A DNA stretch of 64,000 nucleotides from Octopus sinensis (lineage: Eukaryota), in NCBI RefSeq assembly GCF_006345805.1, contig NC_043015.1:10974001-11038000 (forward strand), in the 5' to 3' direction. Shown in pieces: positions 1-64,000 of the stretch; positions within the stretch are counted from its first letter, which is position 1; every line of letters begins with the position of its first letter. The notes beneath the pieces are model-generated. The model made no database searches. It was given only the letters and a program-made list of their open reading frames with translations, and had not been told where the DNA came from. The translations under genes and the position numbers were made by a program.

Positions 1-544
1 AAACGTTTTATATATCAAGTGAGAACATGTCTACTTTTTAACCATTTCCCTTAGTAAACAAACTTGAAGACCTCAGCGTAACGAAAGAGCGTCTCCATTG
101 TAATAAAAAATCTGCTAAAAATAGAAGTTGATATCTCAGAAAAATTAATTCTACCAGCTTTTTAAAACATCACTGTCAATTATTTGATCTGCTGTGTATA
201 CAACGACTGCCAAAATAGATGTCATATGGAAGGCTGAAGATCTTACAATCTTAGGCCGCTTTATCTGCATGAAGAACGATCACAAAAACTCGAAGACATC
301 ACTCATGGCCCAACAATGAGAATATTGTTTACATATATACATTTTTAGCGATACTGATTCTTCCTCTGATACGATAATACCGAGAATAAATATATGTAGC
401 AGCTAAAAGCCTGACACATTATGATATTAACACGAAAGTCGTAGGCAGTACATCTTATTCAGCTGATTAAAACCAAAAATGGTTCTATTCATTTCACTTT
501 TTCTCCTCAATATTGTCCATTAAGTGCGATAAGAGTATAGTTTG

Positions 545-725
545 CACGCCGGGCAAAATGCTTAGCAGCTTTTCGTCTGTCCTTTCGTTTCTGAGTTCAA
601 ATTCCGTTCAGCATTTTATCCTTCTCAGAGTCGATAAAATAAGTATCAGTAAGGTATTGAGGTTGATGTAATCGACTTAACCCTTTCCATTAAATTGCTG
701 GCCTTGTGCCAAATTTTAAAACTAA
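545..725 (+). repeat. Old SINE-like interspersed repeat
   Basis: Motifs 'aaaatgcttagc...ctgagttcaaattcc...gtcgataaaataagta...gtaatcgact...ggccttgtgccaaa' recur in diverged form at ~29330-29490(-), 31490-31660, 35370-35520, 44100-44280(-), 51490-51700 and 59380-59510. Confidence 0.6.
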
Positions 726-1661
726 TACTGTATTCTGTTTTGATGAACTGCGACATCACCATCAGGGTCCCACTGAATGATGTTATTTCCCAATACAGTG
801 AAATGTAGTTACGTCAGTATATGCCCTCATTTGCAAATCTATCATATTATAATTCAAATATATACGCATCTTTGAACTCTTAATAAATATAAGTGTGAAT
901 TATTCACAGGTTATAATGGCAGTGGCATTTTCCTCCCTCCAAGTCAGTGTTATAAACAACATTAACTTCCTCTTCAAACAAGTTCAATATTCTGACCTCA
1001 TTTAACAATAGGTTAAGCCAGGTGTTATTTCTATAAACAATGGCATTCCTTTTGATGATTAAGCAACTGATATCTCAGCATTTAAACGTTGAATATCTAG
1101 AGTTATATAACTTAATTTGCTAGTTATACTGCCCGCAATATTTTTAATGAACGTCCTTCTTCACGCTTTCGCTTATCATTTTCCTTGAATTTCTTTGAAT
1201 TGTTTGAAGATGTATGTTCCGGCTAAACTTCTGTCAACATATATGCTGTACGTAAATTGTTGATGTCAGCACTTGCATGAATAAATATAGTTCGGGATCG
1301 ACAATAAAGACAATATAAGCAGAATCTTTATGTGAAATAAGGATATCAGTTAAATTGAAGTGTCAAATGTCTCGGGAGATATTCCCTCAGTACATTTAGT
1401 TACGTGTTTTATGTTATCTGTAGCAAATGTGGAATGAGGTAAAGTAAAGTATTAAACCAGTTTATAACCGGCTTCACGTTCCCAGGTTAACGAATAGGAT
1501 GTTTTATTATAAATCCTTCAACACATTTATTGTTTTATTTGTTGAAAGATTTGTGAATAGTTTTCTTAAGTAATGGATATTGACACTCTAATCCAACATG
1601 AGATTTCAACGAAGAGATACAGAAGATTATTCTGTATTTCTAGCAATTATCGACGTTCATG

Positions 1662-1728
<67 letters not shown>

Positions 1729-1920
1729 TGTATGCACAGAATGGTAGAAGAATGAATCAGCAGAGCGACGCAGAACAGGATTCGAGGTACTCTGCGTTCA
1801 ATCCTACAAACAGAGTTTTTGCCAATTTCGTCTTCCTGCGCTTTTAGAATAAATACTATTTAAAAGTTGATGTTGATGTAACCAACTGTATCCACAAAAT
1901 GTATTTAATATATATATATA

Positions 1921-2447
1921 TAATCAAAATAAACAACAAGGATATCCAGCGGTAATGCTGTACGATCGTTTCATGCGACTCCATTTAATTGAATAATGCA
2001 AGTATTACATCAGTTTTAAAATGTAGAGTAATCTTCAGCTGCATAAAACATAGAATTTAGTTAAATTTAAAAGATTCATTTTCATAGTTATTCCATTAAC
2101 CAAAATCACAAAAAGGGTAAGTAGGTAGACAGAGAAACAAGTTTTATCAACAAAAACATAGTAGTAACTGATATTTTTTCATGAAATCACTGTTTATCAT
2201 TGATATTACTTTTATTACTTTGTTATCTAGATTTACTACTAGGGGAGGGGGTTTAAGACTAGTTTATCAGGTCTAGTGGAAGAACAAGAATCTATCTTTT
2301 ATAGATAGAGAAAAAGACAGTTTAAGTGGCAGAGCCATAAATCAAGATCCCTTTGAAGCAGAAACCATTTGGATCCAGTAGAATATATTTCAGCCAAAAT
2401 TAGTAGCCTAAAGCTGATGGGATAGGGAGAGAAAAGACTTATAATAC

Positions 2448-2450
<3 letters not shown>
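1921..2450 (-). mobile_element. Penelope-like element 3' remnant bounded by microsatellites
   Basis: Sits between (TA)n and (CA)n/(TA)n tracts, carries a type I HHR, and has a decayed coding-like stretch upstream on the minus strand. Confidence 0.55.
1955..2044 (-). ncRNA. Type I hammerhead ribozyme with long stem II insert
   Basis: Minus strand reads atgcag-CTGAAGA-[ttactcta...tggagtcgcat]-GAAA-cgatcg-TA-cagcat. Palindromic stem III ACGATCGT; stem I matches 5/6. Confidence 0.7.
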
Positions 2451-2527
<77 letters not shown>

Positions 2528-2531
<4 letters not shown>

Positions 2532-4931
2532 CTGGCCCTTAGCAACAGATAATTTTCCGAAAGTTTAAATTTTGCTGCCCCCACCCACTAATCCTCTTCA
2601 AATAAACAACAATACGGGATGATCAAAATCTCACCTTAATCAGACAACTGCTAGGCGACACTCAAATGCTTTGAATTTGGAATATAGTATACGCACCGAT
2701 TAATTCTGTTCAAAAGCTGTATACTGTTCCCTTTCTCGACCATTTTCTTTTTTCGTCTTAGAGACATTTATGTCGACACATCCAGGCAACCCCAACAGAT
2801 GTTTAAAAACGTTCTGAATCAAATTTACCAATAGCTAATTTGAAAAATTCCTGAAATAAGATGAAAACTTAAGAAATGTTGGGTTTTTCTTAATAAAGCA
2901 CACATCTTCTATAAGAGAAAAGCATTTTTATTTACAACAATAATTTCTATAGAATCGAAAATATGTGAATACTGAACACTGAATATTGAACATACTTTTT
3001 GCATAAGAGAATATTTAGCGGCAGTCATATATGTTTTACGGTTTTCCATAACGGTCTGTGACACAAATTGTTTTTCAGTTTCATCCTTTGTGAGATTGGT
3101 TATTGTAATCCTGAATGAAGTTGACACCTCTTTCTGCAACATCATTCACAACTCATTCATAACTGTCTTGTCAAGTTTTTCAAAACTACTTTTGTAACTA
3201 GACTCATCCTTTCATGTTGAAGTGTCATTGTCAAGGAAATCGGTGCTCATAGAAATCTCGTGAATAATGTTTTTATACTAGGAGTTACAAAACACGAAAA
3301 CTCGATGTTTGTAAAGGAAGAAAAGTCATTTTGGTGCACAATGTACCTCTTCAGTTGATTTCTTTCTTCACCTGTGTCTACTTCCAGCATGACTTTAGCA
3401 ATATTTTCCTTCAATTCTGTTGGAAAATTGTCATCAAATATGGATAGGGCCACAGTTTCGAAAGCTAATTGGAAGAGATTCTTGGAAACTTTTCTCGCAG
3501 CAGCCTAACTGATTTCTTGATCAATAACCTGATAATTTATCAATTGACGCATGATTAGGAAATCATGATATGGTGCTTTAATTGTTTCTGATGACAGAAA
3601 CCAGCCTCGAACATACACTCGGAACAAGGAAAATACATATTTTTCTTACAAAGTTCTCCCCAGGAGATAACTGAAATTGATCTTGAAACAGGTATATCTT
3701 CAATGCGTAAATTTCTTTTGACATCCACCTAACATGACTTACAGCCCATGGTGTACGAAACGATATCCCGTTCGTCAGAATGCAGCTAAGAAAGATCATC
3801 GTTAACTCCTACAATTCTCGGTAATCATTTCGCTGTTGTTTCTGAGTTGCAAGGTGGTGTTCAGTAAATCCAAGAATGGCAGAGCGGACATCATCAGCCA
3901 TTTCACTGCTACCAGTTAGGTAAACATTTTTGTCGAGTTTCGTCGAGGTTTCTTTAAATTGTTTGAAAAACTCTGTCTGAACCAGCAGTTGCACTCATCA
4001 GTGAGAGAAAGCAGCTCCGAAAAACTAACTCGAAAATCTGATTACGGCAAAGTAAGCACAATAGGTTGCGATTGAACAATTTTTCTAGATTTGTATATGC
4101 GTCATTTACTCGACCTGTGTTGCTTGCGGAATTTTGTCGGTTGTACCCCACTTCTCCACTGCTTGGTAAACAGCCATGGTCCTGAAGATGTTGGAATTTC
4201 AGTGACTCCCTACAGTTCCTCCTTGCCTCGAAGAGTTACTATTATCGCTGGTCTATCAACCTTTTCAATACCTGTGAGTACTGGTATCCATCCCAGTTCA
4301 ACACTAATTCTTGACAGTCGTTTAGGTTAAATTTGTGCTGTATTTCTGTCATCGCTTCTCTAAATTTTATTCTAAGGCATTGGAAATAAGTATACAAAGC
4401 ACATGACATTATAAAAACAGAGGTATTACAACTTTGTCAGGACTACCAATATAACTGGGGATCATCTATATCATAATGCCCCACAACAAAATGAATGACT
4501 GAATGAGTAACTTATATTTACAAACACGGACAAATCATATCACTTCACTGTTTATAACTAACGTTATATTTCTTAATATTTTATCCCTCTACGTTACCAT
4601 TAGGTACAGTACATTTATTACGACGGCCGAACGCAAATCACAACCTCACTCGGTTACGCCTGGCCGCCGACTGGATGACAGCGTTAAATAGGTTCTTGCC
4701 ATGTACCTGCGCAATATCCCCTGTCCCCTTATCCTTCTATTACCAGTAATAAGTCTGAATAAGTTTTTTAATTAAGAGAAAATTATATTCGAAAAACATT
4801 TTATCTGAAAAAATGAATTTCCGGGCAAAAACTTTAAAATTTATTGGTCGATGAGTGTCCCTTTACAATTGTTGCGCTAAAATTGTTCATAGATTAATTA
4901 TTTGGTAATTGGAACAATGAGGGCCACTCTA
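2528..4931 (-). mobile_element. Decayed hATm-type DNA transposon
   Basis: Imperfect termini TAAACTGGCCCT (2528) and reverse complement TAGAGTGGCCCT (4931), with transposase fragments inside. Confidence 0.7.
2909..4330 (-). pseudogene. hATm-like transposase pseudogene (several frames)
   Basis: Fragments SASNTGRVNDAYTNLEKLFNRNLLCLLCRNQIFELVF, QRNDYREL and FRTPWAVSHVRWMSKEIYALKIYLF match the DTTASNTG, LACRHH, RDDYREL and PGAxHxARWM motifs of hATm transposases. Confidence 0.75.
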
Positions 4932-4932
4932 T

Positions 4933-4933
4933 G

Positions 4934-4969
<36 letters not shown>

Positions 4970-5099
4970 GTCGTTAAAATATATATATATATATATATAG
5001 TCGTTAAAATACCGATCTTATCACGTTGCCACCGTCATGGTGGTATCTCTTAGATACCCTTAATTATAATTTTAATAATTATATATATATATATATATT

Positions 5100-5144
<45 letters not shown>

Positions 5145-5163
5145 ATATATATATATATATATG

Positions 5164-5208
<45 letters not shown>

Positions 5209-5230
5209 TATATATATATAATATATATAT

Positions 5231-5302
<72 letters not shown>

Positions 5303-5345
5303 TGTATAATTATATATATATGTATTGTGTATGTATGTATATGTA
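4933..5345. repeat. (TA)n microsatellite block with an embedded repeat fragment
   Basis: Long (TA)n runs. 5036-5075 resembles the inverted-repeat arm at 16714-16750. Similar TA blocks occur throughout, e.g. 33545-33855, 34710-34910, 48620-48900 and 49245-49850. Confidence 0.95.
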
Positions 5346-6196
5346 TGTGTGCTCAGTCAAAATGTTAATTATTATGTTGAGTGAATATGATTGGAAGAAC
5401 AAAAGGCTAATTAAGATATTGTATTAGATTTCTGTTCCGATATCTAATTTACTTTCAGTTGATTTTCTTTAACATTTTGATGAAAATCCGTTTCCATCTG
5501 TCACTATGACACCTGCATATGCGGACATATGTCCACATATGCAGCAATGACGATTCGGGAAAATTTCATAAACATTACAACTAGGAAAGTAAATTCAACA
5601 CGATACTTATATTGACTACGCAGTAATGAGCTCCAAAATTCTTCAGTAGAGTTCGAAATTGAACTTTGAAAGTTCTATTATTTGAAAGGGTTTCGTTGGA
5701 CAGAGGTCATGTTGGAGCAAATTGGAGCATAGTAGTAGTAAATTCTTGGTTCCCTAATACAAACTTGTCTTCCTAACTGCAACTTAAATTCAGTTTCCTA
5801 AATTGATATTACATAGTATATTTATACAAAATGGCTTTGTGTCTCACTCAGTTATTTAACATACATATTATTACACTGAAAACGTTATATGTGTTCTAGT
5901 TACCATACACATCAGCTACTAAAACTAAGAGAGAAATCTCGCCTGAATTGAAGCCTAATGTATAAGGCAACATAGGGGCATGGCTTAAATACTACACGAC
6001 TTCTGAATGGCATGCAAAAGATCCAAAGCTGAATTGAATTTGAATAGAAACCTGCTTGATCAAGGGAAACTATAAGACATTATCTTTAAACAACGGACAA
6101 TGACATTTATTGTTCAGCAATAGATTATGATCTAAATATGTAATATTGTGTGTGTATGTGTGTGTTTATATATATATATATATCTATATATATATC

Positions 6197-6242
<46 letters not shown>

Positions 6243-6266
6243 TAATATATAAATATTATACATAAA

Positions 6267-6910
6267 TATATTGTCATCAAAAAAGGGGGTAGAATTAATT
6301 AATTGTTAATAAATTCGACCAAGCAGTATTCGGTATGTAAAGACCATTTACGGTGTATTTGAAGTATTAATTTATAAAAATATGGTAAAGTAAAAAATTC
6401 ACTTTACCACACACCGAACTTTTCAGAAATAGCAGCCAAAAATATGGCTATTTCTTCAACTGCAAATAAAAGTCTCCAGACAATGCATACTCAGAAATAA
6501 CTCACATAGGTATAAGGGAAAAACAATGAAAGATCACATCCATATACGATACCGAGGACAGTCTGTTTCTGGATTTGTGGGTAAAACGCCACTTTTCCTT
6601 CATCAGCTCAGAGATTTCTTCTGATTTAGATTTGAAAATACTAAGAATCAACATACCCGTCCGATATCTGTAACATCGGACAAACTATGCCAGACACCCA
6701 GTACTAGCGAATCCAAAAAACGAATGAGATCTATTATTCTCCCTGTCCACCCACGTGAGTCATAGAGCATTACATTTCTACAGAGGTAAAAACTGTAGTT
6801 CAATTCTTGGAGAGAAAAGCATTATATTGTCATCAAAAAAGGGGGTAGAATTAATTAATTGTTAATAAATTCGACCAAGCAGTATTCGGTATGTAAAGAC
6901 CATTTACGGT
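6267..6910 (-). mobile_element. Partial-tandem (pLTR-like) Penelope/retrozyme-type element
   Basis: Identical 88-bp direct repeats at 6267-6354 and 6823-6910 (period 556), an internal HHR, and (TA)n on both sides. Confidence 0.75.
6552..6611 (-). ncRNA. Type I hammerhead ribozyme, intact core
   Basis: ctgag-CTGATGA-aggaaaagtggcgttttacccacaaatcca-GAAA-cagactg-TC-ctcgg, with a GUC cleavage triplet. Confidence 0.8.
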
Positions 6911-6928
6911 ATACATATATATACATAA

Positions 6929-7012
<84 letters not shown>

Positions 7013-10000
7013 CACATACATACATACATACATTCATACATACATACATACAGATATATAAAACTTTTATATGTATATTAAATTCACATATCTGCCATGT
7101 TACGGAGATAAATCTAGTCTTCATGTCTTCGTCCTTTCTAAATGAGGATCTCTGCTGATACCATTCACATATCTTTACGTACATTAAAAAGAGATAACAG
7201 TTGTTTGCAAAATTAATGTGTCGTTCAACGTCATTAATGATGTAAATGAAAGTTGCATAACAAGCGCATTAGAGCAGCAACGTATATGATGAATGAAGCT
7301 TCTTTGGTCTGCAGTTCAACAGCCTATTAAATGGGCCATCCACAGGTCTCTTGAGTAATATAGAAATGAGTATATTACAAATTGAAGTGGCTAGCATAAT
7401 AGAAAACAGTAGACATCCAGTGAGACGAAACAATGCTATAGATTCGATCAGCGTCGGAACCAATTCAGTAATTGAACACATGCAATAATAATTAATATAA
7501 ACTTTACATCCTCTCATTATTTACTCATGTGTATCAATGATATCGTCACGCGTCGGTGATTGGTTCATTAATATCCGAAGAATAAGACTATAATATTTAT
7601 ATATAACTTGTCAATAACAGTATGAAGAAATTAATAACAGCAATCACTGTAGGTTTTGATTATTAGGAAGGTGGACAATTCTAGAATAAACAGTATCCGT
7701 TATAATTCAGGTTGTCTTATATAAAGTGCTATCAATTTCCGAGTTTAAAAAGTTGTCCGCGTCAATTGATTTCAAAAGTTGTCCCCAATAAATTTTGTTT
7801 CTACCACATAAAATCAGTATAATCTAGTTTGAATGTTACACGCCATCACCAGAGACATAAGACGGCGAATTAGTAGATTAATAGGAGTATGGAACACATT
7901 GGCGTTTTTCTACTTCTTTTCTATTTTCTCTGTTCTAATCAGACCACAAGATGAGTTTGTCTTACATCACATTGGTTTTAATATGTAAGGTATCGATCAG
8001 TGCTAAGATCTGAATCAGCTATCTTATGTGCATTAAAATGTCATTAATATGACGGCTATGCGAATAATTTCACTTCCATGTTGTGGACAGAATGAGGAAA
8101 ACAATACTACTTATAAAATGATATAGTTGTTCGTATGATTTTGCCCGTCGACGGCAATAGTGAAGCAGATGAAAGATCAATGTCTATTCAACTACGACAA
8201 TCTCTTTCATTTGAGTCTCTTTACTTTCATACATATTGTAGTTTTAATTTTCTTAAACAATCTGCTAGAGTTAAAAGGAAATATAATAGGAGTTTGTGAA
8301 AGTTTGACTGCAGGTTATTACAAACTGATCACGCAAGTGCATATTTCGTCGTTGACTCCTCGAATAATTTATCTTCAATTATAGCAATTAATGTGAAGTA
8401 AGAATGTATCCTCCATTTCGCAATCCAACTGACAAGTAAAACTTTGGTGATATATTTATGCGCTTGCCAAAAGTGTCTCCTTATTCACATCTTATAATAT
8501 ACATTTCGAAAACAATGCCTGTTGCTATATACGAAAAAGTGGTAGGCAAAGTTCGATGAAATTCTCTAGAAAGAAAATTATCTTACCAACTCCAGAACGT
8601 GGAAAATACTTACTGATCGCAACAAGATTCCATATGAGAATGTAAGGAGGATATATAGGCCGTACCTTGTTAGAATATTTTGAGGGCGGTGGATATAGAT
8701 AGAATAAGTTGTTCCCGTTTTTAACATCGCCGCTACACAGAACAAAAATCTCTGATCTGCACAGACGTTTTAGATAAACTTTGTAGGCAGTGACCTGCTT
8801 ACTAGAAGTTGAAAGCAACACCACCAGCGTGCCAAGATTAGAGTGTCCGCACTTAGTTGAGCGGGCGTTGACGGGGACAACTGTCATCAACAAATGGCGG
8901 TTTGCCCATATCAACGCAACTGTAGTTCAATCGATTATGCTTAGTAAAACATTAGAAAGGAATAGGAAACTTGGAAACTTACAAGAGGCGCATAAGAAAG
9001 GCACCGCAATTATTTAACGCTATGCATGAAGGAGCTATTGTATGATCTAAGGCGCGTGTTCCAAGAAAAGAGGGAAAGAAAACAGCTCAATGTCTCCGTG
9101 TGGAAGAGGCTTAACGTGGCAACAAGCTATAATTTAGTCTTTGGTGAACCAAAATGGGAGCATGGTACACGCTCTTGAACAAATATACGAGGGGAGAGAG
9201 TAATGGTAAGGTAGTAAAAATGTCCATACATATACAGGTGCGCCCGCACACCCACGTACACGCGCCTATATCTATATACTCATCCACCCTCTCTTTAAAC
9301 ACGCACATGATCGACCACACATTCACCGAATATATATAAATATATATGTATATGTATATGTATATCTGAGTCGTAAAATTCAGTTAATATTGGGGAATAT
9401 CGTTAGGACTGCTTGAAGTAATTTCAGAATCACTTTATGAAAATGCTATTCAAATAGAGAATGTATACAACAACATGCATGGTATTTCAGAAAGTATTTC
9501 CCGCAGCACAAATTTACATCGGCGAAAGTATCTCAGTGACCTGATGGAAATTCAACAATATATAATAACTACTTGCAATCTAACAAATAATGATGCAATA
9601 TAGGTTGATATATCAGAGAAACAAGTATTCCCTGTAGCGTCGGTTTACATTATCAAAACACTCGCAATTATATTATCTGAGTGTTGTATTATATATATAT
9701 GGTATAGAATGACTTGATATTTCAGTTACCACGAATATACCTTCTAGCGCAGAATGACATTCCACAAGATTAATACTATGGTTTTTATTTAATCTCTCTA
9801 AATTATTTTATTTAATTTTATCTGTTATATATGTGCAAGGAATTTCTGAAATGTTAATGAATGTTGTGTTATATTATTAAGGGAAATTGAAGATGCAAGT
9901 GTAACTAAGGATGATTTTATTTGTGTCTAAAGAAATTGTTTTGAAATGATATTTCAAGGTAATACAAGCACATGCCATTCAATATTACAATATTTCTTAC

Positions 10001-10022
10001 TATACATACATACATAAATGTA

Positions 10023-10128
<106 letters not shown>

Positions 10129-10332
10129 GTGTGTGTGTATACATAAATATATATATATATATTGTAAAGTATAGAAGCCATCTTATCATGGCTAACCACA
10201 TTGGGGAGGGGGTGTTACTGTAGCTTTATAGCTCCAAGAGATCTTCGTCTCTAGCTGGCTCTAGACACAATATCTGTGTCCTTGGAATATTTGCAAAGGG
10301 AGGCCATCCCTTCCTCGCAAGCCTGAGTGATA

Positions 10333-10375
10333 CGCTCGAACTAGTTTCGGGATTGTTGTCCCTCGTCAACGGGCG
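10333..10375 (-). ncRNA. Minimal type I HHR (C3>U variant)
   Basis: cgcccg-TTGACGA-gggacaacaatccc-GAAA-ctag-TT-cgagcg; palindromic stem III ACTAGT. Confidence 0.7.
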
Positions 10376-10749
10376 GTACCCACCAGGTAGCGATGAAATT
10401 TTCTTTATTATGATCAATAGATCTAACATAGAATGGATACATTACAGAACAAAACAATTACAAAAATGCTATGCGAGTTCGAATGAAATTTAAAAAATTA
10501 CAAAATTAAAATTTTATGTCACTTGAACGAAAACTTGGCTTACTTTGCCTTGAAACGAAACCTTGGCTTACTTTTCCCTTTGTCACGAGAACTTTTAGTG
10601 GGTATGTTTTCTTTTCATTTCTTTTTTTTTTATTATTAATTCTTTATTTTAAACAGTTATGTACAGTGAAAGGTAATGGGAGGTACCAGTTTCAATTTTG
10701 AACCCGGCAGCCTATAAATCCCAGCAGCTGATTTTCCTTTCCTCGATGA

Positions 10750-13700
10750 TTAAGCTGGGTTACTCTCACCCACCTTTCTCATCACATCCTTCCAACGTTC
10801 CATATACTCTTTCTGTGGCAGGCTCCTCTTCTCCAACCCCATCTTGCTCTTCAGATGATATCCGAAGTATTTTAACAAACCGGGGCCAGAGATAAAGGAC
10901 CCTTTCACTAGACCTTCCACTCTAGTTCTCCATACACACTCTTTCAATACTGCCACCGTACAGTAAAAACAAGCCTTACCTTCCTTTGAGAGTCCAGTTG
11001 GCGGTATCATCTTAATCATAGATCCAGCCGACAGCTGTACTCGTCCCAGATGCGACAACACGTGTTCCACGTAACTTATCAAGCCTGACAGCTCCCGACA
11101 TTGTACAAAAGCGTGTTGAACGGTTTCATCGTCCAACCCACATCTTGGACACGTCGGTGGCACTGACATTCCGTGCCTGGATAACTTCTCGCGAACAGGT
11201 AATGCATTCCTATAGCACTGCCAGGTCAGGGATTTTTGGTAATTATCCAAATACCCCGGCCTGAAAGTCTTCTTAAACAGGTTGGAGAGTTGATCCTCAT
11301 CGAACCCCAGAGCCCTTCCTAGGACGTCGTCATTTTTTCCTCCTACCAGCCCTTTATAGAACACCGAGGTGGTATTCCCGCTGCCGGCCTTACCCATCTT
11401 GTGGATCAGCCAGAGTGCCTGTCGGCACTCCTTCTGCCATGAAGTCAGTTTACGTCCTTTAATGAGACCGGGTGTAAATCCCTCCATAAGGCCGTCGCGG
11501 GAAGAATTCCTCTGCCAGCGAACTCCACACCTTATCATCCTCCAGGTAACACCAGAGGTGTCTCAGCCTCAACGCATGCTTGCGCATCATTAGCCAAGGC
11601 ATCCCCAGTCCACCCTTTAGCGGTTCCTGGCAACACACGGAGCGTCTCACAAGTGGCTTCCTCCTTTCCACAAAAAGCGGAAAAGAAGTCGTTCCAACTT
11701 GTTTAACCACGAATCGGGGCAAGGCACGACGGTCAGGCGGTAGGTGACGACAGAGGCTATAACATCTGTGCCACCACCTCCGCCCTCCCTTTCAAGGAAA
11801 GATGCCTTCCGGACCACTTCCGTACTTTGGCATCCACCTTGCTCGTTACCTCGCTCCAATTCTTTCCGTCTGGGAGTCTGGACCAAACCATACTCCGAGC
11901 AATTTAACAGGACCATCCGTCCAGTGTCCAACAACACTGGACGGTATCTGCTTGTTCCTCCAGGTGCCGAGGCGCAAACCGATGGACTTGTCCCTGTTAA
12001 CTTTTGCCCCTGCCACCGCTTCGTATCTATGGAGAGCACCTACTACCCGAGGTAGCTGTGTTCCGTTGGACACGATGAGGGTGACGTCATCCGCATAGGC
12101 AGAAACAGACTTACCGCATCCGATTTCATTAGGGTTGCCTCCCAACTTCTCCAGCTTCCGCAGCAATGGCTCAAGAGCCAAAACATACAGGAGCGGGGAC
12201 AAGGGGCACCCTTGTCGAACTGAACGCTTGATCGAAAACGGCTCCGTTAGGTAACCGTTTTCTGGACTGTGGACTTGATGCCGCTGTACATAGCTGAGAT
12301 CCACCCGCAGAAGCCAGGGCCCAGCCCAGCCGCTTCGAGAACCGCCGCCAAGTACCGATGGTCCACCCTATCAAACGCTTTACTTTGGTCTAAATGGACC
12401 AATGCCCCTCCTTTGCCGTCTAATTTCCCGACCCTATCTATAGTGTAGCGGAGAAGGTGAAGATTATCCTGGATCGACCTGCCTGGGATTGCACATGTCT
12501 GTGCCTTCCCGACAAGTTTCTTCACGACAGCCGTCAACCTTTTGCTAACACCTTGGCCAAAATCTTAAACTCTACATTAAGTAGAGTTATGGGCCTGTAA
12601 TTACTAATACTGTCCCCCTTGCTCGGGTCTTTCTGGACCAGCGTCACAACTCCCGACTCACAGAGCTGGGAATCCTCCCATTCTGTTGCCAGTTTGCATA
12701 GACGCTTGCCAGTATGTCCCCGAACAAGTCCGGCATACAACAATAAAATTCATAGGGTAGACCATCCAATCCCGGTGACTTTTCCCCGGCGCACTCGGCC
12801 ATAACCCCTCTTACCTCCGCGGGATAGATCGATCCTTCACAGCACTCCGCCTCACCTGCCGAGAGCCGAGGCCCACCAGCTAGGAAGTCCTTTAAGGTCT
12901 CCCCACGCTCGAGCGGGCCACCGCCCCCAAACAGCCGTGCGAAATGCTGGTGAAGGACCTTCTGCATCTCCTCCTGTCCATAGATCTTGCGGTCCTGCTC
13001 GTCAGTTAAGGACATAATACAGGACTTTTTGCCCTTCTGACTCTCCTCACGACGGGCCCATCCGGCAACGTTAATACCTTCTCGTTTTCCTGCACGTAAC
13101 TTAGCTCTGACTCTACACCCCTCGTGCTTGGCGTTGAGGTGACGGTACAATACCGCTCTCGCTGCCAACACTCCGGATGCACAGCCAGATTCCATAGCCT
13201 CGTCTAAGTTCTTAACTAATTCGCCCTCTATTCTAGTCCTATCTAAACTTAGCTGCTTGCTAAATCTAATGGACTCCAAACGGATGGCTCTTTTGAGGGC
13301 GAGCCACCATCTATTATTAATGATGGTGCCACATAATGCCCTCTGTACTAATTCCTTAATCCGGGTACGGAAAGCTTCACAGGTCAAAATAGACTTGTTC
13401 ATCTTCCAGTACCCGGGACCTTGTCTATGGCATTTATCTACATGTACCTCACACGTTACAAGTTGTGATCCGTGTAAGGCACAACAGAGAATTGTGGACA
13501 GCTAACACTATTCCTATCTCGTTCCTTAACAAATACTCTATCTATGTACGATCTGAGTGAGCCGTCGTTATTACTCCACGTCCACTGTGGAACGTTCGGC
13601 TCATCCAGTCGAAAACGGTCTACTAGATTAAAGCTCGCTAGTAGAGCCTTGAGGCCAGGATTCCCCTTCCTATCGCTCGAGCCTACACCATCCACCCGCG

Positions 13701-14133
13701 CATCGAGAATGGTGTTGAAATCCCCTACCAAGACTACCGTTTTGGACGTCACTAGAAAGTGCTCCAGTTCCCGATAAAAACCGGTCTGCCCACGTCCGTT
13801 AGGAGCGTAGACAGCCACCAACCTGAAGGACTGCTTACTCACGTGCGTCACATCTAGGACAACCAGCCTACCTTCTGGGTCCAAAAAGACAGTACTTACC
13901 TGTAAGTCCAAGTTCTTCCTGAAAAGAACTGCCACGCCTGCACCTCCCCCTCGGCTAGGAGAAATAAATTTCTCGTAACCATTGAGAAGTGGTGAGAACG
14001 CTTGGGGTCCCTTCATCTTGGACTCGGTAACAATAGCTACTTCGATTCTATGTGAAATGAGGTCGTCACGAAAACAAGCCTGTTTCCATTTCGATCCCAT
14101 TCCACGCGCATTTATACAACCTAACTTAATCAT
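10750..14133 (-). pseudogene. Tx1 ORF2 (APE endonuclease, reverse transcriptase, C-terminal CxxC...HxxxxC), frameshifted
   Basis: MIKLGCINARG, LVAVYAPN, VGDFN, SYIDRVF, TDH, KSPGLDGLPYEFY, NYRPITLLN, LDQSKAFDRVDH, VRQGCPLSPLLY, AYADDVT and TCPRCGLDDETVQHAFVQC across successive ORF pieces. Confidence 0.92.
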
Positions 14134-14152
14134 CGAGAAAAAAGAAAATTAT

Positions 14153-15535
14153 TTACTCACGTTGCGAGAGGGAGCCTGACAGATTCTTTCTGCCTGTCTC
14201 CCCCCCACTCGCCGTTGCTGCTGGGTGTTTCACCGGCGTTGCCACCGGGCTCTGGGTTGGTGTGGCTGCCGGGCTAACGGGTAATTTCCCAGTTGTCACC
14301 TCCTGGGTGACATCCTTAATGAAGCCGGCTTTTACGTGGCTTTGTAAGGTTTTTGTCTTTCCATCCTTCTTCGCCGACCCTTCCATATCGCCACTCCGCT
14401 TCCTTCTCGGTCGCTTTGTAGCACCTGATCAGCGTACTTGCTTTCACCCATGTTTCTACTCTCACGTTCTTTGTGGTGTATGCAATAATTTTTCGTTGGG
14501 TTTAAACCCTTTTACAGTTGGGGGTGGGGTTTGTTAAAGTGCTGGCCTATAAGTGTAGTACCGCCGGGGTGGGATTGGAGAATATTTTTAATTTGTTCGT
14601 CTGCGTTTTTTTTTTTTTGATACGGGTGGGGAGTCAGGGGTGATGGATTTTTTCCTTTTTGTTGGACACGTTCGTAAATCCATGTCTTCTTGTTTATTTG
14701 TTTTGTTGTCATTATTTTCCTCATCCTTTCCTTTCTCATTTTGCATTTCGTTCTTGTCTTCCTCCTTTTTGGAGTTCGACCTGTTTATTTTTTCCTCCTT
14801 GTTTTCGCCAGCCGTTACTTTTTTCTCCACTTTGCTGCTTTCTGCGTTCTTCACAGCGTTTTGTGGGGGGGCGTTGCCCGCATTATTTTTTTTTTGTGCA
14901 AACGGAGCGAACGTGGCCCTTTTGCCCGCACTTAAAACATCTGGGCCTGCGTCCTTCCACCGAAACTCGTATGGAGTGCCCCTCCCCCACGAAGACTCTG
15001 TCTGGTAGGCTTTCCAACGTCGCATTTTCCGCCTGGATTATCATCTCCAGCTGCTGGCCTCTCCAGTGTTTTGCAATTTTTCTCTTCATACTTAAAATTG
15101 TCAATTTTGATTCAACATCAAAAATGACCGCTGTTGCCGCCCACATCACGTCGTAGCCCGTTGGTATATCTTCTAGGGTCACTTTTGCGGTTCTGCATCC
15201 TAAATATAAGGGTAGCAGTATTATACTCTCGTTTTCCAACGTTTGTGTCGAAATTTGCCTTGCTACTTCCGCCGTTTCAAAATGCGCCCCACTGTAGCGC
15301 TTCTTGCACCTCGGTTGACATGACTAACTTTACTCCATATTGGAGCCATACACTTTTCGACCATTTCGTTTTTCACGTCGGTCATTCGTTTTTCCTTGAT
15401 ATTGTACACCCTGTAGGTGACCATTTTTTCCTTTATTGCTTGTATAGTTTCGGGGGGCGGTACCAATCGTGTTTCTTCGCCACTTTTTTGCACCAGCGAT
15501 CTAAACTTGAATAATCTTTCCATTGATACCTCCAT
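14153..15535 (-). pseudogene. Tx1 ORF1 (gag-like, CCHC knuckle), frameshifted
   Basis: VEGRRPRCFKCGQKGHVRSVC knuckle followed by a K/E-rich low-complexity tail; lies directly upstream of ORF2. Confidence 0.85.
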
Positions 15536-16224
15536 TTCTTCGACTTCGCCACCTACGGCGTCTGAAAACTGGGTTTTGTCTGTGTTTCCTTTTGTTTAAC
15601 AGTTGTTATACTTTCTCCCATCTCGGGAAAGTCTTTTTTTTGAACTTAAGTCTAATTCCATATTAGACAACACAAACTTGTCACAAATGACAAGAGAATT
15701 TTTTTTTTTTCCAAAAATAACCTATACAGGTTAAGAGTTCACACAAAACAGCACACAGAAATTTTCTACCCCGAAGGGCGAAAATTACTGGGTCAAAAAC
15801 AGTTCAACAATGATATTACTTGTAACACGACAGAGTAGACAAACGGAAACGAACTCACACAACGATTTGCAGCAACAGAAAAATATTGGTATACGCCGAG
15901 GAAAAATTCAAAAAACACCAGGTAGCGATGAAAGTGAAGGCTCCTTTGCAAATAGATATACGTTTTTCTAATGGCGTCTGCCACTGATGTCGAAAAACGA
16001 ACAGGAAGCATAATTAAATCTCAGAATGAGATTGAAACAGTAATCGCTCGATAATGTAAAGTATAGAGGCCATCTTATCATGGCTAACCACATTGGGGAG
16101 GTGGTGTTACTGTAGCTTTATAGCCCCAAGAGATCTTCGTCTCTAGCTGGATCTAGACACAATATCTGTGTCCTTGGAGTATTTGCAAAGGGAGGCCATC
16201 CCTTTCTCGCAAGCCTGAGTGATA

Positions 16225-16267
16225 CGCTCGAACCAGTTTCGGGATTGTTGTCCCTCGTCAGCGGGCG
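16225..16267 (-). ncRNA. Minimal type I HHR, intact core
   Basis: cgcccg-CTGACGA-ggga caacaa tccc-GAAA-ctgg-TT-cgagcg; predicted cut between 16231 and 16230. Confidence 0.8.
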
Positions 16268-16390
16268 GTAACCACCAGGTAGCGTTGAAAGTGAAGGCTC
16301 CTTTGCAAGTGGTTAGTCATGATAAGATGCTTCTATACTTTACATTATCGAGCGATTACTGTTTCAATCTCATTCTGAGATTTAATTATG

Positions 16391-16429
<39 letters not shown>

Positions 16430-16432
<3 letters not shown>

Positions 16433-16752
16433 GATAAGGATAAGATCGTTAATTTAAAATAAAATGACGAACCTATCAAGCGGTCAGCATAGAAAAAACA
16501 ACCTTCAAAGATAATAATTACTAAAATTGTAAATTAGGGTACCTACGAGATACCACCATGCAAACATAGCAGCTATGAACCAACTCTAAAACCACCTATA
16601 TAATTATTCAGTAAATTTTTACTAGTTTCATCTTGTCCCTTTGTATTTCCTCCATGTTGCTATATGTAAACTTAATGTGGTTTTAGAGTCGGTTCATGCC
16701 TGCTATTTTCAGCATGGTGGTATCTCGTAGATACCCTAATTTATGATTTCAA
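16430..16752. mobile_element. TA-flanked fold-back element (Penelope-type inverted end)
   Basis: Inverted arms at 16530-16595 and 16677-16743; an HHR half motif GAAACTAGTA on the minus strand at ~16620-16629. Confidence 0.55.
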
Positions 16753-16764
16753 TATATATATATA

Positions 16765-17190
16765 TAAACAAAGGACAAAAGAAAAATTACTTCTATGCCA
16801 ATATGCTGTAAAACAGACTCTAAGTCATCTATTTCCACATATCATTATACACTCACTAATTATAAATATACTTCGTGCTGAAAACGGGAATCTAGTGAAC
16901 AGAATTTTTAAAAAATGGTCATTATATCTATTTTGAATCAATTTCGGAATTAAATCCCATCGATTTTTTCCTCGTCACTAGAAAACACGATAAGAAATAA
17001 ATGAAATACTTATACGCACCCATGGAAAGAAGCAGAAGCAAAAGACATGAGTACACATAAGTACTTTAATTATATCTAAATTTAAAATCCTTTAGCCAGC
17101 CCCAGCACACGTGTGAACTGTTCCGAACCTCAGCTAATATTGGTTACCAGTCCCGTAAGTGAATGGTGATAAATCTACTATTAATATAGG
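16765..17190 (-). mobile_element. Penelope-like pLTR remnant, same family as 18440-18880
   Basis: Co-linear similarity (gcccatggaaa..gcagaagcaaaa..catgagta..ggttaccagtccc). Decayed HHR at 16927-16983 with core GTGACGA. Confidence 0.65.
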
Positions 17191-17962
17191 ATGAAATGTT
17201 TTACCCTCCGTGGTACAAGTCCTAGCAAGTTAGTTTATGGAAAACCAGCAGTCGCCCTGCATACCAGCCTCCCCTCCCCTCTCCCCCATGATATCCAACG
17301 AGCCAAAGGCCAATACAGCTTAGCGCCATTGACGCTGCAACTCATTTTTACAATACACAGCATTTCTGAAAAATGAAAACCTTGTTTTATACACCCGTAT
17401 ATTGAGATCAGTGTCCATATCCTTTTTCTACGATCATAGAATTATTGTTAGAGGATCGTTAGCTTAATTATTTCTTTTACGTCTGGTTGGTATGTAATTG
17501 TATAAATGTATTTCTGTATTTGGTTTCTACTGTATTGCGTGAAAACATCCTGATGTAGGGAGTGTAAGTTTAAAAAATATGAAATATATCATTTTAATTG
17601 GCACGCCTCTGAGAATTTTAAATTATTTTCGTGGTATTTTATGAGAATTTTAAATTATTTTCGTGGTATTTTAGTACATCCTTTTAATGTTTTATCATCT
17701 CAAATTTTTATTACACCAATGTATTATAACTTTTAAATCTAAAATTCACGGTATTTTATGTATCACATCGATATTTACCTATTTATATATAATTTTATAT
17801 TCCTATATTTGGAATTTTTATATCCGTTTTATTAATGTAGAAGAATATATATATATATATTTGATTTTGAGTGTGATTATTAATTATGTTACTCTAGTTT
17901 CCGCTTGCATTGCCTCCATTGAGATTATGTGTATATATATAGATATATATGTGTATGCGTGC

Positions 17963-17997
<35 letters not shown>

Positions 17998-18439
17998 TGT
18001 GTGTGTGTCAGTAAAATTTTGACCAATGGGTATATGGCAGTTAGTGTGCTGATATTGAGTAAAGCACTCGCACAGTTCATCCGTAGACGGGGCACATTTC
18101 AGTTGGATCTACTTCAGGGATTCCACATTTTTAGTTGAGACAATAATTAATGATGTAAACAGGTGATGGATTTGATATAACTCTGCATGACGATGATTTC
18201 CACCTATCCTGCTACATCCTTTACGGGTGAGAAGCTGTGCATCATATTGTCTTGAAACAATTTTGAATTCTGGGTCACATCAGGTACATTCATACATAAA
18301 GTGGTGTCTCGTTAAAGATCTGGAGTTTGGGCGGCCATATTGTTACTCGCCTGATTCAGTTTGGAAATTAGGCATTGGTCCGATTGTCCTTATTATTAAA
18401 TATCCATATCAAATAATATATATATATATATACAACTTA

Positions 18440-18880
18440 TAATCGTCAATTTCCACCTAATTTACTTGCTACAGAAAAAAGAAACGAAGAACTGAAATCG
18501 GGCAAGCCGGCCGATAGAAGTTTTAAAAAGTTCGTTACTTCTATATTGAATCAATTTCGAAATTAATCTCATAAAAGATTCATTCCTCTTCAGTAGAACT
18601 TACGAAAAAATATGAATAAGACATGCGCCCATGGAAAAAGCCGAAGCAAAAATCATGAGTATATTTAAGTACCCCAGATATATCTGAAAATAAAATTCTC
18701 TGGTCAGCCTCAGTACAACGTGTTGACTGTTCCCCACTACAGGTTATAGTGGTTACCAGTCCCTATAGCGAGTATGTGGCAGCATTTACGGTTAAATTTA
18801 TAAACAACTTATAAGTAAGGCTTAAGAAAATTATTCCAATGCCAATATGCTGATAACAGACTATTAAATCGCCAATTATA
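18440..18880 (-). mobile_element. Penelope-like pLTR remnant with HHR
   Basis: Diverged sister of 16765-17190; ends with 'atgccaatatgctg..aacagact', the motif that begins the other copy (circular permutation/tandem unit). Confidence 0.65.
18539..18598 (-). ncRNA. Type I hammerhead ribozyme, intact core
   Basis: ttcta-CTGAAGA-ggaat...atttc-GAAA-ttgattcaa-TA-tagaa; perfect stem I. Confidence 0.8.
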
Positions 18881-20009
18881 TATATAATGTATACACAAGA
18901 GTAAGTAAATGGGAAAGAGACATAAATATCATGAGGCCGGTGAGGAAAAATTAGATTACATTAAGTTTAAAGCGAGGGAAGCGTTGCAGAATAAGGAAAG
19001 AAGGAAGATATGCAGCCGAAATTTTGTGGGAGGGCGACGTAGATAACATGGGACCTGTTGAGGGAGGTTATCAAAAGTTTGTCATCGCAGTTACTTTAAG
19101 GTTATGGCAATTTTTATACAGGTGTCATGGAGGAGACATTGTACCAATTCCATATTCTGCTTAGTTAATCGATTATTATATCTATGCATAAGCACACACA
19201 CACACACACACACACGCAACTATATAATGCAGAGCAATTATGTATACCTATTACCAAAGACACTTTGTAGTTGTTGTCATTCGAAATTTTAATGGGGATA
19301 TTATTTTAGTATCAATTTGCTTCCCGTCATTTAGTGTTTTTGTTAAATTAGACTAATGGACTTGCTTGTCTTGACTTGTTTATGTGAATGAATACATTTA
19401 CTTCGTCTTTCATTAGATATTTTAGACTCATTAATTAATCATTATTATTATTACGCTCCTGTATTATGGAATTGCACAAGTATTATTTCCTTTTGTACAT
19501 GTTCTGCATTTTGATCCGTCTATTTGATTCTGAGGGAGTCAAATACAGTATATAGACAGATAGTGACTACCACAGGCATATATTGGATATGTAATAAAAA
19601 ATATCAAATATATACTCTTTTACTCTTTTAATCTTTTAATTGTTTCAGTCATTTGACTGCGGCCATGTTGGAGCACCGCCTTTAGTCGGGTAAATCGACC
19701 CCGGGACTTATTACTTGTAAGCCCAGTACTTATTCTATCGGTCTCTTTTGCTGAACCGCTAAGTTACGAGGACGTAAACACACCAGTCGGTTGTCAAGCA
19801 ATACTAATGAGACAAACACATACACACAAACACATACACACACATATATATATATATATACATATATACGACGGGCTTCTTTCAGTTTCCCATTACCAAA
19901 TCCACTCACAAGGCATTGGTCGGCCCGGGGCTATAGCAGAAGACACCTGCCCAAGATGCCACGCAGTGGGACTGAACCCGGAACCATGTGGTTGGTTAGC
20001 AAGCTACTT

Positions 20010-22276
20010 TATTTCAAAACACTTTCCATAAAGGCAGTACACAGATTAAGTTAGCTTTGCGGGCTGGACGAGGACATTAATGAAGTGAATGATAATGAAA
20101 GGCAGATGATAAGGATGGGAGAAGACAAAAAGCGCCCGCCGACTTTCGCTTCTCTAAAACATTGTTCTTTTTAACGATAAACACAAAACGAGGTATTAAA
20201 CCTCTTACAATTTTCCCAATTTTTGGACTTAGCAGTCCATTATTAATAAAAATACAAAACGAGGTATTAAACCTCTTACAATTTTTCAATTTTTGGACTT
20301 AGCAGTCCATTACTAATAATAACAGTTCAATAATTACGTATCGTCCTCGAAATAGCTTGTGCCCGCGCCCTCCACCATCAACCACGCCTCCCTCAGAACG
20401 TAATCAAGTTCCGAGTTCGCGTCGCCCGCGACCAAGCTATAATCTTCATTGAGCTCTTTTAGCCCAAGCGTCACGTCGAACCCCACGGCCTTCACAGCTA
20501 TCTGCGGAGGCCATTCGGGGTCGTGTGAAGGCTAAAGGTGCTCCCTTGTGGTGCTCTTCCATCATTTTTTTTCAATTTCTCCTCCTCTATAGAAGAGGAC
20601 CAATACGTTCAGTTCTTTCGTTGGCGGCACAGTTCCCGCCAACGGTATTCCTTCTCTTGTCGGTGGCACAACCCCAACCGACGTAGTTCCGGGACATTCC
20701 GGTGCTACACTGACAGCCGGTAATGTCCCGTTTTTCTTCCTCTTTTTCTTTTTTTTTCCCTTTTCAACTGAGGGATGGTGCGTCTCCTCCGTGGCTGGAA
20801 GATTCGCCTTCCTCTCCTCATCCCTATTATCCTTTGGTGAGCACCCATTGTTGCTCACCTTCCTCTTTCGGCCTCTGTTTGAGGAGTCCTCTGCTTTCTC
20901 GGCCGTTATCGTTCCCTCTTCTAGAGGGGTTTTACTTAACTGTTCCGGGATCCTATTTTGTTCCCGAGGACAGTTCTTCTTTATGTGGCCGGACTCCAAG
21001 CACCGATGACACTTAGGGGGGGGGCGACCCTCAAGCATCACCGGGTACCTGCACCCGGCTATTTTCAAAAAATCTGGAAGAACCAGATTGGCTGATTGGG
21101 TCCACAGGGTCAAAATTGCTTTTGACCCAACCCAAGCAGCCGCAGGAAGAACTTTTACATTAAGGAGCTTAGTTTCGCTGCCACCCAGACCCCGGCGGAT
21201 AGTCTCCTCTATCCATTCGGGTTCTATGTCGGGTGGCAGTCTGCAAATCCAAGCTTTCATCAATTTCTTTTTTTTGTACGTGGGCAGGAATAAGATTTCC
21301 TTACCCTCCAGGGGTTTGCTAGCAAATTTGCAAGCCTCTTCAGGGGTGTCAAATAGCAACCACACCGTTGCATATTTGACACCCCTGGAAATGAATTTAA
21401 TTGTTGGCAAATACTCTTCCAACTCCTTTTCAATTGCCGTCTTTTCGAATAGGGCGATGGTGTCGAGTGCCTTGGAGTAGGTTCTCAACACCACCGTCCT
21501 ATCTTCACGGTCTTTTAACCACTTTTTAGGTGGTATGATTTCCCACTCCAAAATGTTGTTATTTTTCATTGCCATGTTTTTTTAAATATATTCAAATTAA
21601 ACTCAAAAAGCAAGAAGTAAAAAGTTCAAAAGTCCAAATAAAATTTGATAGATTTTTGAAAAAACAAAAAGGAGAAAGCACAACAGAAGGGAAGAAATCA
21701 ACGGAAAGTCGCAATAAAGAAAAACAAAACAAAAGGGGGGGTTAAATGAAGTTCAAAAGAAAGTTAATAAACAGAAAAAACACAGCAAAAATATTCTGGC
21801 CTTGCGGTACTCCCGGCCTGGGTTGAACCTGGAACGCCGCAACTCCAACACAACCTTCACAAAAATGGGTCTGAAAGGTAATCCAATAGTGGCTTATTTT
21901 TATAATTTTCTTGCGAAGTACTCTGACAAGGGAATAAATTCAACAAACCCAAACACAGCACTGGCTACCGCCAACGGTAATTTTAACAGTAACTCTATTG
22001 AATTCCGAGGATACGCCCCTCCACTGTTTTTTCTTTTTTTTTTGTCAACGAACACAAAAACGGCAGCCGCCGAGAGCAGGCGAAATTTTCTCAGAGTTGG
22101 ACACAACTTACTGAAATAATAATTGGCACGCAATAAATTATGCCCAACTCACAATAAACAAAATCACTTACCTCGACAACTTTCCGTTTTTGGTCTTTTT
22201 TCTTTAATTGGACGGAGCTGGTTGACTTGCGTCCACTCTGGGTGAACAGGAAGCAACTGACTAACTGCACATGTGT
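20010..22276 (-). mobile_element. ORF1-only (HAL1-like) non-autonomous Tx1-related retroelement
   Basis: 15-bp TSD GTTAGCAAGCTACTT at 19995-20009 and 22277-22291; one gag-like ORF, no APE or RT, ends at AATAAA. Confidence 0.85.
20562..21575 (-). CDS. Tx1-like ORF1 protein with CCHC zinc knuckle
   Basis: 337-aa ORF. LPDFLKIAGCRYPVMLEGRPPPKCHRCLESGHIKKNC aligns with the neighbouring Tx1 ORF1. A further open stretch (PSHDPEWPPQ...YFEDDT*) ending at 20334 is probably the disrupted C-terminus. Confidence 0.8.
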   Translation of the reverse strand: MAMKNNNILEWEIIPPKKWLKDREDRTVVLRTYSKALDTIALFEKTAIEKELEEYLPTIKFISRGVKYATVWLLFDTPEEACKFASKPLEGKEILFLPTYKKKKLMKAWICRLPPDIEPEWIEETIRRGLGGSETKLLNVKVLPAAAWVGSKAILTLWTQSANLVLPDFLKIAGCRYPVMLEGRPPPKCHRCLESGHIKKNCPREQNRIPEQLSKTPLEEGTITAEKAEDSSNRGRKRKVSNNGCSPKDNRDEERKANLPATEETHHPSVEKGKKKKKRKKNGTLPAVSVAPECPGTTSVGVVPPTREGIPLAGTVPPTKELNVLVLFYRGGEIEKK

Positions 22277-22319
22277 GTTAGCAAGCTACTTACCACACAG
22301 CCACTCCTGCGCCTATGAA

Positions 22320-22640
22320 TATATACATATTCAGACGAATACTTGGCTTTAGGGTAAGAAGTTTGCCTGCCAAGTAAATGGTCTCAGTTTCATCCCAATT
22401 TGTCCAAATTTGGACAAGAACCTTCGAGCCGACAAACGCATTTTCGTCGGATTTGGTTGTCAGAAGTTGTACGAAACCAGACGACTGCGTGTGTGTTTCT
22501 CTCTGTGTGTGTATGTGTGTGTGTGTGTAAGTGTGTGTGTGCGTCTGTGTGTGTGTGTGGTAAAAATAATGCTTTGCAACCACATGATTTTTCGGACCGA
22601 GTGTGTCGATTTGGTAGACGGAATCTGAAAGAAGCCCACT
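22320..22640 (+). mobile_element. Older diverged SINE copy
   Basis: 'ggtaagaagtttgc..atggtctcagtttcatccc..gagccgacaaacgc..tttggtagacggaatctgaaagaagccc' matches the SINE family body. Confidence 0.6.
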
Positions 22641-22665
22641 CTCTCTCTCTATCTCTCTCTGTCTC

Positions 22666-22723
<58 letters not shown>

Positions 22724-22735
22724 ATATATATATAT

Positions 22736-22794
<59 letters not shown>

Positions 22795-22994
22795 TTGGTA
22801 GACGGAATCCCATTATATATATAAATATATATTTCCGTCTACCAAACCGTCTACCAAATCGACTCACAAGGCTCTGGTCGGTCCGAAAAAAACCATGTGG
22901 TTGCGAAGCATTATTCTTACCATATATATAAATATATATATATATATATGTGTGTGTGGTGTGTGTGTGTGTGTGTGGCTAGTTAGTTAGATAA

Positions 22995-23025
<31 letters not shown>

Positions 23026-23326
23026 ATAATATATGTGCGCATATATATGCGTGTGTGAGCACCAGGTACTTAGATAGTAAAAGCATCACGGTAAAGTCAG
23101 AGATAGCGCACCAGTACACTAACACTGTATACACTCCCAGTCGTAACGTTGTGGGTAGGATCATGCGCTGTGTTCTATTTGTGAGAAATTCCAATTGATA
23201 ACTTCGCATCTGAAGAAAATTTTTTTTTTTTACATGGCGTAACGATTTTACTCTTCAACATAGAACACGTCTGAAAAAGCTGTAGTTTATGTTAACTCAT
23301 CCATGTTATTGCGTCTACATAGATAC

Positions 23327-23391
<65 letters not shown>

Positions 23392-23417
23392 TGTGTGTAT
23401 ACACTTACATACATATA

Positions 23418-24680
23418 CAGCGTGGTGAGTAAACTGACATTGAAATTACGCAAAAATGAAAATAACATTGAGACCTCATTCTAACAGATATATTTACGAA
23501 AATTGTATAAAAATATTTTGAAATACTAAACAGTAAATATATTCAATAAACTCGACATTGGTTTCAACCACGATCTCCAGACGACTTCGGATCCTTCTGG
23601 AATCTTCTCGATGGTCTCCTTCTTTCAGTTGGTGAATGCTGCTATAATTCTTGCCTTCAGTTCGTCTTAGGTCTTACAAGGTGGTTTGTTTTTTGTCGTT
23701 GAAATGCGTCCCGCATGTGATAATCAACAGGTTGCAATCTGGGAAGTTAGGCGACCGGTTGTCAGGGGTTATGTGGTCGCAGAAATTGTTTGACAGTGAT
23801 TATTGTGTTCTTCTGCTTGAGTAGCATGGTGCAGATAATTGTTACCTGACGTAGGGTCATCCAGCATCCAAGCTATTGACCCAAAGCAGCACTATCTCCT
23901 CCAGGCACTTAATGTAGGCCTCCGTGTTGAGTGTGAGGTCGTGTGGGAAGAGGAATGGAGGCATTACGTCGCCATCACTAGCGATCACTCCAAACACCAA
24001 GATATTGACTGGGTTTTTGATGTTTACCATTCTCGGTAGATATTTTGGGGACAAAGTAAGCCAACGGTTGTTTTGGATGTTCATCATCTGATCCTGGCAA
24101 AGATTTTTATCGTCCAAGAAAACCAAAAACATGTTGCGTTGGAGGGAATAGTTGAGTTTTGTCAAATGCTTTGTAGCGCGGTCTTTCTTCTTGTCCTTGA
24201 TGGCTTGGTATAAAAATTGGCCCTTTCTCATCTTGTATGAGGAGTACCGAATGTATTCTTGCACTACCTAACTGATAAGATACTCAGACACTCCCATGTC
24301 TTTGGCGATAGACCTGATTGACTTGGAGGGATCCTTGTTAATCATGGAATGGATCTCACCAACAAATTCAGGAGTTTTTTTCTCATCGAAACGATCAGAG
24401 TTCATTACACTTATCCAACTCTTTGTGAATATTTATGCACTGTCCTCAGTTTGACACAAATCCGAAATATTCGTATTGCAGCATCCGGCGCGAATGCCAA
24501 GCAATACAGCATGTCGTTTCCAAATTTCTGAAAGAGGGAATTGCGTCATGGGGCTGTTTGTTTCACAGAGGGTGCCCAACTAACCGTTCTATACTGTCTA
24601 TTAGACAAAATCAAAATCAAACAATGTATATGCCCGAAGTTAAAGCTCTAAAATGGCAACAATATACACATCGTGCCCTG
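23418..24680 (-). mobile_element. Decayed Tc1/mariner element, maT (DD37D)-like
   Basis: TA-flanked CAG...CTG ends; VFGVIASDGDVMPPFLFPHDLTLNTEAYIKCLEE and an SPNFPDCN remnant of the WPPNSPDCNPLD motif. Confidence 0.8.
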
Positions 24681-24688
24681 TATGCGTA

Positions 24689-24724
<36 letters not shown>

Positions 24725-24821
24725 GTTAATCCAAACAAGAAAGCACAAAAAACACAACAAGGCGAGGACATGGAGCAAATATAGTATTATTGGTCGCTCA
24801 GGAAAAAAGGAAAGAAGGGGG

Positions 24822-24856
24822 GTTTAACGTTTCGAGCGGAGCTCTTCGTCGGAAAC
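24822..24856 (-). ncRNA. Minimal HHR in a short pLTR-like repeat (24722-24932)
   Basis: gttt-CCGACGA-agagctccgctc-GAAA-cg-TT-aaac. ACGT stem III is typical of Penelope minimal HHRs; U4>C variant. Confidence 0.7.
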
Positions 24857-25789
24857 ATAGAAGGAAAGATCCGGAGAAGGGAAGACAGAGGAAAAAAAAT
24901 CCCCAACGGTACACACGCGGTCACATTTTGAATATATATATACAAAGAGAGACAGACAGGGAGAGAGGGAGAGACAAACAGGGAGAGAGAGAGAGACGAA
25001 CAGGGAGAGAGAGAGAGAGAAAAGCATTTATATAGGTACATTCATCCTTCAGGTTTCAACATGTATCATATCAAATATATGATGGCCTGCTTACGATGCT
25101 TTGAAAAAATGTGGCGATGAATCATACATGACAGACCCCTCCCCCTTCTCCAGGTCACCGATGTTAATCTATAGGAAAGCGCACCAACTTAACCGGTGAT
25201 TATTTTGACCAATATATAGCAAGTGATGCAATCAGAATGAAAAAGCCAGAATAATTATTGGAAGCCAAAGTGCATCAGTTTCACGATCACACCATATTTG
25301 ATAACAGCATTAACATTTGAGTTGAGATTTCAAAGTTATCAACATATTTTACAAGTGACAACTGATTAATGTGGAAAGAAAATTATAAAATGATCAGTCA
25401 GTATTCTAATGATTTTCCAAATGAACAAATTATTGTATGCATTTTTTAAATGTTCGAATGTAAATGTTACGGCTGAATAGCCTGAACAAATGATGTGTTT
25501 TTAATGATCAAATATATGTGCTCTACAATAGCACAATCCCCTTATCAGATCGCTGATGCTGAACACGCGCTCAGTTTTCTACAGATCGAGTGTGACGTTA
25601 TCACAGTAAAACGTGAGATAGTGTTTTGTAGTAACTGCCTGATCTTGAGTGCAATATTCTAACCACTAACCCGTGCTCCTTGGTGTTGAATTGGAAAACC
25701 GCTTTAATATGACATTTATGGTTTTAGGTTACTCAAGTATGTAGGTGTAAATACCATAGTTGATTTATGTATGTTTAAAGTGCTGAGAC

Positions 25790-26122
25790 ATCCTTCGGTC
25801 GTGACTGACGATGGGATTGCACCTAGAAAGTAACCCTCTCAGGCACATGTCCGGGCAAGGTTGTTTATGGAAGACCAACAGTCGCCAATGCATACTGGTT
25901 TCCCCTCGCCTCGCCACCATTGTTATATAAGGGAAAAGCAAAAGGGCCGATACAGCTTGGCACCTATGACGTCGAAACTCATTTCTACAACTGAGTGAAC
26001 TGGAGCAACGCGAACTAAAGTGTCTTGCTCAAGAACACAACACGCAGCCCTATCCGGGATTCGATTTCACAACCTCATGATCGTAAGCTCGACGCTCTAA
26101 CCACTGAGCCACGCGCCTTCAC
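25790..26122 (-). mobile_element. tRNA-derived SINE, second family
   Basis: Head GGCGCGTGGCTCAGTGGTTAGAGCG...TCGAATCCC; related fragments at ~17200-17350, 50230-50480 and 54090-54330. Confidence 0.8.
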
Positions 26123-26147
26123 ATGTTTAAAGTATATCCAAATAATA

Positions 26148-27041
26148 CGAGATCTGATCAATAACTATCAGGACTGTTACCATAGTAATCAAACTAAAGC
26201 ATTCAAAGTAAGGCCGCTTGACAAGGATTGACCTTATACTCTGCTGTGCGTGCGCACAAAGTTTTAACGCTGTAGTTCACATCCGCTGTTTACAGCAGTG
26301 CTTGGAATGAGCGTGTGGTGAGTGTAATCGTCGCATTGGCCATGTCTGACAAATTTGTCATGGCGATATCTGCTCAGAGGCCTACGCAGTTTTGTAGAAA
26401 GTGTACGGATAGGAGTGTATAAGCCACACACAAGTGTACTAGTGGTACATACGTTTAAAAGATGGCCGAAAACTGTCGATATTCGCGAATGTTCTGGGAA
26501 ACTCGCAACTAGTAGACCTGAGAAATACATCACAGATGTGCATGCAGCTGTGAGGGGAAATCGTCGAATCACCATCCGTGAATTATCAAAGGATGTGCAG
26601 ATTAGTTACGGTTCAGCGCAGTCCATTATCACTGAAAATTTACCTATGAGATTTGAGTCTGCCGAGTTTGTGCCAAAACTACTTTCAGCTGACCGAAAAG
26701 ACACTCGGATTTTAATTGCACAATATCTCCTTGATGGTGTCGAGAGCGACAAAATCTTTTTGAACACTTTGCATAGGCCTCTGAGTAGGTATTGCCATAC
26801 TGTTGGCATACTTTGAAGCAGATATTCTGCTCAACTTTCTTTGTCATGATCAATACGACGAATCACGATGCACACAGCTTCCTTCAAAGCACTGCTGTAA
26901 ACTGAAAACTGAGTCAGAACGCTAAAACTTAGTGCGCATGCACCACAGAGCTCAACGTCAATATGTGTCAAGCAGCTTTACAATGCCTGCTTTAGCTTCG
27001 TTACTTTGGCAACAGTCTGTATACCTATTGATCAAACCACG
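26148..27041. mobile_element. Non-autonomous mariner derivative built from two 5' ends
   Basis: TA-flanked long inverted ends. Plus strand has NRRITIRELSKDVQISYGSAQSII...FVPKLLS (HTH and WVP-like motif); minus strand has MTKKVEQNICFKVCQQYG (N-terminus). Confidence 0.75.
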
Positions 27042-28237
27042 TAAGTGTTAATTTCATTGCAATTACGTGTAAAATTTTACTGTGGTAAACGGCATTGCGT
27101 GGCTACAAAATTGATTGAACTACTTGAATAAACTTCAATAATACTGAAACTTTGCGCAGGCAGATGGCTATTTTTTTACGATCAGATGAAGTTGAACGAA
27201 TGTTAAAGAGTATTTTAAAAATTTCAATAGATCAACAAATTTCCGACCTTCCGTCTCAAATGAGAGGTTTCCGTGGACAAACTTTTTTTCAGATGAAGCG
27301 CAGATTTGTGTTTGAAACTCTTGACGTATATCGAAACAAACGTCGTTTCACACCTTGCTGGATTTCAAAGTGTATATGTAAGTTGCTGTATAAGTGCTAG
27401 AAATGGTTGACCGTAAGCTACAGTGTTAAAACTTAGTGCGCATGCAAAGCAGAGTTCGATGTTAATCATTGCCAAGCGGCCTTACTTTGAGTGTTTTAGT
27501 TTGATTACCATGGCAACAGTCCTGATACTTATTGATCAAAGCTCGTATTGTTTGGATATACTTTAAACATGTAAAGGCGGTATTTGTGTCATTTTGACAT
27601 GAAGCATTTTGTGAAAAGGTAATGGAAAAATGGTAAATATTAGGTGCGATACTGATACTGTTGTCAGAAGGATATTTCCAACCAAGTCTACTTTTCCCCT
27701 CCCCTCATGCGTGTTTATTTTTGTTTTAAATACAATTTATCTTAAATTGTTGTATAACAAAAATAACGTCCAGCTGTATTTTGTGAGCATATTTAAATAT
27801 TGAACATAACCTTTAACTTCTCATGATTCTTAACTTGAGTGAAATAGGCTGATTTGAATTTCAAATTAATTCTAACACTTTAACTGCATAATATTGCTGA
27901 ATATATACATAAACGCGATAACAACCGTTATTTGAATTGTCGGCACAAATCTAGTAATACTCGACAAGGTTCCATTCTGTTCCTTTGGGTCTGTATCCCA
28001 CGGAGTTCAGCTGAATAATTATTTCTTATATACATGTCATTTCGGATCAGTTTTAGCGCCTACATTTTAACATAGTTCTCGTTTTCTGACAAATGTTGCC
28101 TGCTTTCTTCGTTTTTCTTTCTAGATATATGAACTATTAGATAGTATCTATACAATCGTAATCTAAAGAACTACTTTAGTTAGTAACTTATATCACAAAG
28201 ATTAAGATATTTTTCTGTATGCATATTATTAAGCATA

Positions 28238-28441
28238 CATAATAATAATGATGATGAGAAGAACAATAATAATAATAATAATGATAATAATAATAATAAT
28301 AAGAAGAAGAAGAAGAAGAAGAAGAATAAGAAGAAGACGAAGAAGAAGAAGAAGAAGAAGAAGAAAAGAAGAAGAAGAAGAAGAAGAAGAAGAAGAAGAA
28401 GAAGAAGAAGAAGAAGAAGAAGAAGAAGAAGAAGAAGAAGA
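28238..28441. repeat. Compound (AAT)n/(GAA)n microsatellite
   Basis: Directly visible. Confidence 0.95.
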
Positions 28442-29020
28442 AACATTACTACAGTGCATGTATTTACCAAAATAATAAACATGAAATTTGACTTAGTAAA
28501 ATGTGTCCCGACAAATTTGAAAAGAGGAAAGCTAGTTAAGACTAACAATATTACACTAAATAAAATTAAATAAAGGAATTACACCAAACCCAAACACAAA
28601 TAGTTAGGAATCAATAGATTAGATACATTACAGCAGTTAAAAGTGATAGAGAGTATAAGGAAGGAATACTATAGTCGTGTTAGAATTATACTTCAAATAG
28701 AGCTTAATTCGAAAAACAAGTTAATAGGTATGAACACTCTAGCTGTCCCACTTTTAAGTTACAGAAAGAATATCCTTAATTAGACACTAGATTAATTTAC
28801 CAAACTATACAGAAAACAAGAAAACTAACGACGGAATTTAGGATTAACCAACAAAAAATTTGACATAGAAAGGTTATACATATAAATAAATTGAATGTAT
28901 TAGATATATTAGACAACTAGAAAGCTACTATCAAAAAACCACCATAGGAATACAGGGACGTCTAACTCAGACGTAAGTAAAATTGCTACAAACAGCCATA
29001 AAACATGAGTAAAACAAAAC
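28442..29020 (+). mobile_element. R4/Dong-type LINE RT fragment
   Basis: MKFDLVKC...IRKEYYSRVRIILQIELNSKNKLIGMNTLAVPLLSY, the RT/thumb motif of RLE-type LINEs. Confidence 0.7.
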
Positions 29021-30579
29021 CCTTTGATAATTATTGTATTTCTAAGTCTCCTTCTGTGTATCTCTCGACTAAGTTTCTAGCCACGTAATAACTCTTACCT
29101 TCCCTCAACCTCTCTTCTTCTTTTCTGTTTGCCCTTCGCCTTCCCCTTCAACTAACATGACAGATTAACCCATTCATCTACAACGTATTAATATATATAT
29201 ATATAATAATGTTTTCAAATTTTGGCGCAATATCGGCAAGTTCGATCCTTGTCCTTTCCCTTCAACTAACGTGACAGATTAACCCATTTAGCTTTAACGT
29301 ATTAATATATACAAACTAATGTTTTCAAATTTTGGCACAAGACCGTCAAGATAGGGTAGCTGGTAAGTCGATTACATCGAATCAAGTGTTCAGCTGGTAC
29401 TTATTTTATCGATCACGAAATGATGAAAGACATAATCCTCCTCAGTAGAATTTGAGCTGAGAACGTGAAGGCGGACGAAATGTAGCGAGCCCGCTGCCCA
29501 AACCACTAGGCCATTGCGCCTCCACGTATACCATTCTACTGGTTCTTTATATATTCCTCCTGCCCTAGTACTTTATCTGTGAATCTCAAAATTATAAGTA
29601 GTAAGGTTCAACTAAATGATATATAAAATCAAAACAACGCATGAGAGCAAATACCGCGAAGTAATTTGTTACTTCTTGAAGACTCAGCAAATATGACGCC
29701 TTATAAATTAAATATTACAATCGCCAAATAAAGACTAGAACGAATGTGACTGTCTCATCAGGTTTTTACGAAGTATGTAACTACTGTATATTTTACTGTA
29801 TTCAACCACCGCTGTAAGAAAGGCGATTCCTTCCTTGTTAGGTTCTATCTGACAAACTACAAAGAGGTTATTCAATAATGTATATAACTCACGTTTTATA
29901 ATCTCTTCTGCTCATCCAAAGCCTTAAAATAGTAATATAGATTCTGACAGCGTATAGGTCCAAGGCTATAATCTTGCAGGTGAATATATATTCTAACATA
30001 TATAAAGGTCTTCAGATGGTAAGTTATTAAATTGTTTCCCAAATGATAAGCGGCAAAATTGAGTTTCTTGGAATTAAAACACGTAGAATAATGCAGCAGA
30101 AACTGTATAAGTATCTTCTCGGTGTTATCCGTTTTATCAGTTAATGGAGTTCGTTATTATGGGGAGAGAGAGACAGAGAGACAGAGGAAGAGAGCAAATG
30201 TGTGTATATTTCAATGTTGGCGTCTATGTGTGTTTATGATGATTGTGTGTGTGAGAAGGGCAGTGTTCTCAGCAACATAATGTACTATAGTTAGATAATA
30301 CTAAGGCGTTGGCAATGAACTGCAACAGTGTAGAATTTTACCTGCCATCCGAAACGCATAGATGAACAGTCATTTTAGCGCTAACGTAACATACTAGAAC
30401 ATTGCAGGCTTCAATAAATCAGCAGCCCATTAAATCAATCACTGTTCTTGATCGATGCTTTTTATTATCACCACCCACAAAATGGAAGCCTAAAGTTGAC
30501 AATAGCGTGATTAAAACATAGAGTGCAAAGGGCGCATAACAAACACATGCATACGGGCGCGCACACATATACACGCACG

Positions 30580-30614
<35 letters not shown>

Positions 30615-32698
30615 GCAAATACCAAATATATACATATAAGTACCTATATATGTGTAAGTATATATATGTGTGTGTGTGTATACACCAAAAATAACTAGAT
30701 ATCGATTATTATAAAATTCACGGATTGATTATGAAAATATATTGAAAAGCAGCGTATTATTTGCCTCATTGTGATAAATATCATATTTTAAAACATGGAT
30801 GATATGCAATTTGTAGATATTATACAGCGCCGACAAGATCTTCGCTATATTTACATCAGATCAATATTAATCAAATTTCAAATTCCGCTCAAGAAGACAT
30901 ACGTCTCTGGTTAAATAGAAATAAGTAACAGTGATGAAATGGATTGCTATGTTCGACTACATGAACAAAATATTCTCACTTATATTCCATTGAAAAACAA
31001 TACGTATATTTTTACAATCATATTTGTCCTTTAACGTTATTCTTGGTATTTTCCCCTGAAGCAATATCGCCTATTATAATATAAACAGTATCAACATTTC
31101 TTTATTTCTTCAGCCCAGAAAAGCTATCTATTTATATATCGCATGTTTTGCAAACACATGGTCGAGAATCGCAGTTCTACATTTAGATTTTCTCCAGAAT
31201 ATAAACAGATACTATCAATTTTCTTGTATTACGATCATCACTGCAGTTTGATCATTCATGTCACCTATCGTTATAAGCTTTTATTATCAAGTTTAAATAT
31301 TCCGAGGCTCGAGTTGAACCAACCAAGCCGTTGTTTCAGTCGAATCACAGTTGAGACGTGCATATATATATAAACCATAGGCCAGAAAATTTAAATTGTA
31401 ACATTGGTAAGAATATCTTTTATACAGTTAGACGTTTAAGAGTGTCACAAAATAAGGTAGAGAGCTGGAAAAATAATTAGCCTAAAGGAAAAATTGTTTA
31501 GCGGTATCTCGTCCATTTTTAAAAGATCAAATTCCACCAAGGTCGACTTTACCATTTATCCCTTTATGGTTCTTGAAATACGTAGCAATGGATCACTGAG
31601 GGTGATGTAATCGTCCTACTTCCTACTGCAATATTCCTGTCCTCGTGCCAATATGTGAGAACAATATTGTCATTGAATGCTAATTTTTAAATATTATATA
31701 TTTATTGAGTAAGCGCTTCCATTCCTAGACCGAATGGTGATGTGTGTTGTTAAACAAAACACCTCATCGCACGTTGCCCTGCGGTTATTTCGTCATTGAT
31801 GGTGTGACACACCATCGCACCTATACAGATAAAATCGCTATGATGGACACACTTGACTAATGTGCGACACACATGTTCGATCAATATGAAGAAATTCTGT
31901 GTGCAGAATCGTATGTTCTGAGACTCTAATGACTACCGTGCAATTTATAAATAAATACATTCTTTAAAATTGAGATTTTCAATAACTACAAAACTACAAA
32001 AATGATTGGAAATAAATAGGTATTATTTTATTTTCTTTATAAGAACCACTAGTTTGATTTTATAAAAATAAGGTTATAGCATAAACATAATAATAGTTCA
32101 TAACTTAGTCCACAATTTTATTGTTATAACACGGACAAATGCTCAGTATCAGACTTGCCAAAAGTTTTTACTCACAGACCGAGTGAGTGCAAAGACGCAA
32201 TCTCTCAACTAGAACGTTTAAATAAAGAAACTTTTTTCATTGAAAAATACAAAACACGTCTTAATATGCACTCATAACCAACTTTTATATTTTTACATAT
32301 TTCAATTCACGATTACATCATGGTACATAAAACCCCTACTAAACAAGGTTTTTGAAACTTGTCTCTGTATGTATACATATATAATCCCCACCCATTACCG
32401 AAAGCTGAACAGTTTTCTCCCTTACCCGCAACAATAACAATAATAACGACAACCAATTACCTCCCTTTATCTACTTGTGAAGACATTCACTCGTGAATTT
32501 CATCAAAATCAACATGGACCAAACGTCTTCTTAAGAAAAAAATATATATTTAAATAAGTAAAACATAATATCATGAATAGCGATAGCGAAACCGGTCGAC
32601 ATATTAAAAATTATATCAAAACTATGTAAGTGTGCGTATTTTCTCTTTTTAATTTCTTATATACATTACAACTCACCACTTGGGGATAATCGAAATTC

Positions 32699-32751
<53 letters not shown>

Positions 32752-32774
32752 TATATATATATTTTCATATAGAT

Positions 32775-33010
32775 AATTTCAACAAGTGGACAGAAGGCGT
32801 ACTGCACTTATTGCATGTGAGCTCAAGAAATAGTCCCTTGACATAGCTGCGCTGTCTGAAACACGTCTCTCTGGTGAGAGTCAAGTAAATGAATCTACTT
32901 ATGGATATACTATCTTGATAATAGGCCTACCTAAGTGTCAGATTAGAGAATCTCGTGTTGGATTTGCATACAAGAACACATTAGTATCCTCCATTGCAGA
33001 GCTTCCCTGT
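32775..33010 (+). mobile_element. RTE-clade LINE APE N-terminal fragment
   Basis: RRTALIACELKK*SLDIAALSETRLSGESQVNE...RVGFAYKNTLV. Confidence 0.75.
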
Positions 33011-33540
33011 TGTCAAAGTTGATAACAAAAACAGGGCGAAAGCACGCATTCTTGCCAATCACCTGTCAAAGCTTGTTTCTCCAGCGTTTACCACTTCACC
33101 TCGTTAGTAGCTTAAAAGCCCTTACATTTTGTTTTCACTGTCCTGTTTTTGTTACCAACTAATTTTTGCCTCCACAAATCCCAAATTTTATTTAAATTGC
33201 TTCGCAAGAGCAACTGTTTTGAAGGAGACGCATCTTGTCCTAATGCTCGAAATACAGAGTAAATAAAACAATGAACAACTGATGAAGAGATTGTTCTTTA
33301 TGCTGCCCGTCTTGTTTTTCTATTTGTTTCTTTCGTTGTTCGCAAAAACATTTCGTTCTCCCTATTGTTGTATTTCATGTTCTCGTTTTTCATGTTGTTT
33401 AGTCTTTTTCACGACTTGCACCCATACGTGCATGTGTATATACATATTTATGTAATTAGGAACATGTATTTATATATGCATATATATTATATATTATTCA
33501 TGTTACTATATGGCTGAAAGCCACGCATCCATTTCCAAGT

Positions 33541-33588
<48 letters not shown>

Positions 33589-33616
33589 TATATATATTAT
33601 ATGTTATATATTATGT

Positions 33617-33668
<52 letters not shown>

Positions 33669-33679
33669 TAAATATAATA

Positions 33680-33710
<31 letters not shown>

Positions 33711-33760
33711 ATATGTATATATATATATATAAATTATAGATACATATATATATATGTATC

Positions 33761-33814
<54 letters not shown>

Positions 33815-33856
33815 TATATATATATATTACATATATATATACTATATACATATATA

Positions 33857-34267
33857 GGCGCAGGAGTGGCTGTGTGGTAAGTGGCTTGCTAACCAGCCAC
33901 ATGGTTCCGGGTTCAATCCCATTGCGTGGCAGCTTGGGCAAGTGTCTTCTGCTACAGCCTCGGGCCGACCAACGCCTTGTGAGTGTATTTGGTAGACTGA
34001 AACTGAAAGAAGCCCGTCGTATATATGTATATATATATGTATGTGTGTGTATATGTTTGTGTGTTTGTGTTTTTCCCTCTAGCATTGCTAGACAACCGAC
34101 GCTGGTGTGTTTACATCCCCGTCACTTAGCGGTTCGTCAAAAGACACCGATATAATAAGTACTGGGCTTACAAAGAATAAGTCCCGGGGTCTATTTGCTC
34201 GACTAAAGGCGGTGCTCCAGCATGGCCGCAGTTAACTGACTGAAACAAGTAAAAGAGTAAAGAGTAA
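33857..34267 (+). mobile_element. Full-length tRNA-derived SINE with internal (TA)/(TG) tract
   Basis: GGCGCAGGAGTGGCTGTGTGGTAAG...GGTTCAATCCC head and AAAGAGTA tail. Confidence 0.9.
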
Positions 34268-34299
34268 TACATATGTATATATATATATATATATATAAT

Positions 34300-34832
<533 letters not shown>

Positions 34833-34838
34833 TATATG

Positions 34839-34890
<52 letters not shown>

Positions 34891-35753
34891 TATATATATA
34901 TATATATATATACATAAACAAATCATTTCTGCAGGTCGTTCGGGAAAAAATCTGAACGCTCAAACGCTCGCCTCCGACGCGAGTGTCCATCATTTTATAT
35001 TATACTTAACATATATGTGTGCCTGAGTATGAGTGTGAGTGTATGTATGTGTGTCTTTGGTGGTATTTGTGTAATCATGTACATTATGCATAAAGAAACT
35101 CATCCGATCTCCTTGAAAACAAGTCGTTTGACAGATAACGTGGGATGAATAAACACTTACGCTCCGAGAAGTATTCACGAGAACATGCATTCAGTGAAAG
35201 ATCAGAAGTATTGAATCTCGATATGGATTACGGAAATATCAACATACCATAGATAAAGCGATTGATGTATTTATGATTATTAAAATCTTTCCGATTCATT
35301 CCGATACATTCTCATTATAATGAACATCTTCAAAATTACACACATATAAGTAGGTGTGCTCTAAAAATAGCACGCCGGACTAAATGCTTAGCGGCTTTCA
35401 CCCCGTATTTATGTGTTTCATTGTAACCCGTTACATAAAATATATACCAGTTGAGCACTGGGGTCGATGTAATAGACTATTCCCCATTCTTAAAATTTCT
35501 GGATTTCTGCCAGGATTTAAAATCAACATGATATATAATGTGTGTGTGTATGTATGTATGTATGTATGTGTTATTATATATATATATATATAATTGTGTA
35601 TATATATAGATGGTTATAATATATGGATATATATATGTAGTATATATAATATATATATGTATGTATGTATATATATATATGTATATATATATATGTGTAT
35701 ATTATATACATTTACATATATATATTAATTAATATATATACATACATATATAT

Positions 35754-35784
<31 letters not shown>

Positions 35785-35909
35785 CATCCATACATATATA
35801 TATATACATATATATATATAATTATATACATACAATATATATATATATATTATATATATATATATATTATATATATATATATATACACCCACACATATAT
35901 GTATATATC

Positions 35910-36194
35910 CCGCCACGCTGCCGCACTTGCCCTTACCTCTCCAAAACCATCCTCCTCTCCGGCACCCATCATCGACCCTATCGCATCACCGACTCCTTCA
36001 GCTGCACCTCTACGAATATCATATATTGCATCTCCTGCTCTCTGTACATCGGACAAACGGGACACCGCTTGGCTGACTGGTTCTCGAAACACCTCCGGGA
36101 CATCCGCCTCAGCAAGGACACCTCGATCTCACGCCATTTCCGCTCTACCGGTCAATCTGTGCAACACCTGTCCGTGTTCGGATTGTCATCCTGA
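35910..36194 (+). pseudogene. Penelope-like (Neptune-type) GIY-YIG endonuclease fragment
   Basis: Frame absent from the ORF track: [12 protein letters not shown]...[41 protein letters not shown]...ISRHF, i.e. a Cys-rich linker plus IIY/YIG motifs. Confidence 0.85.
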
Positions 36195-37158
36195 CTCCTG
36201 TTTGCGTCGTGATCAGGAATCTTCTCTCTTCGCTCAACTCTCCTCTCCTCTTCATCTAACCTCCTCCCCTTGCTTCTCTCCCACTCCCTCCCACCCATCT
36301 CTCCTATCTTGCCCCGACTCCTATTTCTCTTCACTTCTACTTCTCTTCACTCCTACTGCTCTTCACTCCTACATCTCTTCACTCCTACTTCTGTTCATCC
36401 CTACTCTCTTTCTCTCTTCTCTCTTACTCTCTCTCTCCTCACATACACACCTTCCCCTTCCTCCTTTATCGTCAATCCTCCCCATAAGAAAACCCCACCC
36501 CTACACATTCCTATTCCACCTTTTCTATCCTTTCTATCCCACCCCGTCCTATCCCATACAACCTCTCCCACATACTCTACCTCTTCTCCACCCTGTGCCC
36601 ACTCACAAACCTCACATCTACCCCCACCCTCTTCCTACCCACATGCACCAACTCTACCCAGACTCTCAGCCGAACCCACATCCCGCCCCCGTGCTTAGCC
36701 CACTCTCGCCTCCCTCACCTCCCAACAACATCACACCCGACCAAACTACACCATACAACATTACTCATCACATCACAACACACCAGCACTAATTCCTATC
36801 CCCACATTTTCACACCTACACATACACGCACACACCAGCCCTCTTTGACACGCACGTATGTACTGTCTTATACACACACGCACCTTCATGTTGGGGGTCA
36901 TATTTACTTTGTTATCTTCCCTACTTCTTCGCTCTCCTCTGTGACCCTTCTGTTTGGCAGTCACCAGCATAGATCGGCAGCCACTACACACAATTTTCTC
37001 TCCTTGTTTCTCTCCTTGTTTTTTCTGTGCCCCTTTCTATAGAAGAGTGTAGACTCGAAACGTAAAAGATTTAATCAATACTTGAGCGTTATGGTAATAC
37101 ATCTGTTTGCTTTGTACACCACCTGTCTTCGCTTTGGTTTATTTTCGTGAATCTCCCT
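35910..37158 (+). mobile_element. 5'-truncated Neptune-type Penelope element with C/T-rich 3' region
   Basis: GIY-YIG fragment, pyrimidine-rich tract, then a decayed minimal HHR at 37033-37068 (cttt-CTATAGA-agagtgtagactc-GAAA-cg-TA-aaag); (TA)n on both sides. Confidence 0.8.
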
Positions 37159-37306
37159 ATATACATACATACATACATACCATACATATATGTATATAAT
37201 ATATATATATATATATAGATATATATATATATATATATATAATATTTATATATATATATATATATATATAATATATTAACTGAAATACTATGCATATATA
37301 ATATAT

Positions 37307-37411
<105 letters not shown>

Positions 37412-39045
37412 AGCATAATTCAGCAGTAGGTCCCGATAGGTTCCCTGCTTGTGTCTTGAAGATGTGTCAAAACACTTGGCACCCCCTCTAGCCAATCTGT
37501 GGCGGAACTCACTGGATGCTGGATATATACCAGAAGACCTCCTATCCCAGTCTGTTGTCCCAGTTTTCAAAAAGGAAACAAATCGCTTGCCGTGAATTAC
37601 CGTCCAATCTCACTCACCTCTCATATCATCAAGTATTTGAGAGGGTGCCTGAGATCGCGTATGACTCACATCCTTGAGAGTCATATATGCTGAACCCCAA
37701 CCAGCATGGATTCCGTAATGGGAGAGATTGCCTGATGCAGCTACTGCATCATTTTGATGACATTTTGAGAGCGTTGGGAAAGGTTCCAACACTGATGTCA
37801 TCTACCTTGATTTCAGCAAGGCCTTTGACAGGGTTGATCATAAGATCCTTCTGAGAAAGCTGTCCAATATGTGGTGTCACTGGAAAGCTGCTGCAATGGA
37901 TCAAGTGCTTCCTGTCTAACAGAACCCAACATGTTGTAGTCGAAGGAGTCAAATCCAGCCCAGCCAAAGTCAGCAGTGGTGTCCCACAAGGCACTGTGTT
38001 GGGCCCACTTCTCTTCATCATCTACATAAATGATATTACTGACACCATCAAACACAGTAACATCAGAACCTTCGCTGATGATTCAAGCTCCAGAAGTCAT
38101 CAATGGCGTGGATGACCGAATAAACCTTCAGTCAGACCTACTGGCTGTTGTCCAATGGGCGGAAAAGAATAACATGTTGCTAAATGAAGACAAATTCGAA
38201 CTGATCCACTTTGGAAGGGAGGACGCTCTGAAACTCCCATACGCTCTTCCTTCTGGAGAAATTGTCATGGCATCCAAGAACATCAGAGACCTGGGAGTAA
38301 CAGTGGACAACAACATAAGCTGGCTACACATATAAGCAGCAAAGTTGACATGGCCCGCAGAATGTGTTCCTGGATTCTCAGAACCTTCCAGTCGAGAGAT
38401 TCCCACGCTATTATCCTTCTCTTCTCCACTTTTGCCCGACCCCACCTTGAATACTACTGTCCACTGTGGTCTCCCTACACAAACAAATATTATGAGAATT
38501 GAAGCTCCCCAAAGGTCAATCACAAAAAGATAGATGGCATGTCAGACCTTGACTACTAGGGTAGACTAGAGAAGCTGCAATTGTATTCACTCCAACGACG
38601 CCGTGAACGCTACATTATCTATATGATGTGGAAAATATTCCATCAGCACTGTCCGAATGATGTTGGCATCACCTTCAAAATGCATCCAAGGCTTGGACCT
38701 CGTGCCATCCGTCCACAACAAAAATCTAAATCGCATCACATAACGACAATACGGCACAACTATTTCACCTCAATTGGACCCGCTCTCTTCAAAATTACAC
38801 CAGGACACGTCAAAAAAGAAGCTGACCACACAAAATTCAAGAAGTCTTTGGACAAATTCCTTCAAACAGTCCCGGACAAACCACCCACACCCGGATATGT
38901 ATCCGCAAACAATAACTCTCTGCTCGAATGGGCCTTGGTGCCCAAATCCTGAACTGAAAGACTTCGCCAGGTGGTGCTATTAAGTTAGACATGGCCTGGG
39001 CCAATACTGGCCAAAAACCTTTCTAAGTTATTCTAAGTTAAGTTA
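37412..39045 (+). mobile_element. 5'-truncated CR1-group LINE (RT plus 3' end)
   Basis: NYRPISLTSHIIK, YLDFSKAFDRVDH, SGVPQGTVLGPLLF, FADD, YSLQRRRER and FKKSLDKFL; tail of TTCTAAGTTA repeats. Confidence 0.9.
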
Positions 39046-39050
39046 TGTAT

Positions 39051-39821
39051 GTATATAGTAAAGCAAATAAAAGGGTTAGCAGCAGGCTGCTTCGCCTCAT
39101 ACCGAAGGAATTAGAAATGGCAGTCAAAGACTGTTTTTTCCATTTTCTGTAAGTGGAGATTCCAAAAACGAAGGCCCGTGCGGTTCACATGCACAAAACC
39201 GGAGTAGCAAATAGACGCAAACAGTCACTTACCGTTAATAACGAACATGTTTCTGGAACACAAACTTGGAAAAGTAGTTTGATTTCCTTCTTTGGCGCTA
39301 TATTCGATAGATTTACCAAATGCCACAGGCCCTCACTTCTGACCCAGCGACATCAGATAGTGGGGGGAAGTGTGCAGATGTTAAAACTAAGTAATGACTG
39401 GGAACGTAAATTTTCCCTCCAAAATTCTGCCATGCGCGCCTTCTAGGTAATCGTAATGGAATAAGGGATCCACATGGTAATGCAATAAAAATGGTAAATA
39501 ATTTTTCTGTGGTTTTTCATGTAACCAACAATTATTTACCGGTAAATACGACAAATTCATCGTCAGGAACTTTGTACGGTTCAGTATATAGTAAAGCAAA
39601 TAAAAGGGCTAGCAGCAGGCTGCTTCGCCTCATACCGAAGGAATTAGAAATGGCAGTCAAAGACTGTTTTTTCCATTTTCTGTAAATGGGAGATTCCAAA
39701 AACGAAGGCCCGTGCGGCTCACATGCACAAAACCGGAGTAGCAAATAGACGCAAACAGTCACTTACCGTTAATAACGAACATGTTTCTGGATCACAAACT
39801 TGGAAAAGTAGTTTGATTTCC
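39051..39821 (-). mobile_element. Partial-tandem Penelope-like element (period 533)
   Basis: Near-identical ~237-bp direct repeats at 39051-39287 and 39584-39821; decayed HHR at ~39234-39300 (tagcg-CCAAAGA...GAAA-catg-TT-cgtta). Confidence 0.75.
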
Positions 39822-40504
39822 GTAAACTAAAACCCCGGCCTTAAATCTAACCCTGAGTTTCACTAGTATATTCGTGGCATTTTCTCCGAAGAATAATGGT
39901 TACATAAGAATCATTTTGGGACTTACACAAACCTAATGTTACTCTGACACAAATTTATTTAGAATACAACCTTGATGAGAGTGCTATGTTATCATCTGTT
40001 GTTGTAAAGGAACTGACGTGTGGTGAGGGAAGACATGTTTCTGGAGTATGCGGTGAAAAGGTGTTTAATGTTTCAATGTAGCTCTATAATGAACGATGTC
40101 GAATTGAATTTTGAACCTGCTTCTTACAAACTAGCTGCGAATTCTGTAGCTCTTGTTCAATAGCTTTGAAGGTTATCTCACATCATTTTGTAAGAGATAT
40201 TCAGGATATCGGTTAGTAGTTGTCTTACAAATATTGCGTAGTGGTAAATAATTTTATATAATTTATTTTATTACGTTATTTATTGTTGTGATGCATTCTA
40301 TGAAATATTTTAAATGGGAATCATTTTCAGCAGGGAAGGTATATACGCGCACTATTTCATACGTATATACTTCATTTCTTAACATATAGTTCACTCATAC
40401 AATTGGATAAAGCGAACACTCTTTCACTTGTTGGTGTGTTTTAACGATGGTATACTGTATTTCGTACGTGACTATGTGATTATGAATGTTGTGTATATCT
40501 ATAA

Positions 40505-40552
<48 letters not shown>

Positions 40553-41649
40553 TTCCTGGTCTGTTTATTATATCAATGTTTGACTATGTCAATTCTTCAT
40601 CTCTTGTTTCACAATTCTCGGAGGTATAATCATTATATAGCATCAAGAAAGTATTTGTTTCTAGTAAGTTACAAATTCTCACAGTCAGTGATGTTATTGA
40701 ATTATTTTGTTTTTATTTCCTATTTTCCGTAAATACCCCATTGATACGATATTTGATTAGAAATAGTTTTCCAATAATATAAATAAAACAAATTTGGTAG
40801 AAATCAAGGTGAAAAGTCGTTAACGTTATCATTAAATGACAATTTCCTTTTTTTTTTTCTTCTTGTTGACTTGTTCAATTTGTCGTTTATCTTATTGTTC
40901 CTGCAGATATTTTATTAAATCCCTCTCATAAGTCGTAAAAATAATGATCTCTCCAAATTGTACAAAGAATTGCTTGCATTGATGTATAAAGATGTCTGAC
41001 CATAAAGAGAGACGAAATCAAATTATAGATGTTGATCTTTTGACCAATGGCGTGACTCATTTACTGAATGATACCATTAATAATGAAATAACGGATGTCG
41101 GATGAAAGTTTACATGATGAAAGCGGTTTCATTGGTTCCAACAAAATATACCCAGTAATTTTTCAATTACGCTAGTAAATAAGAAGATCAGGATCTGTGT
41201 GAAGAAAGGAAATTTAGTAAGAATTAACAAATACTTCGCAGCAACTACCATCTAACAGCCGTACACTTTGTAGCATTAACATCGAGTATGTAAAACAATT
41301 ATATGTCTCTGTTTGTTTGTTCGACTCATTATTTGAGTTGTCTTTTCTCTTACTCTGAAACTAGTGAAGCTACGACGTCTAGAATATTATCAACTACTAC
41401 GAAGCAAATTACGTAATACAAATAATATTTTTATGACAAGATATTTTTCGGAATATTTGTGTTATCTCTAGAGATGAAAGACGTCTTCATCTATATTAGT
41501 TTTAAATGAATATGACCCCAATTGCTATCGTTTGTCTTAATTCTGGATATTTATATAGTGATAGACTGAATTCAGAATGTTGTCTGCTATTTCTACGGTG
41601 TTCGACTTAAAATGTTAAAGGCTGAACAATGTAACCAAATGAGATTTAT

Positions 41650-42060
41650 ATTTCAATATAGTGGCCGAAGCAGTCCACACTTCTTTCATTGGTGTTGCAG
41701 TGCTTGGACCCTATTAGTGGTCAAGAAATTCATCAACAGCCGATATGTCGTCATCACTGTGATGCTGGCCAAGCGATATTTTCATGCTGGGTAACATATG
41801 ATAGTACGATGGAGCCAAATCAGAAGAAGGAGGCTGATCAACCAGTTTAAAGTCACTGATATCCACAGCAACCATTGAAACTAAAGATTTGTGTGCTGGC
41901 GGATTATCCTCATACAACAAAACGCCCTTCGTCAGTTTTCTTGAGCCTTAGTTTTTGATAGCCTATCGACAATTAGGAAGCAAATTAAGAAATGCAAGCA
42001 ATAGGTATAGTACTTTCCATTCATGATGTCATCCTTTTGAAAGCAGTTAAGAAACACAAT
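41650..42060 (-). mobile_element. Mariner (DD34D) transposase C-terminal remnant
   Basis: LYEDNPPAHKS...QPPSSDLAPSYYHMLPSMK matches HDNARPH and HPPYSPDLAPSD. Confidence 0.8.
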
Positions 42061-45000
42061 GTTCAATTTAGACATTTCAATAAGAATGATATATATCTTT
42101 TTGAAATAAAGACTGATAGCTTTCAGACGAAGTCGCTTGACGATGGTTGGAGATAAACCTACCTACATCTGATTGATCTGTATATTTGAAGAAAAATTAG
42201 AATCGCAACAGTATTTAAGGTTTCAAAATTGCTTTGTATGGCAGATCATCTGAATATTATATTTGTATCCCTATTTTCAATTATAATAAAATATTAAATA
42301 TTGAATGAGTTAACAAACTATTCGTAAAGTAAAGAACTTTATACAGAAAGTAAAATGCAATAACAAAACACCTTCCTTGATTATGTATACGTGGCAGCCA
42401 TACGTAAATCGTCGCCTCATTCATCACCGTTAGGTGACCCATGGGCATCATAATTTGACCACACATTTCTGCCATTATTGACTGAGTAAAACTGATTAAA
42501 TGACTAAATGGCATAAGATCTGAACAGTGCTATTGTCTTGCCTTTACTCTATGTACTGAAGGTACAAGTGTATGTGCCGTGCTGCATTGTACAATGCTTT
42601 ATTCCTTATGACATAAAAAGAAAAGAATGTTTCGGAAAAGATGTGACGGCTCTTTCTAGCAGATTATGTGACCTCACAGCAGGTGTTTGGTTGCAGAGTT
42701 ACATATAATAAACGAGTAATAGTCACGTTAGGCCCTACATTAAATGCTACAGACACTTCATATTTATTCTACTTTTCCTTTACAATTTATATAATTAAGA
42801 ATCCTTATTAATCCTGCAATCATTAAAAATGTATTATACTTAATATCCCAGAAATACCACTTGTAAATAAATTAAAACCAAACTTCTGACTAAAGATCAA
42901 TGTAACATCGAATCGAAGACCTGTCGAGAGATGGGTCGGTTTCAATCGGACGAACATCAGGTTGCATATTTCCTTGCAGCAATTTCACTTATTATCTGCT
43001 AGCCGGTGTTTTATTTACAAATGTCAAATATTTTCTGCTTGACTGAATATGTACACATGAATCAAAAACTGAGCAGGATGCAATGAAGTCAATCTAAATT
43101 TTATATTAAAAGGCGAAAAATATTTTAGTTCAATAAAATAGAGACTTGCTCTGTTTCAGTTCAGTAAGCAATTCCGCACATTGGTTGTCAAATCTAATTT
43201 TAAGAGGCTAATGAGGTTTATAATAATGCTTTTTTGCTTTATTTTTAATTCCATATGAGCCCTGATCGAACAGATTTATGAGCAAATATGCCCCAGTAGT
43301 CATCATTCTGTTACTTATTTTAAGTATCTACTCATGTAGTCATGCTACAATATCTGATATGTTTTCTATTTGGTAAGGTGGCAGTGCGGGATTTTTTGTG
43401 TGATACAGGTTTGATATTTCTCGTACGATTTCTTTCGATGCATCGTGGTATTAAATACTTCAAGCAAGGTTTCAGCAACAGTAATGTTTATGAAGAAAAA
43501 CGGTTTTATCCTGTATCATTATTTTACATTTTAACGGAATAGACTTGTTCCCTTTTGACTGTCCATCCGCTTCATCAGTAAATATATTTTGCTTCTAAAA
43601 TCATAATCCTTTATTGCTTATGTACTATGAAATTTTTATGCAGTAATACACCTTACTATACATTTATCGTGTTTTAAGCCAAAATGGAGATGAACACCAT
43701 TCCTACATTGGATCGGCTTTCAAAATGTTAAAATATTAAGATATTTTCTAAACATGAAACCAATGGTAGCCTTAATAATCAAATAAAGAATTTTTTTCAA
43801 CCAGTGCAGTGTTGAGCGCTCATTTTCAATATACGACATTTACGATTAAATATATATATACATTGTCAGGACTCATTACGAATCTAATTTCAATCATATT
43901 GATGAAAATAACCTAGAAAATACTGTTTCAGTAAGTCGAATATGACACCTAACAAAATCATTGAACTTAATCAATTTCTTATGTTGACACATTTTAATAC
44001 ATCGCATTGAAATCTTATTTCAATTTCTTAAAGATACTTTGATCAATGTAGTCTAGCGGCACTCTGCTTGATTGAAACGTTGGCTGGAACGCCTTTCAGC
44101 ATATATCAGCTCAATAGGAGTGGGGCAAGTTGATTTCATCGACCTCAGTACATGACTGGTACATATCTCAGAAATGAGAAAACGCTAAGTTGTCCCCGGT
44201 GAAATTTGAAGCCAAAATATAAAAGACAAGAAGAATTCATGCAAACAATTTTCTACCGACACTCCATCACTTCGACCAGCTCACCAACTTAGGGTTATAT
44301 AACAATAACATTTATTACATCAAATTTATAAGGTAAATCTTCACAAAATAATTACTCAATGTGAATTCATAATAATGTAGTTGTCATGTTTCTTGAATGA
44401 TAATAAAAAAGGTTCTTATTGAGGCAATCAGTAACTTCAATAATTCATGCTTTTAAATCCTATTTGCACTTTATTAGCAAGTTGCCAAATTTATAATGGT
44501 TAATTTGGCAACTTATTTTTCTGAAGAAAGCGTGTATATTTCTTTAATATTTTACGTAATTCTTGAACAGTGAAATTTTGGCAGTGATTGCTGAGAAGCA
44601 GACGGAATGATTTTGAAATATTTACTCTCACAGGTCAGTCAACTGACAAAAGTTTCAGATGAACTGTCAATGCACTCTAGAACTCTAGAACTTTAGAACA
44701 ATTTACGTCCCTTTACGTTCTGAGTTTCGTATAACCTCGACTTCTACATATTTACCTTATATTTATCAGGACACAATAAATAGAGAATCATTTAATATAC
44801 ATTTTTTGCCTCTTTACGTTGCGATTGTAATAGTTAGATTTCATTTTGGAGGGATCAAAAGGAAACATTCTCACTGGAGAATTGTCGGAAGCGAATTGTA
44901 GTGTGTCAATGATAGAAATCAATACTGTATCCATAAGAAAGAATTTTTTAAAGTTCAGTTCAGGAAAGAAGTGCAACGTACTAGATGCCTTTGTGTAACT

Positions 45001-45183
45001 GTGCAACATTTGAAGAAATAAAGATCAATTAACTTCGGATTGGAGACTGGTCCAATTGTTACTCTGCCAAATCTCACACATATCAGCTGATGTTACTAAA
45101 CTTAGTAACGATGATTATGCATTTATATATATATATATATATATCTATATATATACATATATATTTGTGTGTGTGTGTGTATT

Positions 45184-45241
<58 letters not shown>

Positions 45242-45401
45242 CATATATATATATATGCATATAGATATATATTTATATATTATATATATATATATATATA
45301 AATACATACATATAAATATATACACATATATTTATATACTTATATATGTATATACATACATACATATATACATATATATATACACATATATATATATATA
45401 C

Positions 45402-45432
<31 letters not shown>

Positions 45433-45486
45433 CATACAAATGTATGAAAGAATGGAGTCGAACGACGAATTAACAAAATTCCTTAA

Positions 45487-45569
45487 TTTTCGACATATGT
45501 TTCGAAGGCTGCATATTCCTAATTGCGAAGGGATAAGGAGTATATTATGCCGCTTTCTCATAAGGAAAA
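45487..45569 (-). ncRNA. Decayed type I HHR in a TA-flanked repeat (~45440-45620)
   Basis: ttttc-CTTATGA-gaaagcggcata...tatgcagccttc-GAAA-catatg-TC-gaaaa; G5>U mutation. Confidence 0.65.
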
Positions 45570-47160
45570 GCAAGGAACTTATGTCAACATCAAGATGCAC
45601 CAAAAACTATTATTAATATATGTACATATATATGTATGTATGTATGTGTATATGTATGTATAGACGTATGTATGTACGTATATGAGCCACACGGCCGATT
45701 CATTAAGATGAGTTGTACTACTCCCGATTGCGAGAATGTTCTGCACTTTCCTGAACTGGACGGTGCATTGTCTTCTTGAATGAAACCCTATATGTCATAT
45801 TTCCGTGCGATCACTTCAACAACTGACATGTGACACACAGTACACCTGTTCAGGGAACATTGATTTCATTGGGAAAGTACAGCAGAAACATTTGACCACT
45901 ATATGCAGGTTGTTCAGCAAGGATTTTCAGAAATGATTTTTCTCGGACAAGAAGACTACCATCATATGCAAACGTGTATGCATACTCCAGTGTGTGTTTG
46001 TGTGATATTATATATGTGATCCTAATATGATCAAGATGAAATAGCCGCAACTATTTCATATCGCATTCATAGATCCACGCATACACACATTACAGGTATA
46101 TGCAAAAGTACATACAATGATAAAGATACCGATAGAAATGCATATATAGCGAATTCTATCCACCAATTTGTTATTACTTCCCACCAACCTAACCGACATC
46201 TTCAGAATTTCCGTGCAATAAATTGCACTCAAATGATTGAAGACAATATTCATCCACATAAAAATGATATATTCCGCGAAATGATAACGTCGGTAAAGTG
46301 CTAAACAAAATATTCTATTAATATCTGGATTCCCAAATCCATTTCATCCGGAAGATTTAATTGCATTTACACCTATTTCTGATTATGTGGGACAGAAACC
46401 GTACTACCAGGTTGAAAGTGTGAAGCCCAGAGTAGAAGGAGACAGATACCAATTTGAAACAGACATCTGGATTTCCACTAACTCTGTATTCTTGAAATGG
46501 TTTTTTTATAGCTTCATTTATGCATAGTTGATGGCAATAAATAAGTTAAACGAAAACAAAGGTTAAATATATTGTCAATAATTGTTAACAACTTTCATAA
46601 AAAGATATATTTGACCACAACAATATTATAACAATTTACATTCCACAATACAAACATAACATATATATATATATATATATATGTTGTGTGTGTGTGTATG
46701 TATAGATGGACACGCATATATATGTGCACATACATACATACACACACTTATATATGGAAGTATGTAAATATATTACCTACACGCAAGAAAGATTATTTAT
46801 GAAATATAAACAGAAAAAGTGTATATTTACAAATATATTTATTCTTATATTCATAGACTATTTGCTTGTAATATTCACGTTAATCATCAAAGAAATGGAA
46901 GTTATTATGAAAACTCTTATCCTAGGTTCTACGTTATGAATGTCAATAATAAAATATCCTTCAATTTCCTTGTTCTTTCTCTAATACATAGCCAAATAAA
47001 AATCTAAGCATCATTACTGTTACCTCATTATAAGAGAAATTATAAGACAGTATTTTATTATTTTCAGATATTAGATTGCGGCCATTGCGACCATGCTGGG
47101 GTCACTCTCAAATATTTTAACTATATGAATTATACATTCTTCAGTCCTAGTATTTATTTA

Positions 47161-47532
47161 TTCTTTTACTTGTTTCAGTCATTTGACTGCGGCCATGCTG
47201 GAACACCGCCTTATTCTTTGTAAGCCCAGTACTTATTCTATCGGTCTCTTTTGCCGAACCGCTAAGTTACGGGGACGTAAACACACCAGCATCGGTTGTC
47301 AAGCAATGCTAGGGGGACAAACACAGACACAAACATATACACACACACTTACATATATATGCATATATACGACAGGCTTCTTTCAGTTGCCGTCTACCAA
47401 ATCCACTCACAAGGCATTGGTCGGCCCGGGGCTATAGCAGAAGACACTTGCCCAAGATGCCACGCAGTGGGAGTGAACCCGGAACCATGTGGTTGGTTAG
47501 CAAGCTACTTACCACACAGCCACTCCTGCGCC
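47161..47532 (-). mobile_element. tRNA-derived SINE, uninterrupted head
   Basis: Contains GGTTGGTTAGCAAGCTACTTACCACACAGCC once, i.e. the empty site of the 20010-22276 insertion. Confidence 0.9.
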
Positions 47533-47679
47533 TTATATTTGTATATATTGTTTACTGTATATATGTTTATATTCGTATAGATAGAGAGAAAGTGAGATAT
47601 ATAGATAGAGATAGAGAGAGAGAGAGAGTTAGAGAGAGAGATAGAGTTAGGGAGATAGGTAGATAATTATATATATATA

Positions 47680-47748
47680 GATAGAGAGATAGATAGATTG
47701 GCTGATATATGGATAGATACACAGACATATAGATAGATAGATAGATAG

Positions 47749-47800
<52 letters not shown>

Positions 47801-47859
47801 CAGACAGGCGGAGGAGATAGATAGATAGATAGATAGATAGATATATAATAGATAGCTAT

Positions 47860-47900
<41 letters not shown>

Positions 47901-47914
47901 GAGATAGAGAGATA

Positions 47915-47962
<48 letters not shown>

Positions 47963-48055
47963 TTAGATAGATATATATATCGATAGATCGATAGATAGAT
48001 AGATAGATAGATGATAGATCGATAGATAGGATAGATAGTAGATAGAGTAGATAGT
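47680..48055. repeat. (GATA)n microsatellite
   Basis: Directly visible; also at ~50630-50785 and ~62590-62830. Confidence 0.95.
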
Positions 48056-48641
48056 ATTTTTCTTTATTAGCCACACAGGGCTGCACACAGATAGAACAAT
48101 TACAAGGTAGAGCTTTTCTTTTGAAGGTATTATAGATAGATAGCGTGGTGAAATGCTGCAAAGTCACTACCCATTGTTATTTTCCACTTGTACTGCTGTG
48201 TACCATTCACACAAACGTATATAAAAGCAAATACAGGTGTAGTAACAAAAGCACACACATACACACACAGAGACTCACATACGGACTCGCTCAGAAGACT
48301 GATAAGCACACAGGGGCGCATTCAAATAAACAGACACGCACACAAACACACGTTTCTGTAAAGGTTTCACCGGAAAAGTAATTACATGTCGAGTGAAGCA
48401 TTTTTCTTGGGAAGAATATTACCATCTTTGGACAACTGCTTTAATCTGAGAATGTTTATCTTGACCGAAACAATTGCTTGCTGATTGATTCATTGCAGCC
48501 ATTAGATTGAAGCATACACTGTTAAATTCAATTTTACTATATTTCTAGATAACACTGACTTCACCACACATTTACGACCTCGTTCCAGTAATCTACTAGC
48601 CTATGGTGAATACTGAGGAAATATGTGTGTATATATGTATA

Positions 48642-48679
<38 letters not shown>

Positions 48680-48687
48680 TATATATG

Positions 48688-48780
<93 letters not shown>

Positions 48781-49331
48781 GATACATGCATATATATATA
48801 TATGTATATATATACATACATATATATATATATATTTATATTTATATTTATATATATATATGGGCGTTTGTATATATCTATATGTATATGCATCTATCTT
48901 TATATCTATGTGTAATAGATTTCCTTTTCCATATATATCCACTTACATTAATAACATTACAGTGTGATACGATTTAAGTATATAAATCTAGGTTCCATTA
49001 TACGAAAAATAACGTTGACAATGCCATTAAAAGTCGAACGAAGATCCTATTTTAATGTAATATATCTTTATTGAACTGTACCCGATATAACCATGATTTA
49101 TTTAGCTTGACATGTGAGAGCCAAGAACCTGAACACTGGTCCGCTTACTTTGTTCTACGTGTTGTTTTTGCTTTTTAAACCCTGGACATGCTTTACAGAG
49201 TTGAGCTGCTGTAAATGGAATTACAACCGAGGTCCTAATTTTCGTATATATATATGTATATATATATGGGATCAACGTGTCGTATGTATATACATATACT
49301 TATACATATATATATATATACATATTTTATA

Positions 49332-49376
<45 letters not shown>

Positions 49377-49562
49377 ATTTATATGTATATATGTATATAT
49401 ATACATATATATATATATGTGTGCATATATATTTATACATATATATATATTTATTTATATATTTATACATACATATATAAATATATATATTTATACATTA
49501 TATATATGTATATATACATATATTTAGACATATATACATATTTATTTTTTATATATTCATTC

Positions 49563-49596
<34 letters not shown>

Positions 49597-49709
49597 TTAT
49601 TTTTATTTATATTATATATATATATTTATCTATATAAATATATAAATATATATACGTACATATACGTGTATATACATATATATACAATATATGTGTATGT
49701 ATATATATA

Positions 49710-49753
<44 letters not shown>

Positions 49754-50629
49754 ACGTATATATATATATAATATATATATATTATATACATATATATATG
49801 TAAGTATATGTACGTACATATATTTATATACATGTGTGTGTATGTATTGTATGAACATGACGTAACATTATACATTCGCTTTTACAAACTATTTTATATC
49901 ACGTCGCCCTCATTTGCGGAAGATATGTATTTTGCTGCCCAACGAAGCGGAAGCAGCAGAGAATAATGGATTTGGCGTATGAAATTATGCACCATTAGAG
50001 TTTGGGTTGAAATGATATGGAAACATGAGTAAATAGATCATCCTTCATTGAACTTGATATCCATTCTTCATATTTGTTTTTCTGGTGAGGGTAATATAAT
50101 TTTAAGTACCTGTAGATTAAAGCGTTATACGTACCCAAACCACTCACACACAGATACATATACGTATGTATTTATATATATATATATATATAATATATAT
50201 ATATATATGTATATATTCGTCTCAGAATCGTATGGTTGTGAGTTTGATCTTGCCGCTTTCGCGCGTTGTATCTTTGCGCAAGGCAATTTATTTTTTGCCT
50301 TTGATACAGTCCACTCAGCTGGCAACAATTAGTAGTACATGTACCACACCATTCTACCTCGCTGAATTCCACTGAGAAGTAGGTTAAGGGTATGCGTGTT
50401 TGTGGAGTGCTCAAGCACGTGCATGTTAACTTCACAATCAGGCTGTTCCATTCATGGTATCAACTAGAACAGTCGTCGACTTAGCCGACATATTTCAAGA
50501 AAAATGTACTCACACGACAATCATATATGTAATCGACTGACGGAAGAATGAAACTGTGCCAACTCGAGTAACAAACTGAATGAGAACAATATAAAAACAA
50601 GGTTAACGAATAGGCAGACAGACTGGCAG

Positions 50630-50680
<51 letters not shown>

Positions 50681-50710
50681 TATAGATAGATAGATAGATA
50701 GATAGATAGT

Positions 50711-50785
<75 letters not shown>

Positions 50786-53391
50786 GTATGAATCTTATGC
50801 GTTGCACACTCTAATTAAAATAACAATTTAGTCTAAAAGTAAAGAAAAACTACACGCTGTCTACTGAGTATTCATTTACGTGAATATTTCCTATAGAAAA
50901 ATGGCGTGTGTCAGAATCTGTAAACCGGCTGACAAAATAACGTAGTGTTTCGTTGATTTGACTCATGCAGTCAGTCTTTCAGAAAGTACTACTAAAAGTA
51001 CTCTTGAAATCAGAAAATATAGGAATTGTTAGAAACTTTCTGTACCTAACCATATACCATCTCAAGTAATGTTATTTCTATAACAATAAATGCAATATGT
51101 AATTTTTACCGAAACAAATAAACATGAATTTTCTTGGCTTTTTCTGTTTGTCTCTTTCTAAATGTTCTCCTTCTCGAAATTTCTCCGAGACAAATTACTT
51201 TCTAAATATCTATTTAAAAGTAAAATAGTGGCTATTTTTAAGAGTAGGTTAGTCGGTACCAGCATTTCCATACTTCATATATACCCTATTCTATCCACAC
51301 TGACTAGTTTGAAATATAGCTGATAGCAGCGAGATGTCAACTCAGTCTGAAATGAAATTATATACAATCACCTTTTGTGGTAAAACTACCTCAAAAATTT
51401 GGCAACTATGTTATCTAGTATATTCTGCCACCGTGATGAAAGCAGAATAAGACTTCAGAAAACCTGGCTATTATTTCAAGCAGCTAAGGCAATGAGCTGG
51501 CAGAATCGCTGCCACACCGGCAAAATGTTAACCGGTATTTCGTGCGTCTTTACATTCTGATTTCCAATTCCGCCTGGGTCGACTTTACATTTCCTCCTTA
51601 CGGGGTCGTTAAAATCAGTACCGATAGAGCACTAATGTCGATGTAATTGAGTTAACGTCTCCACCGAAGTTGCTGTCCGTGTGTCAAAATAGAAACCAAA
51701 ACATCTAATAGATGGAATGTCTTCGCAACAAGACCATTATATCATTTAGAGTATCTCTCCATCGAGACTTATACTCACTGAACAATATAAAAACGGGGAT
51801 ATTATAATTTCAAATTATTGTCTATCATTCGTTTCTGACATACACTATCAGGTATCTTAGATGAGACAAATACTTGAATTTAGGAAGCATTGTCTTTCAC
51901 TAATATTTCATTATATCGAATTTGACACAGGTAAAGGAAAGTGAGAAGGATATTAAATAAAGTGGTATATCATGGGTTCTAAGGACATGTAATTCACACC
52001 CGTTTTATCATCTCATAATTTTTTACTGATTTTTAGGTGCAAGGCTAGCAGGTTTAGAGGGAGAAATTTACTTGAGGGCGGAAAGGCATAGTTAGCATCG
52101 TAATATTATGAACTCAGAACGAAAGAACATTTTTCTGCTGCTCCAGTGACGCTGCGATTCCAAAGAATTTCATTATTTTACAATGTAACAAATGTCTGAG
52201 GAAAACATTCTAATACACGACCTTGCAAACTATGTATTTTCGATAATTTTCTGAAACATGAACACATTCAAGCAAATGTTATGGTAATTTTACTTTGGAT
52301 ACGATTAGAAGTGTAGGTAAATGAAGAAAGTGAAATGAAACAATGAAAAAAAGATTTGTGGAGGAGCAACAGTGGTAACTGTTTCAGAGGACATTTCAGG
52401 AATGTAGTCAGAACATTGGAAGACATAGATATCTTATTCCGAAAGTTTGCCACAGAGCAAAACCATCCATTAATCCAATAGCAAGAGAATTATTAGATAG
52501 GGAAGGATCACGCCGAGTACCATCTCAATCCCTAGTTCGGGCGCGGGGCAGGAGTGATCTTTCCCGACAGGATCTTACATGATTTACGTATACCCAATAT
52601 CATTTTAGAAGACAATGACAGCTAATATCTGCTTAAGTTACTTTACGTAAGATACAACCGGACGAGATAGTGAAGATGCCGACGACCGCTCGGTTCAAAG
52701 TGTCCCTTGACGACAAATGGCCTGAAATCTTTACATGAACAACACCCTGTACATAACTCCATGTCCCCCTACATGGCCTTACTTTTTGCTTTTTGAGCCC
52801 AAAAATTAACTAACTAACTAACTAACTAACAACCATTCACTACATGATCATGAAGCAAATATTTTAGCATCACGCCAACCGCCTCTATTTTCTATTCACC
52901 TGTTATGGAAGACAGACACGAAATAATTGTAATTAATCGAAACCAAATATGTTTACGTAATCCTGTAGGTCATTTCTAACATTCAATGTAAAAATTATTT
53001 TTAAATTATGAATAGAAGACGAAAATATATTAATTATTTTAGGAGATATGATCAGTTCAAGCTATTCTGTTACCTGTAAACAGGAAATATTTTACATTGT
53101 CATAAATATACAAGTGGTATGGTTGATAAATTACCGGAAAGTGTCATCATAATTGAAGTGAAAATTGGCATCATTTTAATATCTACTTTAGTTTAATTAA
53201 TTGCTGTAAATTCGATATGGCATTTTGCGTGGGTGTACGTAATATAAATATATATATTCTATATAAATGATATATATATATATATATCTATATGTAGATA
53301 TATATATATATATACACATACATAGATACATACATGTATGTATGTATCTATGTATGTGTATATATATATATATATATCTACATATATATAT

Positions 53392-53457
<66 letters not shown>

Positions 53458-53461
53458 ACAC

Positions 53462-53860
53462 ATTGGGTTGGCAACTAATTTCCCACCATTTGTTTAAAGT
53501 TTGGAATTTATTGCGCTTTTAAATTTGGGAATCTATTTTGTCTTGTTTTTTTTCTAGTTAATATATTTAATTTTTGTTTAGTTTCAGATCATTAAAATGG
53601 AATGTCGAGTTCAAAGAAACGAGCATTTTCGATACCTCCTTTTTGATTTTGATCAAGTTTGTAAGGCCGGAAAAGCTGCTCACGACATTTGTGCTGTGTA
53701 TGGAGACGGTGCCATAGCTGAAAGAACCGCTCGTGATTGCTATACCAAGTTCAAAAACGGAAATTTTGACCTCAAATATACACCTCGTTCTGACCGTCCA
53801 GTTGTGATCGATGAAGAGCGATTAAACCAACTCTTGCACGAAACTTCTCGTCAAACGTCT
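53462..53860 (+). mobile_element. Mariner 5' fragment (mellifera-like TIR)
   Basis: TTGGGTTGGCAACTAA terminus; MECRVQRNEHFRYLL...ICAVYGDGAIAERTAR...FKNGNFDL..PRSDRP. Confidence 0.8.
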
Positions 53861-54613
53861 ACTTTCAAGAACTTTCAAGAATGCCTTTACAAATGCATCA
53901 ATGAAACGGACACCACAATGGATTTTGGCAAATGCTAATTCACTACGAACACGTTGATATCAATATCATTTGTTTGCAGCTAAAATTAATGATTTTGAGA
54001 AATTTTCAAACATGTTCTCTCTGCTCCACACTGTATATATATAAATATATATGTATGTATATAAATGTGTATGTATGTATATGAGTAAAGGCGCATGGCT
54101 TAGTGGTTAAGGTGTTCAGCTGACTATTTTAAGGTCAATTACCAGCGACAGGTATTGGCCTTGACCAATACACTTTATTTCCCGTTGCTCCAGTCTACTC
54201 AACTGGTAAAACATGATTATTACCTTTATTTCAAAATGAGCCGACCTTGTCACATTGTGTGTCAAACAGAATTTCTCCGACTATTACGTTAATGTTACGC
54301 GTTGTTTTGGAGTGCTGAGCCACTTTTACATTAATTAAGGATATGTTGAAGATTTTCTGAATTTAAAGGATTTAAATCTAAAGGATAAACATGATGTCTA
54401 TTTGGTTAGGATATGATTGGCAGGGAGAATCTCAAATCCCTCTATAGAGTAGAAGATTTTCTTTGTCGCTCGTATAGGATTTATTACAGATGATAATAAT
54501 ACTTTGTGAAAAATGTACAATACGAATATACATACTGCGTACCCACAGACATGCGTTAACTGCTTTTGTGTGCGCGCAGGTGTATATATCTCTCTCTCTC
54601 TATATATATATTA

Positions 54614-54696
<83 letters not shown>

Positions 54697-56867
54697 ATAT
54701 ATATATATACAAGTATGGATATACATATATATATAGATAGATAGATGATAGATAGATAGATAGATAGATATACATGTGTGAGGTGTGTGTGTGTGTGTGT
54801 TGGAATGCAGTAAACAGATAGTATGTTTTCACTTTACTTACCTTTCAAAAATATTAATTACTGAAATAAATATAATGAAATTTTAAATCTGTAAACAAAC
54901 ATTCGTAAGAATATTTACATATATTAAATCTTCACGGATTATTTTATTTTGTTTTATGCACCAATTATAGGACGACGAGCAATGTTAGTTTAATGTTTAT
55001 ATCAGAATGTAACAAACAGTTGCAGAAACGCTTTATCTTAATCTGCCCTTAAAAGTTTCAAAGTAGACAAACAGCCAAACAGAAAAATAATCGTTATTAT
55101 GAATTCACGATACTTGACTAGTCTATAATTTGTCTTCATCAGCAAAATATATTTATATAATTATTTCCCAAAATTTCCCAAAGGAATTAGAGTTATTTTA
55201 AAACACAAGCAAAATATATATTTACCGAGAATATTTCGTTGTAAATAATTAAGTTTACTCTATGTTTAACCGATAACATAATTTCCTTCATGGGGCGGGG
55301 GATATTCTAATTTGAGATCTAAATTAATAAAATATACTAGACAATGTTTAGAGGGTAATAAATTCTTAATCAAAAGTTACATTTTGAGTTATTGTTGCGA
55401 CATACGACCAATTATTGAAATTAAATTCTTTTACGTTTTTTACCGACATAAATTATAATACTGGTTTTCACTTTACCACTTCAAGGGTGATGAGTAAAGC
55501 CACCTTCATCTACATTCTCATCTCATCTTGATGTAGCAAAATTAAAGTCTTTGATTTGTGTCATCTATTTCATTTCTTTGTTTCATATATTAAATAAATG
55601 TTTGATTGTAGTCATATTTCTGTAAACACATTTACTCATGTAGGTTAAAACAGTACACAAAGTAAAATTTGAATAGAGTGAGTTTCCTTTATATTTCGGT
55701 GTACCACTCGTCAAAGTCAAACTCAGAATTGTGAGCTCACCAAGTTGATGTTCTTATTGCAGTAATTATTGCTGCCTAGCATAGTCATAACCAAATTTCA
55801 TGTAAATGTAATGTGTTAAATAGTTTTCGGTATACTCAACCATCTAAATTTTTTTCTCTCCGTTTTCTATTTCTCTCATTCTCCTTTTCTCTCATTCGCA
55901 TGAACCTGATACACTTGCGAGACACAATCATACACAGACAATGCATGCCTTTGTGTTTGCCAGATGTTTAAAGGAAGTCACTCATAATAGCGTGCACAAG
56001 TAAGCACAGCTACATTTTCACGCATACTATATCCCATAATACATCATCTAACTTGACCACTCTTATTAAACGCTAATGTGTTATTCTAGGATGATGTGAC
56101 TACTGCTTCTACAACGTAGAGCGATGTTTCAGAGACTAGATCATTCTATGAGTGAGAAGACTTACCTGAAAGAGTTTCGGATTCAATAACCCGAAGAATT
56201 TCAGTTTTAGTAGCTCTTCGAGAATTTATTATAACTGAAAGTAGATCAGCATTCAAGGATAATTGGAAATTACCTCAACATTAAAACTCCGGCGTAGACA
56301 ACTACTAGTAACATTAGAGTAATTATTCCTTAAAGAAATAGCTTCTGAATTTGAAGATGGGAGAATACAACTTTCATGTCATTCTGTTCATCAATAGTAG
56401 CATAGTTTATCTGATTCCAGCAAACTTGGAAACCAAACCACACTCCAATCTCAACAATGGCATTTCTTTTTCGTATCAGAATCTCTCATTATCAAATACG
56501 AAATATCGAATTTTCAAGCATGCAGAGCGTATACATTTGCGAGTCTTACCACCTAAGAAGTGTTACATCTATTGATAATAAACTTAACCATCGATAGACA
56601 AGATCACATAGCTGGAAATAGTTCCGTAAGTACATTTTGCATTGCTTTAGGCCACTGATGTTATTTAGAAGTGATGGGTAATTTGTTTGTTTACAGTGCC
56701 GACTTGAATTCTTTCCAACTTAAAAGACTACTGTGGGAAATATAAGGAAACACAGAGAAAAGATCATTCAAAAAAAGTTATATTTATTTTTTATATACGT
56801 TTACTTTTATTTGAAATGTAAATTAAACACCAGCATGTGGGATTGCGCTGCGTAAAAGTAATTAGCA

Positions 56868-56943
<76 letters not shown>

Positions 56944-57503
56944 TGCACTGCTAAGATCCGCTAAATAATGAGCGAAATATTACTTCCTGTTTGCAATCAC
57001 AACGTGTTTCGATTCCGATCAATGTCACCGTGAGTAAGTGAATTCTATTAAGGTCACGAGTTGTCTCAATGCATTTAATTGAAATTGCGGTAGTAGAAAC
57101 TTGACAAAGTATTTCTGTTGTTGTGTACATGTCCCATTCGTTGCCGACGTTTGCTAAAATGAACAAAACATCACAGACATCTTTAACACTGACAAATCCA
57201 AATTTCTATGATCTAAATATATACTAGAGTACGATTTTACAGAGTCATTAATTTAGATAGCTGAATCCAGCTGAAACACTTGGTAATATTTCTATACATT
57301 TTTTTTAGCCAATTCGAACGCATTTTCGCGAATGCTCTAACTACTAAGAGTAGCGCACACGTCGAACACCTGTATCATCTTAAAACTATAACCATCTATG
57401 ATATACGAGAACTTCCTAGGTGCACTCTCATTCGTGATGGAAGGCGGTATTTAATATATATAATATATATATGTATGTATATGTATATATATTATATATA
57501 TAT

Positions 57504-57547
<44 letters not shown>

Positions 57548-57566
57548 TACATATTATATATATATA

Positions 57567-57599
<33 letters not shown>

Positions 57600-57600
<1 letters not shown>

Positions 57601-57880
57601 GCGCAATGGCCCAGTGGTTTGGGCAGCGGACTCGCGGTCGTAGGATCGCGGTTTCGATTCCCAGACCGGGCGTTGTGTGTGTTTATTGAGCGAAAACACC
57701 TAAAAGTTCCACGAGGCTCCGGCAGGGGGTGATGATCCCTGCTGTACTCCTTCACCACCCTTTCTCTCACTCTCGCTTAGCCAGCGGGGTGGTGTCATTC
57801 GAAGGCTAAAACAATGCGAACGCATTGGGACCAGCGATGTGTAGCAACATCTGATGGTCTGGTCGGTCAAGTGATCACGT
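57600..57880 (+). mobile_element. tRNA-derived SINE, third family
   Basis: GCGCAATGGCCCAGTGG...GGTTTCGATTCCC head and GTGATCACGTGAT end; a head fragment also occurs at ~29490-29525(-). Confidence 0.8.
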
Positions 57881-57916
57881 GATATATATATATGTATATA
57901 TGTGTGTGTGTTTGCA

Positions 57917-57955
<39 letters not shown>

Positions 57956-58099
57956 TAGAAAAAACCCAGTTTATTATCAATTCAAAATGAACAAATTACA
58001 CTATCTAGAAAATTACATATAATAGAAATATTAAAATTAAAATAACAATAAAATACCAATGATTAAGTAAATTGCAAAAAATAATAAAAACGTATATAT

Positions 58100-58320
58100 A
58101 TATACTTTATTATTAAAGCTTGCAAAAACAGCAGAAAAATATCACAGAAAACTGTTATTCAGAGGGTCACGTTCCCCTTCGTCAGACAGTTCAGATTCAG
58201 AACATGAAACTCTGATTAGCAAGGTTTTTTTTATATGTATGTGATGTTTTCCAGTTTTAATAACAAAGCATATTACTCTACTTGCAGTACTCGAATACTA
58301 TTCTTTCCCACCTTGTTTCA
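58100..58320. mobile_element. Fold-back pLTR remnant with decayed HHR (58151-58190, minus)
   Basis: actgt-CTGACGA-aggggaacgt-GACC-ctctgaa-TA-acagt; the inverted copy at ~58201-58270 retains GAAACTCTGA. Confidence 0.55.
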
Positions 58321-59639
58321 CATTAAATTGCTTACTATATATATATATACATATATATATACATTTGAACTTCGAATGACCCATCCATCATTTCTTTGTA
58401 TCGTCTATCTGGATGCTCTGTGGTCCCTTTTTGTATCACCTAGCTGTCTGGTTGTCTTGCGTTCTGGTCCCATTTTGTATTATTCATATATATATATATA
58501 TATATATATATGCATACATAAATGTGCACACTCTTTTCTTACTATTACATTTCTTCTGTAGTGCAACTAAGTTTACCGTGAAAAATCTACCACCATTTAT
58601 TCTCGATATTTATAAATTGTAACTTTAAGGAAGTAATTTTTATTTCGAATTATATTTCACATAGAATCATATGAAATGGTTTGGAATTTCCAGGACCTCT
58701 AGGCTAGAAATTTATTTCATTATTTTTTAATAATTTCACATTATTCTATCGTCTAAGGCTGAGATAAATATGAGTTTGTTTTGTCTTTTGTTCTTTTTTT
58801 TTATTAATATAAGAATCGCCCTCTAAGAAACATTATTGTGGACAAAGCAAAACAGCTAGAGAACGTAAGAAAAGAAATATTAGTATATATTTGAATTGGC
58901 TCAGAAACAAACAAATTAGAGGAAAAATAAACATGAAAAAAACTTCCAAAAGGAATATCATAATAATCAATTCAGTTGACAACAATAATACTATAGCAAA
59001 ACAGAGCAACAGGCATGCATGCACTTACCGCTCTGAGCATAAACAAGTATAAAGAAAGCATGTGTTTTCCTTATGTTCTTTCAAAGAAGAAAATTCACTC
59101 CAAAATTGCTGAAAGAGTGAAAGTATGTCAACATCTCAAACATCGGACTGGTGTCAGATTCCATATTCACTTAAGAAAACCATTTGGAGAGATTATGCGT
59201 ACAATTGCACAGCAGGCTTTCTTATAAAATCCAATCAAATTTCGAAGATTGACCTAGACATATCTCCCAAAATATGGCGGAAAGGATTATCATCATTATT
59301 GTTGATTTTCTGGCAGTTACTGATATTGTTGTTGTTATTGTTGTTGTTCTTCTTCTTGTTAAGTCGGCTTTTTGGCAAAATCTTTAGCAAACCAAGCAAA
59401 ATGATTCGTGGCGTTTCTCCCGGCCTTACTTTCTGTGTTCAAATTTCGCCGAGTTTATTTTGCCTTTCATCCGCTTCGGAGTTTAATAATATTCATTACT
59501 AGTTGATCACTTGTTCAATGCAATAAAAAAAACCAACTCTTTACAAATTCCAGTCTTAATACCTATATTATAATGAATTATTAATATTATTTCCTATGCA
59601 CACAATCGATTACACGGTTGGAAAATAAACATCGGGTTA

Positions 59640-60690
59640 CAACAAGTAACACTAGAGGGCAAAAATCTGATTAAGTATTCTAGCTGCCCCTAAGGAAACA
59701 GTTTTCCTGCGCAGTACTAAACCAGATTTTATTACTATTTCCTCTATCCATCTGTTCAAATCTGTAGGGATAGTTCGTAATGCACCTATACCTACATGAA
59801 TATATTTTACCTTCACTTTCCATAATCTCAGCAATTTTATTGCTAGGACCTGATGCTTCTCCACCCCCCTCGTATTCACTTTAACATCATTTCAAACAGG
59901 CACTTTATTTTCTCTTTGTTAACCACTACTAAGTCGGACCTTCTAGCTGCAATTACTCTTGCAGACTAAATATTAAAGTCCCATAGCATCTTAGATTTCT
60001 TACTTTTCTAGCACTTTACTAGGTTCATGTTCATATAATTTATAAGTTAATCAAAATCCTAGCTTTCTATGTAACTGTCAGTGAATTGCTCTCCCTACGC
60101 TGTCATGTCTTTTCTTATATTCTTCTCTGTGCGTCCATATTACATTCACTTATTATATGAGTAACACTTTCCCCTTTTTATTTACATAACATGTAGGAAG
60201 AATCTAGCTTCTTTATTCAATCTTGGCTTTTATTGAATTAGCCTTTATTGTCTAATCTTGTGCCGCTACTAAGAAACATTTTGTAACCCTTTTCAGCCTC
60301 TTTTCTGCTATCATAACTATATCTCACTATTGCTATCTTTAAGAATCTTCCATGGAAATCCTTCTCTTGCCAGTCAGATAATGTTTCTCCTTCTTTCTAG
60401 TTTTAACTTCATTTCGATTTTCGGTTTCCCTGTATTATTATCATTAGCAGAAATACCACCCTCCGGGCGGTGTTCTGCTGGCCCTTTGATAATATTTTCA
60501 TATTTGACTCTCAATTCTAATTTTTTTTATATTTTCCATTTAATTATTTCTTTGTATAATAGTGCTCTCTGACTTAGTAAGTATTGCTCTCATTAGTTTA
60601 TCACAGTCATAATCTCTCTTTTTAAACAAGCGTTACGGTAGTCCAACAACAGAGGGGGAGGAGTTTGTCAAGATTTATCTTCACCTCAAA
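59640..60690 (-). mobile_element. R4/Dong-type LINE 3' fragment (RLE endonuclease)
   Basis: AAQD, SVTHIISEC, RHDSV, LWDFNI, RRSDLVVVNK, LWKVKVKYIHVGIGAL and KTVSLGAARIL motifs in broken frames. Confidence 0.75.
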
Positions 60691-61070
60691 GCAACATAGA
60701 GATTTTTGTAATCTTTGGAGGTGTGGTTGAACTGTTGGATAGGATTGCCGTTTCCGCTTTTGTTGTGGTTTTTGTTGTTGTTGTTATTGTTTTTTGCCTT
60801 CGTGAAAAGACTGCGGTAGGCAGTGTCTTTACTGTAACATGTGTGTTGGCTTGGAGCCCCATTTTTTTAGTGCGTCGGGAACCTAGAAGATGAATGAAGT
60901 GACAAACCAAGCAACAGAAATGGTTTCTCACTTTGGGAATACCGGCAGATGCTGATATTCCGCATTATACGTGTGTTAATTTACTAATTGGTGGTGGTAG
61001 GGTTGATGTTATTGTGGGTTGCGTACTTAGGTCAATTGCTGGTACTGTTTGCCTGGATTATGCGTCTGCG

Positions 61071-61109
<39 letters not shown>

Positions 61110-61157
61110 ATATATATATATATAACTATATACACATATATATATATGTGTGCATTC

Positions 61158-61225
<68 letters not shown>

Positions 61226-61249
61226 CTATATATATATACATACATTTGC

Positions 61250-61306
<57 letters not shown>

Positions 61307-62654
61307 GTACTTACACACACATATACATTCTGTGACATAGCTTATACTTCAGTTAAAATATATTAGGGTTAGAACTGGCACATGGTTTAGGCAGTGTAAA
61401 CTGATTTTTTTTCTAATATGTGCATTCACTCGTGTAGTTGAAAGGATTTAAGTTAATTTGCTACGAATAATAATACTATACCTATAGTATTAATAATATA
61501 ACTAGTGAAATAGAAGATAACTAAGATCAATTATATCGATATACTTCAGATATAAAATCCAGTGATTATGAAATAAAAACGCAGAATGTTATGGTTTTCT
61601 ATGAGACGTCGCTAGCTACATCTATTAGCTACTTTGGTTTCTGTGTAATCAGTTAAAGGGTTATGAAATAATTAATGATAGTGATGGCAAATCCCATACA
61701 GCACATTGCGAATATTTTGATTTTTCATGTAACATTTGAATTATGTTGCTATGTCAACCTTTCACTGTAACCTATTATGTTCTGATACCTTTTATGTAAT
61801 TGCTCATCCATCTCAAGAAAGACGTCGTTAAATTAATATATTTCTATAAACCACTGTGAAACAGTGGCAGCAAAAATATAAGATGAAAATCTCTAGTTCT
61901 AGAACTGACATATTTCATCTATCTACTAGTATATGACTGGAATAGAGGTCAAAGATATGATACATAATTATGGCAAATAGGTGATGTAGGTGATGAAAAA
62001 GTGGATATCTATTTAAGTTCAAAATGGCTCCTTTGATAAACTGTCCATCAACTATCTGATGACGTTCATATATGATACATATGTTCACTGCCGACTTCTG
62101 CAAGCTTCAAATGATTCCTTCTCTAGCTACAGTATTAGTGAAGATTATTGATTTGGTCTGTTTTAGATGCTACGGTGAGAAAAAGGTATCAGATGAGCAA
62201 GTAAAATGTTTGGCTAACACTATACTTTCACTGGTAATGTGATGTTTACGTTGTCAATATATCTAATTGCGGTAGACAGTATCCATCGCTTTCTAAGTCT
62301 ACGAGCTTACAGTGGAAGTAATTGGGTACAATTCAAACTTCAATTCTAGATTGATACGTTTTTCAAATTGCAGCGATAAAATCCGGTCCTCCTTTACTAT
62401 GTGTCTACTTGATTGCGAAGAACTTATATATTACTGTATCCATAAGTACTTATGAGATTGCCCCGCCACACACACACACACACGTATATGTAATATTAGT
62501 AGCATGTGTATATGTATATATGTATATATATATATATGTAAATATATATATATATAATATAATATTATATAGTATAATATAATATAATATAGATAGTCAG
62601 ATAGATAGATATATATAGATAGATAGATAGATAGATTGATTGATAGATAGACAG

Positions 62655-62713
<59 letters not shown>

Positions 62714-62744
62714 TATAGATAGACAGACAGATAGATAGACAGAC

Positions 62745-62831
<87 letters not shown>

Positions 62832-63350
62832 ACTGTTTTAGCTGAAGAATGAACAAAAATTCCTTTGCGAAACAATGCAAACTTTGTACGAGTCCATACC
62901 TCGTAGACTTCAAGCTGTGATTACTTCCAAATGCGGTCCTACCCTATATTAAAATAAATTTGTTTGAAATATTAGGGTGTTCCATTATTTTGTTTGTGTG
63001 TGTGTATTTATGTATGTATTTATACAAAGATGTGCAGTGTGCATGTATATTAAAGTATATTACATATGTAAAAATATGTGCGTGCGTGCGTGTGCATGGC
63101 GCGAGCAAATCAAAGGAGAGAAATAAATATGAAAACATTCGCAAGTGCATACACATTAATATTCTCTCGCAGAGGCGAACCAGAGTTACCGTAATATCAC
63201 TATGGGTCTGGAAGTTGATTGCGTATACCACTAGAAACTGGAAATTATTGTGTGAAATCTGCTTTCCTGAAATAGGTGTCGTGTTAAGAAATTACATAAT
63301 TTCTTTATATAATATTCCGGATCTATTGATCCAAATGTATATAAATATTT

Positions 63351-63394
<44 letters not shown>

Positions 63395-63543
63395 CATATA
63401 CTGAATCTATATTGATTGCTCTAGTGTATCAAATTATTTATACTATTAAAGTATTTATGTATTTGATACGTGCGATTATATATCTATATTTTATAATACA
63501 TTATTATTAATATCAGGAAATCAATATTAGAAAATTCTTGTTT

Positions 63544-64000
63544 GTTTGAAATATAAATTAAAAATTACACATTACTGCTTTTGATTTTGATAAGTGCACT
63601 TTAATATGAGATTCTTTAAATCCATATATGTTTACTTGATAAGGAATAATCCATAATAGTTATGTGTAAAATCCATTATATTGTCCTCTGTTCCATATCT
63701 AGCTCATTGATTTTGATAATATAAAATAATGGAATCTTATACTGATCAGAATTTATCGATAACTCTTCTGCTCTTTAGAAAATCAAATGTAAATATCAAA
63801 TGTAAAATTTATATAATTTAACTAATGGTAGTTATTTTTTAATGAAGTAATATGGGAAAATGGTGTGTGTTTGAAATATAAATATAAAATTACTGCTTTT
63901 GATTTTGGTAAGTACACTTTAGTATGAGAATATTGAAATTCATATATGCTTCCTTGGTAATTATTCTGAAGTAATCCATAATAATTACGTATAAACTCCA
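63544..64000. repeat. Diverged direct repeat, period ~325 bp
   Basis: 63544-63675 resembles 63869-64000 (gtttgaaatataaat..attactgcttttgatttt..taatccataata). Confidence 0.7.

What the first reader, a model, noticed from the sequence alone, without database searches (positions are those of the whole stretch)
10161..16391. Tx1 retrotransposon inserted in a hammerhead repeat and bracketed by two same-strand ribozymes
Seen: a 5517-bp Tx1 element with an exact 18-bp TSD lies inside a tandem HHR repeat, on the same strand as both HHRs. Predicted cuts fall ~315 nt upstream of its 5' end (16231/16230) and ~60 nt downstream of its 3' end (10339/10338), 5892 nt apart. Known: many Tx1 families are target-specific (U2, 5S, tRNA arrays, microsatellites, other transposons), and minimal HHRs with palindromic stem III cleave as dimers. 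Inference: this family may target HHR repeats and use them to cut its RNA out of read-through transcripts, possibly as a circularisable unit. I do not know of such a described target. Caveats: this is one locus, and the downstream HHR carries C3>U.
Basis: partly seen in the sequence, partly recalled or inferred. Interest (0 to 1): 0.85.

Follow-up and report, generated by a model that had tools for sequence, protein, structure and literature searches.

The report
Retrotransposon that targets ribozyme-repeat promoters
A LINE retrotransposon family inserts again and again at one spot in a hammerhead-ribozyme repeat and at the first bases of U1/U2 snRNA genes, always about 59 bases downstream of the same promoter-like motif, so it likely finds and borrows snRNA-type promoters rather than using two ribozymes to cut itself out.

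Summary
Of the top 30 3' ends, 23 abut the same site of the hammerhead repeat or a sister repeat, 6 abut the regenerated site plus another copy, and 1 abuts U2 snRNA +1. The host is a 357-bp Penelope-type non-autonomous repeat (retrozyme).

The two-ribozyme release idea is not general. Only 6 of 30 5' flanks carry an upstream hammerhead, the family core is U3·G8, and the element has its own AATAAA.

The site lies 59 nt downstream of ATCAGT, the motif found at -57 to -61 in 43 of 45 U1/U2 promoters of this genome. Related subfamilies hit the equivalent position in diverged sister repeats and in U1/U2 genes; 0 of 14 control sites show the motif there. All 24 filled sites keep at least 171 nt of upstream repeat, against 5 of 24 empty sites. 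Several copies carry a donor's +1 to +14/17 sequence at the 5' junction.

Best reading: promoter-directed insertion at the start site of snRNA-type promoters, which then transcribe the element. No RNA data were obtained; one genome only.

The parts
16309..16391 (+). inverted 5'-truncated piece of the host repeat (Penelope-type inversion), next to (TA)n
   Evidence: 96% reverse complement of 16008-16091
15952..16308 (-). first full 357-bp unit of the hammerhead repeat (retrozyme A); its own +1 site is mutated (AACG at 16286), has no promoter motif upstream, and is empty
16224..16270 (-). upstream type I hammerhead, CTGACGA core, non-palindromic stem III; predicted cut 16231/16230; present in only 6 of 30 sampled copies
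16096..16101 (-). CCTCCC at about -172 to -167, where the two shortest filled copies begin; possible distal promoter element (weak lead)
15981..15988 (-). ATCAGTGG, PSE-like motif 59 nt upstream of the predicted +1, same motif and spacing as in this genome's U1/U2 promoters
15916..15933 (-). 5' copy of the target duplication; predicted transcription start at the A of ATCG (15929), element joined after +14
10399..15915 (-). full-length L1-group (Tx1-like) non-LTR retrotransposon, frameshifted in this assembly; about 99% identical to copies with a 1134-aa ORF2 frame
14886..15595 (-). ORF1 fragments with a CCHC zinc knuckle
   Evidence: PF00098, E 4e-4
13459..14133 (-). APE endonuclease domain
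   Evidence: PF03372; best PDB matches are L1 endonucleases
11849..12564 (-). reverse transcriptase domain, in two frames
   Evidence: PF00078
10753..11562 (-). ORF2 C-terminal part with zf-RVT
   Evidence: PF13966
10404..10409 (-). AATAAA 5 nt before the 3' junction; likely the element's own polyadenylation signal
   Evidence: sequence; present at the 3' end of nearly all relatives examined
10381..10398 (-). 3' copy of the target duplication
10332..10378 (-). downstream type I hammerhead, family-typical TTGACGA core (U3·G8), palindromic stem III ACTAGT; predicted cut 10339/10338
10159..10331 (-). rest of the host repeat up to its usual 3' end (unit position about 258), followed by (TA)n

Best explanation
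This Tx1-like LINE family inserts site-specifically 14 bases after a fixed point that lies 57-61 nt downstream of an ATCAGT motif, in a hammerhead retrozyme and in U1/U2 snRNA genes, and it likely does so because that point is the start site of an snRNA-type Pol II promoter that would then transcribe the element. SHOWN: one site and one orientation in repeat A; the equivalent site in diverged sister repeats B, C, D and E and at U1/U2 +1; tandem re-insertion into the regenerated site; a strong bias to repeat copies that keep at least 171 nt of upstream sequence; 5' junctions carrying another locus's +1 to +14/17 sequence. INFERRED: the motif is a PSE and the repeat is transcribed from it; the endonuclease is brought to, or gains access at, the promoter-bound start site, nicking the bottom strand at about -3 to +1 and the top strand at about +14; the RNA starts in the 5' duplication, so its short leader anneals to the next target and gives precise full-length insertions; the 3' end is made by the element's AATAAA. 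The hammerhead marks the host repeat and is probably not needed.
For: 3' flanks of the top 30 copies: 22 repeat A, 1 repeat B, 6 duplication plus another element, 1 U2. Next 10: 9 at the repeat site, 1 unresolved (L212). ATCAGT at -57 to -61 in 15 of 15 U1 and 28 of 30 U2 upstream regions, and 0 of 15 U6 loci within 90 nt. Best PWM site within -55 to -62 in 25 of 26 family 5' junctions, 5 of 6 older copies, 12 of 13 relatives, 0 of 14 controls and 5.9% of random window pieces. The distance from +1 to the ribozyme core varies (25 nt in A, about 30-32 in C and D) while the distance to the motif stays at 57-61. Upstream repeat shorter than 165 nt in 0 of 24 filled and 19 of 24 empty sites, Fisher p=7e-9, threshold set after seeing the data; motif missing in 1 of 25 filled and 8 of 23 empty sites, p=0.009. 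Insertions at snRNA +1: L015/L057 (U2), L294 (U1), L297 and L295 (U2). Foreign leaders: repeat-A +1..+14 in the U2 insertion, U1 +1..+17 at an unrelated site (L250), triple U2 head (L249); 8 of 25 parsed 5'/3' duplication pairs differ, 4 by the same T/G swap. 29 of the top 30 copies keep their 5' end. Precedent: newt satellite 2 uses an snRNA-type Pol II promoter (passage in PMC2220036).
Against: No transcript, start site or factor binding was measured. Copies of one repeat family are not independent, and repeats A-E look like one superfamily, so the independent contexts number about 3 to 7. Two filled sites lack the motif (L055, L228), and L250 is a family-D-like copy at a site with no motif. 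Repeat motifs score lower (7-13 bits) than real U1/U2 sites (13-22). Subfamilies keep to particular repeat families, so local sequence also matters. The non-specific sister group also carries foreign 5' tags (L361, L362), so leader capture alone does not prove an outside promoter. Three letters of the U2 junction can be read as U2 +12..+14 or as repeat -3..-1, each with one substitution. A TATA-like stretch at about -31 in the repeats leaves Pol III open for the repeat itself; Pol III would stop at the element's first T-run.
Confidence: 0.72

Rival explanations
1. Plain sequence-based specificity: the endonuclease and/or pairing of target sequence carried on the RNA ends picks TTYATCG-like sites, and the promoter motif is a bystander that happens to lie upstream in the host repeat.
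For: Subfamilies track particular repeats; off-target sites resemble the donor leader (U2 shares ATCGCT; L250's site shares ATACTT); two filled sites lack the motif; the non-specific sister group reuses a few other targets two or three times each.
Against: Empty repeat-A copies with an intact 18-mer but a short upstream part are common and were not found filled (0 of 24 filled against 19 of 24 empty below 165 nt). The +1 sequences differ between A, C, D and U1 while the spacing to the motif does not. Two lineages about 83% identical in endonuclease DNA use the same site in repeat B.
Confidence: 0.17
2. One reading: read-through RNA is cut by an upstream and a downstream hammerhead, releasing a 5892-nt, possibly circular, element RNA. 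Weaker form: only the downstream ribozyme trims the 3' end 60 nt past the element.
For: The geometry at this locus is as described; the downstream ribozyme is always same-strand and about 30-37 nt from the AATAAA; sister repeats have canonical C3-G8 or U3-A8 cores; a two-copy cofold pairs the palindromic stem III region between molecules.
Against: An upstream ribozyme is present in 6 of 30 flanks; U3·G8 in 45 of 49 repeat-A cores (that this lowers activity is recalled); dimer cleavage needs a partner that most filled loci lack; captured leaders are 14-17 nt, not 315 nt; internal copies of tandem arrays and U1/U2 insertions have no ribozyme next to them; no ribozyme sequence was carried into the U2 site.
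Confidence: 0.08
3. Hitchhiking: one ancestral insertion was amplified as a composite with the repeat, by Penelope machinery or segmental duplication, so there is no repeated targeting.
For: Filled loci have the same outline as empty repeats; L298 and L349 look like one duplicated locus; a Mantel test gave rho 0.18, p 0.049, though it was distorted by two internally deleted copies and indel columns.
Against: Near-identical elements sit in repeats A, B and E and in U2; tandem arrays are separated by one duplication; both alleles of the best element marker occur on both flank haplotypes; empty repeats truncate within a few hundred bases whereas 29 of 30 elements keep all 5.5 kb.
Confidence: 0.03

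Closest known systems
Keno (Tx1 clade) and Utopia, U2 snRNA gene-specific non-LTR retrotransposons
   Same: Site-specific insertion in U2 genes, tandem insertion; Keno has an APE endonuclease (passages of PMC4494074 and PMC4640811).
   Different: Their 3' flank starts at U2 nucleotide 39; here it starts at about -3 to +1 with the element joined after +14. The main target here is a retrozyme, with U1 and U2 as minor targets.
Tx1L of Xenopus and crocodilian Tx1-Mar (Tx1 families that target other transposons; some carry U1/U2 heads)
   Same: A Tx1 family parasitising a non-autonomous mobile element, mobilising non-autonomous partners, and picking up U1/U2 5' sequence (PMC4494074 passages and section 20).
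   Different: Those targets are DNA transposons or LTR elements with no promoter-linked position reported in the passages read. Here the target is a hammerhead retrozyme and the site tracks a PSE-like motif. That paper's Fig. 3 legend lists an unnamed 'satellite' target that could not be inspected.
Non-LTR (animal) retrozymes / non-autonomous Penelope-like elements; newt satellite 2
   Same: The host repeat is 357 bp with a type I hammerhead, partial tandems, 5' truncation with inversion and microsatellite flanks (PMC7229834, PMC8557442, bioRxiv 10.64898/2026.07.22.740005). Newt satellite 2 has an snRNA-type promoter (PMC2220036 passage).
   Different: No LINE insertion into retrozymes is mentioned in the passages read; the autonomous partner was not found; repeat A has a U3·G8 core.
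Ty3 and Dictyostelium TRE5-A (promoter-factor-guided retrotransposons)
   Same: Position fixed relative to a small-RNA promoter and dependent on intact promoter elements; Ty3 inserts within 1-4 nt of the start site (PMC5911963 passages).
   Different: Those use TFIIIB at Pol III genes and insert upstream of the gene. Here the promoter is of U1/U2 type and the element lands downstream of +1 in sense orientation. No protein contact is shown.
R2 elements
   Same: Rely on the target's transcription, and co-transcribed target sequence aids precise integration (section 20 of PMC4494074).
   Different: R2 encodes its own HDV-like ribozyme and, as recalled, a restriction-like endonuclease; here the ribozyme belongs to the host repeat and appears dispensable.

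Membership tests
L1-group non-LTR retrotransposon | ORF2 with N-terminal APE endonuclease, RT and C-terminal zinc-binding region; ORF1; target duplication | tested here: met
   Pfam, L1 endonucleases as best PDB matches, 1134-aa frames in two copies, duplication
Tx1 clade (rather than L1 clade) | RT groups with named Tx1 families in a tree | not testable with these tools
   No named Tx1 or Repbase references were available; homologs were mostly unnamed, nearest named hit an Argonauta hians hypothetical protein at 65%. The CCHC ORF1 and long duplication fit Tx1 as recalled.
Target-specific Tx1-type family | More than 20% of flanks share one repeat (criterion in PMC4494074) | tested here: met
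   29 of the top 30 3' ends are at the repeat site directly or through the regenerated duplication
Keno | Insertion with the 3' flank starting at U2 nucleotide 39 | tested here: not met
   U2 insertions have 3' flanks starting at about +1
Non-LTR retrozyme (host repeat) | 150-450-bp non-coding tandem unit with a type I hammerhead | tested here: met
   357-bp unit; stems covary, cores C3-G8, U3-A8 and U3·G8; no Rfam hit at gathering score
Non-LTR retrozyme (host repeat) | Self-cleavage and circular RNA | not testable with these tools
   Needs an in vitro assay and RNA data
Non-autonomous Penelope-like element (host repeat) | Partial tandems, inverted 5'-truncated copy, two 3' ends 30-45 nt apart | tested here: met
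   3' ends cluster at unit 255-259 and 301-303, and inversions are common; features as described in PMC8557442
Non-autonomous Penelope-like element (host repeat) | Shares its pLTR with an autonomous RT plus GIY-YIG element | tested here: inconclusive
   No such pLTR after 30 of 147 GIY-YIG matches examined
U1/U2-type snRNA promoter (in the host repeat) | PSE about 60 nt upstream of +1 | tested here: met
   Same motif and spacing as 43 of 45 U1/U2 upstream regions; lower PWM scores
U1/U2-type snRNA promoter (in the host repeat) | SNAPc binding and Pol II initiation at +1 | not testable with these tools
   Only indirect support from captured leaders
Ribozyme-released retroelement (R2-like processing) | A ribozyme at the RNA 5' boundary in all functional copies | tested here: not met
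   Upstream hammerhead in 6 of 30 flanks

The most novel reading that the evidence does not exclude
A LINE lineage tethered to the snRNA-promoter complex (SNAPc/Pol II) that inserts at the start site of any intact U1/U2-type promoter: a Pol II snRNA counterpart of Ty3/TRE5 targeting. It lives mainly as a hyperparasite of hammerhead retrozymes, cutting them off from their own promoter, carries non-autonomous ORF1-only passengers, and passes target memory on through a 14-17-nt RNA leader. This would also give a route by which Tx1 elements and SINEU acquire U1/U2 heads.
Probability: 0.45. Interest if true: 0.87.

Novelty: new variant of a known kind. Interest (0 to 1): 0.74.

Why it matters
It adds a target class for Tx1-like LINEs (hammerhead retrozymes and the +1 of U1/U2 genes) that the searches here did not find in print. 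Target choice appears to depend on up to about 170 nt of upstream promoter rather than on the cut sequence alone, which goes against the endonuclease-only view quoted in PMC4494074. The element also works as a natural promoter probe: it points to where an invertebrate retrozyme is transcribed from. A sister group 88-96% identical in endonuclease DNA inserts at unrelated sites, so the determinant of specificity can be mapped by comparison, which is relevant to site-specific retrotransposon gene-insertion tools.

Tried and rejected
Rfam scan of the window: 0 hits. Repeat finders were swamped by microsatellites; self-BLAST was used instead. Minimum-energy folds of single hammerheads do not show the catalytic fold, so covariation was used. 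Endonuclease homolog search among longer proteins: 2 unnamed hits. Search for the autonomous Penelope partner: none in 30 of 147 GIY-YIG matches; two loci held unrelated retrozyme insertions. Sequencing-run search: no RNA holder listed; no reads were laid, so start sites, ends and expression remain open. Earlier scan findings were not available. U6-type promoter for the repeat: its motif matches U1/U2 and none of 15 U6 loci, although several of those U6 loci look like retrocopies. Distal element: no motif shared by all promoters; CCTCCC at about -265 in 3 of 15 U1 and 2 of 15 U6 loci is only a lead. The Mantel test and the hand-entered upstream lengths were superseded. The 3' and endonuclease trees disagree on whether the repeat-B-targeting 80% subgroup is nested in or basal to the non-specific group (midpoint roots), so no order of gain or loss is claimed. 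No relatives of G000 are held, so no other genome was tested. Lünse et al. (PMC5785218) is not held, Coats et al. 1994 was seen only as a citation, and the supplements of PMC4494074 could not be read; those supplements and Repbase may name a satellite target equal to a retrozyme.
Full report
OBSERVATION. The minus strand reads: (TA)n; an inverted 83-bp piece (16391-16309); a 357-bp unit (16308-15952); 36 bp of a second unit ending in TTTCATCGCTACCTGGTG (15933-15916); a 5517-bp element; the same 18-mer (10398-10381); the rest of the unit to 10159; (TA)n. The element has a CCHC ORF1, APE endonuclease, RT and zf-RVT. Its endonuclease matches L1 structures best, and two copies about 99% identical keep a 1134-aa frame. 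The nearest named protein is from Argonauta hians, so the host is probably a cephalopod. 'Tx1' rests on recalled features, not on a tree with named references.

TARGET SPECIFICITY. A search of G000 with the 3' 122 bp scored 40 of 180 candidates. Of the top 30, 22 are followed by repeat A at the same base and strand, 1 by a sister repeat B (about 75% alike), 5 by the duplication and another family copy, 1 by a B-type duplication and a relative, and 1 by the first base of a U2 gene. Of the next 10, 9 are at the repeat site and L212 matches for 10 nt and then diverges. The 5' search scored 40 of 98 candidates; the top 30 gave 26 repeat flanks, 3 tandem junctions and 1 U2. Twenty-nine of the 30 3' ends have a 5' end; L014 is truncated. 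Hitchhiking is unlikely: near-identical elements sit in A, B, E and U2, and both alleles of the best element marker occur on both flank haplotypes. A distorted Mantel test gave p=0.049 in the other direction.

THE HOST. Empty copies are partial tandems with variable 5' truncation, frequent inversion and 3' ends clustering at unit 255-259 or 301-303. This is the Penelope pattern (PMC8557442, passages) and fits animal retrozymes (PMC7229834, passages; bioRxiv 10.64898/2026.07.22.740005, parts 1-2 of 5). No autonomous partner turned up in 30 of 147 GIY-YIG matches. The ribozyme is real as a family: stems I and II covary, stem III is mostly palindromic, and cores are C3-G8 (15 variants), U3·G8 (12) and U3-A8 (5); U3-A8 is a published natural variant (PMC4209133, passage). 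Repeat A itself is U3·G8 in 45 of 49 parsed cores, with a GUU triplet and a stem I mismatch. That this weakens cleavage is recalled, not tested.

AGAINST TWO-RIBOZYME RELEASE. A same-strand upstream hammerhead is present in L034, L048, L049, L058, L059 and L060, that is 6 of 30 5' flanks. The element ends in AATAAA 5 nt before the junction. Copies inside tandem arrays or in snRNA genes have no adjacent ribozyme. Trimming by the downstream ribozyme alone cannot be excluded.

THE PROMOTER LINK. The U2 insertion aligned the repeat's ATCG with U2 +1. ATCAGT lies at -57 to -61 in 15 of 15 U1 and 28 of 30 U2 upstream regions; the two misses are the element-interrupted gene and a copy without the ATCG start. 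It is absent from 15 U6 loci, and it lies at -59 in repeat A (15988). A PWM from those 43 sites placed its best hit within -55 to -62 in 25 of 26 family junctions, 5 of 6 older copies, 12 of 13 relatives in repeats A-E, 0 of 14 controls and 5.9% of random pieces. The controls were 12 of 20 sister-group loci in which a duplication could be placed, plus L267 and L250. The miss among relatives (L285) has ATCAGT at -58 with a low score; L055 and L228 truly lack the motif. Copies of one repeat are not independent. What counts is that A/B/E, C, D, U1 and U2 differ in +1 sequence and in distance to the ribozyme but keep this spacing. Relatives were found at U1 +1 (L294) and U2 +1 (L297, L295).

PROMOTER DEPENDENCE. 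All 24 filled repeat-A sites keep 171-379 nt of same-strand repeat upstream; L055 is among them despite an internal deletion of the motif. Of 24 empty sites from 30 loci picked by the ribozyme part alone (4 filled and 2 without a site were dropped), 19 keep under 165 nt; p=7e-9, with the threshold chosen after seeing the data. One of the 19, L105, is really an internal deletion. Among motif-bearing sites the contrast is 0 of 24 against 10 of 15. Empty sites picked for having 145 nt upstream still had 8 of 19 under 165. In this window the first unit, which has no upstream motif and a mutated +1, is empty, and the second is filled.

RNA LEADER. The U2 insertion reads U2 +1..+11, three ambiguous letters, repeat-A +1..+14, then the element. 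L250 carries U1 +1..+17 at an unrelated site, and L249 three U2 heads. Of 28 paired copies, 25 parsed on both sides; 17 have identical duplications and 8 differ, 4 by the same T/G swap that is polymorphic among repeat haplotypes, and 2 of the 8 are ambiguous. This is expected if the RNA starts in the 5' duplication and its cDNA end anneals at the next target. Template switching onto snRNA is an alternative for the heads, and the non-specific sisters also carry tags, so this point is supportive only.

MECHANISM. Shown: site, strand, spacing, upstream-length bias, foreign leaders. Inferred: PSE function, Pol II start at +1, nicks at about -3..+1 and +14, leader annealing, AATAAA end. Whether the endonuclease is tethered by SNAPc or only gains access at an open start site is unknown. 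Subfamily fidelity to particular repeats shows that sequence contributes too. A subgroup 88-96% identical in endonuclease DNA to non-specific sisters, and about 83% to this family, uses the same site in repeat B.

COMPARISON. Keno and Utopia use U2 nucleotide 39 (PMC4640811, passages). Tx1 families targeting DNA transposons, LTR elements, microsatellites, 5S, U5 and an unnamed satellite, and Tx1 with U1/U2 heads, are known (PMC4494074, passages and section 20; supplements not readable). Newt satellite 2 has an snRNA-type promoter (citation passage in PMC2220036). Ty3 and TRE5-A are guided by TFIIIB (PMC5911963, passages). Two searches returned 0 papers: Tx1 + retrozyme + retrotransposon + 'inserted into' and SNAPc + non-LTR retrotransposon + U2 snRNA gene + insertion. 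Listings showed no such description. The library lacks most subscription papers and Repbase.

VERDICT. A real, target-specific Tx1-like lineage with a target class not found in the searches above, and good genomic evidence for promoter-directed insertion. The ribozyme-excision reading is mostly not supported. New variant of a known kind; interest 0.74.

Noticed in passing
L230, L295, L335, L337, L338: A 1.6-kb ORF1-only non-autonomous element (444-aa frame in L335) uses the same site in repeats A and B and in a U2 gene, and alternates in tandem with the full elements; similar 5' ends appear in repeat C (L371, L383).
   Followed up: partly
L249:6200-6330 and L297: A related element in U2 carries three stacked copies of U2 +1..+14/16 plus element 5' sequence, like heads added in successive rounds of insertion.
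   Followed up: partly
L370-L399: 7 of 30 repeat-C loci picked by their promoter motif alone are occupied at +14 to +18 (read by eye); for repeat A, 12 of 30 promoter-picked against 4 of 30 ribozyme-picked loci are filled.
   Followed up: partly
L267, L265, L359; L363, L365, L367; L254, L257: The 'non-specific' sister group reuses three other unidentified repeat targets two or three times each, and includes many 5'-truncated copies.
   Followed up: no
L163-L165, L166, L171 (about -265) and window 16195-16190: An (A/G)CCTCCCTT motif lies about 265 nt upstream of +1 in some U1 and U6 genes and in repeats A, B and D; a possible distal promoter element.
   Followed up: partly
L174-L180 (C1 near 141.9 Mb): A tandem array of divergent U6-like genes with ATGCAAAT at about -78 and a TATA box; U6 promoters here lack the U1/U2 ATCAGT motif.
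   Followed up: no
repeat families A-E: Hammerhead cores show all three states C3-G8, U3·G8 and U3-A8, and some C4 variants: a natural series for the 3-8 pair.
   Followed up: partly
window 19627-20009, 33856-34261, 47210-47533: Three copies of another dispersed repeat of about 400 bp, 88-90% alike, in mixed orientation.
   Followed up: no
L304-L333: Many GIY-YIG frames, up to 883 aa, followed by short TGATGACGTC tandem repeats; probably an abundant Penelope-like family unrelated to this retrozyme.
   Followed up: no

Follow-up and report, generated by a model that had tools for sequence, protein, structure and literature searches.

ORF1-only LINEs and repeat-homing Tx1 elements are each already known; of the former, HAL1 carries a poly(A) tail and HeT-A is telomere-specific. 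The ORF1-present bipartite LINEs named in passages of PMC5786205 and PMC5753468 are HAL1 of the L1 clade, HeT-A of the Jockey clade and Ag-Sponge of the CR1 clade, and none of those named there is Tx1-derived or targets a SINE. In the strict sense, HAL1 is a derivative of mammalian L1-clade elements, according to the relevant passage of PMC5753468. The target-specific Tx1 LINEs, in the sections of PMC4494074 that deal with them, recurrently occupy a fixed site in an abundant repeat with a TSD of about 15 bp: Tx1L in Tx1D, Tx1-Mar in Mariner-N4_AMi, Tx1-9_AMi in Harbinger, and Tx1-8_Crp and Tx1-4_AMi in LTR elements. Keno is found in U2 and Dewa in tRNA-Leu spacers, and none of the targets named in these parts of PMC4494074 and PMC3706591 is a SINE head. 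Tx1 families that target other transposons bring non-autonomous riders to the same target, and SINEU-3 of crocodilians, where 77 of 88 copies adjoin Mariner-N4_AMi, inherits the transposon-target preference of its Tx1 partner in this way (PMC4494074, same sections). The Dada DNA transposons, too, are described as entering pol III genes, with the A box or the anticodon arm as the insertion point, though they have 6-bp TSDs, true tRNA genes as targets and an unrelated mechanism (PMC8869645, in part).

The octopus element described here fits best as a non-autonomous LINE that retains its ORF1, of the HAL1, HeT-A and Ag-Sponge kind, with Tx1-like target specificity. As in those three, a 5′ UTR, ORF1 and 3′ UTR without ORF2 occur in multiple copies that bear the marks of TPRT and would need a partner in trans, to judge from the passages cited. 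Unlike them, it has a mollusc host, an RRM-RRM-CCHC ORF1 of L1/Tx1-type lineage, no poly(A) tail and one site within a dispersed SINE. It shares the fixed site in an abundant repeat and the TSD length with the target-specific Tx1 LINEs, though these, as described in the same sections, are autonomous two-ORF elements placed by their RT while the octopus element has no ORF2. It also differs from SINEU-3, a short, non-coding, snRNA-derived element with poly(A), in being 2.3 kb long, coding and LINE-derived.

Structure of the insertion and its target

The window, the whole 64-kb stretch of Octopus sinensis DNA analysed, carries on its minus strand a 2267-bp insert (20010-22276) between two copies of a 15-bp TSD, which are identical at 15/15 positions and cannot be extended further (Table 1). 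The interrupted repeat is present in three copies within the window and has its boxes at tRNA spacing, a non-coding body and a tail. In the empty copies the A-box-like and B-box-like motifs are 33 nt apart, and each box has at most one mismatch to the A/B box consensus. Judged from these features the host repeat is a tRNA-derived (tRNA-like) SINE, and the insertion point is in its tRNA-like D-loop/anticodon-arm region, between the two boxes. The head may resemble tRNA-Gly. OK is a named octopus SINE family; OR1 and OR2 are two others, credited to Ohshima and Okada (1994) in the passages concerned. SINEs make up 11.6% of the O. vulgaris genome; by arithmetic from this share an insertion has a chance of <3e-4 of landing on a given base of a SINE unit of ~430 bp.

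Table 1. Features of the element, its host SINE and the empty copies in the window.
Feature	Position	Strand	Remark
ORF1-only non-autonomous LINE, full-length copy, no poly(A) tail	20010-22276	-	Bounded by TSD; 30/30 bins covered in 4/4 runs
TSD, 15 bp, 5′ side of element	22277-22291	-	
TSD, 15 bp, 3′ side of element	19995-20009	-	
5′ UTR, 701 nt, 38% GC	21576-22276	-	
ORF1 of the window copy, 337 aa	20562-21575	-	
ORF1 C-terminal continuation, 56% GC	20334-20561	-	Frame shared with main ORF
3′ UTR, 324 nt, 34% GC, ~71-bp tandem duplication and ~30-nt terminal motif	20010-20333	-	
Host SINE head, 5′ part, A-box-like motif 22293-22303	22277-22314	-	38/38 identical to 47496-47533
Host SINE 3′ part: B-box-like motif 19969-19977, body, short tandem tail	19620-20009	-	85-91% identical to two empty copies
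Empty SINE copy, exact target site 47496-47510	47157-47533	-	
Second empty SINE copy, target site 33879-33893 (1 mismatch)	33856-34282	+	

The copies of the tandem duplication in the 3′ UTR lie at 20179-20252 and 20250-20322, and the terminal motif is common, in a comparison by eye, to related elements at the same SINE site (the loose ends behind 20016, see below). No endonuclease or RT remnant was found in the insert. Comparison of 20010-20562 with the ORF2 and 3′ UTR of the neighbouring LINE revealed no trace of ORF2 (E 0.22 at best by tblastx and 0.88 by blastn), a Pfam search of 20337-20531, the C-terminal piece of ORF1, gave no match, and Rfam gave none at the element. The 3′ UTR did not fold better than its shuffles (z -0.19; last 41 nt, z -0.20). 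A target-like stretch at 20048-20060 was considered as an RNA guide and rejected because it is at chance level (163/1000 shuffles; 64/1000 for the last 80 nt).

Much of what an earlier note had read from the DNA alone agrees with these results: the 2267-bp unit with its 15-bp TSD, the long 5′ UTR, the insertion between the A and B boxes of a SINE head and the empty site at ~47495-47515, to which the second empty copy is added. Its short 3′ UTR with no RT or APE remnant holds as to the remnant, while the UTR length is reset to about 324 nt. Its single gag-like ORF is indeed the sole long ORF of the insert; ‘gag-like’ gives way to two predicted RRM folds and a CCHC knuckle. The note also described this ORF as a far-diverged homologue of the nearby ORF1, with which the alignment to the neighbouring LINE agrees.

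The ORF1 protein

The CCHC knuckle is at residues 188-203 (zf-CCHC, E 0.0052, 17.3 bits, below the Pfam cut-off of 20.8) and is followed by a basic low-complexity linker. In the predicted fold (pLDDT 85.9) it is preceded by RRM1, at about residues 14-103, and RRM2, at about residues 104-185. Foldseek with this model gave 37 matches at E<=0.001, of the tandem-RRM type, and the best VIA match among those listed had Z 9.5, rmsd 2.7 and 82 aligned. Searched by sequence, the PDB returned zinc knuckles for the most part; the fold-search matches listed include no L1 ORF1p chain, which excludes nothing. The protein is a LINE ORF1 with two predicted RRM folds and one CCHC knuckle.

The proteins nearest to it come from Octopus and Argonauta; identity to O. 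sinensis LOC115225585 is 64%. Compared with P0001, which stops at 281 aa and has a damaged CCHC, the RRM-CCHC core is 75% identical (152/203) and the linker 41% (29/71). Beyond the stop at 20562 the frame of the window copy stays open as far as the stop at 20334, and other copies have two compensating 2-nt indels, at 20566 and 20522. Both are within one contig (X6, record 18), whose reading frame is intact across the two sites; the 2-nt insertion at 20522 accounts for no more than 33-56% of the depth in each run. In the window copy the ORF is thus broken, the sequence between the two 2-nt indels being briefly out of frame; because the frame continues to 20334 and other copies carry the compensating indels, the family ORF is likely to be about 413 aa and the family 3′ UTR about 324 nt. 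The C-terminal continuation had no HMM match to the C-termini of other octopus-type ORF1s, and in hhalign 79/100 shuffles scored as high. Among the 21 variants classified, 5/12 polymorphic and 2/9 private ones are synonymous (22-34% expected), with no sign of selection.

A weak search for longer proteins with this ORF1 core found none at E<=0.001 among 775 candidates, and neither this search nor the 30-letter loose ends described below revealed an autonomous partner. In the JGI metagenomes ORF1 gave eight loci, seven of them short matches around the CCHC knuckle; the other (L001) codes for a distant ORF1-like protein of 24% identity on a contig that stops before any ORF2 position. The junction pattern had 0 matches there.

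Copies of the family in public sequencing runs

Evidence for a family comes from contigs of four public runs, X8, X2, X4 and X6, with four organism labels. The individual rows cited below come from listings of 24 loose ends (out of 1128), 15 joints (out of 96), 12 between-letter rows (out of 97) and 32 pieces (out of 23,674), and off-target copies or rare copies with an ORF2 may occur beyond them; each loose end reveals 30 letters only, and contig depth is not a copy number. The element was covered in 30/30 bins in 4/4 runs. Near-identical single contigs reached a depth of 476 in X4 (5′ UTR), 2810-2937 in X2 and 2813 in X8, as against 7-17, 39-72 and 7-21, respectively, for most of the diverged contigs listed in those runs. 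Summed depth climbs toward the 3′ end of the element in 4/4 runs, a rise that 5′ truncation predicts. None of the 32 pieces listed spans the whole element. Six further runs, guessed to be RNA, had 0.26-0.46 of the words present, which is no evidence on expression.

The ORF-stop/3′-UTR stretch has high depth in 4/4 runs and is bridged in X6, where a contig of 345 nt (record 17, depth 15.4) covers 20179-20527 across the stop at 20334 without an ORF2; the total depth in this run is flat across the ORF stop, at 21.5 at 20338, 20323 and 20302. Among the 24 loose ends listed, none ran on into ORF2-like sequence, whether past the ORF stop or past the 3′ end, and none had a foreign flank at 20010 or 22276. 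Joints at 21239->21343 and 21386->21458 are internal deletions within the family.

At the SINE site itself, the joint 21113->22280 is seen in one contig each of X8 and X4, with a short side of only 23 letters, and has a multi-copy depth of 528 in X8. A second 5′-truncated form joins 20142 to 22281 in X2 (depth 55.9; truncation at about 20158). A diverged copy in X4 (record 16, 22126-22291) has 18 differences and 2 gaps in 168, about 11%, and aligns through the entire TSD. The loose ends behind 20016, in 50 (X2), 26 (X4) and 4 (X6) contigs, lead into the SINE site from a 3′ end that is related to that of the element. In the contigs listed one SINE site is occupied by four distinguishable copies and by related elements with a similar 3′ end.

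The comparison of contigs supports the ORF1-only structure as a trait of a multi-copy family and not of one deleted copy, and likewise supports repeated insertion at one SINE-head position. ORF1 without endonuclease or RT, multiple copies, and a TSD with 5′ truncation are all features of ORF1-present bipartite LINEs. The half-element family and the SINE-head targeting proposed in the earlier note are consistent with these contigs, the ORF1-3′UTR junction that it suggested looking for in other copies is present in the bridging X6 contig, and neither of the outcomes that it named as contrary, a single internally deleted copy or insertion at random, is what the contigs listed show.

The neighbouring LINE and the clade of the element

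A LINE at 10399-15915 of the window has a frameshifted ORF1 that is 27% identical over 136 aa to that of the element (E 9e-10), and Exo_endo_phos, RVT_1 and zf-RVT domains. Atlas names for its APE include the LINE-1 ORF2 family; at E<=1e-20, probably too strict a threshold, no named homologue of its endonuclease was found among 2098 candidates. Of the active LINEs tabulated for O. vulgaris, L1-Tx1 alone belongs to the L1 group. By its ORF1 the element is kin to an APE-RT LINE of the ‘L1/Tx1 group’, in which L1 and Tx1 are not separated. The apparent preference for a repeat as target is Tx1-like, a property common in the Tx1 clade and not defining. Since that clade is defined on the RT and the element has none, the Tx1 label can only be presumptive.

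We rejected the neighbouring LINE as the partner because its 18-bp target and TSD are different, it has no 3′ similarity and ORF1 identity is as low as 27%; neither the 5′ nor the 3′ part of this LINE matches the element. Elements with related 3′ ends do occur at the target site. HAL1 in the strict sense was also rejected, as the relatives are from Octopus and Argonauta and there is no poly(A) at the 3′ junction, though the element works like HAL1.

Alternative explanations

The same targeted family could carry ORF1 as a passenger whose frame decays neutrally; only the RNA ends would matter, as they do for bipartite LINEs that have no ORF. The variants listed fit neutrality (7/21 synonymous), the window copy is broken and P0001 is truncated; on the other hand, the frame is intact across both indel sites in the X6 contig and the core is better conserved between subfamilies than the linker, though this could predate the loss of ORF2. 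We consider this explanation unlikely. It is also conceivable, if improbable, that a real tRNA gene is the true or ancestral target and that the SINE is taken because its head still resembles that tRNA. The position between the boxes in the tRNA-like D-loop/anticodon-arm region would fit, and Dewa in tRNA-Leu spacers and Dada inside tRNA genes are precedents. However, all the junctions seen carry SINE sequence, with only SINE flanks having been offered for matching, and ARAGORN found 0 tRNA genes in the 64-kb window.

Without any targeting, a single SINE insertion might have spread as a composite, either through segmental duplication or on the SINE's own tail. Identical junctions in many copies would then be expected, the short contigs give no view of the flanks beyond the SINE and the 21113 joint is at multi-copy depth. 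Yet the 5′-truncated forms still abut the upstream half of the SINE head, a part that truncation of a composite would remove, and the same site holds both the ~11%-diverged copy and related elements whose 3′ sequences differ, so we regard a composite as very improbable. It is harder still to believe in one copy of a two-ORF element that suffered an internal deletion, or in premature 3′ end formation in such an element. Internal deletions do occur in the family and no contig among the pieces listed covers the whole element, but the ORF-stop/3′-UTR stretch is at high depth in 4/4 runs and bridged in X6, and the loose ends listed give no path into ORF2-like sequence.

Proposed mechanism and significance

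The explanation that we favour, and think probable, is a multi-copy ORF1-only family at one SINE-head position that is likely copied through TPRT by the endonuclease and RT of a related L1/Tx1-type LINE; we infer that mobilisation is in trans. The 5′ UTR, with a putative internal promoter, would drive a pol II transcript, and ORF1p, with its tandem RRMs and CCHC, would coat the element RNA and likely aid engagement with the ORF2p of the partner. As there is no poly(A) tail, the partner likely recognises the ~30-nt 3′-terminal motif common to related elements. The first nick by its endonuclease would fall on the strand complementary to the SINE sense strand, at a TT/A step that lies one base beyond the A box, and the second about 12-15 nt away. 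With 2.3 kb inserted between its A and B boxes, the SINE copy would be silenced and host genes spared. The family likely arose through loss of ORF2 from an autonomous ancestor. A more specific version, to which we lean a little less than evenly, is an undescribed octopus Tx1-derived half-LINE that uses the ORF2p of an autonomous sister element through a shared 3′ hairpin, retains an ORF1p selected for winning that ORF2p and, by landing between the two boxes of a very abundant SINE, destroys the SINE promoter.

The combination of an ORF1-only LINE with Tx1-like SINE targeting was not found in the literature searched, which lay outside Repbase Reports and most subscription papers. If the more specific version is true, the element would be a double hyperparasite and, in that literature, the first family of the Tx1 clade to have ORF1 alone as well as a first case of SINE-promoter targeting. 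Retention of ORF1 in half-LINEs has been argued mostly by analogy to HeT-A, and a young fixed-target family would give a clean read-out for the roles of ORF1p and the 3′ motif in recruiting the partner enzyme. The element also points to a sequence-specific endonuclease worth finding. Its importance is for transposon biology and not for host function: a SINE pol III promoter used as a safe harbour would link three layers of mobile elements.

An ORF1-only element in a tRNA-like SINE head

The earlier note had described a 2267-bp unit with a 15-bp TSD between the A and B boxes of a SINE head, and this is confirmed. The two TSD copies are identical and cannot be extended, and deletion of the insert with one of them gives the sequence of an uninterrupted site, found where the note had placed it (~47495-47515). 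A second empty site differs from the insert-free sequence by a single mismatch. The host SINE is a ~430-bp repeat with three copies in the window, 85-91% alike, and its head is tRNA-like, with A-box-like and B-box-like motifs that are separated by 33 nt where the site is empty. The insert starts one base beyond the A box, after the duplicated word, and is oriented like the SINE. ARAGORN called no tRNA genes in the window.

Positions of the element, its sites and other repeats in the window
Feature	Position	Strand	Details
Insert	20010-22276	minus	2267 bp
TSD of insert	19995-20009, 22277-22291		15 bp
A box-like motif	22293-22303		occupied SINE copy
B box-like motif	19969-19977		occupied SINE copy
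Sole long ORF of insert	21575..20562	minus	337 aa
Empty site	47496-47510		uninterrupted
Second empty site	33879-33893		1 mismatch
Two-ORF L1/Tx1-type LINE, full-length	10399-15915	minus	5517 bp, many frameshifts
TSD of this LINE	10381-10398, 15916-15933		18 bp, exact
Rfam HH9 match, adjacent repeat copy	16209-16279		32.5 bits, below gathering score 52
Hammerhead-bearing repeat	15916-16420, 10159-10398		about two units in tandem at a distance of 360 bp; 95% alike across 240 bp
Inverted repeat in hammerhead-bearing repeat	16008-16091, 16309-16391		84 bp, 96%
Inverted repeat pair	26114-26275, 27418-27579		88%
Direct repeats	39051-39287, 39584-39821		98% over 238 bp
Direct repeats	6267-6357, 6823-6913		99% over 91 bp

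Downstream of the insert's ORF no ORF2-like sequence was detected, the best tblastx match to the neighbouring two-ORF LINE having an E of 0.22 and Pfam giving no match, in agreement with the reported absence of an RT or APE remnant. In the neighbouring LINE ORF2 begins ~20 nt past the ORF1 stop.

A multi-copy family

Part of the insert is contained in 20 of 24 listed sequencing runs (9 studies, four organism labels). Four public runs, one per label (X8, X2, X4 and X6), were compared over the insert and its 30-bp flanks (19980-22306); these data are all short-read contigs, the figures hold among the rows listed and contig depth does not measure copy number. Coverage was complete in each of the four runs (30 of 30 bins). 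Individual contigs that were near-identical to the insert had depths of 476 in X4 (5' UTR), 2810-2937 in X2 and 2813 in X8, against 7-17 in X4, 39-72 in X2 and 7-21 in X8 for most of the diverged contigs among those listed, with exceptions at 47.7 in X4 and 193 in X2. Judged from these depths, the family may number from tens to perhaps a few hundred members. Summed depth climbs toward the 3' end of the element in each run, as 5' truncation would predict. The best word shares of the insert, 0.43-0.58, would imply ~2-3% divergence. With the rate applied in PMC13282606 this gives a very rough age of 5-7 My, likely an overestimate because contig breaks and assembly errors reduce word share.

One X6 contig (record 17; 345 nt, depth 15.4, 20179-20527) runs through the ORF stop and 155 nt into the insert's 3' UTR. 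Total depth in X6 is 21.5 at 20338, 20323 and 20302, and is thus unchanged across the stop, so that no ORF2 branch is visible there. This junction and the complete coverage bear out the proposed ORF1-only family; that the insert is a single internally deleted copy of a two-ORF element, which the note had named as a refutation, is contradicted by the same contig and by the multi-copy depth.

Recurrence at one site

Targeting of SINE heads, also proposed earlier, is upheld by four distinguishable copies, the window copy included, that lie at the same SINE site in several forms. An ~11%-diverged copy (X4 record 16; 22126-22291, depth 13.4) aligns across the entire TSD, a form truncated near 20158 is joined to 22281 (X2, depth 55.9), and a form truncated at 21113 is joined to 22280 in one contig each of X8 and X4, with a short side of only 23 letters. 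This last joint has an unexplained depth of 528 in X8, and the form may reflect post-insertion amplification or a sub-family; its junction is identical in two runs with different organism labels. The joints listed (15 of 96) comprise 12 empty-site variants, two internal deletions and the 21113 truncation. Taking 'from_end' as the distance to the nearer contig end, contigs with element-specific letters enter the target by ~13 letters in X8 and X2 and ~22 in X6 at the 3' end, and by ~28 in X4 at the 5' end.

Random insertion would be expected to give many contigs with foreign flanks at 20010, and none was found among 24 of the 1128 loose-end rows. By our own arithmetic the chance of one insertion striking a given base of the 430-bp SINE unit is <3e-4, using the SINE share of 11.6% given for the O. 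vulgaris genome in PMC13282606. Copying of a SINE-plus-element composite is unlikely, since a truncated composite would have lost the upstream half of the SINE head, to which the truncated copies are joined. We conclude that this is a genuine family with multiple copies and that it seems to be site-specific.

Behind 20016, 50 contigs of X2, 26 of X4 and 4 of X6 have loose ends (agreement 0.58-0.73). These contain the SINE site and another 7 letters that match, and then pass into a 3' end that differs from that of the family yet is clearly related to it, which indicates that other, more distant elements occupy this site and have the family's terminal motif. Compared by eye over the 23 letters that follow, the X2/X4 consensus and the family's majority form agree at 19, and this stretch includes a 15-nt core that could fold into a hairpin (3-4-bp stem, 5-nt loop). 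Folding energy gave no backing for a 3'-end structure in the 3' UTR or terminal stretch, and a target-like stretch in the 3' UTR was at chance level by shuffling. The element lacks a poly(A) tail. Its 3' boundary could be off by ~2 nt, because a polyadenylation-like hexamer there takes its last two bases from the start of the target. At least two other 3'-end types at the SINE site (an X2/X4 and an X6 type) are, from 30 letters only, candidates for an autonomous partner.

The ORF1 protein

The ORF1 frame, past stops at codons 338 and 348, runs on until it is closed at 20334. Contigs of the four runs show two 2-nt indels, a shortening at 20566 that accounts for 54-100% of depth and an insertion at 20522 that accounts for 33-56%. 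They occur together in a contig of X6 (record 18, with four gap letters over 20502-20644), and no stop interrupts the shifted frame from one to the other; thus the family ORF is likely ~413 aa, with a 3' UTR of ~324 nt. The ORF of the window copy is broken, through mutation or assembly error. Neither HMM nor hhalign comparison matched the added C-terminal stretch to the C-termini of other ORF1 proteins.

The insert ORF has a weak zf-CCHC match (Pfam) and is 27% identical over 136 aa (E 9e-10) to the frameshifted ORF1 of the neighbouring LINE, which also has endonuclease, RT and zf-RVT domains. Residues 1-212 were modelled with AlphaFold2 from a 38-sequence alignment (mean pLDDT 85.9). The model gave 37 Foldseek matches to tandem-RRM proteins at E<=0.001, and its best VIA-align match was the La RRM, with a middling Z of 9.5 (rmsd 2.7, 82 aligned). 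The homology to the nearby ORF1 therefore stands, and the earlier term 'gag-like' gives way to the more exact label of a predicted RRM-RRM-CCHC ORF1, on account of the modelled RRM folds.

Octopus sinensis provides the nearest proteins, one 64% identical across 283 aligned positions and one 83% identical across 46 aa. Of 10 distant relatives looked up, 7 had a named source, these being O. sinensis, O. vulgaris, O. bimaculoides and Argonauta. The ORF1 core is 75% identical to that of P0001, a related ORF1 protein of 281 aa, versus 41% for the linker. Among the ORF variants listed (24 of 40 rows, 160 in all), 21 were classed, and 5/12 polymorphic and 2/9 private ones were synonymous, versus 22-34% expected. 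P0002, an O. sinensis gene model named K02A2.6-like, joins 46 aa of the insert ORF1 (83% identical) to an integrase-like part and is probably a chimeric model across nested elements. The P0003 cluster holds distant ORF1 relatives of 309-384 aa on Logan contigs only 1.85-1.93 kb long, which could be other ORF1-only transcripts or merely broken contigs.

Other repeats in the window

The repeat that houses the neighbouring LINE has a hammerhead-like core, and the LINE's TSD stops at the 5' edge of this core. We presume that this repeat is linked to Penelope. From this one case, the LINE may belong to another lineage with a specific target, here ribozyme repeats of Penelope type; a literature search found no LINE with this habit. 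The inverted pair bounding 26114-27579 encloses more inverted copies and is possibly a non-autonomous DNA transposon. Both direct repeat pairs are ~530-560 bp apart.

Discussion

We consider it probable that the insert is one copy of an ORF1-only family that recurs at the SINE site and is copied by the enzyme of a related L1/Tx1-type LINE. From established LINE biology, the 5' UTR would drive a pol II transcript, ORF1p would coat the element RNA and the partner's ORF2p would carry out target-primed reverse transcription. Going by the TSD, the strand that is nicked first would be the one opposite the SINE sense strand, and the nick would fall at a TT/A step, which resembles the core of the L1 endonuclease site. 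The missing poly(A) tail and the common terminal motif suggest that the partner recognises this motif stringently. The neighbouring LINE was rejected as the partner.

On sequence grounds the lineage appears to belong to the L1/Tx1 group, the element having no RT of its own for finer placement. Tx1 elements typically prefer transposon targets (Tx1L, Tx1-Mar and Tx1-9_AMi), and SINEU-3 provides a precedent for a non-autonomous rider with an inherited Tx1 target, according to PMC4494074. The 2026 O. vulgaris annotation lists 80 L1-Tx1 families, 13 recently active, and its accessible text mentions neither targets nor half-elements for them (PMC13282606). The literature searched, mostly judged from listings, held neither a Tx1-derived ORF1-only family nor a LINE that targets SINE heads; the present family could be among the entries of Repbase or of the O. 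vulgaris consensus library on Zenodo.

By three structural tests the element works like the ORF1-present bipartite LINEs HAL1, HeT-A and Ag-Sponge, though it differs from HAL1 in the strict sense. The ORF1 proteins of these elements likely multimerise with partner proteins, boosting transposition (Kojima review, PMC5786205), and by analogy the octopus ORF1p may have the same role.
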